Below, piece by piece: positions 1-48,808 of a stretch of 48,808 bases of DNA. Below the pieces are notes generated by a model, which saw nothing but the letters and a program-made list of their open reading frames with translations, was not told the origin of the DNA and did no database searches. The first letter of the stretch is position 1. Every line of letters starts with the position of its first letter. The position numbers and the translations under genes were made by a program. This stretch comes from a virus. Lineage: Duplodnaviria > Caudoviricetes. Location of the stretch: the IMG/VR virus record IMGVR_UViG_3300017766_004362, positions 1 through 48,808 of that record; one strand, given 5' to 3'.

Positions 1-120
1 CCCGCCACGGAGGCCGGAGGCTTGCCCATGACGCTCGAGGCCCGCCACGGAGGCCGGAGGCTTGCCCATGACGCTCGAGGCCCGCCACGGAGGCCGGAGG
101 CTTGCCCATGACGCTCGAGG
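1..120. repeat. Three exact tandem copies of a 40-bp unit at the contig start
   Basis: CCCGCCACGGAGGCCGGAGGCTTGCCCATGACGCTCGAGG at 1-40, 41-80 and 81-120, with no spacers. Confidence 0.95.
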
Positions 121-133
121 CGTGCCCGTACCC

Positions 134-460
134 CTACCGACCGCCGCCTTTATCCGCCCACCCCGCGCGCGTTTCCAGGCGCGTCAACCGTGCCCCGAGC
201 TCCCGCTCGAGCGCCTGGACGCCGTCCGCGGCCGCTTTCGCCGCCGCCGCCGCCGCTGCGGCGTCGGCCGCGGCCCCTATAGAGGAATTTCGGTATACGC
301 GCGCGAGGTCGACGAAATATCGCTCGAGGGCCCTCGCGCCCGCGAGTGCGGCGACGGCGAGGGCCAGAGGCATCGAGGGCTTGACCATCAGGACGAGGAC
401 CATCGGACCGACGACGAGGTCGACCGACGAAAGCCGGGTGGGGATTCGGGGGACCCTCAC
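134..460 (-). CDS. Hypothetical protein, likely membrane-associated
   Basis: GTG at 460 overlaps the stop of the upstream gene (GTGA); hydrophobic segment LVVGPMVLVLMVKPSMPLALAVAALA followed by an Ala-rich helix. Confidence 0.55.
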   Translation of the reverse strand: MRVPRIPTRLSSVDLVVGPMVLVLMVKPSMPLALAVAALAGARALERYFVDLARVYRNSSIGAAADAAAAAAAAKAAADGVQALERELGARLTRLETRAGWADKGGGR

Positions 461-795
461 TTGGGGCCCCGACCCACAAGGAACTGCCGCGCGGTCTCGA
501 CGCGAAGGGCTGCACTCGCCCCGCCCCGGTTCATGGGGCCGGCGAGCACCTCGACGCCGAGCACGTCGTGCCCGCACGTCGTGGCCTTCAGGACCGCGAA
601 CCCGCCGGCTACCTTGGACATGGAGATCCAGGTGAGGACGGGTGCGCCAGCACCCGGACCACCCGTCGACCCCGAAGGGGGCGACCCTTCCGTGAGGCGA
701 GGAGCGAGCGAACCCGCCGGAGTCTCTTCCCCTGTCGTCGGCGACAACATGAGCGCCGCCGTGTCTTCGGTCTTCTTCGGTCTGGGCATTCTCAT
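457..795 (-). CDS. Hypothetical protein
   Basis: ATG preceded by a GGAG-like RBS; coupled to the downstream gene by a GTGA overlap. Confidence 0.55.
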   Translation of the reverse strand: MRMPRPKKTEDTAALMLSPTTGEETPAGSLAPRLTEGSPPSGSTGGPGAGAPVLTWISMSKVAGGFAVLKATTCGHDVLGVEVLAGPMNRGGASAALRVETARQFLVGRGPK

Positions 796-837
796 TCTCC
801 CTAGCCCCCGCTCGGCCCTGCGGCCCGAGGGGTGCTT

Positions 838-1263
838 TCAGCCCCCTATAGGGCGTTTTCGTATACGCGCGCGAGCCAGTCTCACCCGGTTCGCCGGGGT
901 CGGTTCGCGCCGGTACGCATCGCGTGCCGAACGGTATTGAGCCGAGTCGACATCGAGGTCGTCGTCCGGTTCGATGTCGTCGAAGTCGATGGACGGGTCC
1001 GGTGGAGGGGAGTCGGAGGGGATCGAGCACGTCATCAAGTCCCGGTTCGCGGCGTTCTTGTCCCGGTACGACGACCGCCGCTCCTCGGTCGTCCATTCGG
1101 GACCGACGTCCCCTCGGAAGTCGCCGGCATAGTGCCGGTCGAGGAACGCCGCGAGCCACGCCTGCTCGTCGGGGCTGAGCTTCGTGAGGTAGTCCACGTC
1201 GACCCGCCATGCCACCGAGCGGGGGTAGCTCTTCGCCGACAGTGCCGCCTTCGGGTTCTTCAC
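838..1263 (-). CDS. Hypothetical phage protein
   Basis: GTG at 1263 overlaps the stop of 1260..1622; globular-looking sequence DVDYLTKLSPDEQAWLAAFLDRHY...YRDKNAANRDL. Confidence 0.65.
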   Translation of the reverse strand: MKNPKAALSAKSYPRSVAWRVDVDYLTKLSPDEQAWLAAFLDRHYAGDFRGDVGPEWTTEERRSSYRDKNAANRDLMTCSIPSDSPPPDPSIDFDDIEPDDDLDVDSAQYRSARDAYRREPTPANRVRLARARIRKRPIGG

Positions 1264-1622
1264 GCAGCCACCCGCACGTCGGCCCCGAGGATGTAGACGA
1301 ACTTCGGTCGACCTCTCTTCACCCGCACCTCTGTCAGTCGCTCGACGAGGTCCCCGTTCTCGACGAGCGGGGCCACGATGCGGCGCATGGTCGCTCTCGA
1401 GACGCCGAGCCTCGCCCCGAGCTTCGCGAGGGTGTCGTCGCCCTCGGCCACGCCCGTCAGGACCTCGGTCCGGTAGGCCCACCGACGCTCCTCCCGGTCG
1501 GCCGTGTCAACGACCCGCACGGACGGGGGTGCCGCGTCGGGGACGGTGACCTCCGCCAGGACCCGAGGGTCGAGGCCGAAGGCGGTCGCCACGAGGAGGT
1601 CGATGTCGTCCACGCGCCGCAC
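1260..1622 (-). CDS. Winged helix-turn-helix DNA-binding protein (putative transcription regulator)
   Basis: TLAKLGARLGVSRATMRRIVAPLVENGDLV...RGRPKFVY fits an HTH plus wing; transcribed divergently from the primase across the origin-like region. Confidence 0.7.
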   Translation of the reverse strand: MRRVDDIDLLVATAFGLDPRVLAEVTVPDAAPPSVRVVDTADREERRWAYRTEVLTGVAEGDDTLAKLGARLGVSRATMRRIVAPLVENGDLVERLTEVRVKRGRPKFVYILGADVRVAA

Positions 1623-1759
1623 CTTACCCGACCGCCACGAGGAGGTGAACTTTATTTACAGGAGCCTCCGACGACGACGTCCTTCCGCCCCTCGACACGG
1701 TCTTCGCCGGAAGCTCGTCGTTCTGCCAATCACTCTTTGGCAAGGATGCGTTTTGCCAA

Positions 1760-2180
1760 CGGACCGAGTGGACCAAGTGCAACCCGGTCCGAACACCCGC
1801 CACATCGCTGGCACGCGGCGGAGCACTATATATACTCCCCTTTTTTAAGCAGTATAGGGCCCAGCTTGGTCCTTGGTCCAAGCTGCGCGGAAGTGCTTTA
1901 TTTTCCAGCGGATCGTGTGGACCAAGTAGAATTCTACTTGGTCCAAATGTTGAGTTTACTTGGTCCAAATCCCACACTTACGTCCGGCCGTGGACCGAGT
2001 GGACCAAGCTGGACCAAGCTGGACCATGGTCTTTCAACCTCAGTTCAAACCACCTTGGACCAAGTGGACCAAGCTGGACCAAGGTCTTTCAACCTCGGTT
2101 CGTGTTTTAGGTCGCCTTCGGACCAAGTGGACCAAGCTGGACCAAGTGACTTTTCGACCCCGAAATCGACTTGGTTTAAC
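1760..2180. repeat. Iteron-like GGACCAAG(T/CT) array with AT-rich patch; probable replication origin
   Basis: More than 10 copies of (T)GGACC(A/G)AG in clusters at ~1761, 1991-2030, 2056-2085 and 2121-2148; inverted TTGGTCC copies at ~1867-1966; AT-rich CTATATATACTCCCCTTTTTTAAG at ~1825; directly upstream of the primase. Confidence 0.7.
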
Positions 2181-2357
2181 TCTATCCGTTTTTTCAGAGG
2201 GTCCGTTTCGTGGTGTCTTTTCCACCCCCGACCACCACCCCTTGGGGGTCGTGGCTTCGTCCTTGCCGACCTCGTGAACGATGCGGTACCGTCCCCGGGT
2301 GACCACGAACCGGCCGAGCGTGAGGGCGCGAAGCCGGTTCTCGACGACGAGGGACCC

Positions 2358-3401
2358 ATGACCGACCGGCCCGAAGTGCTCTACGCGGTGACCCTGTACC
2401 CGTCTCTATACGAGAGGGGCGGCATCCCGAAGACGTGGGCGTGGCCCCAGCTCGTCGAGCTCTTCGGCGAGTTCACCATCGCCGCGTCGAAGGATGCGGT
2501 CCCGGGCTTCGGACCCTACGCCTTGACCGACCGGCCGTGCGGACGCCCCGAGCACCCCTCGGTCCCGCACCGCTGCGACGCTCTGGTGGATGCGGTCACC
2601 CTCGCCGTGTTCGACGTGGACATGGGCGAGGACGACGCGGTCGCCGAGTGCTCGCGAAGGCTCATGCGCGACGGCATGGCCCACCTCTTCTACTCGACGC
2701 ACTCCTACCGGCCCGACGCCCTCGTCCCCAGCCTCCGCCTCGTCGTCCCGCTCCTGCGTCCCGTACCGGCCCATCAGTGGCGTTCGTTCCGCCAGGCCTT
2801 CCTCCGCACCTTCGCCGTGCCTGCGGACATCGCCAAGTGCGGGGGCTTGAGCCATTTCTACTACGCCCCGAGCCACCCGCCGGGCGTCGAGCCGCTGTTC
2901 GACTCGGTCGAAGGCCGACCCTTCGACCCTTCGCGCCTGCCGGTCACGGGTCGAGCGCCCCTCGTGACGACCTATGCCGTGCCCACCTTCGACGAGACGA
3001 CCGACCCCGAGGCCCTCGCCCTTCACCGCGAGGCCCTGACCTTGAAGGCCCGCCGGTTGTCGACCTCCCCGAAGGGCGAGAGCCGTGCCCGTGCCGCCGT
3101 CCTCGAGGCGGTCGTCGCCGGCCGGCCCCTCGCCGAGCACGGCTCGAGGAACGCCACGACCACCCGAGCGGCCTTCGACCTCGTGCGGCTCCTGCCCTCG
3201 GCCACCGCCGCCGAGGTCTTGGCCCTCCTCGCCCCGAGTACCAAGGCCATGCGGGACGAGGGCTCGAGCCTCACGCTAGAGACCGTCCGGCGCATGGTCG
3301 CCTCGGCGCATGCCAAGGTCGAAGCGGCCCGTGCTAGGGAATCCGAACTGGAAGCGTACCTGACCCGCCACCTGACCCGTACCGACCGAGGGACCCGATG
3401 A
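2358..3401 (+). CDS. AEP-type primase / primase-polymerase with helical (PriCT-like) C-terminal domain
   Basis: ATG 2358 with GAGGGA RBS; FDVD (DxD), YSTHS, LRLVVPL and FYYAPS motifs, then GSRNATTTRAAF; ATGA-coupled to the helicase. Confidence 0.75.
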   Translation: MTDRPEVLYAVTLYPSLYERGGIPKTWAWPQLVELFGEFTIAASKDAVPGFGPYALTDRPCGRPEHPSVPHRCDALVDAVTLAVFDVDMGEDDAVAECSRRLMRDGMAHLFYSTHSYRPDALVPSLRLVVPLLRPVPAHQWRSFRQAFLRTFAVPADIAKCGGLSHFYYAPSHPPGVEPLFDSVEGRPFDPSRLPVTGRAPLVTTYAVPTFDETTDPEALALHREALTLKARRLSTSPKGESRARAAVLEAVVAGRPLAEHGSRNATTTRAAFDLVRLLPSATAAEVLALLAPSTKAMRDEGSSLTLETVRRMVASAHAKVEAARARESELEAYLTRHLTRTDRGTR

Positions 3402-4801
3402 CCGACACCACCGCCCCTTCTCCCATGCCCGACGTGGACGACGCCGACTTCGCCCGGCTCGCCGAGGCCATCGAAGAGTTCGCCTACTCCGTGCCCCTCG
3501 AGAAGTTCGTCTACCGGCGAGGGAACCGCTGGCAACCGGACTCCCCGGTGTCCGACAAGGGCATCCGGCAGTTCCTCCTCGCCCGTCAGTATCCCCTCGA
3601 CCTCGTGGACATGGTGCTGAAGAAGGGTCTGTACCACCGGACCCTGTCGACCGACGTCGTCCCCGGCCAGCCGCCCATCGCACGGGACGAGTACGGCCAG
3701 CCCCTTCTCAATCTCTACACGCCTCCGGCTCACGAGCCCTCCGCCACCCCCGGCCCGATACCCCGCGTCGAGGTCCTGCTCCGGTGGCTGTGCGACGCGC
3801 CCATCGGTGGGAACGACGAGCAGGAGGACGGCCTCGCGTGGCTCTTCGGGTGGCTCGCCCAGAAGGTACAGAACCCCGCACTCCTCCCCGGAACCGCGCC
3901 CATCTTCGGTACGTCCCCCGGCGCGGGCAAAGGAACGCTCTTCCGCATCGTCGAGACCATGCTCGGGGCGCACAACTGCGCCATCGTCGAGCGGTCGCAC
4001 CTCGAGTCGAGGTTCACCCCTTGGGCGCGTGCGCTCTTCGTCATGGGTGACGAGGTCGTGAGCAACGACAATCTCAAGGACGTGTCCGAGCGGCTCAAGG
4101 TCCTCGTGACGAGCCACACGATGATGGTCGAGCAGAAGAATGTGAACGCGCTGCCGCTCCCGAACCGCAAAGCGTGGATGTTCGCCAGCAACGACCGGCT
4201 GAGCCCGCTCAAGATTGACGCCGACGACCGCCGGTACACCTACTTCCGCAACCACGCCCCGCTCACCGACGCCTACCGGGACCTTCTGAAGAGCTGCTAC
4301 ACGGACGACGGGTCGCAGTTCAACGACGGCTTCATCGACGAGATCCGGTATTTCTGGCGGGCGCTGCTCGACTTCGAGGTCGACGTCCGGTTCGTGAGCC
4401 AGCCCTACCACAACCAGGCTCGCGAGGAACTCATCGCGGTGAACGAACCGAGCCACGCGCTGTTCCTCAAGGCGCTCGAGGAGGACGGCATCGACGCCAT
4501 GCTCGACGCCATGCTCGACACACCGAGGGGCCTGAAGTTTCGAGGGGAAGCAGCACGTCGGGAATGGGACTTTGGTTCGCAGGGCGTCGCGAAGACCGCC
4601 GTATACGAAGCGTACCGGGCGTTCTGCGAGCAGGAAGGCAAGCACGCGCTCTCGGCCACCCGCTTCGGCCCCGCGCTTCGCCATGTCGACGGCTTCGCCG
4701 AGGTACGGAACCAAAGCACCACCGGCAAGAAGGTCCGGTGCTGGGTGCTCCCGCGCAAGACCTCGTTCATCACCGACGACCTCGACGCGCTGGCTTCTTG
4801 A
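3398..4801 (+). CDS. SF3/D5-like (DUF5906-type) primase-associated helicase
   Basis: Walker A GTSPGAGKGT, Walker B FVMGDE, ASN sensor and DDRR motif; C-terminal winged helix (VYEAYRAFCEQEG). Confidence 0.85.
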   Translation: MTDTTAPSPMPDVDDADFARLAEAIEEFAYSVPLEKFVYRRGNRWQPDSPVSDKGIRQFLLARQYPLDLVDMVLKKGLYHRTLSTDVVPGQPPIARDEYGQPLLNLYTPPAHEPSATPGPIPRVEVLLRWLCDAPIGGNDEQEDGLAWLFGWLAQKVQNPALLPGTAPIFGTSPGAGKGTLFRIVETMLGAHNCAIVERSHLESRFTPWARALFVMGDEVVSNDNLKDVSERLKVLVTSHTMMVEQKNVNALPLPNRKAWMFASNDRLSPLKIDADDRRYTYFRNHAPLTDAYRDLLKSCYTDDGSQFNDGFIDEIRYFWRALLDFEVDVRFVSQPYHNQAREELIAVNEPSHALFLKALEEDGIDAMLDAMLDTPRGLKFRGEAARREWDFGSQGVAKTAVYEAYRAFCEQEGKHALSATRFGPALRHVDGFAEVRNQSTTGKKVRCWVLPRKTSFITDDLDALAS

Positions 4802-4887
4802 CCTTCGCACCGGACCATGCCTATGTTCCTCCCGTCCGAGGCCGTAGGGGTCTGGGACATCCACCCGCACGACCGACCGAGGGAACC

Positions 4888-5175
4888 ATGACCGATATCA
4901 TCGACGCCCGTCCGCCCCGCTTCGCCGCCGCTCGGTGGTGGCTCGTCCGAAAACTGCTCGCCGCCCTGAACCTCGTCGAGGGTCGCTTCCAGAGTCTGCG
5001 CGAGTGGGCGCTCGAGGAGGCCGTGGCGTCGTCACCGGACTTCGCCACCTTCGAGGCTTGGGTCACCGGGCACTACGCGGCCCGTGGCCGGAAGGTCAAG
5101 GTCGAGGTCGTCGAGGCGGTCGTCCCGCCCATGCCGACCCCGACCGCCGTCGTCAACCAGACGCACCTGCACTAG
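4888..5175 (+). CDS. Hypothetical protein
   Basis: ATG with CCGAGGGA RBS; followed by the AGGAGG RBS of the next gene. Confidence 0.65.
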   Translation: MTDIIDARPPRFAAARWWLVRKLLAALNLVEGRFQSLREWALEEAVASSPDFATFEAWVTGHYAARGRKVKVEVVEAVVPPMPTPTAVVNQTHLH

Positions 5176-5184
5176 GAGGTCCTC

Positions 5185-6729
5185 GTGGTCCGCTCCGTTT
5201 CCGCCACACAGATCAAGCAGTTCCGTTCGTGCGGCCTCCAGTGGTACCTCCAGCGGGTCGAGGGCTGGGAGATGCCGCAGTCCGCATCTCAAGCCCTCGG
5301 CGAGGCCATCCACTCGCAGGTCGAACGCTACCTCCTCGACGGCACGATGCCCGAGCTGCCGAGCGTCGAGAACGCCATCCGCAAAGCACTCGTTCCTGCT
5401 TTCGGCGTGCAGGACTCGCGCATCGTCGAGGAGCCGAAGGACTACGGCATGGGGCTGACGCTGGCCGGCGTGCCGGTCAAGGGACGCATCGACCTCATGC
5501 TCCCGCCGGTCGATGGCGGCGCTCGTGTCACCGTCGTGGATTGGAAGAGCGCAAGCTCGTTCGCTTACACGCCGACCGCCGACGCGCTGACCCGCGACGT
5601 CCAGGGCGTGCTGTACCTGAAGTACGCCTTCGAGCAGTACCCCTACGCCACCGAGGGCCAGTTCAGGCATGTGTACCTGCTGACCAAAGGCACCGGCTCG
5701 AAGAAGGTGGACGGCGAGGTCGTGGACCCGCACTGGGTCGAGGGCCAGTGGCGGCACCTCGAGCAGACCGTCGAGGAGATGCGGTCGACCGCCGGAAGGT
5801 CATTGCCGGTCGTCACGACGTCTCAGGCCAACCTGTCGCACTGTGACGCATACGGAGGGTGCAAGTTCCGAGACCGCTGCCCCGCCGCTTCCAAGGGTCT
5901 CGTGGCATCGATGTTTGACGTCGAGGCGACGGCAGGGACCGGCGCATCGACCGCAGAGGGAGAAGACATGACCACGCTCGCAGAGAAGTTGAAGGCCCGT
6001 CGCCTCGCGACGCTCGGTACGACGACACCGGCCGAGACCATCACCGAACCTACACCCGCACCCGAACCGGAGCCCGTCGTCGAGCCCGTCGTCGAGCCCG
6101 TCGTCGAGCCCGTCGTCGAGCCCGTGCCCGAGGTCGTCGCTCCGGTCGCCGTACTCCCGCCCGACGCACCGAAGGCCGAGGCGTCGAACGAGGCCAACGA
6201 CCGGCCCATCCCGGGCAAGGTTGCCTCGAAGGGGCGGGTCCGTCCGTTCTCGAAAAAAGAGGTCGAGCCGGTCGTCGCCCCCGAGCCGGTCGTCGTCCCC
6301 GTGATCGAGGTGGAGCACGTCGAGCCGCCGGTCGTCGAGCGCAAGCCCGACCCGGACGTGGTGAAGGCGGCGGAGATCATTCGCGAGAAGTGGATCGAGG
6401 AAGGCTCCAAGCGGCCTCTGAGCCTCTACATCGACTGCTTCCCCGAAAAGGCGGAGTTCGAGAACCTCCGAGCCCTCGAGGACGAGATCGCGGCCCGCAC
6501 GCCGAGCCTCCTCGAGCACCTACGCAAGACCTCGCCCAAGGACGTGCCCGAAGGCGCGGTGGACCTGGGCGAGGTGCTCTACGGGCGCGGCTATGCGACC
6601 CTGACCGCGTCGTTCGCACTCAAGCCCCTCACCGGCCCGTGGCTCGTGAGCACGCTGTACCCGGCCTCGAGCAAGGTGCTCGAGGTCCTCCTCCCGAAGG
6701 CCACGTTCGTGGTCCGAGGTCGTCGATGA
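5185..6729 (+). CDS. PD-(D/E)xK RecB/Cas4-like exonuclease with Fe-S cysteines and a long C-terminal extension
   Basis: SATQIKQFRSC, GEAIHSQVE, GRIDL, VVDWKS and Q-x3-Y motifs, HCDAYGGCKFRDRC; Pro/Glu/Val-rich linker. Confidence 0.85.
   Translation: MVRSVSATQIKQFRSCGLQWYLQRVEGWEMPQSASQALGEAIHSQVERYLLDGTMPELPSVENAIRKALVPAFGVQDSRIVEEPKDYGMGLTLAGVPVKGRIDLMLPPVDGGARVTVVDWKSASSFAYTPTADALTRDVQGVLYLKYAFEQYPYATEGQFRHVYLLTKGTGSKKVDGEVVDPHWVEGQWRHLEQTVEEMRSTAGRSLPVVTTSQANLSHCDAYGGCKFRDRCPAASKGLVASMFDVEATAGTGASTAEGEDMTTLAEKLKARRLATLGTTTPAETITEPTPAPEPEPVVEPVVEPVVEPVVEPVPEVVAPVAVLPPDAPKAEASNEANDRPIPGKVASKGRVRPFSKKEVEPVVAPEPVVVPVIEVEHVEPPVVERKPDPDVVKAAEIIREKWIEEGSKRPLSLYIDCFPEKAEFENLRALEDEIAARTPSLLEHLRKTSPKDVPEGAVDLGEVLYGRGYATLTASFALKPLTGPWLVSTLYPASSKVLEVLLPKATFVVRGRR
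6070..6126 (+). repeat. 12-bp coding tandem repeat (EPVV)x4+
   Basis: GAGCCCGTCGTC x4 followed by GAGCCCGTG. Confidence 0.9.
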
Positions 6730-6929
6730 CCGAGGTTCAGTTCGAGGTGGACGGTCACGTCTTCGTGCTGCGAGGGGAACGGAATGAGCGACGCATCCTC
6801 GACCGGCACGGGCGGCAATGGACTCCTGCGGAAGTTGCGGAGCTTGTCGGCGAGCGCCGAGCCCACGTCGCCCTCGCCTACGCCGAGCGGGACCTCGGTC
6901 GTCGCCTCGAGTTCGACACCCGTCGATAG
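6726..6929 (+). CDS. Small hypothetical protein
   Basis: ATGA overlap with the nuclease stop; MTEVQFEVDGHVFVLRG... 67 aa. Confidence 0.6.
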   Translation: MTEVQFEVDGHVFVLRGERNERRILDRHGRQWTPAEVAELVGERRAHVALAYAERDLGRRLEFDTRR

Positions 6930-6957
6930 CCGCACCGCGAACGCGGCGGGCTTGGCC

Positions 6958-8610
6958 GTGCGCTCGTCACCGGAGTTCGTTCGCATTCGCGACCTCCCGA
7001 GACGCACGCTCACGGTCACGCCCGCCGAGCTCGAGGCTCTGCACGCCCGCCTCGTTCTGCCCGAAGGGACCCGTCGCCTTCGCCCTATCCAGGCGGCGGG
7101 TCTTTTGGAGGCCGAGCGGACGAACGGCCTCTTCGGCCCCATCGGTGTCGGTGCCGGCAAGAGTGACTTGGCCCTGCTCCTGCCCGTGGTCATGCGGTCG
7201 AAGGTGGCCGTGCTCCTCGTGCCGGCCGCGCTGCGAGAGAAGGTCCTGCGGCAGGACTACCCGGCCCTCGTGCCGCACTACCGGCTCCCGCGCCTCGTCG
7301 GGGCCAAGGTCGCGCCACTGCACGCGGAAGGGGAGCTGCACCTCCTGAGCTACGACGCCCTGTCTCGGGAGTCGGGTGCCCGTATCCTCGAGGATCTGAA
7401 GCCCGACCTCGTGATCTGCGACGAGGCCCACGCCCTTCGGCACCCGAGCGCGACCCGGACGAAGAGGTTCGTGCGGTACTTCCGAGAGCACCGGGACACG
7501 CGACTCGCCGCGCTCTCAGGGACCATGACCTCCAAGAGCCTTCGAGACTACGCGCACCTCGCGTTCCTCGCACTGCGCGAAGGGTCGCCGGTCCCGACCT
7601 CGTGGACGGTGCTCGAGGAGTGGGCCTCGGCCCTCGACTCGGGCTTCCTCCAGGCCCCGCCCGGGGTGCTCGTCGAGCTGTGCCAGCCGAATGAGCACGT
7701 TCGCGAGGGCTTCCGGCGAAGGCTCGTCGATACGGCCGGCGTGGTCGCGACCACCGAGTCGTCGCTCGGCACGGCCCTGAACTTCTACGAGCGCCCCGTC
7801 GAAGTGCCGAAGGTCGTGCGCGAGACGCTGCGTCAGGTCAACGAGACGTGGACCTCACCCGTGGACGACGAGGCGTTCGACGACGTGCTCGTGCTGCACC
7901 GCTACCTTCGGCAGTTGGCTGCGGGGTTCTACTACCGATGGGTCTGGCCGAACGGCGAGCCACCGACCCTTCGGAACCAGTGGCTCGACGCACGCAAGGC
8001 GTACCACCGAGAGGTAGCCGCGTTCTTGACGCATCGGTCAAAGCCCGGCATCGACTCCCCGCTCCTCTACGCCAAGGCCGTGGCGGACGGCCGAGTGGTC
8101 TCGACCACCTCGGCCGCGTGGTTGGCCGTGAAGGACCTCGCGAAGCCCAGGACCGAGGCCGTGTGGCTCGACTCGTTCCTCGTGGACGACGCCGTGTCCT
8201 GGGCCACCCAGTCCACGGGCATCGTGTGGTACGAACACTCCGCCGTGGGCGAGGCTCTGGCAGCGCGAGGGCTCCCGCACTACGGCCCCGGCGACGAGGG
8301 CATTCTGAAAGAAGACGGGTCGAGGTCCATCGTCGCCAGCATCCGCGCTCACGGCACGGGGAAGAACCTGCAAGCCTTCTCGAGGAACCTCGTCACGACG
8401 CCGCCCGTGAGCGGGACGACGTGGGAGCAGCTCCTCGGACGAACGCACCGACCGGGACAGGACGCCGACGAGGTCGAGGTCTACGTCTACCGCCACACAC
8501 CGGAGATGCGAGGGGCGTTGACCAAGGCTCTTCGCGACGCCGAGTACCAGCAACGCACCACCGGCAACCAGCAGAAGCTGCTCGCCAGCACGTTCACCTT
8601 CGAGGAGTGA
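6958..8610 (+). CDS. SF2 (SNF2-like) helicase; start uncertain (open frame from 6784)
   Basis: LRPIQ Q-motif, GVGAGKS, ICDEAH, LSGT, GTGKNLQ and EQLLGRTHRPGQ. Confidence 0.88.
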   Translation: MRSSPEFVRIRDLPRRTLTVTPAELEALHARLVLPEGTRRLRPIQAAGLLEAERTNGLFGPIGVGAGKSDLALLLPVVMRSKVAVLLVPAALREKVLRQDYPALVPHYRLPRLVGAKVAPLHAEGELHLLSYDALSRESGARILEDLKPDLVICDEAHALRHPSATRTKRFVRYFREHRDTRLAALSGTMTSKSLRDYAHLAFLALREGSPVPTSWTVLEEWASALDSGFLQAPPGVLVELCQPNEHVREGFRRRLVDTAGVVATTESSLGTALNFYERPVEVPKVVRETLRQVNETWTSPVDDEAFDDVLVLHRYLRQLAAGFYYRWVWPNGEPPTLRNQWLDARKAYHREVAAFLTHRSKPGIDSPLLYAKAVADGRVVSTTSAAWLAVKDLAKPRTEAVWLDSFLVDDAVSWATQSTGIVWYEHSAVGEALAARGLPHYGPGDEGILKEDGSRSIVASIRAHGTGKNLQAFSRNLVTTPPVSGTTWEQLLGRTHRPGQDADEVEVYVYRHTPEMRGALTKALRDAEYQQRTTGNQQKLLASTFTFEE

Positions 8611-8611
8611 G

Positions 8612-8809
8612 ATGGGGAAGAAGAGAAAGTGCCTGTCACCCGATTGCGCGGTGGAGACCTACGCCCCGAAGGGCTATTGCCAGCAGCACTTCGCGACTGC
8701 GTACTACTGCCGCCTCGCCGATTGCCAGAACCGCGTCTCGGTGCAGTCTCAGTACGGGTTCTGCCGCGAGCACTACAGCATCGGCCCAAAGACAAAGCCG
8801 GTCCCGTAA
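8612..8809 (+). CDS. Small Cys/His-rich zinc-finger protein
   Basis: Two C-x4-C...C-x2-H units; GAGGAG RBS. Confidence 0.65.
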   Translation: MGKKRKCLSPDCAVETYAPKGYCQQHFATAYYCRLADCQNRVSVQSQYGFCREHYSIGPKTKPVP

Positions 8810-8960
8810 ACTGCACGGAGACCGGCCCAACGCCCGAGGCCACCACAGCCTTTGTCGTCGTCCCGACGACGGACTCTCGCCCATCTTCGCCGGCCTTCAT
8901 GGCCGGTTCCGCTTTCATGAAGCGGTCTACCAAGACTACGCACAACCGCACGAGGACGCC

Positions 8961-9176
8961 ATGAATTTCGACCGACCCGAGAGCGCATCCATCGCCATCG
9001 TCTGCTTCCCGAGCGGCGGTGCCGCCATCCACGCGACCGATGGGTCCGTGTGGTGCGGCTCCAACGAGAAGAAGGGATGGCATCATGGCCCGGAGCACGA
9101 GCCGCACGCCCGGTACTTCCTGACCGTGAACGAGGCCCTTCGCTTCGCCCGCTCGTGCGGGTGGGTGGGAGAGTGA
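8961..9176 (+). CDS. Hypothetical protein
   Basis: ATG with GAGGA RBS; abuts the next gene. Confidence 0.6.
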   Translation: MNFDRPESASIAIVCFPSGGAAIHATDGSVWCGSNEKKGWHHGPEHEPHARYFLTVNEALRFARSCGWVGE

Positions 9177-9177
9177 C

Positions 9178-9822
9178 ATGAAGCCGACCGAACTGAACGC
9201 ACTGCGCTACGAGCCCGCCCACGGTGATACGGACGCCGGTCTTCGTCGTCGTCCAACACCGGACTTCGACCCCGAGTGGAGGGTCATCGAACTGCCGCCG
9301 CCCATCGTGAACCACGACCTCGTGCAGGTCGTGAAGGAGATGCGGGAGAACCACCGGCTGCTCGAGGACCCGCAGATCCTCCGTATCCGGTGGGAGGATC
9401 GCGAGGACGTCGAGGCCATCTTCATCAAGGCCCTCGAGGAGATGGGGTTCCGTGTGCCGAAGACCGTGAGGGTCGAGGCCGAGAAACTCAGCGAGCAGCT
9501 CGCGACCATCGGGCTGCACTTCAAGGACAAGTTCAAGCGCATTCGGCCGAACCGCTGGCTTGAGGCGAACGAGCGGACGTTCCGGTTCCCCGAGGCCATC
9601 ACCGGCAAGAGCCCGTCGTACCCGTCGAACCACGCCCTCATCGGCGCGTTCCTAGGGGATTGGTTCGCGAAGAAGTACCCGCGAGCCAAGGACGCGATGG
9701 AGGTGCTCGGCAAGCAGATCGGCTGGAACCGTGTCTCCGCCGGCTTTCACTTCCCCGACGACTACGGCATGGGCCGGGTGCTCGCGAGGAAGCTGTGGCC
9801 GTTGTACCGAGGTGAAGCATGA
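9178..9822 (+). CDS. PAP2-superfamily phosphatase (acid phosphatase / haloperoxidase fold)
   Basis: K-x6-RP (KDKFKRIRP), SYPSNH (canonical PSGH) and R-x3-G-x-H-x3-D (RVSAGFHFPDD). Confidence 0.82.
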   Translation: MKPTELNALRYEPAHGDTDAGLRRRPTPDFDPEWRVIELPPPIVNHDLVQVVKEMRENHRLLEDPQILRIRWEDREDVEAIFIKALEEMGFRVPKTVRVEAEKLSEQLATIGLHFKDKFKRIRPNRWLEANERTFRFPEAITGKSPSYPSNHALIGAFLGDWFAKKYPRAKDAMEVLGKQIGWNRVSAGFHFPDDYGMGRVLARKLWPLYRGEA

Positions 9823-10508
9823 GCGCCATGCTTGTGGCCCTGACGCAGCCCCTCGGCCTTCCGTCCGAGGTCAAGACCGCCGAGGACCTCATCGTCTACT
9901 GCGCCCGGGTGTCGAACCCCGACAACCAGCTTTCCGTCGAAACCGGGGAGCACCTTCTCCGGTACTGCGTGAAGAAGGGGCATTGGTCGGTCTTTGAGAC
10001 CGCGAGCATGACCGTCGAGATTGAGACGACCCGCGCCATCTCCGCACAGCTCCTGCGGCACCGCTCCTTCACGTTCCAGGAGTTCTCGCAGAGGTACGCC
10101 TCCGTCCTCGGTCGTCCGCGTATCACCCAGGCTCGGATGCAGGATGCAAAGAACCGGCAGTCGTCCACGAAGTGCGAGTCGGAAGAGACGCAGTGGTGGT
10201 GGGAGCGCGCTCAAGCCAAGGCGTTTCACGAGGCCGAGGAAGCCTACGCCGACGCCATCGCACGCGGCATCGCGAAGGAGGTCGCTCGCATGGTGCTGCC
10301 CATGGCGACTCCGACGCGCCTCTACATGACCGGGTCGATCCGGTCGTGGATTCACTACCTCGAGCAGCGGCTTGACGTGGCGACGCAGCTCGAGCACCGG
10401 ATGGTCGCCCTCGACGTGGCGGACGTATTCTGCACGAATTTCCCCGTGATTTCCGAGGCCACGGGCTTGAAGCAGAAGTTGCTTGACGGCTGGAACGGCC
10501 TTCGGTAG
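9819..10508 (+). CDS. thyX: FAD-dependent thymidylate synthase
   Basis: YCARVS, GHWSVFE, RHRSFTFQEFSQRY signature and EVARMVLP. Confidence 0.95.
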   Translation: MSAMLVALTQPLGLPSEVKTAEDLIVYCARVSNPDNQLSVETGEHLLRYCVKKGHWSVFETASMTVEIETTRAISAQLLRHRSFTFQEFSQRYASVLGRPRITQARMQDAKNRQSSTKCESEETQWWWERAQAKAFHEAEEAYADAIARGIAKEVARMVLPMATPTRLYMTGSIRSWIHYLEQRLDVATQLEHRMVALDVADVFCTNFPVISEATGLKQKLLDGWNGLR

Positions 10509-10611
10509 AACGCCGGGGTCGCCTGTAGGAGGGCGGCGCAGGGAACCCAGCCACGGTGGACTAGGAACCTGCACAACGTCGGTCGAGCGTAGCTCGACGG
10601 GAGTCGGTCAC

Positions 10612-11055
10612 ATGTCGATGTGGGATGGAATTGAGGCCGTTCAGGCCAACCAGAAGCTGCCGTACCTGAGCAAGGGCTCGTACATCGTCGAGCTGGTCTC
10701 GGCCCTCGAGGGTCTGGGCGGCTTGACCAAGGAGCCGTTTTTCAAGGTCACCATGCGCGTGGTCGAGGCCACGGGCGAGGGCGCGACGGCGGTCGGCACG
10801 CTCGCGTGCTGGGTCACGAAGAAGGACAAGTACAACTACTACTTGCGGGACATCAAGAACTGGGCGGCGGCCGTTCTCGCCGTCCCGTCGTCCGAGGTCA
10901 CCGCGGCGCTCGTGCAGGGCATCTGCTCCGAGCCCGAGGCCGTGGGCACCCGCTTCCTCGTGCAGGTGGACGTCGAGGCCAAGAAGAACGGTCTTGGCGA
11001 GGTGACGAAGTACCGCTTCTTCGCCGCCCCGACCTCCGAGCAGGCCCCGTTCTAG
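10612..11055 (+). CDS. Putative single-stranded DNA-binding protein
   Basis: Located upstream of the polymerase; beta-rich (GSYIVELVS...FFKVTMRVV); C-terminal tail SEQAPF resembles SSB xxPF tails. Confidence 0.5.
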   Translation: MSMWDGIEAVQANQKLPYLSKGSYIVELVSALEGLGGLTKEPFFKVTMRVVEATGEGATAVGTLACWVTKKDKYNYYLRDIKNWAAAVLAVPSSEVTAALVQGICSEPEAVGTRFLVQVDVEAKKNGLGEVTKYRFFAAPTSEQAPF

Positions 11056-11087
11056 GTTCGTCGAGCATTGAGGGATGCTCGCTCCAT

Positions 11088-11178
11088 GTCGCCTGTCCCC
11101 GTCCGAGGTCCGGCTCGCGGTCTTCCCTCCCGCGAGTTACGGCCCCTACCCTCGGACGGGTGACGGGCGGCTCTTTTT
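11088..11178 (+). terminator. Long nested hairpin followed by a T-tract (terminator or RNA processing site)
   Basis: GTCGCCTGTC-CCCGTCCGAGG pairs with CCTCGGACGGG-T-GACGGGCGGC; inner CTCGCGG/CCGCGAG stem; then TCTTTTT. Confidence 0.6.
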
Positions 11179-11213
11179 CGTCCGATGCCGTAGGGGCATC
11201 GCCCGAGGGACAC

Positions 11214-11315
11214 ATGCTGGTAAAAATTTTCAGGGCGTTTTTCCCAAAGCCGTTGACCGAGACCGAACGTCGCTGGGCCACGTTGCTCGCCGTGTCGTGT
11301 GAGCGTGTGCGATGA
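11214..11315 (+). CDS. 33-aa ORF coupled to the polymerase
   Basis: CCGAGGGA RBS; stop overlaps the pol ATG (ATGA). Confidence 0.5.
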   Translation: MLVKIFRAFFPKPLTETERRWATLLAVSCERVR

Positions 11316-13360
11316 ACCTCGTCGCCTTCGATACCGAGACGCACCTTATCGAACCGGGGCTGCTCGCCCCGAAGCTCGTGTGCGTGTCCACCGCCACTGA
11401 CGAGGATTCTGCCCTCCTCGACCGCTACGATGGCACGGACTTCGTCGAGGATTGCTTGCGGAGCGAGGACACGGCCCTCGTCGGACACAACGTCGCCTAT
11501 GACCTCGGGGTCATGTGCGCTCGTCGAGCGAGCCTCATACCGCTGGTCTTCAAGGCTATGGACGAGGGCCGCGTCTTCGACACGAAGATTCGGCAGGAGC
11601 TGCTCGACATCGCTTCGGGCCGCAGCCAGCGCAACGGTGCCACGTTCGCCATGCGCGGCGGCGAGTGGGTCAAAGCCGCGTACTCTCTCGCCGGTCTCGC
11701 CGGTCAGTACCTCGGCAAGGACCGCTTCGCCGAGAAGGCGGACGCCGATGCGTGGCGCATGAGGTACGCGGAGCTCGACGACGTGCCGGTGGAGTCGTGG
11801 CCCGTCGAGGCGACGAAGTACGCACTGGAAGACGCCGAGGACACGCTCGCCATATTCCTCGCTCAGGGCGGACTCGGAGGCATTCAGCCCACCGAGCACG
11901 ACCAGGTCCGAGCGGCATGGGCGCTGCACCTCATGTCCATGTGGGGCGTGCGGACCGACCCGTCGGCCGTCGATGCGCTCGAGAAGAAGCTGCTCGAGGA
12001 GCAGGCGCGTCTTCGCAAGCGGGTCATTCAGTCCGGCCTCCTCGTTCCGAAGAAGCTGCCGAAGTCCGAGGAAAACGACGCCGAGTTCTGGTCTGAGGAA
12101 GTGAAGCGGAAGAAGGCCACAAAGAAGGACCTCCAGCGACCGATGGACGGGTCCGAAGGACCGGAAATCGAGTGGGAGAACGGGCAAGCCTACGTCGTGA
12201 CGCGAACTCAGGTCCCGTGCCGGTGGGCCAAGGACTCCAAGAAGCTGGAGATGTACACGCAGCGATACCTCGCGAGGCGTGGACAGGACCCTGAGCTGAC
12301 GGCTACGGGGCGCGTCTCGACGGCGAAGGACACGCTCGTGCAGTCCGGATCGAAGCTGCTCGAACTCGTGGCCGATGGCGGCGGCGTGGACAAGGTCCTC
12401 GGTACCTACGTTCCGGTGCTTCGGGACGGGACGAAGATTCCGGTCAACGCCCGGTTCAACGTCCTCGTGAACACGGCCCGCACCAGCTGTGAAAAACCAA
12501 ACCTGCAAAATTTACCTTCGGGCCGGAAGGTCGGCGGGACCCGCGAGTGCTTCGTGCCTCGCCCCGGCTACGTCTTCGTGAGCGTGGACTACGACACGCT
12601 CGAGCTTCGGGCGCTGGCCGAGGTGTGCCTCCTGCTCTTCGGCAAGAGCGAGATGGCCGCAGCCATCAACGCTGACCGGGACCTCCACAGCCAAGTCGGC
12701 GCGACCATGCTCGGGATGCAGTACGAGGAGGTCGAGAAGGGCAAGAAGGTCAAGGGCTCGCCGGCCAAGGTTGCCAGAGACGCAGCCAAGGTCTTCAACT
12801 TCGGCGCTCCCGGTGGCCTCGGGGCGGGAAGTCTCGTCGACTACGCCCGTGCCGGGTATGGCGTGACGCTGACCGAGACGCAGGCGCGGGAGATGAAGGC
12901 GCAGTGGCTGCGTGCGTGGCCCGAGATGACCTCGTACTTCCAGTGGATTAACGACCACGTCGGTTTGGGCGAGGCCACGCTCGTGCACCCCGTCACGGGC
13001 TTCGTCCGAGGGGACGTCGGCTACACGGACGGGTGCAACCACCTCTTCCAGCACTTGGCCGCTCAAGGAGCCAAGCGGGCGCTCTACCGTGCCGCGCGCG
13101 AGGCGTATGCCGAGCCGTCGAGTGCGTTCTTCGGATCGAGGCCGGTGGTCTTCGTGCATGATGAAATCATCGCCGAGGTGCCGGAAGGCAAGTTGCACGA
13201 GGCGGCGTTCCGGCTCTCCGAGATCATGGTCGAGGCCATGAGCACGGTCATCCGTCGTGTCAAAGTGTCGGCCTCGCCGGCGGCCATGCGGCGGTGGACG
13301 AAGGAAGCCACGGACAAGTACGAGAACGGCAAGCTCATTCCCTTTGAGGACGCCCGATGA
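11312..13360 (+). CDS. polA: Family A DNA polymerase with 3'-5' exonuclease domain
   Basis: Exo motifs FDTET, GHNVAYD and YALEDAE; PNLQN; motif A DYDTLELR; motif B RDAAKVFNFG; motif C VHDE. Confidence 0.95.
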   Translation: MNLVAFDTETHLIEPGLLAPKLVCVSTATDEDSALLDRYDGTDFVEDCLRSEDTALVGHNVAYDLGVMCARRASLIPLVFKAMDEGRVFDTKIRQELLDIASGRSQRNGATFAMRGGEWVKAAYSLAGLAGQYLGKDRFAEKADADAWRMRYAELDDVPVESWPVEATKYALEDAEDTLAIFLAQGGLGGIQPTEHDQVRAAWALHLMSMWGVRTDPSAVDALEKKLLEEQARLRKRVIQSGLLVPKKLPKSEENDAEFWSEEVKRKKATKKDLQRPMDGSEGPEIEWENGQAYVVTRTQVPCRWAKDSKKLEMYTQRYLARRGQDPELTATGRVSTAKDTLVQSGSKLLELVADGGGVDKVLGTYVPVLRDGTKIPVNARFNVLVNTARTSCEKPNLQNLPSGRKVGGTRECFVPRPGYVFVSVDYDTLELRALAEVCLLLFGKSEMAAAINADRDLHSQVGATMLGMQYEEVEKGKKVKGSPAKVARDAAKVFNFGAPGGLGAGSLVDYARAGYGVTLTETQAREMKAQWLRAWPEMTSYFQWINDHVGLGEATLVHPVTGFVRGDVGYTDGCNHLFQHLAAQGAKRALYRAAREAYAEPSSAFFGSRPVVFVHDEIIAEVPEGKLHEAAFRLSEIMVEAMSTVIRRVKVSASPAAMRRWTKEATDKYENGKLIPFEDAR

Positions 13361-14109
13361 AGGTCTACTTCGTCGGTCCTCCCGGCGGGTCCATGTCCCT
13401 CTACGAGCAGCAGATGAAAGGGCAGCGCGTTCTCTACTCGTATGCCACCTGCAAGTACATGGACGTTCCCGAAGGTGCTGCCGGATATTGCCTCGACTCC
13501 GGCGCATTCACGGTCTGGAAGAAGGGCAAGACCATCAACATGAGCAAGCTGATTGAGTGGTACGAGCGCCACGACACAGCCGACTTCAAGCTGATGCTCG
13601 ACGTCATCGGTGGCAGCGAGCAGGAGCAGAAGCACAACTTGAGTCTGATGGAGCGTGAGGGTCAGGACGTCGTGCCTGTGTTCCACGGGCCGGGTGCCGA
13701 GTCATGGGAGTGGTTCGACGAACTGTGCAAGCGATACCCTCTCGTCGCCATCGGGTCGTTGCTTCCCGACAACACTTCGGCCGCCGCTACGGCATGGCTC
13801 CAAGACGTCTTCGACCGGGTGTGTGACCCGTCTACCGGCCTGCCCAAGTACCGCATTCACGGTCTTCGCATGACATCGCGCATGGGCGACTTCCCCTTCG
13901 CGTCGGTCGATGGGTCGGCCTGGGTGACTGCCGCCAAGAACGGTCGTTTGCCGGTTCGTGGTGGCGGTCAGACCGATGCGCCCATCGGCTTCACCAGAGC
14001 GGAGTTGCAGGACATGTGGATTCGGGCGTGGACTCACGCCCCGAAGTGCGAGACCTATTTCCCCCGCAAGGAAAGCAAGCAGTTGTCCATGTTCAAGGAG
14101 GCACGATGA
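13357..14109 (+). CDS. tRNA-guanine-transglycosylase-like protein (DpdA-like DNA deazaguanine transglycosylase candidate)
   Basis: LDSGAF, LDVIG, PVFHG, AIGS, IHGL and SVDGSAW correspond to TGT-fold motifs; adjacent to queD. Confidence 0.75.
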   Translation: MKVYFVGPPGGSMSLYEQQMKGQRVLYSYATCKYMDVPEGAAGYCLDSGAFTVWKKGKTINMSKLIEWYERHDTADFKLMLDVIGGSEQEQKHNLSLMEREGQDVVPVFHGPGAESWEWFDELCKRYPLVAIGSLLPDNTSAAATAWLQDVFDRVCDPSTGLPKYRIHGLRMTSRMGDFPFASVDGSAWVTAAKNGRLPVRGGGQTDAPIGFTRAELQDMWIRAWTHAPKCETYFPRKESKQLSMFKEAR

Positions 14110-14546
14110 GACTCACGAAGCGGTACTACTTGGAGTGCGCCCATCAGCTTTCGGGTCTTCGCCCGAACCACAAGTGCATGAGGCTGCACGGTCACAACTA
14201 CATGTTCGACCTCACGGTCGTTCCCAAGATCAAGGCCGAGAAAGACGGCGAGGACTGGGAAGTGATGAAGAACGGGATGGTCGTGGACATCGAAGAACTT
14301 GACGTCATCGTGGCCCCCATCTTCAAGAAGATCGACCACACCTTCCTCAACGAGTCGTTGAAAGACGGCACACCCGCTGGGGCTATTGCCGCTGCTCAAC
14401 CCACGGCCGAGAACATCGCGACGTACCTGTGGGAAAGGCTCAAGTTGCTTCGCAAAGATCCTCGATTCTGCCTCGTGAACGTCCGTGTGTACGAAAACAA
14501 CGACATGTGGGTCGATGTTGGCATCGACTCGGGAGCTGCTCAATGA
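14106..14546 (+). CDS. queD: 6-carboxy-5,6,7,8-tetrahydropterin synthase (QueD/PTPS family)
   Basis: AH, C-x3-HGH (CMRLHGHNY), DHTFLN, PTAENIA and VYE; AAGGAG RBS. Confidence 0.92.
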   Translation: MRLTKRYYLECAHQLSGLRPNHKCMRLHGHNYMFDLTVVPKIKAEKDGEDWEVMKNGMVVDIEELDVIVAPIFKKIDHTFLNESLKDGTPAGAIAAAQPTAENIATYLWERLKLLRKDPRFCLVNVRVYENNDMWVDVGIDSGAAQ

Positions 14547-15634
14547 AGTTCGCCACCCAGAAGAAGACCCTGCTCGCGACCCTGCACAAGGCTGCGTCCG
14601 TCACCGAGCACAAGAACACGCTGCCCATCCTCGCGGCGGCGAAGCTCGAGACGCTGAGCAACGACCTCGTCGTTCAAGCCTACGACCTCGAGGTCGCCTA
14701 CACGGGCGCGGTGTCCGGTGAGACGACGAAGGAAGGGAAGGTCGCGGTCAACGCCAAGGCCCTCGTCGCCATCGTCGGTTCGCTGCCCGAGGGGAAGGTG
14801 GAGCTGGCCGTCGAGAAGACGAAGCTCGTGGTCCGGTCGGGTGACATCGAGTTCAAGCTCGCGACCTTGCCCGTCGAGGAGTACCCCGCGGTGCCCGAGC
14901 CGAAGGACGGCGTCACGTTCCCCGTGAAGACCGAGGCCCTGCGTGCGACGTTCGAGCGCGTGGCCTACGCGGTGTCGTTCGACGAGACCCGCTACACCAT
15001 CAACGGCACGTTCCTCGAGGCGTCGAGCGGGGCCCTGAAGGCCACGACCACGGACGGGCATCGTCTAGCACAGCACGTCGTCGAGGTGGCGCGGGCGGAA
15101 GACACGGGCGGCGGTGTCATCGTCTCGCGCAAGACGGCTGCGGTCCTGCTCAAGGCCCTCGACGGGAAGACCGAGGCGTGGGACCTGACGGTGAGCGAGA
15201 ACACCATCAACATCTGCTCGGAGAGCGAGCACATCCAGGCCCGTCTCATCGACGGCCAGTTCCCTCAGTACGAGGCCGTCATCCCGAAGACCGAGGGTCC
15301 GGGGGCGTCGTTCGATAGGAAGGCCCTGCTCGCGGTCATGGGCCGGATGAAGATCGTGAACGAGAGCGTGGACTTCCGGGTCGAGGACGGGCGCATGACG
15401 CTCTCGACCATAGATCCGTTCGACGGCGCGACCGCGACCGAGTGGTTCCCGGTCACGCCCGAGGTCACGAAGTGCAAGTTCCGCCTGAACGGCGCGTACC
15501 TGCGCGAGACGCTCGGTTCGTGGACGTGCGACCACGTCACGGTGCACTTGCCGGCGGACGACCTCACGCCCATCCTCGTGGTGAACGGCGAGGACGCGAA
15601 GGCATTCTGCGTCATCATGCCCATGCGGAGCTAG
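14543..15634 (+). CDS. dnaN: DNA polymerase III beta sliding clamp
   Basis: TLPILA, YDLEV, EEYP, DETRYTING, TTDGHRLA, RLIDGQFPQYEAVIP and C-terminal VIMPMR; full ~363-aa length. Confidence 0.93.
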   Translation: MKFATQKKTLLATLHKAASVTEHKNTLPILAAAKLETLSNDLVVQAYDLEVAYTGAVSGETTKEGKVAVNAKALVAIVGSLPEGKVELAVEKTKLVVRSGDIEFKLATLPVEEYPAVPEPKDGVTFPVKTEALRATFERVAYAVSFDETRYTINGTFLEASSGALKATTTDGHRLAQHVVEVARAEDTGGGVIVSRKTAAVLLKALDGKTEAWDLTVSENTINICSESEHIQARLIDGQFPQYEAVIPKTEGPGASFDRKALLAVMGRMKIVNESVDFRVEDGRMTLSTIDPFDGATATEWFPVTPEVTKCKFRLNGAYLRETLGSWTCDHVTVHLPADDLTPILVVNGEDAKAFCVIMPMRS

Positions 15635-15637
15635 GCG

Positions 15638-16849
15638 ATGCGCTACCTGTCCGTGTGCAGCGGCGTCGAAGCCGCATCCGTAGCGTGGCACGACCTCGGC
15701 TGGACGCCGGTCGCGTTCAGCGAGATCGAACCCTTCCCGAGCGCGATCCTCAAGCACCGTTTCCCCGACGTCCCGAACCTCGGGGACATGACGAAGTACA
15801 AGGAGTGGCCCATTGAGCCAGGCACAGTTGACGTTCTCGTGGGCGGAACCCCCTGCCAGTCGTTCTCCGTCGCCGGTCTCCGCAAGGGACTCGACGACCC
15901 CCGAGGCAACCTCATGCTCGTCTACCTCGGGTTGGCAGAGCATTTGCGAGTCCCTTGGCTGGTCTGGGAAAACGTCCCCGGTGTCCTGTCGTCGAACGGA
16001 GGACGGGATTTTGGAACCTTCCTCGGGGCGCTGGGCCAACTCAATTATCAGTTCGCCGTGCGGGTCTTGGATGCTCAATACTTCGGAGTTCCCCAGCGAC
16101 GCCGTCGAGTCTTCGTTGTCGCGAGTCTTGGTGACCGGCCCCATCCCGCCAAGGTTCTTTTTGAGCCCGAAAGCCTGCGCGGGGATTCTGCGAAGAGCGG
16201 CAAAGCGCGGAAAGGCCCTGCCCGAGGCGCTCGACCGGGCGCTGAGAGCGGTGGCCGAGTCGGCGTAGACATCGTCGGCACTTTGTGCAGCGACACACAC
16301 CCCGGCGCGTACTCGGGACAGGACGCCTACACGGGACGGCTGGTGCCGCATATCCAGCCCGTGTGCGCCACCGGCCATCGGACCCACGCTCTGACGGTCT
16401 CGGACGGTGCCACCGAAGACGGCACGGGTAGAGGGACGCTGATAGTGCCGGCGATTGCATTCCACCCTACGCAAGACCCCATCTCCTCGGTCGAGGTCAA
16501 GCACGCGCTCGGCACGGGGTCGAAGGGCGGGTGTGCGACGGCAGCGGTGGCGACGGTCACCGGCACCCTTGGCGCGAGAGCCTCGTCGGGAGGCGGCTTC
16601 TCGACGGATTTCGAGGTCGCGGGTGGGTTGCAACCCACGCCCACTATGCAGGTCCGAAGACTCCTTCCGATAGAATGTGAGTTTTTACAGGGTTTTCCTG
16701 CGGATTGGACGCTCATCCCTTGGAAGGGCAAGCCCGCGAGCGAGTGTCCCGACGGCCCTCGGTATCGCGCGATGGGGAACAGCATGGCCGTACCCGTGAT
16801 GCGATGGATCGGCACGAGGCTCGACGCTCTCGTGAAGGGGACGCTGTGA
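15638..16849 (+). CDS. DNA (cytosine-5)-methyltransferase
   Basis: Motif I CSGVE, IV GGTPCQSFS, VI WENVPG, VIII PQRRRRVF, IX RRLLPIECEFLQGFP and X GNSM. Confidence 0.95.
   Translation: MRYLSVCSGVEAASVAWHDLGWTPVAFSEIEPFPSAILKHRFPDVPNLGDMTKYKEWPIEPGTVDVLVGGTPCQSFSVAGLRKGLDDPRGNLMLVYLGLAEHLRVPWLVWENVPGVLSSNGGRDFGTFLGALGQLNYQFAVRVLDAQYFGVPQRRRRVFVVASLGDRPHPAKVLFEPESLRGDSAKSGKARKGPARGARPGAESGGRVGVDIVGTLCSDTHPGAYSGQDAYTGRLVPHIQPVCATGHRTHALTVSDGATEDGTGRGTLIVPAIAFHPTQDPISSVEVKHALGTGSKGGCATAAVATVTGTLGARASSGGGFSTDFEVAGGLQPTPTMQVRRLLPIECEFLQGFPADWTLIPWKGKPASECPDGPRYRAMGNSMAVPVMRWIGTRLDALVKGTL
15813..16268 (+). CDS. Overprinted +1-frame ORF inside the MTase (resembles alternative-frame MTase beta polypeptides)
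   Basis: AAGGAG 7 nt before TTG 15813; 151 codons; C-terminal FFLSPKACAGILRRAAKRGKALPEALDRAL. Confidence 0.6.
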   Translation: MSQAQLTFSWAEPPASRSPSPVSARDSTTPEATSCSSTSGWQSICESLGWSGKTSPVSCRRTEDGILEPSSGRWANSIISSPCGSWMLNTSEFPSDAVESSLSRVLVTGPIPPRFFLSPKACAGILRRAAKRGKALPEALDRALRAVAESA

Positions 16850-17367
16850 TCCCGACCCGCACCTACCCCCACCTCCTCGCCCTCGACCCGGGCCTTCGAG
16901 GGTGCGGTCTCGCGTACTTCGACGCGAATGGCGTACTCCTGACCGCGAAGTACCTGAAGAACCCCGTGAAGAAGGGCGGCGGACCCGAGGCGTGGCTCGG
17001 GTTCGTCGAAGCCATGCCCGTGGACCTGTGGCGCGTCGAGCACTTCGTGAGCGAGTACCCGCAGGTCTACCGTGCCGGTGCGTCGAAAGGCGACCCGGAC
17101 GACCTGCTCCAGCTCGCGAGCGTCGTCGCCGTGTTCACCGCGAACGTGGTCGCGAAGGACTACCTCGCGGTGCGTCCGAGGGAATGGAAGGGATCGGTGC
17201 CGAAGGACGTGCATCACGCGAGGCTCGTGAAGGCGCTCGACGACCACGAGAAGCTCATCGTCGAGGAGTCCGCGCCGCCGAGTCTGAGGCACAATGTGCT
17301 GGACGCAGTCGGGATAGGGCGATATTTTTTCCGAACGCATCGTAGGGGTGCGTCGAGGGCAACATGA
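16846..17367 (+). CDS. RuvC-like Holliday junction resolvase
   Basis: LLALDPGLRGCGLAY, VSEYP, PREWKG and HNVLDAVGIG; GTGA overlap with the MTase stop. Confidence 0.8.
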   Translation: MIPTRTYPHLLALDPGLRGCGLAYFDANGVLLTAKYLKNPVKKGGGPEAWLGFVEAMPVDLWRVEHFVSEYPQVYRAGASKGDPDDLLQLASVVAVFTANVVAKDYLAVRPREWKGSVPKDVHHARLVKALDDHEKLIVEESAPPSLRHNVLDAVGIGRYFFRTHRRGASRAT

Positions 17368-17585
17368 ACGTGTACGTCGTGGAGCGAAAGTCGCCGGACG
17401 TCTCGGTCCGCATGGTTGAGATCATGGGCATTCACAGGACCGAAGCCGCAGCCAAGCGGCAGCGAGAGGCGCTCTGGGAGGACCACAAGCTCTCGACCGG
17501 CGTGACGACGTACATGCTGTCCGACTACCGCTTCCCCGCGCCCAAAAAGACCAAGACCGTTCCGAAAAGGAAGTTCACACGATGA
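17364..17585 (+). CDS. Hypothetical protein
   Basis: ATGA-coupled on both sides. Confidence 0.65.
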   Translation: MNVYVVERKSPDVSVRMVEIMGIHRTEAAAKRQREALWEDHKLSTGVTTYMLSDYRFPAPKKTKTVPKRKFTR

Positions 17586-17956
17586 CCCGCGAACAACTAG
17601 ACGCCATCCGCGCTCGCGCTCGTAGCATCGAGGCCAACAAGCCTCGAAACGACGTGTGGCTATTCGTGAGGCAGGACGTTCCTGCCCTACTCGCGGAGGT
17701 CGAGGGAATGCGTGAGTCCTGCACCGGGCTTGTGAAGCAGAACGAGCGGCAGTACGACGAGGTGCTGCGGCTGACCGCCGAGCGTGACATCGCTTTCGCT
17801 CGCGGCGTGGCAGCGATGCGGGAGGCGGCGGTCGTGGTCGCGCGCAAGCGAGCGAACCTCCCGAAGCACTCGGACCTCGACTCGGCGTGGTGTCGTTCAG
17901 CCGAGTGCATTCTCGACGAGCTGCGCCACCTGCCCGACCCCGAGGATAAGCCGTGA
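17582..17956 (+). CDS. Hypothetical phage protein (coiled-coil)
   Basis: MTREQLDAIRARA...DVPALLAEVE; coupled start and stop. Confidence 0.7.
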   Translation: MTREQLDAIRARARSIEANKPRNDVWLFVRQDVPALLAEVEGMRESCTGLVKQNERQYDEVLRLTAERDIAFARGVAAMREAAVVVARKRANLPKHSDLDSAWCRSAECILDELRHLPDPEDKP

Positions 17957-18198
17957 GTACCTATGTCGAGCAAGCACTGGTCGTAGGGGACCATGAGTAC
18001 GAGACGCGCCTCACCTTCGAGCCGGGATACAGCGACGACCGCGACCGTGAATGCGTGCGCGTGCTGGTGAGCGCAAAGGGCGCGCACGGAGAACTCCGCA
18101 TTCCCTGCTCGGAGGTCATGGTGCTGGCAAAGCGCCTGATCGAAATGGCGCAGGGCAGGCCCGTAAAACTGACCATTCGCAAAGCGAGGAGCGCATGA
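17953..18198 (+). CDS. Hypothetical protein
   Basis: GTGA overlap; GAGGA RBS. Confidence 0.6.
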   Translation: MSTYVEQALVVGDHEYETRLTFEPGYSDDRDRECVRVLVSAKGAHGELRIPCSEVMVLAKRLIEMAQGRPVKLTIRKARSA

Positions 18199-18223
18199 CC
18201 CTCCCCGACCCCGAGGACAAGTC

Positions 18224-18424
18224 GTGAAGTTCATCATCGAACTGACGCACACTGGACGAGGTTCTGTGACGGGTCGCATCATCGACACGGATGACGACGG
18301 TTACACGCTGTACGAGGTGACGGTCGTCAGCGACGCCACCAAGGCCTCACAGACCCGCGTGCTGCGCGACCTCGCGAGGCACCTGGACTGGTTCGTCGAC
18401 CTGTCCGAGGGCGGGAAGAAGTGA
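18224..18424 (+). CDS. Hypothetical protein
   Basis: GTG with GAGGA RBS; ends just before the terminator. Confidence 0.6.
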   Translation: MKFIIELTHTGRGSVTGRIIDTDDDGYTLYEVTVVSDATKASQTRVLRDLARHLDWFVDLSEGGKK

Positions 18425-18431
18425 GGCTTTG

Positions 18432-18482
18432 GAAAAAATAGGGGCCGAGAGCTTGAAAGCACCTTCCGGCCCCTATTTTTTC
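18432..18482. terminator. Perfect 16-bp inverted repeat; bidirectional terminator-like
   Basis: GAAAAAATAGGGGCCG (18432-18447) pairs with CGGCCCCTATTTTTTC (18467-18482). Confidence 0.75.
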
Positions 18483-18511
18483 GCGACTCGGATACCCCCG
18501 TCGCTTTTCTC

Positions 18512-18541
18512 TTGCCGTCTCGCCACGAGTCGCGGTACGGT
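18512..18541 (+). promoter_or_regulatory. Possible sigma70-type promoter for the recombinase
   Basis: TTGCCG-18 bp-TACGGT; overlapped by the 9-bp inverted repeat CGCGACTCG (18482)/CGAGTCGCG (18526). Confidence 0.35.
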
Positions 18542-18586
18542 TCTGTTCGTCGGCTGAGGGGCTGACCACAACGACCGAGGGACATC

Positions 18587-19300
18587 ATGGCCAAGAAGAC
18601 CGTCACCGCTCTCAACAAGACCCGCTGCCTCGTCTACATCCGCGTCTCGACCGACGAGCAGCACCTCGGCCCCGAGGCTCAGGCCGAGGCTTGCCGCGTG
18701 TACGCCGAGCGCCTCGGCATGACCGTCGTCGAGACCTTCCGTGACATCGGCGTGTCGGGTGCCGCGCCGCTGCACGAGTGCCCCGGGCTTCAGTCCGCGG
18801 TCGACTCCCTCGAGGCCCACGACGCGGGCGTCCTGCTCGTCGCCAAGCGCGACCGTCTCGCCCGCGACGTCATGAAGGTCGGCATGGTCACGCAGCGCGT
18901 CGAGTCGGCGGGCGCGACCGTCATCTCCGCGGACGGCATCCCCGAGTCCAACGAGCCGACCGCCGTGCTCATGCGGCAGATCATCGACGCCTTCAGCCAG
19001 TTCGAGCGCAGCCTCATCATCTCGCGCACGAAGGGCGCTCTCGCCGCCAAGAAGGCCAAGGGTGAGGTCGCCGGCAACATTCCTCTGGGCTTCGTGCGCG
19101 ACGGCAACAAGCTCGTGGTCGACGAGGCCGGTCGTGCCCAGCACCGCGAGGTCAAGGCCCGTGTTCAGGCGCTCCTCGCCGAGGGCAAGACCTACCAGAA
19201 CGTGGTAGACCTCTTCGCCGCCGAGAAGGTCGCCTACCTCAACTTCACCGAGTGGAAGTTCCGCTCGCAGGTCGCTCGCGTCCTCGAGCGCGACCTCTAG
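18587..19300 (+). CDS. Serine recombinase (resolvase-type catalytic domain plus short recombinase domain)
   Basis: YIRVST, D-x-GVSG, RDRLAR, FSQFERSLIISRT and GNIPLGF. Confidence 0.92.
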   Translation: MAKKTVTALNKTRCLVYIRVSTDEQHLGPEAQAEACRVYAERLGMTVVETFRDIGVSGAAPLHECPGLQSAVDSLEAHDAGVLLVAKRDRLARDVMKVGMVTQRVESAGATVISADGIPESNEPTAVLMRQIIDAFSQFERSLIISRTKGALAAKKAKGEVAGNIPLGFVRDGNKLVVDEAGRAQHREVKARVQALLAEGKTYQNVVDLFAAEKVAYLNFTEWKFRSQVARVLERDL

Positions 19301-19360
19301 TCCACGTCCCGCAACCCGCGTCCCGCCCTCACGGGCGGGACCTTCGCCCAAGGAGGGCTC

Positions 19361-19657
19361 ATGTTCACCTCGTTCGCCATCGACAACGGCATTCGCTTCA
19401 CCGCTCACTTCTACGACGCCCAGAACGACAAGACCGAGACCCGCGTGGTCTCGGGCTGGGTCACGGGCGACGACGGCATCTCACAGGCCACGGTGCTCAT
19501 CCCCGACCAGGGCATTCAGCTGCGCGTCGGCCAGATTCAGGGCTTCCTCGCCGTGACCCCGAACGGGCAGGACGAGGCCCACGCCGCGCTGCTTGAGGCC
19601 AAGGTCGCGCAGTACAAGAAGCAGTACGCCGAGTCCCGGCCGAAGACCGAGAACTAG
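19361..19657 (+). CDS. Hypothetical protein
   Basis: AAGGAGG RBS; follows hairpin GTCCCGCCC-TCAC-GGGCGGGAC (19320-19341). Confidence 0.7.
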   Translation: MFTSFAIDNGIRFTAHFYDAQNDKTETRVVSGWVTGDDGISQATVLIPDQGIQLRVGQIQGFLAVTPNGQDEAHAALLEAKVAQYKKQYAESRPKTEN

Positions 19658-19802
19658 GTCGTGCGGGTGACGCCGATAGCGCCCGTGCTCTCGGCGTCAC
19701 CGTGGCGCGGTCCGCAGGAACGGAACGACCCGGAGCGTCGGCACGGTGCCGGCGACTTCGGCAAGGCACTAGACGAGGCCGTAGGGGCCGAAGAGAGGGA
19801 AC

Positions 19803-20009
19803 ATGGACGACCGAACGATAGCCGAGCGCCGGTTCGACGAGCTGGTGGCTGAACGACGAGCGCAGGGCCGGAAGACCTACGGGCGGGGGCTCGACCACAA
19901 CGACGAGTTCTGCTGGAAGATGATGGCGCTCGAGGAGGCCCTCGACATGGGTCAGTACCTCATGGCCCACATCGTCCGCCTCGAGCAGGAGATTGGAGGC
20001 CGGTCATGA
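19803..20009 (+). CDS. Small acidic-helix protein, possibly related to all-alpha NTP pyrophosphohydrolases
   Basis: GRKTYG...ALEEALDMGQYL (EExxD-like); GAGGGA RBS. Confidence 0.5.
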   Translation: MDDRTIAERRFDELVAERRAQGRKTYGRGLDHNDEFCWKMMALEEALDMGQYLMAHIVRLEQEIGGRS

Positions 20010-20263
20010 CCCTCCGCTTCTGCTCGGCGAAGACGCTGAACGTGACCGCCGTCCAGTTCTCGGGCTACGGCTGGATCGAGGCGCTCAAGGAAATCCACCC
20101 GAGCGTCGAGGTGCAGATCACGCCCTACGTCGCTGCCGTGACGCTGTTCTGGAACAAGCAACACCGCTACCTGCACCCGAACGACTGGGCCGTCGTCCAC
20201 GACGGCGAGCTCGTCATCTTCACGCCCGAGGCGTTCGACCTCGTCTTCGGAGACTCGCTGTGA
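20006..20263 (+). CDS. Hypothetical protein
   Basis: ATGA-coupled; GGAGG RBS. Confidence 0.65.
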   Translation: MTLRFCSAKTLNVTAVQFSGYGWIEALKEIHPSVEVQITPYVAAVTLFWNKQHRYLHPNDWAVVHDGELVIFTPEAFDLVFGDSL

Positions 20264-20451
20264 CCGACAAGGACCTGAAGAGGTACGACACCCTGCTTCG
20301 CACGCACGTCGAGGTGAGGTGGACGAACGACGACATCCGGGCGCTGCTCGACGAGGTCCTTCGTTTGCGCGAGGTCGTGGCGACCGAGGACCGGCCGGTG
20401 GCTCTGCGGGACCACTGGGCGCAGCGCACCCGTTTCGTGGGAGGGCACTGA
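20260..20451 (+). CDS. Hypothetical protein
   Basis: GTGA-coupled; DIRALLDEVLRLR resembles the DVPALLAEV motif of 17582..17956. Confidence 0.6.
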   Translation: MTDKDLKRYDTLLRTHVEVRWTNDDIRALLDEVLRLREVVATEDRPVALRDHWAQRTRFVGGH

Positions 20452-20452
20452 C

Positions 20453-21001
20453 ATGGCGACCATCGAGCTGTGGACGGGGCCGATGTTCAGCGGCAAGACC
20501 ACGGGGCTGCTCGACCGGGTGTACCAGTTCCAGGAGGCCGGTGTGCCGGTGCTGCTGCTCAAGCACGCCTCGGACACGCGCTACGACTCGGGACACGCGG
20601 TGACGACGCACTCGGGCGTGTCTCTCGCGGCTCGGCCCGCGTGGGCGGTCTTCGACCTCGAGCAGGCCCTCAACGCCGCACCGAACACGAAGGTCGTTGC
20701 CATCGACGAGGTGCAGTTCTTTTCGCACGGCATCACGGGCTTCGTTCGCAGCGCCCGTGAGCGGGGCGTCACGGTCCTTCTCGCCGGCCTCGACCGGACA
20801 TCGACCGCCGAATACTTCGGGCAGATGCCGGGACTACTGGCCCATGCGGACGTCGTTCACAAGCTCTCAAGCGAGTGCGCGTGCGGCCTGAAGGCGTACC
20901 AGACCCGCCGGAAGAAGGACGCGCCCGAGGGGTTCGTGGGTGGGTCGGAGCGGTACGAGAGCGTGTGCTGGGGGTGCTGGTACCGAGGGGTAGAGCGATG
21001 A
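20453..21001 (+). CDS. tdk: Thymidine kinase
   Basis: GPMFSGKTT, DTRY, IDEVQFF, AGLD; Zn cysteines CACG and YESVCWGC. Confidence 0.93.
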   Translation: MATIELWTGPMFSGKTTGLLDRVYQFQEAGVPVLLLKHASDTRYDSGHAVTTHSGVSLAARPAWAVFDLEQALNAAPNTKVVAIDEVQFFSHGITGFVRSARERGVTVLLAGLDRTSTAEYFGQMPGLLAHADVVHKLSSECACGLKAYQTRRKKDAPEGFVGGSERYESVCWGCWYRGVER

Positions 21002-21300
21002 CACCGGACCACATCAAGGCTTACAGCGACCGCGTGGACATGATCTCCAAGGACTTGAACCTCGGCCCGCTGCGCGTGCAGTACTGTCAGGACGTGAGCA
21101 AGCTACTCATTCAAGTCAAGATTCTCGTGGCCGAACGTGACGCTTTGCTCGACGAGTTGCACCGCATTCGCGTCCTCGCCGATCAGATGGCCGATGCCGG
21201 TGGTTATTGGGAAGACGTCAAGGCCGAGATGCGGAGCGAATGGACGAAGCGTGCCGGTCTTCGGGCCAAGGCCAAGAAGGAAGGAAAGGAGTCGCCGTGA
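20998..21300 (+). CDS. Hypothetical protein
   Basis: ATGA-coupled to tdk. Confidence 0.6.
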   Translation: MTPDHIKAYSDRVDMISKDLNLGPLRVQYCQDVSKLLIQVKILVAERDALLDELHRIRVLADQMADAGGYWEDVKAEMRSEWTKRAGLRAKAKKEGKESP

Positions 21301-21587
21301 CCGAAGACTTCAAGCGCGGTGCCGAGGCCATGCAGCAGGCCATCATCGACCTGCTGAACGAGCACGACGCGCCCTTGCACCTCGTTGCCCGAGTCGTCGA
21401 GATGGACTACCCGGAGCAGCACATCACGACAGACGCTCAGGATCACGACATCGAGGTCTTTCGTCAGGCCGTCGAAGCGACGAGGGCGTGCATCATCCGT
21501 CGACTGAACTTCATCGGTGGACGGAATGCAGCGACCTTCGTCGAGAGCCTTCAGGACTACGAACTTCCGACGCTCTTGAAGCTCTAG
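21297..21587 (+). CDS. Hypothetical protein; last gene of the + arm
   Basis: GTGA-coupled with AAGGAG RBS; stop overlaps the convergent endolysin stop. Confidence 0.6.
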   Translation: MTEDFKRGAEAMQQAIIDLLNEHDAPLHLVARVVEMDYPEQHITTDAQDHDIEVFRQAVEATRACIIRRLNFIGGRNAATFVESLQDYELPTLLKL

Positions 21588-22126
21588 GCGATGCGCGAGT
21601 CCTTCGGGTCGAACGGCTCGTAGGTCGTCTTCCCGTTCACGACGAACATGGACAGGGCCTGACCACGCTGGGTCTTCGTGCTCGGGTGCAAGAGGCCGAC
21701 GTGGACCCACGTCCTCTCGAAGATGACCTGGTCGATCTTCACGCCGCTCGCCAAGATGTCGGTCATGAGCTTCTTGCACCCGTGAGCCGGGTGTAGGTCC
21801 GCCGCGAGGCCGAACGAGTGGGCGCTCGTCGTGCTCCCGCCCACGGCCTTGTTCACCGCGTCCGAGCGGTAGCCCGAGTTGATCTTGAGAGGGCCGACCT
21901 TGGCACGGATGGGCTCGAGGGCCTCGACGCAGAGCTTCTTCAGGTTCGCGAGCACCTCGGGCGACGGGTCGTTGTCCAGACCCTTCGATTTCGCGGTGCC
22001 CGAGGCTAGCAGCTCGGACAGACGGAAATGCGGCGAGAGCTGGACGTCGTCGCACTTCCCGTCACCGCCGCAACGGACGCACGCTTTCGCGTGGCCCCAA
22101 CACTTCGGACAGTCCATGGTCATCAT
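21584..22126 (-). CDS. Endolysin, peptidase M15 family, with N-terminal Cys-rich zinc ribbon
   Basis: LSPHFRLSEL, INSGYRS, SAH-x2-GLAAD and WVHVG; N-terminal CPKCWG...CVRCGGDG. Confidence 0.88.
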   Translation of the reverse strand: MMTMDCPKCWGHAKACVRCGGDGKCDDVQLSPHFRLSELLASGTAKSKGLDNDPSPEVLANLKKLCVEALEPIRAKVGPLKINSGYRSDAVNKAVGGSTTSAHSFGLAADLHPAHGCKKLMTDILASGVKIDQVIFERTWVHVGLLHPSTKTQRGQALSMFVVNGKTTYEPFDPKDSRIA

Positions 22127-22405
22127 CTACTCCGCGCACCGGCTAGGGTCCTGCCGGCAAATCCAAAGAGCGAGCCTCCGGTCGGTCTTCTGTACGGCCT
22201 CGAGGACTTGGGCGACGGTGTCCCGGTCGTGCCTTCGGTCGGCCTCGAGGCCCTCGACGCGGTGCTCGAGGGCGTCGAACCGAGCGGTCATGGTCGCGTA
22301 CATCGCCCCGAGTCCCGTCAGCCCCATCACCGCGCTCAAGAGTATCGGCCACCATTGCTTCAGAGCTTCAAGGGGCGGATGCTGCTGGACGGGCGAGGCG
22401 CTCAT
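22127..22405 (-). CDS. Single-TM membrane protein (holin-like candidate)
   Basis: WWPILLSAVMGLTGLGAMYA followed by a coiled coil; immediately upstream of the endolysin. Confidence 0.55.
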   Translation of the reverse strand: MSASPVQQHPPLEALKQWWPILLSAVMGLTGLGAMYATMTARFDALEHRVEGLEADRRHDRDTVAQVLEAVQKTDRRLALWICRQDPSRCAE

Positions 22406-22446
22406 GGTGTCGTGGCTCGGAAGATGCGGGGTTCACTAGGGCTTGT

Positions 22447-24987
22447 TCAGGGGGCGGGAGTTGCCGTGAGCCGCGCTCGAACTTCGGGGTCTTGAGCGAT
22501 GGCCTGCAACATGGCGTTCGTCAGGTTCGTCTTCTCTGCGACGTTGCGCCACTTGGCCGCGCTCTGGATGTTCGACTTGAGAATCTCGTCGAATCGACCG
22601 AGAAGCACAGCAGCGGTCGCCGGGTCAGCAAACCGCTCCCCGCGCTCCAGCGTCGCCAAGAACTCCCTCGCTTGAGCGGGGTCAGACACGTTGAGAATTG
22701 ACCGGAGCCAGCCACCCGTGGCCTTGAGCGTGTTCGGGTTGAAACGAGCACCCTTGGACGCAAGGAGACCGAGCACCGCAGACGGAAGACCAAGACCTTC
22801 CAGCGGACGCTCCGGCACTTCGCCAGGGATGCGAACCTCCGGCTCCAGCCCCTCGACGACACGACGGCCTCGCTGCAAAGCACGCTCGACGGATGCCTGT
22901 TCCTCGGGCGTGGCCGGAACGAAGTCTTCCGCCGCGCGAGGACCCGCCGTCGCCTGCGCCGCTTGCGCCCTTCGCAGACCCTCTTCAGCAGCCGAAGGCA
23001 AGGCCGAGCCGCGAAGGACGGCGTCTTCCGCCGCGCGACGTTCCATCTTGGCTCGTTCTGCGGCGAGCTGCTCTTCGATGGCGCGGCTGCTCTCCACAGG
23101 AGCCGTGCGAAGCTGATTCTCAAGCTCGCGAACGCGCTGCTGCGCACGAGCCACGTCGAACGGCTCGCCGATGGCACGGCTCGGCTCGCCGGGGCGAGGA
23201 GCACGCATCGTCGCGATCTGGAGGTCGGCTGTCGGGCGCTCGGTCTGGTAACGAAGCGAGTACCCACGATCCGCGATACCGGCCATCGCCTCGTCGGACA
23301 GGCGCAGCCCGAAGCGACCGGCGATGTCCTGAATCTGCTCGGGCGTCAGGTTTGCCTTCTCGTTGGCCGCTGCTTCCTGCGCCGCAATCTCCTTGTAGTT
23401 CGGAGCGGACGCTACTCGCCGATCAGCCAGCGCGATGAGCTTGCGCTGTTCGTCGCGAATGGCCGCGGTCTTCTTGGCAATCTCCTCCGCGATGTACTGG
23501 TCGGGATTGTCGATGTACCGCTTCACGGGAGCGAGGACCGGCTCCGTCCACTTTTCGCGCGTTCCCTTGAGGCTGACCAACATGTCAACCCACTGCGGCG
23601 GGAGCGGGGAGCGGCTGTTGATGTACGGGGCGAGCGTCTCGTCCGCGCGGTCGATGTCGAGCAGTCGTCCAAAGGCCGTGCCGTGCAGGTTCGCGATTTC
23701 GCCGCGAACCGAGGCTTCGGCACCCGCAATCTGCTCGTCGAGTTCGCGCAGCTTCTTGGCAAGCGCCGCGTCCTCACGAGTCCCAAGGGCTGCGAGCTGC
23801 TCGGCGCGGACGTTGATCTTGTGGGCGTCTCCGACAGCCTTGTGGAAGTCGGAGTTGGCCCTCTTCTGCGTGGCTCCGAGTTCCTTGTACGCAGCCTCGT
23901 CGACCGAGGTGCGAGCCTTCGCGATCTGACCTTCCAAGGTCGAGCGCTCTGCGGCGGACGCCTTCTGAAGACGGCCTTGAAGGTCCTCAAGACGACGCTC
24001 GGTATCAACCCTGTCCTTGCGAGCGGTACGGACTTCGTTCTCCGCCTCACGAGCGACGGAAAGTTCGGCCGAGGCTACCTTCTCCGCAGCCTCTCGTGTC
24101 GGAGCGCGGACCTTGCCTTCCAGCGTTTGAACGATGGCGCGTTCACGCTTCCCGGGCAGCGGGGCTTGAAGCCTAGACAGACCGGCACGAGCGAGACCAC
24201 CAACCGTTCCCGCGGCACCGAGTCCGAGCATCAACCCACGCTCGGTAGCTTCCTCGGTGCTCTCGGGAACACCACCGACGAGCGTCGCGCCGATGGGAAG
24301 CGCAGAGGGGAGAGCCTGTGCGGTACGAGCAGCGCCCCGTACCGGCAACGACAAGCCCTTCGCCACGACGCCTCGGTCCTTGACTAGTTCTGCGGTGCCT
24401 CGGGCAACAGCACCACCGGCACGCTCAACGCCGCGCAGTGCTGCGGGAGCGAGGGCCGAGATGCCCGTCACACCAACCGCCTCGCCCGTCGTCGCGCCCT
24501 CTTCCTTGGCCTGCGCGAAAGTCAGCGGAGCCTGAGCACCTTCCGACGCAAGGTAGCGAGCCAGCATCGGAATGCGTCCCGCACCCTCGGCGAGAGCCGG
24601 GGCAGCAACACGCAAAGCCGTCGCGCCAACGCGCCCCGCAGCCCACGGCTCGGCGATGAGACCACCCACGCGACCGAAGGCCGTTCCGACCGGGGCCTCC
24701 TCGGCGGTCTTGGCAAAACGCTCCTCGACCTCCTTGCGGCTCTCGCCGTAGGTCTTGGGGCTGAACGTCGACTCAATTGCGGCGACCGCAGCCTTTCCGC
24801 CAGGGGTGATGTCGATGAGGCCGCGTCCGAGGCCGGCGATGAAGCCAGCCTCCTCGGGCGCAGGAGCGGGTGCGGGTGCGGGAGCGGGTGCCGCAGCACG
24901 AGGCGCAGGAGCGGCGTCTTCCCATTCCGGCTCCGTGAGCGTGGTCGGCGTTTCGTCTTCCCACTCAGGCTCAGTCAGCGTCGCCAT
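22447..24987 (-). CDS. Large internal virion / DNA ejection protein (putative)
   Basis: 846 aa, Ala/Gly-rich and helical; last of three large helical genes after the tail genes. Confidence 0.6.
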   Translation of the reverse strand: MATLTEPEWEDETPTTLTEPEWEDAAPAPRAAAPAPAPAPAPAPEEAGFIAGLGRGLIDITPGGKAAVAAIESTFSPKTYGESRKEVEERFAKTAEEAPVGTAFGRVGGLIAEPWAAGRVGATALRVAAPALAEGAGRIPMLARYLASEGAQAPLTFAQAKEEGATTGEAVGVTGISALAPAALRGVERAGGAVARGTAELVKDRGVVAKGLSLPVRGAARTAQALPSALPIGATLVGGVPESTEEATERGLMLGLGAAGTVGGLARAGLSRLQAPLPGKRERAIVQTLEGKVRAPTREAAEKVASAELSVAREAENEVRTARKDRVDTERRLEDLQGRLQKASAAERSTLEGQIAKARTSVDEAAYKELGATQKRANSDFHKAVGDAHKINVRAEQLAALGTREDAALAKKLRELDEQIAGAEASVRGEIANLHGTAFGRLLDIDRADETLAPYINSRSPLPPQWVDMLVSLKGTREKWTEPVLAPVKRYIDNPDQYIAEEIAKKTAAIRDEQRKLIALADRRVASAPNYKEIAAQEAAANEKANLTPEQIQDIAGRFGLRLSDEAMAGIADRGYSLRYQTERPTADLQIATMRAPRPGEPSRAIGEPFDVARAQQRVRELENQLRTAPVESSRAIEEQLAAERAKMERRAAEDAVLRGSALPSAAEEGLRRAQAAQATAGPRAAEDFVPATPEEQASVERALQRGRRVVEGLEPEVRIPGEVPERPLEGLGLPSAVLGLLASKGARFNPNTLKATGGWLRSILNVSDPAQAREFLATLERGERFADPATAAVLLGRFDEILKSNIQSAAKWRNVAEKTNLTNAMLQAIAQDPEVRARLTATPAP

Positions 24988-26558
24988 TAGGGTGCCTCCG
25001 TCCAGCCCTGAGCCTTCCGGGCTTTGACTTCACCTGCGGGAATCTTGGCCGTGCGTCCCTCCGGGCTACGCATACGGACCTTGCTCTCGGCAGGCGCGGG
25101 TGCCGCCGGAGCCGGAGCAGGGGCCATACCCGCCGCCTTCGCCAACGTCGGATTCGACCGGAAGATGGGGCTGTCCGCGGTCAAACCGCCCGTGTTCTTG
25201 AGGATGCTCAAGACCTCAAGTTGATCAACTTCCGGTTTCCCCGTTCCCGCGCCGTAGGGCGACTGCGACCGAGCAAGAGCGTCACGAACAACGCCCTTGA
25301 GTGTCTCGATTGCCAACGGGGCCATGCGCGGGTCGCTGTACCAGTTCAGCCCGAAGCGTCGTTCAAAGGACGTGAGTTCTTGTCCGACTGCCGCAAGTCC
25401 CGTCTTGAGCTTCTGATAGCTCTCCTTGAGACCCTGCTGCGCTTCCAACGCACGAAGTTCGGGCGTCGTGACGAGGGGGCCGCCGAACACGCCGAGCTTT
25501 GCCCCGACCTTGCCCAGCGTGGAAACCTGTCCCGCGCCGAGATTCGTGAGAGCGCTGTCCGCTTCCTGCAAGGCAGAGGCGAGTTCTTGATAGGGTTGCG
25601 TGACGGTCTTGAGCTTTTCCAGCCTGTTCGTCAGGGCCTCGGGCTTGACGCCACGCTCGCCTGCCGCCTCTCCCGCCACACGCTGTGCGCGAAGGAAGGC
25701 CGCCGCTTCCATCGCTCGGTTGTGGCGCTCCGTCTCTGTGATCTGCGTGTCTTTCTGCTCGACTCGTTCCGGGACAGCCTCTGTGTCGGCCCGGGTCTTC
25801 CCTGCACGCGCCGCATCCAACGCTATCTGCTCCTCGACTCGGAGCATCTGCGAGAAGTTGGGAGACTTCGTCATGTCGCGCAGACCCGCAAGGGCCTCGC
25901 GCCGCTCGGGAAACCGCTGCATCAGATATTCGACCTGAGCACGGTTGTTGGCCTGCGCTTGCGCATCAACAAGGCCCTGCTCCGCCCTCTTGGCCTGAAG
26001 GGCTTGGGCTTGCCGATACCGCTCACCGAGCGACTCGGCCATGCCCGAGCGGAGGTTCTTGCCCGAGACCGCCGAGCCGAAGGTCTCGAGGCCCTGAATG
26101 AGCGACTGTCCCAAAGCCAGCCGGTCGAGGTCCGCGTCGCCCCCGGCACCGGCCACGGGTGCGGCGGGCGGAGGCGGAGGCGCGGTCAGGGTCTTCGTCA
26201 CCGTGGACGAAGGGGCTGGGGCGGAAGGCGACGGTCCCGCAGACACAGGGACCGGAGTGATGGCGGGAGTCTTGGCCGTCTCGGGAACGAACTCGGAGGG
26301 CTTGCGGGACCGAATGCCCGAAGGCATCGGAGCGAGAGTCGAGTCGAGCGAAGGCTCGACCGCAGGCCCCGCGAGAGGAGGAACGTACCCTTCCTTCGGC
26401 TTCATGGCCTCGCGAGCGAGTGCGGCCTCACTAGCCTTGCCGAACAGCTCCTCGGCGTAGGCCGGTTCCTCTTCGACGGGAACACCGGACCACAGTTCTC
26501 GTCCTTCTTCGGGTGCCCCGAAAGCGCGAGACAGGTCTCGGAACATCGGCGTCGCCAT
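24987..26558 (-). CDS. Internal virion / ejection protein (putative)
   Basis: 523 aa with Pro-rich linker and helical core; position in the ejection block. Confidence 0.55.
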   Translation of the reverse strand: MATPMFRDLSRAFGAPEEGRELWSGVPVEEEPAYAEELFGKASEAALAREAMKPKEGYVPPLAGPAVEPSLDSTLAPMPSGIRSRKPSEFVPETAKTPAITPVPVSAGPSPSAPAPSSTVTKTLTAPPPPPAAPVAGAGGDADLDRLALGQSLIQGLETFGSAVSGKNLRSGMAESLGERYRQAQALQAKRAEQGLVDAQAQANNRAQVEYLMQRFPERREALAGLRDMTKSPNFSQMLRVEEQIALDAARAGKTRADTEAVPERVEQKDTQITETERHNRAMEAAAFLRAQRVAGEAAGERGVKPEALTNRLEKLKTVTQPYQELASALQEADSALTNLGAGQVSTLGKVGAKLGVFGGPLVTTPELRALEAQQGLKESYQKLKTGLAAVGQELTSFERRFGLNWYSDPRMAPLAIETLKGVVRDALARSQSPYGAGTGKPEVDQLEVLSILKNTGGLTADSPIFRSNPTLAKAAGMAPAPAPAAPAPAESKVRMRSPEGRTAKIPAGEVKARKAQGWTEAP

Positions 26559-26560
26559 GA

Positions 26561-27355
26561 CTACCCACCCTTCTTCTTGAACAGGTCGTCTTGCAGGCCC
26601 TGCCCGCGGGACCCATACGAGATGAGACCCGTCCCGAGAGCCGTAGCACCGGCCGCGCCCATGGAAGGTCCGACCTGACCGAACTGGCCCTGAGCCTGTC
26701 CGGCACCCGACGCGAGATTGGCCTTGTTCGACGCCACATTGAGCCGGGAGCTCGCCTCGAAGAGCCGCTTCTGGTCCTCGGCCTGCGCCCGACGCTCGGC
26801 CTCACCGTAAGCCTGACCACGGACCTGCGACCCGAGGCCACCGAGGCCCTGCATGGCTTGGAACGCTCGACGCTGAGCCTGCGCCGCCGTCTCGAGTCCC
26901 GCCTGTCCGGCACGGTTCGCCGCGGCCTGACCGGCGGCTTGCTGCATGGCGATGCGGGCACCGGAGTCGAGGACACCCTGCCGCTGAAGCTGGCCCTGAA
27001 GGGCCGCTTGCTGGCTCGAGGCCATGGCCGCGGTCTGCGACTGAATGTTCCGAAGCGCGGCCTCTTCCTCGGGCGTGTACCCGCCGGCCGCGACCTGCTG
27101 CATTCGTCGCAGGGCCTCGCGCTGGGCCGCGACCGCCTCGGGAGCCTCGGCCTCGGCGCTCAGGCCCGAGGTGGCGAGTTCCTGCGACGCATAGTCGCTG
27201 ATGACGCCCTCGGCCTCGGGGCCGTACTTCTCAACGGCGGCTTGGATGAGTTCGTTGGCCTTGTCGGCGTTGCCCGAGGCCATGTACGCGGCAACCATGT
27301 TGCCGACCGCACCGATCCCCGCACCGAGAGCCATCACTTCAAGTCCGGTCAACAT
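26561..27355 (-). CDS. Internal virion / DNA transfer protein (putative)
   Basis: Gly-rich hydrophobic N-terminus (ALGAGIGAVG) and Gln/Ala/Gly-rich body, typical of small podovirus ejection proteins. Confidence 0.6.
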   Translation of the reverse strand: MLTGLEVMALGAGIGAVGNMVAAYMASGNADKANELIQAAVEKYGPEAEGVISDYASQELATSGLSAEAEAPEAVAAQREALRRMQQVAAGGYTPEEEAALRNIQSQTAAMASSQQAALQGQLQRQGVLDSGARIAMQQAAGQAAANRAGQAGLETAAQAQRRAFQAMQGLGGLGSQVRGQAYGEAERRAQAEDQKRLFEASSRLNVASNKANLASGAGQAQGQFGQVGPSMGAAGATALGTGLISYGSRGQGLQDDLFKKKGG

Positions 27356-27371
27356 GGGTGAGTCCTAGAGG

Positions 27372-27974
27372 CTAGACGAAAGAAGTGCCGTCCACGGCAG
27401 CGCGAACCCACTTCTTTTCGTCCTCTGAAAGATCGCGATAGGTGCCGGAAGAACCACCTTGGCGCAGGTACTCATTGTACCGCATGACGTTCGCTTGCTG
27501 CGGGTCCTGAAGGGGCGTTCCGAGCCGTTCTGAGAGCTGCTTGAACCGCTGCTGCCCTTCCTTGGCCGCTTCCCGCGACGTCGTGCCCTGCCCGAGCATG
27601 ACGTCGAACGCACTCGGGGGCTGCGTGCCGGTGCCCATGCCGCCGGGACCCTGCATGACGTTCAACGCCCCGAAGTCCTTGGCTCCTGCCGCCGCCTTCT
27701 CGGCCTGCGCCTGAACCGCGGGCGCGTTCGCTCCGAAGTATTGACCGAAGTTCACGAACCCCGAGCCGCCGGTCGAGGTCGGTGCCTTCGGACCCGCGGG
27801 CGCGGGTGCACTACCACTGGACGCGGGAGCTTCGCCGCCGCCCGTTGAGTACGAGAACGCGGGCTTGTTCTCAGCCTTGCCCTCAAAGTACGACGACAGC
27901 CGCTGATTGGCCGCTTCCCCGGTCTCCCGAGGGTCTTTGAACGACGAGCGTGCGGGGCTAGGTGTCAGAGCCAC
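27372..27974 (-). CDS. Hypothetical virion-associated protein
   Basis: 200-aa ORF filling the gap in the structural operon. Confidence 0.6.
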   Translation of the reverse strand: MALTPSPARSSFKDPRETGEAANQRLSSYFEGKAENKPAFSYSTGGGEAPASSGSAPAPAGPKAPTSTGGSGFVNFGQYFGANAPAVQAQAEKAAAGAKDFGALNVMQGPGGMGTGTQPPSAFDVMLGQGTTSREAAKEGQQRFKQLSERLGTPLQDPQQANVMRYNEYLRQGGSSGTYRDLSEDEKKWVRAAVDGTSFV

Positions 27975-27977
27975 GGT

Positions 27978-28391
27978 CTACTCCACCGACCGGAGCATCG
28001 CCTTCAGAATCCGGCGGGTCACCGGCTTGTTGCCCGCCCAGTTCGACCACGCGGCCACATGACCGGGCTTCTCGGCCGATAGCTTCTCGGCCAGCTCCTC
28101 GGTCTTCGGCCCCGCGGCCCATTCGGCCTGCTTGCCGACCGGAATGACGTGGCACCAGAACCAGTCCACCGGGGCGTTGCCCTCGCCGAACGCAGCCGCG
28201 AAGTCGGCGGGAACGGCCTTCTGCCCGTCGAGCAGACCCTTGACCTCGTCCAAGGTCGGGATGCGCTTGCTCCCGACGAGCGAGGCGACGGCCTCGTCCC
28301 ACAGGCTCGCGGCGGACGGAACCTTCTGCCACACGAGGCCCGTCTCGGTATCCTCGACCTGACCACCACCGATGTCTTCAAAACGCGGCAT
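27978..28391 (-). CDS. DUF1566/Lcl-type domain protein
   Basis: VEDTETGLVWQK...W..A...RIPTLDEVKGLL; ATG 28391 with GAGG RBS. Confidence 0.6.
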   Translation of the reverse strand: MPRFEDIGGGQVEDTETGLVWQKVPSAASLWDEAVASLVGSKRIPTLDEVKGLLDGQKAVPADFAAAFGEGNAPVDWFWCHVIPVGKQAEWAAGPKTEELAEKLSAEKPGHVAAWSNWAGNKPVTRRILKAMLRSVE

Positions 28392-28444
28392 TTTGCACCT
28401 CTCGTTGTTCCTTGTTCCCTGCCGGTCACTTAGGTTCGTCTGCA

Positions 28445-28864
28445 CTACCCGCCGCTCGTCACGAGCAGCGACACTTCGTACTCATGGCCCGTCGTCAGGT
28501 CCGACATGGCCGTGAACTCGATGCCCGGGATTCCGTTCGCGGTCTTCCGACCCCATGCGATGCGGGGCGCGAGCGCCGGCACACGGTCCGTCGTGTCGAA
28601 GCACTGCGTTACGAAGACCACGTCCGGCAGGCCCGTCATCTCCTTCGTCGAGACGAAGAGCGGGAACGAGTCCGACCGGACCTTCACGGTCTTGCGAAGG
28701 GCGGCGAAGTTCGCCCAGGTCAGTCTCTGCGCCAGCGCGTTGCGCGTGGCCGAGATGAACGGGTTGATGGCATAGGCGAGCTGCTCCATGACCGGCTTGA
28801 CGTCCTCGGTCATGTCCTTGAAGTCGTCCGTTCGCAGACGTGTGAGCGGGGGGATCTTCGCCAT
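28445..28864 (-). CDS. Hypothetical virion protein
   Basis: Immediately follows the large tail gene. Confidence 0.65.
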   Translation of the reverse strand: MAKIPPLTRLRTDDFKDMTEDVKPVMEQLAYAINPFISATRNALAQRLTWANFAALRKTVKVRSDSFPLFVSTKEMTGLPDVVFVTQCFDTTDRVPALAPRIAWGRKTANGIPGIEFTAMSDLTTGHEYEVSLLVTSGG

Positions 28865-28867
28865 GGA

Positions 28868-31498
28868 CTACCTCACGGTTCCCGTGCGTTCGCTGGTCGA
28901 GTCGAAGACGAGCGTGTAGCCGTTCAGCGCCCAGTAGCTCCGGTTCACCGTCGCCGACAACCCGAGCGTGTAGTAGGTGGCTCGCTGTACGGTCTGCGGC
29001 ACGAGCTTGCGGAACTGGAGCGGAAGCTCGGCGGGACCGATGACAGAGGAGGCAGGAATCGTCGCGTCCGTCAGTGCGATCACCGGGATGTCTTCTCCCG
29101 CGGGAACGATGTCGGTCTTGAGCGAGAACGTCGCCTCGACAAATCTAGTGTTGTCTAGGTTCCTCTTGGCCTCACGGAAATGAAAGTGCGCCTCGCGAAC
29201 CTGCTTTGTGGCGTAGGGTGTCCCGAGCGTGGTCGGAGCCCACCGAACCGTCGAGACGATGGAGCCATTGGTCTCTTGCAGATAGTCCTCGACGGACGAC
29301 GTCTTCCGGTCCTTCACGAGGTAGCGCGTCGGACCCTGTAGCCCGTAGAACCCCGCGTCGAGCGACGGGCTCACGCGGCCGCACTTGCGCTCAACGGGGA
29401 ACGACCACGTCGTCCAGGCACCCGAGGTCAGGCCGTAGACATACGCCTTCGCCCCGTAGCCCGTGACCCCGATGTTCGGCATGAACAGCGCGAAGACCTT
29501 CTCGCTTTCGTACCCGACACCGAAGGCCGTGGCCGTGGTCGTGAGCTTCGACGAGGCGAAGTAGGGCTTGAGCAGGGAGTCGATGGGCTCGTCGATGGGC
29601 TGAATCGACCCTTCGGTAATGGCGACGACGCCGTCGTCCATGAGCGCGAAGACCGTCGAACCGATGGCCGTCACCGAGTCCGGGGCGATGAGCTGCACCG
29701 TGTCGTCCACGAGTTGCGCCGAGAAGGGGTAGTCCCCGTAGATGGCGAACGTGCCCTCCTCTTTCAGCACGAGGAGCCGGTCGCGCTGCGGTTGGATGCG
29801 GAGGATGGGCTTGCCGGCGGTTCCGACGTCGATGTAGTTCAGAGCGGGGACCGCTTCCGGTTCGAGGACCTTGGAGTAGTACAGCCGCTCGGGGGAAAGC
29901 TGGTTCTCGGACGACTGCCCGACCGACAAGTCCGGGTTCCAGACCGTGTTGGCGAAGCGGCGCTTCACGCGCGTGTACACAAGATACGGAAAAACGAGAC
30001 CGGCGATCTCAAACGTGTCGGCGTCAACCACGTTGGTCACGCGCACGTTCAGCGTAGGGTAGCCCGCCCGTGTAAAGCGAACGGCATCTCCGACAAGCAG
30101 CCGGTGCGGCACCGTGCCGGTCGTCACGGTCGTGACCCCCGCAGCCGTGGTCATGCTCGTGATGAGAAGGTCTGGCGTCGCGTAGGTGACCGTGAAGCCA
30201 ACGGACGAGGCCGCGTCCACGGTCAGGCGGCGAAAGAGAATGTTCGACCGAATGTCGAACGTCGTGTCGGTCACGAGGTACGCGATGATGTCGGAGCGGT
30301 CGAGAGCCACCTGCCCGTTCACGCAGGTCGCGAGCTGCTCCAGCGTCCTCGAGATGTTCTCGGCCGGGGTGCCCGCGCTGTAGACCTGGAACGTCTGCGC
30401 GTTGGAGTCCGTGGCCGTGCTCGCGGTCAGCGTCACGCTCGCCGCGCCCGTGTCGATGGTGACGGTGTCGCCGACGCGAAGACCCGTGGCGTCGAGATTC
30501 GTGTTCCCGCCTCCGCCCACACCGAGAAGCTGCACGGCGAGCGAGTCGGGCTGGCGCGTGTTCGCGTACCATAGTCTCTGTGACCACGAGGCGAGGTCCG
30601 TCGAGTAGGGCGCGGGGGAATTGGCCTGCGTCGCGCCTTCCTGCTCGTCGTTCGTGTAGAGCGGCAACTGAGCCGCGACGAACTGGGGCGGCGCGATGTC
30701 CGTCGTGAAGAACTCGCTGTTGCGGGTGTACTCGGCCGTGTCAACGTTCACTTCGGTCGCGAGCTGGAGCAGTTCCGTAGGCAGCGTCGGTGAGGTGACG
30801 ATGGCTGAACGGTAGAACTGGACGAACAGACCGGGGATGAGGTCGCCGTTCACGTCGACCGGAGCGGTGATGAGCAGCACGCCGAGGTAGACGTTCCCGA
30901 GGCTCCCGGTCGTGTTCGTGACGATGATGCGCTCGGACGGAGGTCCGAGGTGGATGACGTCGTTCTCGTCCTTGAAGCCGAAGACCACTCGGTACGCGAC
31001 CGACTCGCCGTCCGCCAGCCACCCGGGCGGCACGGGCGAGCCCGTATCGGGAACGACCGCGCCGAGGGGTAGGGTCGGTGCCTGAATCCCGCTCACGCGG
31101 GGCGTGACCGTGTCCGCCGACTCGATGACGACGACACCCTTGTCCGTCGCGGCGTGAAGGTGACGACCGTTCACGGCAATCTTGAGTCGATAGGACGTGT
31201 ACCCCTCGGGCTGCGCGGCCGAGTAGTTGCCGGTCAGGTTCTGAGCGGCCCCTACGAACCGGATCTTGTCCGCCGATTCGCTGTGTATGAGCGTGTCGTC
31301 GTCGAAGAACGCGACCTGCGAAACGGGATTGGTCCACGACGCGACCGTCACGGCCTCCTGCCCACGCCTCGGCTCGAGCACGTCGGGGAACCGGATGACG
31401 ACGTTGTCGGCCTCGACGAGCGCACCTTCCGAACCGGCCCCGAGGTTGTTGGGACTCGTGTTCAGACCACGGAAGCTGAGAGAAGTCTCAAAGGGCAT
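28868..31498 (-). CDS. Tail tubular / nozzle-like protein (putative)
   Basis: 876 aa, beta-rich; N-terminal FRGLNT...ADNV; RLYYSKVLEPEAVP; follows the adaptor gene. Confidence 0.65.
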   Translation of the reverse strand: MPFETSLSFRGLNTSPNNLGAGSEGALVEADNVVIRFPDVLEPRRGQEAVTVASWTNPVSQVAFFDDDTLIHSESADKIRFVGAAQNLTGNYSAAQPEGYTSYRLKIAVNGRHLHAATDKGVVVIESADTVTPRVSGIQAPTLPLGAVVPDTGSPVPPGWLADGESVAYRVVFGFKDENDVIHLGPPSERIIVTNTTGSLGNVYLGVLLITAPVDVNGDLIPGLFVQFYRSAIVTSPTLPTELLQLATEVNVDTAEYTRNSEFFTTDIAPPQFVAAQLPLYTNDEQEGATQANSPAPYSTDLASWSQRLWYANTRQPDSLAVQLLGVGGGGNTNLDATGLRVGDTVTIDTGAASVTLTASTATDSNAQTFQVYSAGTPAENISRTLEQLATCVNGQVALDRSDIIAYLVTDTTFDIRSNILFRRLTVDAASSVGFTVTYATPDLLITSMTTAAGVTTVTTGTVPHRLLVGDAVRFTRAGYPTLNVRVTNVVDADTFEIAGLVFPYLVYTRVKRRFANTVWNPDLSVGQSSENQLSPERLYYSKVLEPEAVPALNYIDVGTAGKPILRIQPQRDRLLVLKEEGTFAIYGDYPFSAQLVDDTVQLIAPDSVTAIGSTVFALMDDGVVAITEGSIQPIDEPIDSLLKPYFASSKLTTTATAFGVGYESEKVFALFMPNIGVTGYGAKAYVYGLTSGAWTTWSFPVERKCGRVSPSLDAGFYGLQGPTRYLVKDRKTSSVEDYLQETNGSIVSTVRWAPTTLGTPYATKQVREAHFHFREAKRNLDNTRFVEATFSLKTDIVPAGEDIPVIALTDATIPASSVIGPAELPLQFRKLVPQTVQRATYYTLGLSATVNRSYWALNGYTLVFDSTSERTGTVR

Positions 31499-31522
31499 GA
31501 CGGTAGCCTTCCGACCCGAGGG

Positions 31523-32203
31523 CTACCGCATGTAGTACGGTCGCCTTCGATAGGTCCACCCGGGACCTTGGTAGTTGATGACCACGCGAGCCGAGCCTTC
31601 GCCACGCGGTGAGATGAGCTGGATGCACGTCACGCGGGTACGCTCGGCGCTCGCCGCCGCGGCCTCGGCGCGGTTGTCCCCGAGAGCGTCGAGGCAGCGG
31701 TACACGGCACGCTGCACGAGCAGCGGACACAGGTCCGTGGGGATGCCGGGAACGCTCGACGCCGAGTAGGTCAGAGCCGCAGGACGCTTGTAGTAGAGCA
31801 GCCGAATCTGCGCCGAAGGCGTCTGGTTCACCGGCACGAGGTGGATGTTCGCCCCTCGAAACAGGTAGCCCTGGATGTCGCCGCTCGCGAGGAACTGCGC
31901 CTCGTACTCCGGTTCGATGCGCGGCAGCGAGATCCAAGAGTTCATGCTCTGGATCTGGATGTCACGAATCTTGAGACCGATGGCGTCTGCCGGCAGGGTG
32001 ATGGTGGTCGAGACCGGCACACCGAGGTTCTCGGCGTGAACGAGGTACTCCTCGGTCGTCGCCATGAGCATCGGGACGATGTACTCAACCATCTCGTCGT
32101 TGAGGAACGACGTGATGTCGTCGTTCGACAAGACCTGCGTCGAGTTCGGAATCATGGCGCGACGACGCACGTCCGCCACAAGGCTGACCACGTCGTAAGC
32201 CAT
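31523..32203 (-). CDS. Head-tail adaptor / tail tubular protein A-like (putative)
   Basis: LVADVRRRA...DITSFLNDE helical N-terminus, YYKRP, LLVQRAV; size and position. Confidence 0.65.
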   Translation of the reverse strand: MAYDVVSLVADVRRRAMIPNSTQVLSNDDITSFLNDEMVEYIVPMLMATTEEYLVHAENLGVPVSTTITLPADAIGLKIRDIQIQSMNSWISLPRIEPEYEAQFLASGDIQGYLFRGANIHLVPVNQTPSAQIRLLYYKRPAALTYSASSVPGIPTDLCPLLVQRAVYRCLDALGDNRAEAAAASAERTRVTCIQLISPRGEGSARVVINYQGPGWTYRRRPYYMR

Positions 32204-32206
32204 GAC

Positions 32207-32542
32207 CTAGCCCCGCTTCATCTTCGAGAGAAGCATCTCGAGCAGCTCGGGGGTGATCTCGCCGGGCATCTCGCCCTCGGCCTTGTCCTCGGCCATTTCC
32301 TCGGCCATGTCGGCCTCGGCGAGACCGGCCTTCGGCATGGGCGTCTCGCCCATCTTCTCGGCCATCTTGCCGTACTCCTCGCCCTCGCCCTCCATCTCCT
32401 CGGGCTCGACCTTCGTCGACTCGATGGAAATGGCGATGGCGGGCTTCTTGCCGTAACCGCCCTTGAGGTGGCCGGCCATGCCTTCCTTGCCGAAGACCTT
32501 GACGGCCTGAAGGGCCTTGCGCTTGACGTCGAGCGGGTTCAT
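32207..32542 (-). CDS. Acidic Glu/Met-rich hypothetical protein
   Basis: ATG 32542 with GAGGAG RBS. Confidence 0.65.
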   Translation of the reverse strand: MNPLDVKRKALQAVKVFGKEGMAGHLKGGYGKKPAIAISIESTKVEPEEMEGEGEEYGKMAEKMGETPMPKAGLAEADMAEEMAEDKAEGEMPGEITPELLEMLLSKMKRG

Positions 32543-32613
32543 GGGAAACTCCTCACTTGCTCTTGTTCGCGCCGCAACGGCGCTCACGGTAGTTCACGCC
32601 GCGGTTGCGCTCA

Positions 32614-32817
32614 CTACTTCTTCGCCGCCTTGATCAACGCCGCCGCCTGCTTCACCTTGTCGAGGTTCAGCGCCAGCGCGTTCACCACGACCTGGGCCTT
32701 CGCCACGTTGGCCGAAGGAGCCTCGGCGGAACGGGCGTGCTGGTTGAGCGCCGATGCGATGGCCGAAAAGACCGGAACGATGGCACCGACGATGGCGAGA
32801 ATGTGCTCAAGGGTCAT
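32614..32817 (-). CDS. Small membrane protein (holin-like)
   Basis: Hydrophobic ILAIVGAIVPVFSAIASAL; basic C-terminus; AGGAG RBS. Confidence 0.55.
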   Translation of the reverse strand: MTLEHILAIVGAIVPVFSAIASALNQHARSAEAPSANVAKAQVVVNALALNLDKVKQAAALIKAAKK

Positions 32818-32995
32818 TGCTCTTCTCCTGTTTTTCTGTCTGAAGGCGCTTTGCCTCTGCTTCAAGTGCCAAAGCGACGTGCCGGAATACTGGGGTCAGT
32901 TCCTTGGCGTGCCGAAACAGCCATACAAACACCGCCAAAAGAAGTGCCACCGCTCCTAGTCCAATTGCTGCAAGAACGTGCTCAAACAACATCAT
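32807..32995 (-). CDS. Small single-TM protein
   Basis: VLAAIGLGAVALLLAVFVWLF. Confidence 0.55.
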   Translation of the reverse strand: MMLFEHVLAAIGLGAVALLLAVFVWLFRHAKELTPVFRHVALALEAEAKRLQTEKQEKSNDP

Positions 32996-33482
32996 GCTCT
33001 TCTTCCTTCTGTTCGAGCGCGAATAGCCGCGTCTCGTGAATGGTAGCACGCTCGTCGTTCTTGGTGACGACCTGTGTCAACGCCTTGACTTGTTCCTCGA
33101 GGGCGACGTGCCGGGAGGAGCAGTCCGGCTTCTTGGCGTCGACCTGCGCCTTCTTGGTCTTGTGGTCGAGCCACGCCGGCACGAGCTTGAGTGCGAGGCC
33201 CGAGGCCAGCACCAGCCCGACCAGCACCACGGTCATGCCCGAGATGGGTCCTTCCTTCGCCAGCACCTCGGACACGCCAACAAGAGGCTCGGGATGCCCG
33301 AGGGTCGGAACCCCCTGCTCCAGCTTCGACTCGCCCTTCATCGGCGACTCCTTTCCATGAGGGCACCCGTTCCGTCCCTCGTAGTCGTTCTCGACCGCGT
33401 GTCCGTGCTCGTCGACCACCGTCATCGGCACCGTGAAGCGGCACTCGCCCTCCTCGATTACGAAGGGTTCGGGACAGGTCAC
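32982..33482 (-). CDS. Membrane protein with C-terminal coiled coil
   Basis: GTGA-coupled start at 33482; TM segment MTVVLVGLVLASGLALKLV. Confidence 0.55.
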   Translation of the reverse strand: MTCPEPFVIEEGECRFTVPMTVVDEHGHAVENDYEGRNGCPHGKESPMKGESKLEQGVPTLGHPEPLVGVSEVLAKEGPISGMTVVLVGLVLASGLALKLVPAWLDHKTKKAQVDAKKPDCSSRHVALEEQVKALTQVVTKNDERATIHETRLFALEQKEEEHDVV

Positions 33483-33667
33483 GGCGACTCGGAGCCACCC
33501 GTTCGACGCAGCCGGTTGTACGCGGCCTTCTTGGCCTTGACCCGCTCGGGGAGCTTCTTCTCGTTCGGCGTCTCGTCCGACCACCGGCTCGCCGTGCCCT
33601 TGGGAACATCCCCTCGGTCCTCGGCGGCATACATGAAACGACGCTGCGCTTGGCTCTTGTACGGCAC
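33479..33667 (-). CDS. Small basic phage protein
   Basis: MPYKSQAQRRFMYA N-terminus of a kind common in phage structural regions; GGGAG RBS. Confidence 0.65.
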   Translation of the reverse strand: MPYKSQAQRRFMYAAEDRGDVPKGTASRWSDETPNEKKLPERVKAKKAAYNRLRRTGGSESP

Positions 33668-33669
33668 GG

Positions 33670-33990
33670 TCAGTCTCCCTTCTTCAGACGACGGATGGCA
33701 TTCATCTTGGCCTTGGCCCAGTTCACGCCGGCCGCGCCGCCCCAGAGCTTGATGGCGATGGCCCGGGCGCTAGGCCCGCCGTCCGGTGGGTCGCTCTCGG
33801 GCTGGCCGAGGTGTCTCGCAAACGCGGCCATGCGCCCCACGGTCTCGCGGGACAGTTCCGCACCGCGGGACAGGTCGCGGGCACGGGCCACGCCGACCGC
33901 GGTCCCGCCCCGGCCCCACTTGCGGCGAAGCTCGAGGCCGTGGGCCGCAGCGGCACGGGCCGAGGGCGGGGGCTTGAAGCCTTCGGCCAT
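33670..33990 (-). CDS. Conserved-type phage hypothetical protein
   Basis: GGTAVGVARARDL...LSRETVGRMAAFARH...IAIKLWGGAAG pattern. Confidence 0.65.
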   Translation of the reverse strand: MAEGFKPPPSARAAAAHGLELRRKWGRGGTAVGVARARDLSRGAELSRETVGRMAAFARHLGQPESDPPDGGPSARAIAIKLWGGAAGVNWAKAKMNAIRRLKKGD

Positions 33991-33992
33991 GG

Positions 33993-34364
33993 CTAGTTCA
34001 CCGACTCGTCGGACGGCTGCGTGGGCGTGACCGGCAGGTCGATGACCGGCGGAGGCGCGGGCGGGTTCGTCGGCTCGGGGGTCACGAGCACGTCGATGGC
34101 CCCGGCGAACTCGGGCAGCGTCTTCAGGTACTCGTAGCTGGCCGCGATGATGTTCGCGCCCACGAGCGTCGAGGTCGCGACCGTGTATTCGTGCTGCTTC
34201 ACCGGCTGCTTGAGGTCGGCTCGCGCCGTGCCGTTCGCGTAGTAGTTGACCCAGATGAGGCTGTCCGCCTTCCAGGCGCGGACGAACTCGACCTTGACGT
34301 AGCTCTCGGGGAAGTTCTCGCCGACCAGCGTGTCGGCGGCGAGGAGGGAGACCTGAAGTGCCAT
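33993..34364 (-). CDS. Fibre-associated / chaperone-like protein (putative)
   Basis: AAGGA RBS; MALQ...YEYLKTLPEFAGAIDV; directly after the large fibre-like gene. Confidence 0.55.
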   Translation of the reverse strand: MALQVSLLAADTLVGENFPESYVKVEFVRAWKADSLIWVNYYANGTARADLKQPVKQHEYTVATSTLVGANIIAASYEYLKTLPEFAGAIDVLVTPEPTNPPAPPPVIDLPVTPTQPSDESVN

Positions 34365-34408
34365 GGAGCGTTCCTTTCGGTGGGCGCTGTGCGCCGGTAA
34401 GGGGCGGA

Positions 34409-36895
34409 CTACCCGCCGATCTTGATGGTTCCGCCAGCGGAGTTCGTGAGCGAGGGTATGGTTAAGCGACCGCGTTGATTTAACGAGGTCATCGTTTGAA
34501 GTGTTGCCGTAGAGGAAGAGATAGTCACACCAAAAACCGTACCTAGATATTGCCCGGTGGAATAGCCCCAACCTCCGCCTCCCGCTTGCAACGTGCCCGC
34601 CTGAATCTCCGTTCCTCCGCGATACGAACTCGGGTCGGCGGAAAGGCGCAATATACCGTTGCCTTTTTTGACAATGCCCTTGATGCCGCTCGGTTCGCCC
34701 ACGGGCGCGTCAAACCACAGAATACCGCTTCCGTTTGTGGTGATGGCTACGGATGACGCCGCCGTACTCAACGAAATAGAAGCCAGCGTTGATATCTTGA
34801 AGTCGGCCGTACCGGCAAAGGCAAAGTCCGCTGAGAGATAGGCGCGCAGGTCCACGGTCGCAGCAACGGAAGCGTCAAGGGTGCCGCCGTTGATGAACAA
34901 ACCTCCGGTAAAAGAAGGCGAACCGCCAAGACCGAAAGCGTTCGTTGCACGACCCGCAATCAACGTACCAGCGTCGAGCGTCGTGAACCCGGTGTAGGTG
35001 TTGTTTCCCGACAGTATCAGGCTATTTGTGCCTGCTTTTGTGATTCCAAAGAGAGTGCCGCTGACGACGCCCGAAAGCGTCAACACTCCACCGGAGCCGT
35101 TTGTCGTGATGGTGCGGGATGCGCCGAGTGAAACCGTGCCCGCGAGCGTCAACGCAGCCGTTCCGCTGAACGAGACATCGCCACCGAGGACCACGTTGTT
35201 GCCGAGCGTAGCCGTTGTCGAAGCGTCGAGAGCGCCGCCGTTCCAGGTGAGTTGCCCACGACCGAGCGGACCCGAGGTCACGCTCCCCGGTGAGCCGACG
35301 TACGACGCCCCGACGCGCACGGTGCCTTGGCTGATGACCGTTGGGTTCGTGTAGAGGTTCTGCGCTGAAACGACCGCCGTTCCCGTGTCACCGCTGACCG
35401 TGTTGTACGAGACCGTGCTCGTGCTTGCGCTGATGACCGAGGTGGAAGGCAGCGTCAGGGTCTTGCCCGCCGCGACCGTGAACGTGAGGTTGTGGCTGTT
35501 GGTCGTGACCGGCGCGGTCAGCGTGCCGCTCTCTGAGGCACGGACGAGCGTTCCTGCCGTCAGCGCAATGCCGCTGAACGTGTTCGTGACCGCGTTGGCG
35601 ACGACGAGTGCGCCTGCGTTCGATACGCCCGTGCCGGCTAGCGCCACCGTGCGCGACGAGTAGGTGATGTTCGACGCGCCGCCCAGCGACAGCGTGGCCC
35701 CGCTCGTGACCGAGATTGCCGCTGTGCTGGACGCCGCTCCGAGAGCCGTGGTCGAGTTGGCGTTGAGCGTTCCGGCGGAGACAGAGATCGCTCCGCTGTT
35801 CGTGTTGTTTCCCGTAAGAGTCCACGACCCCGTGCCGATTTTGGTGATTGCACCCGTACCTGCGAGAACACCGCCAAAGGTCGCGCTCGCGTTGTTGTTA
35901 CCGACCGAGTACGCCCCGTTCTGTGTAAACGTGTTTAGTGTCCCCGAGGCTGTCGAAAGACCACCAAGGACTGCGCTTGCCGGAAGCGAAAGCGTGCCAA
36001 CGGTCGACGTGCCCCAATCAACGGTCGAGTTCTGCAAACCGTTGACATTAGAGAGCGTAAGCGTTCCAGCGGTTACCTGGGTCGTTCCGCTGACAGTGTT
36101 GGCGGCTCCAAGCGTCAGCGTGTTTGCGCCCGCCTTCGTGAAATTGAACGCTCCCGCCACTACGCCTGACAGCGTCACAGCCGATGGAATAGTCAGCGCC
36201 GTATTGCCCAAAAGTGTTGTCGTTCCCGAGAACGTCAACGCGCCCGTGTTCGTCGCGTTGCCCAGCGTCATCGTACCGTTGAGTGAGAGAGCGTTGGCAA
36301 GAGTGCGTGCCGACGTACTGTCGCTCGACAGCGTGCCGCCGGTCATCGTGATGGTGCTGCCAGCTCCGGTTCCGAGGGCTTGGTTGTTGCCCACTCGCAC
36401 GGTACCCGCACTGATGTCCGTGCCGCCGCTGTAGGTGTTCGCGTTCCCGAGGATGATAACGCCAGAGTTGTTGCTGGTGAGCTTGAACGCTCCCGAGATG
36501 ACGCCACTGACGAGAATGGCTCGACCGGAGCCGATGGACCACGACTGCGCGTTGGCAAGAGCCACATTTACAGACGATGAGAAGATGGCATTTGCCGACG
36601 TGCCCGACATATCAATGCCGCCAAGCGTCAGGGTCTGCGTCGTCTCGCCTCCGCTCACACCGCCGCGCAGGGTAATGTCCCCCTGGGCGTTGCCGTTCAT
36701 CCAGAACGTGCCAAGGGAGCGAGAGCTGTTCAGATAAACCGTGCGAGCCGTGGTCGTACCGTTGGCGTTGAAAAACGCAATCTCGCCCGCACCGGGAACA
36801 GTGGCGACGGTCGTGGTGCCCCCGATGGTCGTCCACCAGTTGGTCGTTGTGTTCCAAGTAGCGTTGTCTGCGCCTCGCCAGTAGCCGGTAGCCAT
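34409..36895 (-). CDS. Autotransporter-associated beta-strand-repeat (PATR-like) protein, putative virion fibre/spike
   Basis: About five repeats of the type TK.G.G.L.L.G.NTY.G.T.I.AGTL; no signal peptide or C-terminal beta-barrel evident; GGGAGGAG RBS. Confidence 0.75.
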   Translation of the reverse strand: MATGYWRGADNATWNTTTNWWTTIGGTTTVATVPGAGEIAFFNANGTTTARTVYLNSSRSLGTFWMNGNAQGDITLRGGVSGGETTQTLTLGGIDMSGTSANAIFSSSVNVALANAQSWSIGSGRAILVSGVISGAFKLTSNNSGVIILGNANTYSGGTDISAGTVRVGNNQALGTGAGSTITMTGGTLSSDSTSARTLANALSLNGTMTLGNATNTGALTFSGTTTLLGNTALTIPSAVTLSGVVAGAFNFTKAGANTLTLGAANTVSGTTQVTAGTLTLSNVNGLQNSTVDWGTSTVGTLSLPASAVLGGLSTASGTLNTFTQNGAYSVGNNNASATFGGVLAGTGAITKIGTGSWTLTGNNTNSGAISVSAGTLNANSTTALGAASSTAAISVTSGATLSLGGASNITYSSRTVALAGTGVSNAGALVVANAVTNTFSGIALTAGTLVRASESGTLTAPVTTNSHNLTFTVAAGKTLTLPSTSVISASTSTVSYNTVSGDTGTAVVSAQNLYTNPTVISQGTVRVGASYVGSPGSVTSGPLGRGQLTWNGGALDASTTATLGNNVVLGGDVSFSGTAALTLAGTVSLGASRTITTNGSGGVLTLSGVVSGTLFGITKAGTNSLILSGNNTYTGFTTLDAGTLIAGRATNAFGLGGSPSFTGGLFINGGTLDASVAATVDLRAYLSADFAFAGTADFKISTLASISLSTAASSVAITTNGSGILWFDAPVGEPSGIKGIVKKGNGILRLSADPSSYRGGTEIQAGTLQAGGGGWGYSTGQYLGTVFGVTISSSTATLQTMTSLNQRGRLTIPSLTNSAGGTIKIGG

Positions 36896-36912
36896 CGCTT
36901 ATCTCCTCCCGC

Positions 36913-37206
36913 TCAGGCGAGCGTGACCACGACGCATTGCCACGTCGTTCCGCTGAAGTTGACCGCTTCCTGCGACACGCCGACGACCGTTTGCCCCGAG
37001 GGCGCGTTCGTGATGGTCGCGCCAACGTAGCCGGTGATGCTGTTCGCCTTCACGAGCACCCACCGACCGCTGCCCATGGTCGCCGCCGAGAGGTCGAAGT
37101 TCTGTACCGCCGAGCCGCAGGCGTAGGTGCCGTTGACGGTGATGGTCCAGTCGCCCGACGAGACGTTGTCGGGGGCCGACTGCCGATGTACCCGCACGTT
37201 CGGCAT
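36913..37206 (-). CDS. Small beta-rich structural protein (putative)
   Basis: Tightly packed between fibre genes. Confidence 0.6.
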   Translation of the reverse strand: MPNVRVHRQSAPDNVSSGDWTITVNGTYACGSAVQNFDLSAATMGSGRWVLVKANSITGYVGATITNAPSGQTVVGVSQEAVNFSGTTWQCVVVTLA

Positions 37207-37208
37207 GA

Positions 37209-38918
37209 CTACACCGTCCCCGGCAGGGTCCAGTAGGGGTTGATCACGTTCGCGGGCGTGGTCGCCAAGACCAAAACGGTCTGGCCCTCTAGAACGGCCG
37301 TCGCGCTGATGATGCCCGACCCCACGGTCTGTCCGCCTAGGATGGAAACCGAGCCCAAAAACACCGCGTTTGCGTAGACGCTGAAAACAGCCGTCGTCCC
37401 GCCCGTGTTGCTGGTGCAGGCAAAACGCGCGGATGTGGCAACGCCCCCGAGCGTGAAATCCCGCGCAGCTACGAAGCGCATAATGGTCGCGCCGCTCGCG
37501 GGCGTGCCCACGAACTCGCCCGAGATATCGTAGGGCGTCAAGCCCGCAAAGTCCGCAGCGACCAAGGCTCGGAAGCTCGGCGCGGCGTCAACACCCGTTG
37601 TTGGTCCCGCGAAAACGGTGTTGGCGCTCGCCGTGCGAACGCCTGTTCCGCCCTGGCCCGCAGCAAGCGCGTTCGTCGGCAGCGTCAGCGTTCCGTAGAT
37701 GCGTGACGTGATGCTGGCCGAGCCGATGTAGACGTTGGCCGTGTTCGTCTCGCCGATGGAGATGTCGCCGTTCGTTGCTCCGGTGCCGGCGAGCAGCGTC
37801 AGCGTACCGCCTGTGAAAGTTGGGCTGCTTCCGCCGCTGATCACGACGCCGCCGCCCAGACCGCTGCCGTTGGCCGTGCCTCCGTTGATTGAGAGTATGC
37901 TTCCCGCCGCAAACGGTGTGTTCGTTACGTCGCCCGCTTGAATCACATAACTAGAAGACGCAGCCGTGCTTGACCACTTCAGCGTGCTCGGCAGTGACAG
38001 CGTCAGTGACCCCGCGCCGGGAGTCACGGTGACCTGATTGGCTGTGCCGGTCAGGCTCGCGTTCTCCCACCGTGTCTGCCCCGTGGTCGCGTCGTAGATG
38101 AGAATCTGACCCGAAGTCGGGGAGTTGACGTAGACGTCGTGAAGCTCGCCCAACTCGTATCCGTTCTGCGTATGCACAAGCAGAACGCCAGCCGCGCCGT
38201 TGCTCGCCTTCACGCAGTAGCCGACCATGACCAGGTGCTGCGGAGCCTCGGGCTTGGTCGGCGTCAACCCACCCGCCGTCGTGGGCGAGAGGTAGACCAC
38301 ATCGCCGTCCGCAAACGTGGTCGAGGGCAGCACGGTCAGGTCACGAAGTACACCGTTCGTGATGATGAAGCCCTCGGCGTTCTGCGCGATGGACTCCGCG
38401 ACCACGCCGAGAATGGTCGCTGAAGTCAGGTCCGCGTCCGCCGTGGCTCGCTTGACGTTGACCCGCGTGCCGGACGAACCGAAGACGTAGACGACCATGC
38501 CCTTGGTCAGGGTCACCGTGTCAGCGTTCACGACTCTCTGATAGAGCTGCTGCCCGACGATGGCGTCGACATTGCCGCCGACCATGAGCGTGTTCAGCGA
38601 GCCTTCCAGCGTGTTCCACGAAATCTGACCGGGGGACGTCGGAGCGATGGGCGAGGTCGTGTCGAACGCGAACCGCTGCGGCGCGTCAAGGTTGTAGGTG
38701 CCCGAGGTCGTGATGGGACTGGTCGTGCCCCCGATGACGATGCCCGACGTTCCGCCGGTCAGGCCCACGCTCGTCACGGTTCCCGAGCCGCCACCTCCGC
38801 CCGCTTCCGCCTTCCACTCGCTCGTGGCCGCGTCCCACGTCAGGACGTCGTTGTCGTTCGTGCCGGCGAGTTCCTGAACCTTGCCTGCGCCGAGAGAAAG
38901 AAGAACGGGCTTGGACAT
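37209..38918 (-). CDS. Fibre protein (tail or head fibre)
   Basis: Gly/Thr/Ser-rich; fibre-typical segments DVLTWD, GTVTSVGL, ELHDV...GQILIYD and GQGGTG...VFAGP...APSFRALVAAD. Confidence 0.75.
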   Translation of the reverse strand: MSKPVLLSLGAGKVQELAGTNDNDVLTWDAATSEWKAEAGGGGGSGTVTSVGLTGGTSGIVIGGTTSPITTSGTYNLDAPQRFAFDTTSPIAPTSPGQISWNTLEGSLNTLMVGGNVDAIVGQQLYQRVVNADTVTLTKGMVVYVFGSSGTRVNVKRATADADLTSATILGVVAESIAQNAEGFIITNGVLRDLTVLPSTTFADGDVVYLSPTTAGGLTPTKPEAPQHLVMVGYCVKASNGAAGVLLVHTQNGYELGELHDVYVNSPTSGQILIYDATTGQTRWENASLTGTANQVTVTPGAGSLTLSLPSTLKWSSTAASSSYVIQAGDVTNTPFAAGSILSINGGTANGSGLGGGVVISGGSSPTFTGGTLTLLAGTGATNGDISIGETNTANVYIGSASITSRIYGTLTLPTNALAAGQGGTGVRTASANTVFAGPTTGVDAAPSFRALVAADFAGLTPYDISGEFVGTPASGATIMRFVAARDFTLGGVATSARFACTSNTGGTTAVFSVYANAVFLGSVSILGGQTVGSGIISATAVLEGQTVLVLATTPANVINPYWTLPGTV

Positions 38919-38951
38919 GAGAACACCTCACGGTTCCTTGTTTCCCCAAAG

Positions 38952-38991
38952 CACGAACGCCCCCCGACCCGAAGGCCGAGGGGCGTCGTGT
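38952..38991 (-). terminator. GC-rich hairpin (UUCG loop) after 39006..39680
   Basis: Minus strand CGCCCCTCGGCC-TTCG-GGTCGGGGGGCG with a weak T-tract. Confidence 0.5.
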
Positions 38992-39005
38992 TGAACGTGC
39001 AAGAA

Positions 39006-39680
39006 CTAGGCGATCTCGCCGAAGGTCTTGAGGACGATGACGATCTTGTCGTTCGCCACGTCGCTGACGTATCCGACCTGCGTGGCGAAGTCCCCGGCGC
39101 TGAGACCGGAGTACGGCACGACCGCGCCGTCGTCGCCGACGAACATCGGGTCGCCGACCGACCGACCGGCGAGGTCGGACGAGACCGCGATCTCGGCGTC
39201 GAGCTGCACGGTGACCACGAGGTTGTTGATGCTCTTGATGACGCCGATGGCGTTTGAGGTGAGGTCCGCGTCCTTGTCGGCGCGCGCGAGCGGGGCGTTC
39301 GTTCCCGCGCCGAGGCACACGACCTGACCGGCCGCGAGGTTCGTGGTCGCCGCCACGGTGAAGTCCTGGAGCGACACGCCGCTCGTGAGGACCGCGACCT
39401 GCGCGTCGACGTAGCCCGCCGTCGCGAGGGCCGTGTCGCCGCCGCCGGCCGGGGTGGCCGTGACCGCGAACGAGGTCGCCGCCGCAGCCGCCGAGCCGAT
39501 GTTGAGGCTCGCGCCGTCGATGAGGCCCGCGCCCGCCGACAGGCCGGTCGCCGTCACGGTCGAGGACGACGAAATCGGCAGGGTGACGTCGAACTGCGTC
39601 CCGCCGTCGTTGAGTTCAAGTCCCGCAACCTCCTTGACCTTGCCCGCGCCCGCGCTGAAAAGACTCTTGATAGCCGCCAT
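39006..39680 (-). CDS. Capsid decoration / fibre-like structural protein
   Basis: C-terminal domain resembles those in 40072..40560 and 37209..38918; AGGAGG RBS. Confidence 0.6.
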   Translation of the reverse strand: MAAIKSLFSAGAGKVKEVAGLELNDGGTQFDVTLPISSSSTVTATGLSAGAGLIDGASLNIGSAAAAATSFAVTATPAGGGDTALATAGYVDAQVAVLTSGVSLQDFTVAATTNLAAGQVVCLGAGTNAPLARADKDADLTSNAIGVIKSINNLVVTVQLDAEIAVSSDLAGRSVGDPMFVGDDGAVVPYSGLSAGDFATQVGYVSDVANDKIVIVLKTFGEIA

Positions 39681-39689
39681 TGCTGCCTC

Positions 39690-40082
39690 CTACTGCCCCG
39701 AGGAAATCTCGGTGGTGACGACTCCGGTCTCGGAGTCAAAGCTGAATTCGCTGTCTAGGGCGAGGCGGGTCTTGACCCGGCGCGTCCACTCAAGGTGCCT
39801 TGTTTCCGCCTTGGAAAGGCGCTCGCCGCACTCGGCAATCGCTTTCTCGAACGCTAGGACACGGTTCTCGGGGTCGATGCGAGCGAGCAGGACCAGCCGC
39901 TCCAGCCTCAGTCGAGCCGCTCGCTCGTTCGACGCCTCGCCCTCCAAGGCCGCCGAGAGAAGGTGCCGATGCTCGTCCTCGAGCAGGCTCACGACCTTCT
40001 TGGGCTTCGGGATGTCCGACAAGGACACCTTGGGCTTCAGGGCGTCCTTGGAAATCTTGGGCTTGGGGCTCTTAGCCGTCAT
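39690..40082 (-). CDS. Hypothetical helical protein (possible assembly chaperone)
   Basis: ATG 40082 overlaps the end of the upstream gene. Confidence 0.55.
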   Translation of the reverse strand: MTAKSPKPKISKDALKPKVSLSDIPKPKKVVSLLEDEHRHLLSAALEGEASNERAARLRLERLVLLARIDPENRVLAFEKAIAECGERLSKAETRHLEWTRRVKTRLALDSEFSFDSETGVVTTEISSGQ

Positions 40083-40560
40083 TGAGGACGATGATCCCCG
40101 ACTGGAGGAAGAGCTTGGTCGCCGAGTAGGCGGCACCGACGCGCTGCACTGCGTACCCTGACGCGGTCGGAGCCGTGGTCGTGATTCCGCCGCTGTTGCC
40201 CACGAAGTACGAGGCTCCCGGCGTCAGTCCCGAGGTCGTGTAAATCGTCTCGGTCTGCACCTTGTTGGTGGCCGGGTCGAGCAGGAACCCGATGAACGAG
40301 GGCATGGACGCCCCGTCCGATGCCTTGCACTCGACGAGCGCACCGGAAGGACCGATACCCACGGCCGTGCCCACCGCGAGCGCGGAAGCGGTCCCGCCGA
40401 AGGTCGTCGTGCCGTCGCCGCCGCCGCCGCCGCCCGCGAGGTCGGCAATGGACTGCGTGCTGGTCTTGCGAAGCACGCCACCTTGGGAGACGACCAGGTC
40501 CTCGTCGCCCTCCAGGGGTTGACGGGCACGGGGATAGATTTCAATGCGCGGAAACGCCAT
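40072..40560 (-). CDS. Capsid decoration-like structural protein
   Basis: GLTPGASYFVGNSGGITTTAP...VQRVGAA pattern; GAGG RBS. Confidence 0.6.
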   Translation of the reverse strand: MAFPRIEIYPRARQPLEGDEDLVVSQGGVLRKTSTQSIADLAGGGGGGDGTTTFGGTASALAVGTAVGIGPSGALVECKASDGASMPSFIGFLLDPATNKVQTETIYTTSGLTPGASYFVGNSGGITTTAPTASGYAVQRVGAAYSATKLFLQSGIIVLNDG

Positions 40561-40575
40561 CGGGAACCTCGAGGA

Positions 40576-40830
40576 CTACCAGAGCGCGATGATCTCGGAG
40601 GCCGTGGTGCCTGCGGACCACACGCGGCGAGCCTGCACCATGAGAATGCCCGTGGGGACGTTCTTCAGCGTCACGGTGTCGCCGTTCAGCGTCGTGAGCT
40701 TGATGTCCTTGGTCGAGCCGCCCACGCCGACGTAGAGCATGCGGGCGAAGTTCGGCAGGTCAGCACTGTCGTTCGGGGTCACCGCGGCGGCGGACAGCGC
40801 CGGGTCGTTCGGAAGGACGTAACGGGCCAT
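40576..40830 (-). CDS. Head spike base protein (RcGTA Rcc01079-like)
   Basis: 84 aa: AAAVTPNDSADL...RMLYVGVGG...GDTVTLKNVPTGILMVQARRVWSAGTTASEIIALW; directly after the MCP. Confidence 0.75.
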   Translation of the reverse strand: MARYVLPNDPALSAAAVTPNDSADLPNFARMLYVGVGGSTKDIKLTTLNGDTVTLKNVPTGILMVQARRVWSAGTTASEIIALW

Positions 40831-40867
40831 GGGTAGACTCCTCGTTGTTCCTTGTTTCCCGAAGCGA

Positions 40868-40903
40868 AACGACCCCCGCACCCTTTCGGGTACGGGGGCC
40901 GTC
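40868..40903 (-). terminator. Hairpin downstream of the major capsid gene
   Basis: Minus strand GGCCCCCGTACCC-GAAA-GGGTGCGGGGGTC then GTTTC. Confidence 0.65.
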
Positions 40904-40925
40904 GGCATCCGCCTAACGGCGTCTG

Positions 40926-42197
40926 CTAGTGCGTGATGCCCGAGAGGATCACGCCCTGAGCGGGCTTGTGAACGAAGACCGCGAGGTCGGCGTAGTTCTG
41001 GAGCTCGACAGCGTTCTTGCCCTCGACGAGGCGGAAGAAGCGGTCCGGCATGCCCGGGATCTCGAAGGTGGGCTTGCTCGAGCCGACGAACAGCGCGTCG
41101 TTCTGGTCCATGATGAGGCCCTGACCGTTCTTGATGAACGGGTGGCACACCACCGTCAGCTTGCCGTTGATGTGGTCGTAGGACAGCGCCTGCGACCCGT
41201 TCTCGGCCTTCGCGCCCGAGTACGACGAGTCGAACATGCGAAGGCCCATGTTCTCGGCGTTCAGGTCCGCGAAGGTCTTGGTGCCGACGAGGACGATGGC
41301 GTCGCTCATCAGGCCCTTGTCGACGGCGAGGCTCGCGGCCTCGACGACCTTGGCCGAGGAGATTTCGCCGATGGCCGACGCCTCGTTGCCCTTGAGCAGC
41401 GAGTACGGGGTGCGGGTGATGCCGAAGAGCGCCACCGTGGCCGGGTCGTACTGCTTGAAGAGACCGGCCATCTCGTTGTACTCGCCGCCGGCCTTCTTCG
41501 CGCCCTTCGGGAAGATGTCGTCATCCGCCGCGATGCTGCCGAAGGTGCCGGAACCGGAGACGTAGGTGAACTCCAGCGTCCGCGAGGACGAAGTGATCTT
41601 GGTGAGCTGGAGCACGAGCTCGCGGTTCGTGTCGCCGTCCCACAGCTCGAACTCGGCGTTCTCCAGCGTGACCCAGATACCGCTGGCCCACGTCTCGTCG
41701 CTGACGACGACGTTGACGACGCTCGGCGAAGCGATGGTCTTGGACGCGACCTTGCCGAGGCCGACCTGGCCGTGCAGCGTGGACAGCTCGAGGCGGGAGA
41801 ACATGCTGTTTGCCATGTCCTCGACGAGCCAGCTCGACGCCTTCTTGAACGCGCGAGCGCCGGCCGTGGACGCCTGCGAGAGCGCCTTGTAGGAAAGCTG
41901 ACCGCGGAGGTTCAGTTCCGAGCCCTTGACCTGCGCCTCGCGCATCAGCGCGTTGATGGCGTCGTTCAGGTCGCCCACGCCGCCGGACTCGCCAAGGTAG
42001 GTGACGCCCTGGCTCTGGCGCAGAACGCACGGCACCGCGTAGAACGCGCCGTTCTGCTTGTCCGCGGGGACGTACTTGATCTTCTGCTGGAGGATCGCGT
42101 GCTGCGGGATCAGGTCGTTGAGGTCGGGGGCGTACTGGGTCTTGAAGAGACCGTTCAGCGTTCCTACGGTATTCGCGCCGTCCGTGTTCGTGGCCAT
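40926..42197 (-). CDS. Major capsid protein
   Basis: 423 aa after portal and scaffold; strongly biased codon usage; LNGLFKTQY N-terminus; ends PAQGVILSGIT; followed by a terminator. Confidence 0.85.
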   Translation of the reverse strand: MATNTDGANTVGTLNGLFKTQYAPDLNDLIPQHAILQQKIKYVPADKQNGAFYAVPCVLRQSQGVTYLGESGGVGDLNDAINALMREAQVKGSELNLRGQLSYKALSQASTAGARAFKKASSWLVEDMANSMFSRLELSTLHGQVGLGKVASKTIASPSVVNVVVSDETWASGIWVTLENAEFELWDGDTNRELVLQLTKITSSSRTLEFTYVSGSGTFGSIAADDDIFPKGAKKAGGEYNEMAGLFKQYDPATVALFGITRTPYSLLKGNEASAIGEISSAKVVEAASLAVDKGLMSDAIVLVGTKTFADLNAENMGLRMFDSSYSGAKAENGSQALSYDHINGKLTVVCHPFIKNGQGLIMDQNDALFVGSSKPTFEIPGMPDRFFRLVEGKNAVELQNYADLAVFVHKPAQGVILSGITH

Positions 42198-42410
42198 CTG
42201 TCACTCACTGTGCGGCTCTAGGCCGCGGTAGGGGTTTCTTGCGGAAAGGGTTGACGTGCGGTCGTGCGGTCGAGCGTTCGACTCCTGCCTTGTCCCCGGC
42301 GGATGGCCCGAAGGCGTCCTTGTGCCGTCGACTCGGAGAGTCGCTTGGAAAGACGGTTGGATGGCTTTCGCGTCCTTGCGCCCTTCACTTCCCCTTGTTT
42401 CCCGCTCCCG

Positions 42411-42455
42411 AAAAAAGTTCGACGCCCCTACACCTTGGGGTGCAGGAGCGTCAAA
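42411..42455 (-). terminator. Intrinsic terminator after the scaffold gene
   Basis: Minus strand GACGCTCCTGCACC-CCAA-GGTGTAGGGGCGTC-GAAC-TTTTTT. Confidence 0.75.
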
Positions 42456-42480
42456 CCGCTAGAAATAGGCTGTTTTCGTA

Positions 42481-43494
42481 CTATTCGATGCCGTAGAGAT
42501 GTTTCATCCGCCACTCAGCGGGCGTCATGGGCTTGTTCCGCACGCCCGGGACGTCGGGCTTGCGAGCCGGGGGCGGAGGTGTCGGAGCCTTGGTCGTCGC
42601 ACCGCGAACGCCCGCGAGCTTCGCCCGAATGGCCTCGTTGACGACGTCCTCGCCCAGGTACTTCAGGAGCGCGTCACCCTTGAGGCCCTGCACCTGACGA
42701 CGGTGGATGGTCTCGAGCCGCTTGTTCGCCTCCGCGGCCATCTGAGCGGGGGTCAACTCCACGCCGTAGTCGAGCGCGGCCTCAGCGATCTCAGCCATCA
42801 TCGGCAGGACCACCGTGCGGGAAAAGCCCTTGTCCTCAAAGCCCATCTGTTCGATGGCCTGAAGGAACTCCTGCTCCGTCTGCTCGAAGACCTGCTGCTC
42901 GTAAGCCTCGCGCTTGGACGTCTCGGCCGCGGTCTTCTGCTCCTCGAACTGCCGCTCGTACTCGGCCAGCTTGCGCTGAAGCTCGACCTTCTCGCGCTCG
43001 GCCTCGGGCATCATGGACTCCTGATACCTCTCCATGATCCGCTTCTCGGCCCACTCGTCTAGGTCAAGACCGGCGATTTCCTTGAGCGCCTTGGCCGGGT
43101 CGGTCTTGAGCGTCTTGAGCGCCTCCTCGATCTGCTTGCGCTGGCTCGCGACCTCCTGAAACCGCTTGTCGACCGCGTGGGCCTTCTGGAGACGCACCCG
43201 AATCTCGTCGTCCGTCAGCTCCTCCTCGATCTCCTGCCCGTCGACCTTGAGCGCGTACTTCCTGCGCTCGGCCGCGGTCGGGGCCTTCGGTGCGGCGGGC
43301 TTCTGCGCGGGAGCCTCGCCCTTCGCCGACCCGAGCGTCGGTTTCATCGCCGCCTCGCTGGCCTGTGCGCCAAACTCCGAGCTTCCTCCGTTCGACGAAG
43401 CGGCGGACTGAAGAGCCTGGCCCTCGGCCCCGCTCTCGCCCGTCGCCGCGTCGCCCGTGGGGGTGGACTCGGTCGAACCGGTGTTCTCGCTCAC
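42481..43494 (-). CDS. Capsid scaffolding protein
   Basis: Between portal and MCP; acidic and helical; YALKVDGQEIEE motif; basic/Pro C-terminus. Confidence 0.78.
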   Translation of the reverse strand: MSENTGSTESTPTGDAATGESGAEGQALQSAASSNGGSSEFGAQASEAAMKPTLGSAKGEAPAQKPAAPKAPTAAERRKYALKVDGQEIEEELTDDEIRVRLQKAHAVDKRFQEVASQRKQIEEALKTLKTDPAKALKEIAGLDLDEWAEKRIMERYQESMMPEAEREKVELQRKLAEYERQFEEQKTAAETSKREAYEQQVFEQTEQEFLQAIEQMGFEDKGFSRTVVLPMMAEIAEAALDYGVELTPAQMAAEANKRLETIHRRQVQGLKGDALLKYLGEDVVNEAIRAKLAGVRGATTKAPTPPPPARKPDVPGVRNKPMTPAEWRMKHLYGIE

Positions 43495-43525
43495 TGACTA
43501 CCTCGCGCGGCTCGTCGAGCCGCCG

Positions 43526-45640
43526 TTAGCGCGGAGGAACCATTCCCCCGCCGTTGACCGGATTCCACGTCTGTCCCGTGGCCGGATTCTTGGGCATCTC
43601 GGGCAACTTCGCTTGTCCCGCGGGCGTGGGGCCGAGCGCGGCCATGTCCGCCGGTATCTCGCCGGTCGGAGCACCGGGCGGCATCGCCATCGGCGCGGGC
43701 GGCGGCATCGACCCGCCGGACAGGTCCGGGGCCATGACCACGCCGGGGGTCGGAACGGGCTCGGGCGGGACCGGACGACCGCAGAGCATGAGCATCCGCT
43801 GCCGGTAGAGCGGGTCCGTAGGCACCAGTTCCAGCGGCACGCCGTAGAACAGCGAGTAGTGCTCCTGCATGTGCTCGCGGTAGGCCCGCAGCACGTTCGG
43901 GTCCCGGCGGGCCGCGGGCGAGGCGACCGCCGCCGTGTGCTCCTTGCCGTGGAGCGGGTGGTCGTCCGAGAGCAGGACCACGGGCGTCTCCCCGCGGACC
44001 ATGTCTTGGTTCTCCTTGAGGATGTTGACCAGTTCTTCCTGCGTGCCCTTGACGAGCGGCTCAAGGCGTCCGGTTTCCAGCACCTCGAGCACCTCCTGCG
44101 GGGTCTTGATGACGCTCATCTGCACGAGCTGCATCGCCAACTCGAACCGGCCGGCCGCGGTCTGCGACACGGGGTTGCCGAGTTCGACGACCACCTGGTC
44201 GATGCTCTGAATCGAGTCCTTCGTGATCTCCGTCTCGCGAATGAGGTCCATGCGAGACTTGCCCACGAGGCCGATCTTGAGCGGCAGCGCCGCCCTCGAC
44301 CGGATGATGCGGAGGATGGCCGTGCCGGCGTTCACGAGCGCGTTGAGGTAGTTGCGCTGGAGTACCGAGGCTTGCTGGATGGCCTGGCTCTGGAGAAGGG
44401 CGAGGGCCGCGCCGGACTCCTTGCCGGTCTGCATCTGCCCACGGACCACGTTGTTGAGGCCCATGAGCAGTTCCTCGTGGACCTTGAGGTCCTCGAGATA
44501 CTTGTAGGCTTCCTGCGGGGACTTCGTGAGCTGGAGCGGCTGCGGGGGCTGCGACCCGGGGCGGTAGTAGATGATCCGCATCCCGCCGCCCAAATCGTCG
44601 GGGCTGACGGGCGAGCCTTCTTCAACCGCCAAGGACTGCGTGCCGAAGGTCGTGATGTTCGTCGTGATGGAACTGTTGATGCTGTCCATGACCTCCTGAA
44701 TCCCGAGGATCTCGAAGTACGGGGTGTACCCGTAGGGCGTGCCCTGAAGCTCCGCGCAAGTGATCCGCTGAAGAGGGATCACGCCGTAGGGAAGGATGGA
44801 GTCTTCGAGCACGTCGCCGGAAGAGACGAACTTGACCATCCGTCCGAGCGGGAGCGAGGCGCAAGGCTTGTGGTAGAAGTAGTAGAGCGGGACGTCGTCG
44901 GTCGAGACCTTGAGCGCGTAGCCCGCGTCGCCTCGCACCGGAAGCTCGGGCGGAACGTCCGCGATTTCCTTTGCCTTCTCGGGGTACTGCACCGAGAGGT
45001 CCCACTTGTTCTTGAACAGCCGCACGATGAGCCACTGGCACTCGTTGAAGTCGGTCTTGTACGGGTCCCGGATGACGTCCCACGGGGCCACGTTCGCGAA
45101 CCGCACGTCGCCGGTCTTGACGATGTCCGCCGGGTTTTCGGGGTCGACCGAGTACTCGTCGCCGAGGTGCGGGTCCCACTCCTCGTGGATGAAGCCCTCG
45201 GACAGCGCGATGGCCGACTCGACGGCCTTCGTCGCGTAGGTCGAGAACTGCCGGTTGTGCCAGTAGTGCTCGAGGATGGCCCTCGCCGCCTCGACCTGAC
45301 GCACCGCGTCGTAGTCCATCGTGCTTGCGCGCGGGTTCCAGACGAACTGCGGGGCCACGATGAGGTTCAGGAGCGTCTGGACGAGCGAGCGGGAGTGATT
45401 GATGCGGATCTCGGCCAGCTCGCCCTGCACGCCGCCGCGAGCGACGTGGCCCGTGGCGTGGAAGCCCATGGGATCGTAGCCGTAGTAGTAGCGCCAGGCG
45501 TGAGCCATGCGGCCGTCGATCTGCTGCACGCCCGTGTCGTAACGATACTGCTGGACTTTCTCGACGAGCTTCGGTCCGAGTTCCTCAGCGTTCTCGGTCG
45601 CGAAGTAGCGAACGTCGTTGTCCCACAAATTCTGCGGCAT
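43526..45640 (-). CDS. Portal protein (podovirus type)
   Basis: ~704 aa directly after the terminase; VIRDPY, GTPYG and ESGAALALL; Pro-rich tail; GAGG RBS at ATG 45640. Confidence 0.85.
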   Translation of the reverse strand: MPQNLWDNDVRYFATENAEELGPKLVEKVQQYRYDTGVQQIDGRMAHAWRYYYGYDPMGFHATGHVARGGVQGELAEIRINHSRSLVQTLLNLIVAPQFVWNPRASTMDYDAVRQVEAARAILEHYWHNRQFSTYATKAVESAIALSEGFIHEEWDPHLGDEYSVDPENPADIVKTGDVRFANVAPWDVIRDPYKTDFNECQWLIVRLFKNKWDLSVQYPEKAKEIADVPPELPVRGDAGYALKVSTDDVPLYYFYHKPCASLPLGRMVKFVSSGDVLEDSILPYGVIPLQRITCAELQGTPYGYTPYFEILGIQEVMDSINSSITTNITTFGTQSLAVEEGSPVSPDDLGGGMRIIYYRPGSQPPQPLQLTKSPQEAYKYLEDLKVHEELLMGLNNVVRGQMQTGKESGAALALLQSQAIQQASVLQRNYLNALVNAGTAILRIIRSRAALPLKIGLVGKSRMDLIRETEITKDSIQSIDQVVVELGNPVSQTAAGRFELAMQLVQMSVIKTPQEVLEVLETGRLEPLVKGTQEELVNILKENQDMVRGETPVVLLSDDHPLHGKEHTAAVASPAARRDPNVLRAYREHMQEHYSLFYGVPLELVPTDPLYRQRMLMLCGRPVPPEPVPTPGVVMAPDLSGGSMPPPAPMAMPPGAPTGEIPADMAALGPTPAGQAKLPEMPKNPATGQTWNPVNGGGMVPPR

Positions 45641-45688
45641 TTTGACCTCTGGAGCCGTCAACGACCCCAACGGGTCTGGTTGCGGGGC

Positions 45689-47242
45689 CTACCGGCCCCA
45701 ACGGGTCTTGTTCAGACGTGCGGATCGGGCCACTCTACGCGAAAAAGGCGTGTCCGACATGAGTCCGAGGCCGACTTTCGACGATTGATGCCGCGGAGAC
45801 TCGAAGGTCGAGGGGCCACGGGTGAATCCGTAGCCCTCGGGGAAGGGATTGTGGTGCCGGTTCACGCCCCGGCAGAGGTATTTGAGCGCGGCCACGAGGT
45901 CGAAGTGCCCGTCCGGTGACTTCGTGCCGGCACGGGCGAAATCCGTGGCCTTGTTGTTCCAGATGGCGTTCTTCATCTGACGGATCAGGTGCACGCAGCG
46001 CGGGTTGATCTCGAGTTCGCGACTCTGCACCATGTTCCGCACGAGATTGATGGCTCCGAGCGAGTCCTGCTTCTCGGAGGCGCGGAACTGGATGCGGTGA
46101 AGCTGCCACAAGTCCGCGATGAGGCGAGGGTCCACGTCGCTGACGCGGGCGTAAGGCTCCTGCGCGGACCAGTTATGCCGCTCCTTCCGCACGATCTCCG
46201 CGGCGATGTCGCTCGTGCTCGGGCGATGGAGGAGGCTTTCGTCCTCGATGACGAGCCGTGCGCGTCGGAAGTCCCAGTACCCGTAGAGGATGGCCGTCCG
46301 GTCCTGGAATCCGGGGTCCATGGCGACGTAGGCGTCGAAGTGCGCGGGACGGGAGGACGACTTCACGATTTCCTGAGACGCTTCCGCAGTGAACTCGGGG
46401 AGGACGGCACTGGCCGCGTCGGTCACGAACTCACAAAAATACTCTCGCAGGGCCGTCGTGGTGGTCGGGGCCGCTGTCCCTTCGACAATGGCGTCGGCGA
46501 GCCCTTCGGGCTCACCGGCCTCGCGCAGGAACTCCGCCTTCACCTCGTTCGGCACACGGGGATTGTCGAGAATCGTGAACTTTACGGCGGCGTTCCGACC
46601 CGCCAAGTCCTCGTAGATGGCGACCGAGTCGTGGCCCGGGGAGCGGGAAGGCGTCGTCGCGAGCAGCACCCGTCCGTTCGTCGTCAGCGTCATGGGCATG
46701 ACGACGCTCGAGACGACGTAGGCGAGGTCGTCCATCGTCCCGCACTCGTCCAAGATGACCAAGTCCGCTGCACCGCCGCGCAGGTTCTCGGCGTGCTCGC
46801 CGTTCACGCCCTTGAACCGGATCGTGCTCCCGTTCTTGAACGAGTAGACCTTCTGCTGCTTGTCGTAGTCGGGCCTCAATGCCGGTGGGCAATCCGGCAG
46901 GAGGTGCCCGTCCACGATGTCCGTCACGATGTCCGCGGCGTCCTTGCCGGTCGGAGCGAGGTACAGCACGCGGCTCAGGGGCTTCTTGAGCGCCGTCTCA
47001 AACGCCTCAAGCACCAACGTAAAGCTCTTGCCTAGACGCCGCGAGCAGAGGAGGAAGAACTTCCTCTCCGTGGCCGCGCCGATGGAGTCTTTGATCTTGC
47101 GCTGCGTGGCGTCAAGCTTGTACGCGAGGTTGCCCCGCGACCACAGGGCCGTTGCGGCACGACGCGCCAGTTCCGCATGGACGAGGGCCGGGTCGATGGT
47201 GCTCGGGTCGAGGGTCAATCGTCCTCCGGTGGTTCGGGCCAT
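45689..47242 (-). CDS. terL: Terminase large subunit
   Basis: Walker A SRRLGKS, ENLRGG, Walker B VILDECG, LATTP, REYFCEF; nuclease MDPG and HFDLVAALKY. Confidence 0.93.
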   Translation of the reverse strand: MARTTGGRLTLDPSTIDPALVHAELARRAATALWSRGNLAYKLDATQRKIKDSIGAATERKFFLLCSRRLGKSFTLVLEAFETALKKPLSRVLYLAPTGKDAADIVTDIVDGHLLPDCPPALRPDYDKQQKVYSFKNGSTIRFKGVNGEHAENLRGGAADLVILDECGTMDDLAYVVSSVVMPMTLTTNGRVLLATTPSRSPGHDSVAIYEDLAGRNAAVKFTILDNPRVPNEVKAEFLREAGEPEGLADAIVEGTAAPTTTTALREYFCEFVTDAASAVLPEFTAEASQEIVKSSSRPAHFDAYVAMDPGFQDRTAILYGYWDFRRARLVIEDESLLHRPSTSDIAAEIVRKERHNWSAQEPYARVSDVDPRLIADLWQLHRIQFRASEKQDSLGAINLVRNMVQSRELEINPRCVHLIRQMKNAIWNNKATDFARAGTKSPDGHFDLVAALKYLCRGVNRHHNPFPEGYGFTRGPSTFESPRHQSSKVGLGLMSDTPFSRRVARSARLNKTRWGR

Positions 47243-47307
47243 GCCGCGACGACGAGGGCGATGACGAGCAGGACCGTCAAGACCTTGACGAACTCGACGT
47301 GCATCAT
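47215..47307 (-). CDS. 30-aa hydrophobic peptide
   Basis: ATGA-coupled to the upstream ORF; FVKVLTVLLVIALVVAAW. Confidence 0.4.
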   Translation of the reverse strand: MMHVEFVKVLTVLLVIALVVAAWPEPPEDD

Positions 47308-47573
47308 CGTGCTCGCTTCTGCGTTCGCGCCTTTGGCGCGACCGGCGCTTTCGCTCGTGGCGCGGTCGGGGTCTTCGGCGCGACGGGCCGGTTCAACACC
47401 GTGCCCTTCGTGATAGGGGCCGGTTCGCACTGCACCCGGTACACCTCGAACTTCGGGCCGGGGAAGGTCTTGAGCCTTGAGGCATGGGCCGCGTCAAGCG
47501 TCCGGTGAGGGCCGTCCCAGCACTCGGGCTCGCCACTCGTCATCGCACAGACCCAGTACTCAATCGGCTTCAT
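47304..47573 (-). CDS. Hypothetical protein
   Basis: ATGA-coupled; GGGAG upstream. Confidence 0.55.
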   Translation of the reverse strand: MKPIEYWVCAMTSGEPECWDGPHRTLDAAHASRLKTFPGPKFEVYRVQCEPAPITKGTVLNRPVAPKTPTAPRAKAPVAPKARTQKRAR

Positions 47574-47734
47574 GGCTTCCGCGCTCCCGGCAACGAGCCC
47601 TTGAGGGGCCTCGGCGGTTTCTCCACCGCGTGCAACTTGTTCCAGCACGTCGTGCAGATCCCGCGCTCGCGGTGCTTGGGTGCGAGCGTGTTGCCGTCAC
47701 ACGCCGCCTGCGACTGACAGATCGGCGTGCTCAT
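47570..47734 (-). CDS. Small Cys-containing (Zn-ribbon-like) protein
   Basis: C-x5-C...CTTC; coupled overlaps. Confidence 0.45.
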   Translation of the reverse strand: MSTPICQSQAACDGNTLAPKHRERGICTTCWNKLHAVEKPPRPLKGSLPGARKP

Positions 47735-47810
47735 GCGGCGTCGCCAGTTGGGATTGCGGCTGAGCCAGTCGGGCGAGGGCATGGGCAAGTCCTAGCACGG
47801 GTCGGTGCCA

Positions 47811-47912
47811 CGTTGTTCCAAACCGTTTCACGTCGTTCCAGACCGTTCCAGACCGTTTTAGACCAAGGCGACCGACTCCCGACCGTTCCAGACCGAGGCG
47901 ACCGACTCCCGA
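47811..47912. repeat. 10-bp-periodic degenerate repeat (GACCGTTCCA) including a near-exact 30-bp duplication
   Basis: Units in register at 47811, 47821, 47831, 47841, 47851 and 47881; 47851-47880 approximately equals 47881-47910. Confidence 0.85.
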
Positions 47913-47942
47913 TATTGGTCAAAGAGGTGGGTGGAAAAAATT

Positions 47943-48641
47943 TCACTGGGGCTCTGTGCCAGCGCGCGGAGGGCGGAGGGGGTCGGACCCCCCCTCCCCT
48001 ACCACTACAGGTAGTGGGTCGGCTGTCGCCGACCCACTACCCATAGCGTCGTCCGACGATACCGTGCGTCGCACGGTAGGACCTGGGACGACGACCCGTC
48101 GGCGCGGTCGGACGGGCGCCGGGAGGGGTGCGACGGGCGCCGGTGTCACGAGACCGTCCGGTCCCGATACAGAATCGAGTCGCGGTACAGAGACAAGCGG
48201 GGCTTCGAGGGCCTCTGGCGGAGGCTCCGGTAGCAGCTCCGTGCCGAGTAGCGCCACACTCGCCGCGCCTAGTGCGTGTGCCGCACGGGCTGCGAGCGGG
48301 GGCACGGGCACCACGGGCGACGGGCCAAGAGTCTGTGCGAGACGTTCCAGCTCTGCGTCTGCCAGGGCCGACAGGGCTTCGCTCCCTGACGCGTCGGCCT
48401 GGAGCGTGAGCGTCGTTTCGACGGCCCTACCAAATCCGCGGTCCAGGAGAATCGACCCGGCGCTGATTCGGTCTCGCGCCGCGGCGTCAGGGTCGAAGGC
48501 GATGCCGGCGAGCATTTCCACGAGCGCGTCGCCGTTCCGTGTGCGTTCGCGCACGAGCTGCGCTAGGCCCTTGGTTGGGCCGTACGTGCCGCGCGCTGTA
48601 CTAGACGCCGTCCATATTGTGGGTTGTGGGTTCTGTGGCAA
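47943..48641 (-). CDS. Terminase small subunit-like protein with low-complexity C-terminus
   Basis: GPTKGLAQLVRERT...LVEMLAGIA...DRISAGSILLDRGFGRA resembles phage TerS-like proteins; upstream of terL; TTG start with GAGG. Confidence 0.6.
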   Translation of the reverse strand: MPQNPQPTIWTASSTARGTYGPTKGLAQLVRERTRNGDALVEMLAGIAFDPDAAARDRISAGSILLDRGFGRAVETTLTLQADASGSEALSALADAELERLAQTLGPSPVVPVPPLAARAAHALGAASVALLGTELLPEPPPEALEAPLVSVPRLDSVSGPDGLVTPAPVAPLPAPVRPRRRVVVPGPTVRRTVSSDDAMGSGSATADPLPVVVGEGGSDPLRPPRAGTEPQ

Positions 48642-48730
48642 TCTGCCTCACTGTGGCAAGCGCTGTGTGGCAATTTGCCTCACTTTGACAAATTGTCCGA
48701 CTCCCGTCAAGCACCAGTGACAAAATGTCA
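48636..48730. promoter_or_regulatory. Four operator-like TG(G/A)CA-N3-TG(C/T)C sites
   Basis: TGGCAATCTGCCT 48636, TGGCAATTTGCCT 48668, TGACAAATTGTCC 48686 and TGACAAAATGTCA 48718. Confidence 0.55.
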
Positions 48731-48744
48731 AAACGGCCGGAACA

Positions 48745-48808
48745 CTCGACCTCGACCTCGACCTCGACCTCGACCTCGACCTCGACCTCGACCTCGACCT
48801 CGACCTCG
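48745..48808. repeat. (CTCGAC)n hexamer tandem repeat running off the contig end
   Basis: About 10.7 perfect copies. Confidence 0.95.

What the first reader, a model, noticed from the sequence alone, without database searches (positions are those of the whole stretch)
11312..17367. Candidate clamp-tethered DNA-modification module: polA - TGT-like - queD - dnaN - C5-MTase - ruvC
Seen: six genes joined by ATGA/GTGA overlaps or a 3-bp gap. The TGT-like protein ends ...RKESK-QLSMF-KEAR (14080-14094), a full-length beta clamp is encoded two genes downstream, and the overprinted MTase ORF begins QAQLTF. Established: QL[S/D]LF and QxxLxF are bacterial beta-clamp-binding motifs, and phage DpdA-type TGT homologues insert 7-deazaguanines into DNA. 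Inference: the phage recruits both a base-exchange enzyme and a cytosine MTase to its own sliding clamp, so nascent DNA is modified right behind the fork. I am not aware of a clamp-coupled deazaguanine plus 5mC module having been described. No clamp loader is encoded, so a host loader would be needed.
Basis: partly seen in the sequence, partly recalled or inferred. Interest (0 to 1): 0.85.

Follow-up and report, generated by a model that had tools for sequence, protein, structure and literature searches.

The report
Clamp-docking tags on phage DNA modifiers
This phage carries two optional DNA-modifying genes on either side of its own sliding-clamp gene; one enzyme ends in a clamp-docking-type tag that recurs across its family and the other gene hides a second protein that starts with a weaker version, so the enzymes likely ride a host or phage clamp to mark newly copied DNA, although binding is untested.

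Summary
The six genes, overlaps and both motifs are as described. They are not a fixed module: relatives join polA-dnaN-ruvC directly, and contigs with this dnaN allele lack dpdA-queD or the methyltransferase at exact joints. The QLSMF tail is real at family level: QxxLF/QxxMF ends 14 of 150 distant DpdA representatives against 8 of 1,349 background ORFs, and phage 9g DpdA ends LQDLF. It also ends all 80 Epa33-like DpdAs, and none of 44 such genomes searched encodes a clamp, so the host clamp is the usual target. A complex model gave weak support only (0.54, control 0.01). The nested methyltransferase ORF is a real gene, homologous to phage MM1 ORF14; MM1-type copies start with perfect QMSLF-type pentamers, but this phage's QLTFS is imperfect and the QAQLTF register is not conserved. 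dpdA beside a phage clamp and polymerase is already annotated in 9g and CAjan. Ten literature searches found no report of the tags; this scan noted the idea before on other phage DNA. Verdict: new variant of a known kind, binding untested.

The parts
11312..13360 (+). Family A DNA polymerase with 3'-5' exonuclease; core gene; no canonical clamp motif
   Evidence: present in all four relatives at 61-76% identity
13357..14109 (+). DpdA1-type DNA-guanine transglycosylase (250 aa); accessory
   Evidence: phrog_887; TGT fold; E 3e-17 to 9g DpdA; absent in L170, L171
14080..14094 (+). QLSMF, predicted beta-clamp-binding pentapeptide on a low-confidence tail
   Evidence: tail pLDDT 55 versus mean 93; family enrichment; weak complex support
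14106..14546 (+). QueD-type 6-carboxytetrahydropterin synthase with CxxxHGH; travels with dpdA
   Evidence: PF01242; signature as given in PMC10516641; skipped with dpdA at joint 13356-14543
14543..15634 (+). Full-length phage beta sliding clamp (363 aa) with intact peptide pocket; core gene
   Evidence: present in all four relatives
15638..16849 (+). C5-cytosine methyltransferase, main frame, with motifs IX and X in frame; accessory
   Evidence: PF00145 two stretches; absent in L005, L170, L171; skipped at joint 15625-16854 in three runs
15813..16268 (+). Nested +1 ORF (151 aa), MM1 ORF14-type beta chain: QLTF start, about 100 residues predicted disordered, helical C-terminal end
   Evidence: open in 60 of 60 non-redundant genes versus 0.88 expected; profile hits MM1 ORF14 at E 3e-29; model
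15819..15836 (+). QAQLTF; only QLTF is conserved; imperfect candidate clamp motif
16846..17367 (+). RuvC-like nuclease, probable Holliday junction resolvase; core gene
   Evidence: Atlas look-alikes; no HMM hit; present in L005, L170, L171

Best explanation
polA, dnaN and the RuvC-like gene form the phage's core replication operon, into which dpdA-queD and the methyltransferase are inserted as independent optional genes, and the DpdA likely uses its QLSMF tail to dock on any beta clamp loaded on phage DNA, host or phage, so that it would swap guanine for a 7-deazaguanine base on newly copied DNA. Shown: gene identities, independent gain and loss, conservation of the tail, an intact pocket on the phage clamp, no loader found. 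Inferred: the base is preQ0 or a relative made mostly by host enzymes, with phage QueD boosting one step; the clamp is loaded by the host DnaX complex; the purpose is protection from restriction. For the methyltransferase, the nested beta chain is predicted to be an adaptor (N-terminal tag, long flexible linker, helical end that would bind the catalytic chain). That step is about even odds for the family and less for this phage's QLTFS.
For: Independent indels: L170 and L171 have polA-dnaN-ruvC adjacent; L004 (with dpdA-queD and MTase) and L171 (without) share 96% DnaN and 90% PolA; contigs skip 13356-14543 in 2 of 4 runs laid and 15625-16854 in 3 of 4, and one 3,453-nt contig keeps dpdA-queD but lacks the MTase. 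Tail: strict Q..[LM]F in the last 15 residues of 14 of 150 representatives at under 50% identity (shuffled 0.3, internal window 0), 15 of 119 listed homologues, 8 of the 29 closest, versus 8 of 1,349 background ORFs (Fisher p 9e-10). The linker length varies while the motif stays. Isolates: 9g LQDLF, CAjan VMELF, Epa33 QAELSL, BTP1 MQLQLAV, RHEph04 EQRLF, K251 TQGLF. A relaxed pattern matches 80 of 80 Epa33-like tails and 0 of 44 such records searched encode a clamp (0 of 33 at least 90% complete). Pocket residues TDGHRL, P241 and MPxR are invariant in 33 clamps. Complex of DnaN with DpdA residues 213-250: score 0.54, best control 0.01, weak support; the mark was reached by 116 of 157 solved and 2 of 215 mismatched pairs, and at 0.60 or under by 18 solved and both mismatches; runs agree in at least 91% of contacts, partner pLDDT at least 47; clamp-peptide complexes are textbook, so the pass may be from memory. 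Nested ORF: 36 of 63 MM1-type genes start with a strict pentamer versus 1.0 expected, coded over a different main-frame position than this subfamily's QLxF (35 of 60 versus 1.3), and Omega has QLDLF. Several 6-bp palindromes are absent from the genome (CACGTG 0 versus 12.6, CTGCAG 0 versus 12.7 expected).
Against: No binding or modification data. Most DpdA representatives lack the strict motif: 68 of 150 have a different W..RG tail and only 22 of the other 82 match a relaxed Q pattern. Sonali and the Rosebush-type ItsyBitsy1 DpdA have no motif, yet Rosebush DNA is about 28% modified (PMC6884629), so the tag is not needed everywhere. Many of the closest homologues end PxLFPDL without Gln. Homologue counts are not independent: Q tails cluster on the tree (26 changes versus 47 shuffled) and the 80 Epa33-like loci are 74-100% identical. 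PolA has no canonical motif, so what the phage clamp serves is unknown. Nested ORF: position 5 follows codon usage (W22 S14 L10 versus 21.5, 10.7, 13.8), 10 of 60 read QSTF, 24 of 63 MM1-type genes and P1 dmt have no motif. Phages with DpdA but no pathway can be barely modified (7-11: 50 per million; Orion: none) and folE and queC were not found here. The one earlier phage case, T4 alpha-glucosyltransferase with gp45, failed a recent retest.
Confidence: 0.55

Rival explanations
1. One reading: a dedicated module in which the phage's own clamp recruits both DpdA and the methyltransferase, giving coupled deazaguanine plus 5mC marking behind the phage fork, with preference for the phage clamp over the host's.
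For: Both modifiers flank dnaN with coupled start and stop codons; L004 repeats the order with a 42% identical clamp; the pocket is intact; weak complex support 0.54 versus control 0.01; dpdA lies by a phage clamp in four isolates whose DpdAs end in xxLF.
Against: Genes are not co-inherited; tags persist in clamp-less phages; 9g DpdA modifies DNA in E. coli without the phage clamp (PMC6884629); the Queuovirinae-type clamps have ATNN in place of TDGHRL; QLTFS is an imperfect motif.
Confidence: 0.15
2. The tags do not bind clamps. The genes sit here because the replication operon gives the right expression timing, and the LF tails serve another role such as dimer contact or degradation, or are remnants.
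For: Most DpdA representatives lack the strict motif; heavily modified Rosebush-type phage has none; T4 precedent failed; the nested ORF start is constrained by the overlapping catalytic frame and position 5 is unselected.
Against: About 17-fold odds over background ORFs and no internal matches; pentamer and hexamer forms, both clamp-type, alternate between DpdA clades; the nested-ORF motif recurs at different main-frame positions.
Confidence: 0.25
3. The tail binds a clamp but this DpdA makes little or no modified DNA, because the phage carries only queD; the cassette is a low-activity or decaying accessory. This is not exclusive of the best explanation.
For: No folE or queC in this record, no QueE-like hit among the ORFs scanned; singleton DpdA phages 7-11 and Orion are barely or not modified; cassette is often missing in the population.
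Against: Catalytic Asp and His residues are invariant; dpdA and queD are 91% and 88% conserved in L004 and intact in L005; the record is about 80% complete; hosts often supply preQ0.
Confidence: 0.25

Closest known systems
Queuovirinae deazaguanine clusters (Enterobacteria phage 9g, Escherichia phage CAjan; DpdA1)
   Same: Homologous DpdA (E 3e-17, 2e-16; His196 kept); dpdA beside an annotated beta clamp and DNA polymerase; DpdA tail ends in xxLF; no loader subunit found.
   Different: They carry folE, queD, queE and queC, an unrelated polymerase and a shorter clamp with an altered pocket; here only queD, an A-family polymerase, a full bacterial-type clamp and a C5-MTase. The papers read contain no mention of 'clamp'.
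Bacterial beta-clamp clients with QL[S/D]LF motifs, including phage Mu C
   Same: Terminal short motif on a flexible tail; consensus as in PMC9690074; Mu C shows a phage protein using the host clamp through such a motif.
   Different: Clients there are polymerases, repair proteins and a transcription activator with measured binding; here a base-exchange enzyme, binding only predicted.
Streptococcus phage MM1 ORF13/ORF14 and M.EcoHK31I alpha/beta
   Same: Second protein nested in the +1 frame of a C5-MTase gene; profile match to MM1 ORF14 E 3e-29.
   Different: In M.EcoHK31I the beta chain supplies motif IX (PMC2836561); here motif IX is in the main frame. Homology to the EcoHK31I beta chain was not tested. 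No paper found that notes a clamp motif at the beta N-terminus.
T4 alpha-glucosyltransferase with gp45; DNMT1 with PCNA
   Same: Same idea: a DNA-modifying enzyme recruited by a sliding clamp.
   Different: Different clamps and enzymes; the T4 interaction was not reproduced in a 2025 preprint.
Thermocrinis Octopus Spring virus (PolA plus beta clamp, no loader)
   Same: Phage with A-family polymerase and beta clamp but no obvious loader (PMC7689252).
   Different: The passages read describe no deazaguanine genes and no coupling to modification.

Membership tests
Phage DpdA1 transglycosylases | TGT-type TIM-barrel fold | tested here: met
   Model pLDDT 93; top PDB match archaeosine TGT 1iq8, E 7e-5, TM 0.59; top viral matches annotated as TGT
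Phage DpdA1 transglycosylases | Detectable homology to 9g DpdA, with His196 | tested here: met
   BLASTP E 3e-17; H168 aligns with 9g H196; family profile hits 9g and CAjan at about 1e-69; criterion from PMC6884629
Phage DpdA1 transglycosylases | Three active-site Asp and the base-reading His | tested here: met
   D47, D82, H110, D185 invariant in 61 rows; matched by motif order, not superposition, to D95, D130, H181, D256 of S. Montevideo DpdA
Phage DpdA1 transglycosylases | Inserts a 7-deazaguanine into DNA | not testable with these tools
   Needs LC-MS or nanopore
Phage preQ0 clusters (9g, CAjan groups) | folE, queD, queE, queC co-encoded | tested here: not met
   queD only; no folE or queC; record about 80% complete
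QueD | CxxxHGH signature, not the LxxxHRHxF of DpdL | tested here: met
   CMRLHGH; PF01242 above cut-off, TIGR03367 70 bits below its 89.25 cut-off
Bacterial beta clamp (DnaN) | Three beta domains and conserved peptide pocket | tested here: met
Bacterial beta clamp (DnaN) | Forms a ring loaded on DNA by a clamp loader | not testable with these tools
   No delta or delta-prime in G000, G093 (complete), G094
Beta-clamp-binding motif (DpdA tail) | Matches consensus, terminal, flexible, conserved above chance | tested here: met
Beta-clamp-binding motif (DpdA tail) | Binds the clamp pocket | tested here: inconclusive
   Weak support, 0.54 versus control 0.01, no interface given
Beta-clamp-binding motif (nested ORF start) | Q-x-x-[LM]-F pentamer or Q-x-x-L-x-F hexamer conserved | tested here: inconclusive
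   Perfect in 36 of 63 MM1-type genes; QLxF with unselected fifth residue in this subfamily; hexamer register 2 of 120
MM1 ORF13/ORF14-type nested C5-MTase | Conserved +1 ORF inside the catalytic region, homologous to ORF14 | tested here: met
   phrog_16143 hits 52 of 53 aligned members but not this one
M.EcoHK31I-type heterodimer | Beta chain carries motif IX | tested here: not met
   Motif IX-like RRLLPIECEFLQGFP is in the main frame (motif label recalled); definition
M.EcoHK31I-type heterodimer | Sequence homology of the beta chains; beta needed for activity | not tested
   No EcoHK31I record was fetched
RuvC resolvases | Family profile match | tested here: inconclusive
   No HMM or PDB hit; Atlas look-alikes named RuvC, one cluster with PF02075 in 12% of members

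The most novel reading that the evidence does not exclude
Phage DNA-modifying enzymes widely use beta-clamp tags as a plug-in socket: DpdA1 transglycosylases, including the model enzyme of phage 9g, carry the tag on their tail, and thousands of phage C5-methyltransferase genes hide a second protein whose job is to tether the enzyme to the clamp. In this phage both plug into an operon that supplies its own clamp, so new DNA is marked twice behind the fork.
Probability: 0.35. Interest if true: 0.85.

Novelty: new variant of a known kind. Interest (0 to 1): 0.6.

Why it matters
Phage DNA must be modified between replication and packaging, and how post-replicative enzymes reach enough sites in time is open: the one proposed phage case of clamp coupling (T4 alpha-glucosyltransferase with gp45) failed a recent retest. 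A five-residue tag on DpdA of 9g and CAjan, which already work in laboratory E. coli, makes the question testable with one small deletion. It would also give a function to the nested beta chain found in many phage methyltransferase genes (5,278 hits among 8,000 candidates scored), and explain why modifier genes swap so freely beside replication genes.

Tried and rejected
Locus searches with the TGT-like protein gave nothing in viral contigs or genome contigs and two non-self loci in metagenome contigs, so gene context for most close homologues, including the PxLFPDL type, is unknown and motif type could not be correlated with clamp presence inside this clade. QDDLF near the end of ORF 26561-27355 lies in the virion gene arm and was not pursued. 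A split between ParB-partnered and tag-bearing DpdAs was considered: Sonali has ParB and no tag, but AH07 has both, so it is not supported. A canonical clamp motif on PolA, helicase, SSB-like or RuvC-like proteins was sought and not found. An excess of tags among amino-methyltransferases in the background set was not shown with my crude classifier (strict 1 of 18 versus 7 of 1,331), although 6 of 8 background hits look like DNA-modifying enzymes by eye. DpdL instead of QueD rejected by signature. No tRNA genes. No RNA holder listed. The nested-ORF model is low confidence (pTM 0.29) and was not fold-searched. PMC11855218 concerns a different nested ORF (HNH). Binding of the nested chain to the methyltransferase or to a clamp was not modelled; the single complex job went to the DpdA tail.
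Full report
Setting. The window is a whole virus record of 48,808 bases, linear, about 80% complete, with a replication arm on the + strand and terminase, portal and virion genes on the - strand. The best holders among public runs are freshwater metagenomes.

Observation. The six ORFs, their junctions (ATGA three times, a 3-bp gap, GTGA) and both motifs are at the stated places. PolA, QueD, a full three-domain beta clamp and a C5-methyltransferase are confirmed by profiles. The last gene has no profile hit and is RuvC-like only by Atlas look-alikes. Of 19 replication-arm proteins, only the TGT-like protein and the nested ORF match a clamp-motif pattern.

The TGT-like protein. Its model is confident (mean pLDDT 93) except the last ten residues (55). 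The best solved match is archaeosine TGT (E 7e-5). It aligns with DpdA of phages 9g and CAjan (E 3e-17, 2e-16) and keeps 9g His196, which DpdA2 lacks. D47, D82, H110 and D185 are invariant in 61 diverse rows and fall in the order of the active-site residues of Salmonella DpdA; that mapping is by motif, not superposition. It is a DpdA1. QueD has the CxxxHGH signature. No folE or queC was found, so the base would come largely from the host (inference). DpdA-only phages can be barely modified, so the amount of modification here is open.

Is the tail more than chance? The strict pattern Q..[LM]F lies in the last 15 residues of 8 of the 29 closest homologues, 15 of 119 listed homologues (120 of 227 hits were listed; one QueD-bearing row dropped) and 14 of 150 representatives at under 50% identity (best 150 of 10,088). 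Shuffled tails give 0.2 to 0.4, an internal window gives 0, and background ORFs from the fetched loci give 8 of 1,349 (Fisher p 9e-10 for the representatives). The linker before the motif varies in length. Isolates show it too: 9g LQDLF, CAjan VMELF, Epa33 QAELSL, BTP1 MQLQLAV, RHEph04 EQRLF, K251 TQGLF, AH07 QFQLAV. It is not universal: 68 of 150 representatives end in a W..RG tail, Q tails cluster on the tree, many close homologues end PxLFPDL, and Sonali and ItsyBitsy1 have no motif although Rosebush DNA is heavily modified.

Whose clamp? The phage DnaN belongs to a clade 40-50% identical among itself and about 33% to cellular clamps, with the pocket residues invariant (pocket identity recalled from E. 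coli beta). A complex of DnaN with DpdA residues 213-250 scored 0.54 against a best control of 0.01: weak support. The mark was reached by 116 of 157 solved complexes and 2 of 215 mismatches, and at 0.60 or under by 18 solved and both mismatches; contacts agree in at least 91%, partner pLDDT is at least 47, no interface was given, and clamp-peptide complexes are well known, so the pass may be from memory. All 80 Epa33-like DpdAs end in a clamp-type motif by a relaxed pattern (related at 74-100%), yet none of 44 such records searched (42 of the 80, plus Epa33 and BTP1) encodes a clamp, including 33 at least 90% complete. In those phages only the host clamp is available. No loader subunit was found in this record or in a complete relative.

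Is it a module? No. L004 repeats polA-dpdA-queD-dnaN-MTase; L005 has dpdA-queD, another ORF, dnaN and ruvC without the MTase; L170 and L171 have polA-dnaN-ruvC adjacent, and the complete genome of L170 has no DpdA anywhere. L004 and L171 share 96% DnaN and 90% PolA yet differ by the cassette. Contigs from 4 runs of 4 studies laid on the region skip exactly dpdA-queD (13356 to 14543, two runs) or the MTase (15625 to 16854, three runs), and one contig keeps dpdA-queD but not the MTase. The clamp is core; the modifiers are independent passengers. dpdA next to a phage clamp and polymerase is also annotated in 9g, CAjan, RHEph04 and K251.

The nested ORF. Of 80 related MTase loci, 77 could be located by script and all had the +1 frame open for 139-164 codons. 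In 60 non-redundant genes it is open in all, against 0.88 expected from synonymous recoding, and QLxF is present in 35 against 1.3; 48 of 62 have a start codon behind a ribosome-binding-like site. These genes are related, so the counts are not independent. The profile matches the annotated nested ORF14 of Streptococcus phage MM1 (E 3e-29, same +1 frame), a lead taken from an earlier scan note. ORF14 starts MTSQQYQMTLF. In 63 non-redundant MM1-type genes (two of 81 loci not located; one adapter-contaminated row left in) 36 start with a strict pentamer against 1.0 expected, coded over a different stretch of the main frame; mycobacteriophage Omega has QLDLF. A motif that moves between positions suggests selection on the peptide. 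Against: 24 of the 63 and P1 dmt have none; in this phage's subfamily the fifth residue follows codon usage, 10 of 60 read QSTF, and the QxQLxF register occurs in 2 of 120. The first 101 residues are modelled without confident structure and the end is helical, which fits a tether (inference). None of 50 of the 80 MTase records searched encodes a clamp.

Mechanism. Most likely the host loader places clamps on replicating phage DNA; DpdA docks by QLSMF on whichever beta is there and exchanges guanine for host-derived preQ0 or a relative on new duplex; the methyltransferase may be tethered likewise through its nested chain. Absent 6-bp palindromes fit restriction pressure. Shown: identities, indels, conservation. 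Inferred: binding, loading, product, purpose.

Literature. Ten full-text searches of an open-access library turned up no report of clamp motifs on DpdA or on nested methyltransferase chains; most hits were seen as listings only, subscription papers are not covered and no supplements were read, so figure or supplement remarks may be missed. Read: PMC10516641, parts 2-4 of 7; passages of PMC6884629, PMC10164549, PMC2836561, PMC11855218, PMC7689252, PMC9690074, PMC13229309, PMC7736820, PMC7824862, 10.1101/2025.01.04.631326, 10.1101/2025.10.09.681413 and 10.64898/2025.12.06.692756; term counts for PMC7544227 and PMC10484667 (no 'clamp'). Precedents for the principle are DNMT1-PCNA, Mu C on the host clamp and the contested T4 case. 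Earlier notes of this scan reached the same ideas on other phage DNA; they are not independent evidence.

Verdict. Observation confirmed; interpretation partly supported. Every part is a known kind; the likely new element is the docking tag, which is family-wide rather than special to this phage. New variant of a known kind, interest 0.6.

Noticed in passing
window 14543-15634; L004, L005, L170, L171: DnaN is only 41-44% identical to relatives whose PolA is 61-76% and whose DpdA is 85-91% identical, so clamp alleles appear to be swapped or to evolve fast.
   Followed up: partly
window about 15350-15375 (DnaN residues 270-277): All 25 phage-clade clamps aligned lack four residues of the SNEKxRG loop present in the 8 cellular-type clamps; from memory this loop lies at the dimer interface opened by the loader.
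   Followed up: no
window about 12045-12225 (PolA residues 245-305): Lysine-rich PolA stretch with a conserved DLQPALDG-like core in five relatives; from memory it lies where T7 polymerase binds its processivity factor. A non-canonical clamp contact is possible.
   Followed up: partly
L005:4092-4610; run X9 contig at window 14515-14543: An extra ORF of about 160-170 aa sits between queD and dnaN in L005, with no Pfam hit; it looks like a GNAT/Mom-type enzyme by eye. A 491-nt insertion lies at the same junction in one contig.
   Followed up: partly
L170:8300-9126: polA is interrupted by about 825 bases holding a 193-aa ORF, possibly an intron with a homing nuclease.
   Followed up: no
window 1-125 and about 48735-48808: A 41-bp unit repeated three times opens the contig and a (CTCGAC)n run closes it; may be assembly ends.
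   Followed up: no
window 1209-3401 and 3398-4801: Primase-related and D5-like helicase regions are two ORFs joined by an ATGA overlap.
   Followed up: no
window 26561-27355 (-): A virion-arm ORF ends QDDLFKKKGG; probably chance.
   Followed up: no
background ORFs in L006-L173: 6 of 8 background proteins with a strict terminal motif look like DNA methyltransferases or other DNA-modifying enzymes by eye.
   Followed up: partly
L086, L087, L261, L262 clamp genes: Clamps of 9g, CAjan, RHEph04 and K251 have ATNN where bacterial clamps have TDGH and lack the MPMR end, so their peptide pocket is altered.
   Followed up: partly
window 9178-10508, 18587-19300, 20453-21001: PAP2 phosphatase, ThyX, a serine resolvase and thymidine kinase are shared with the relatives.
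   Followed up: no
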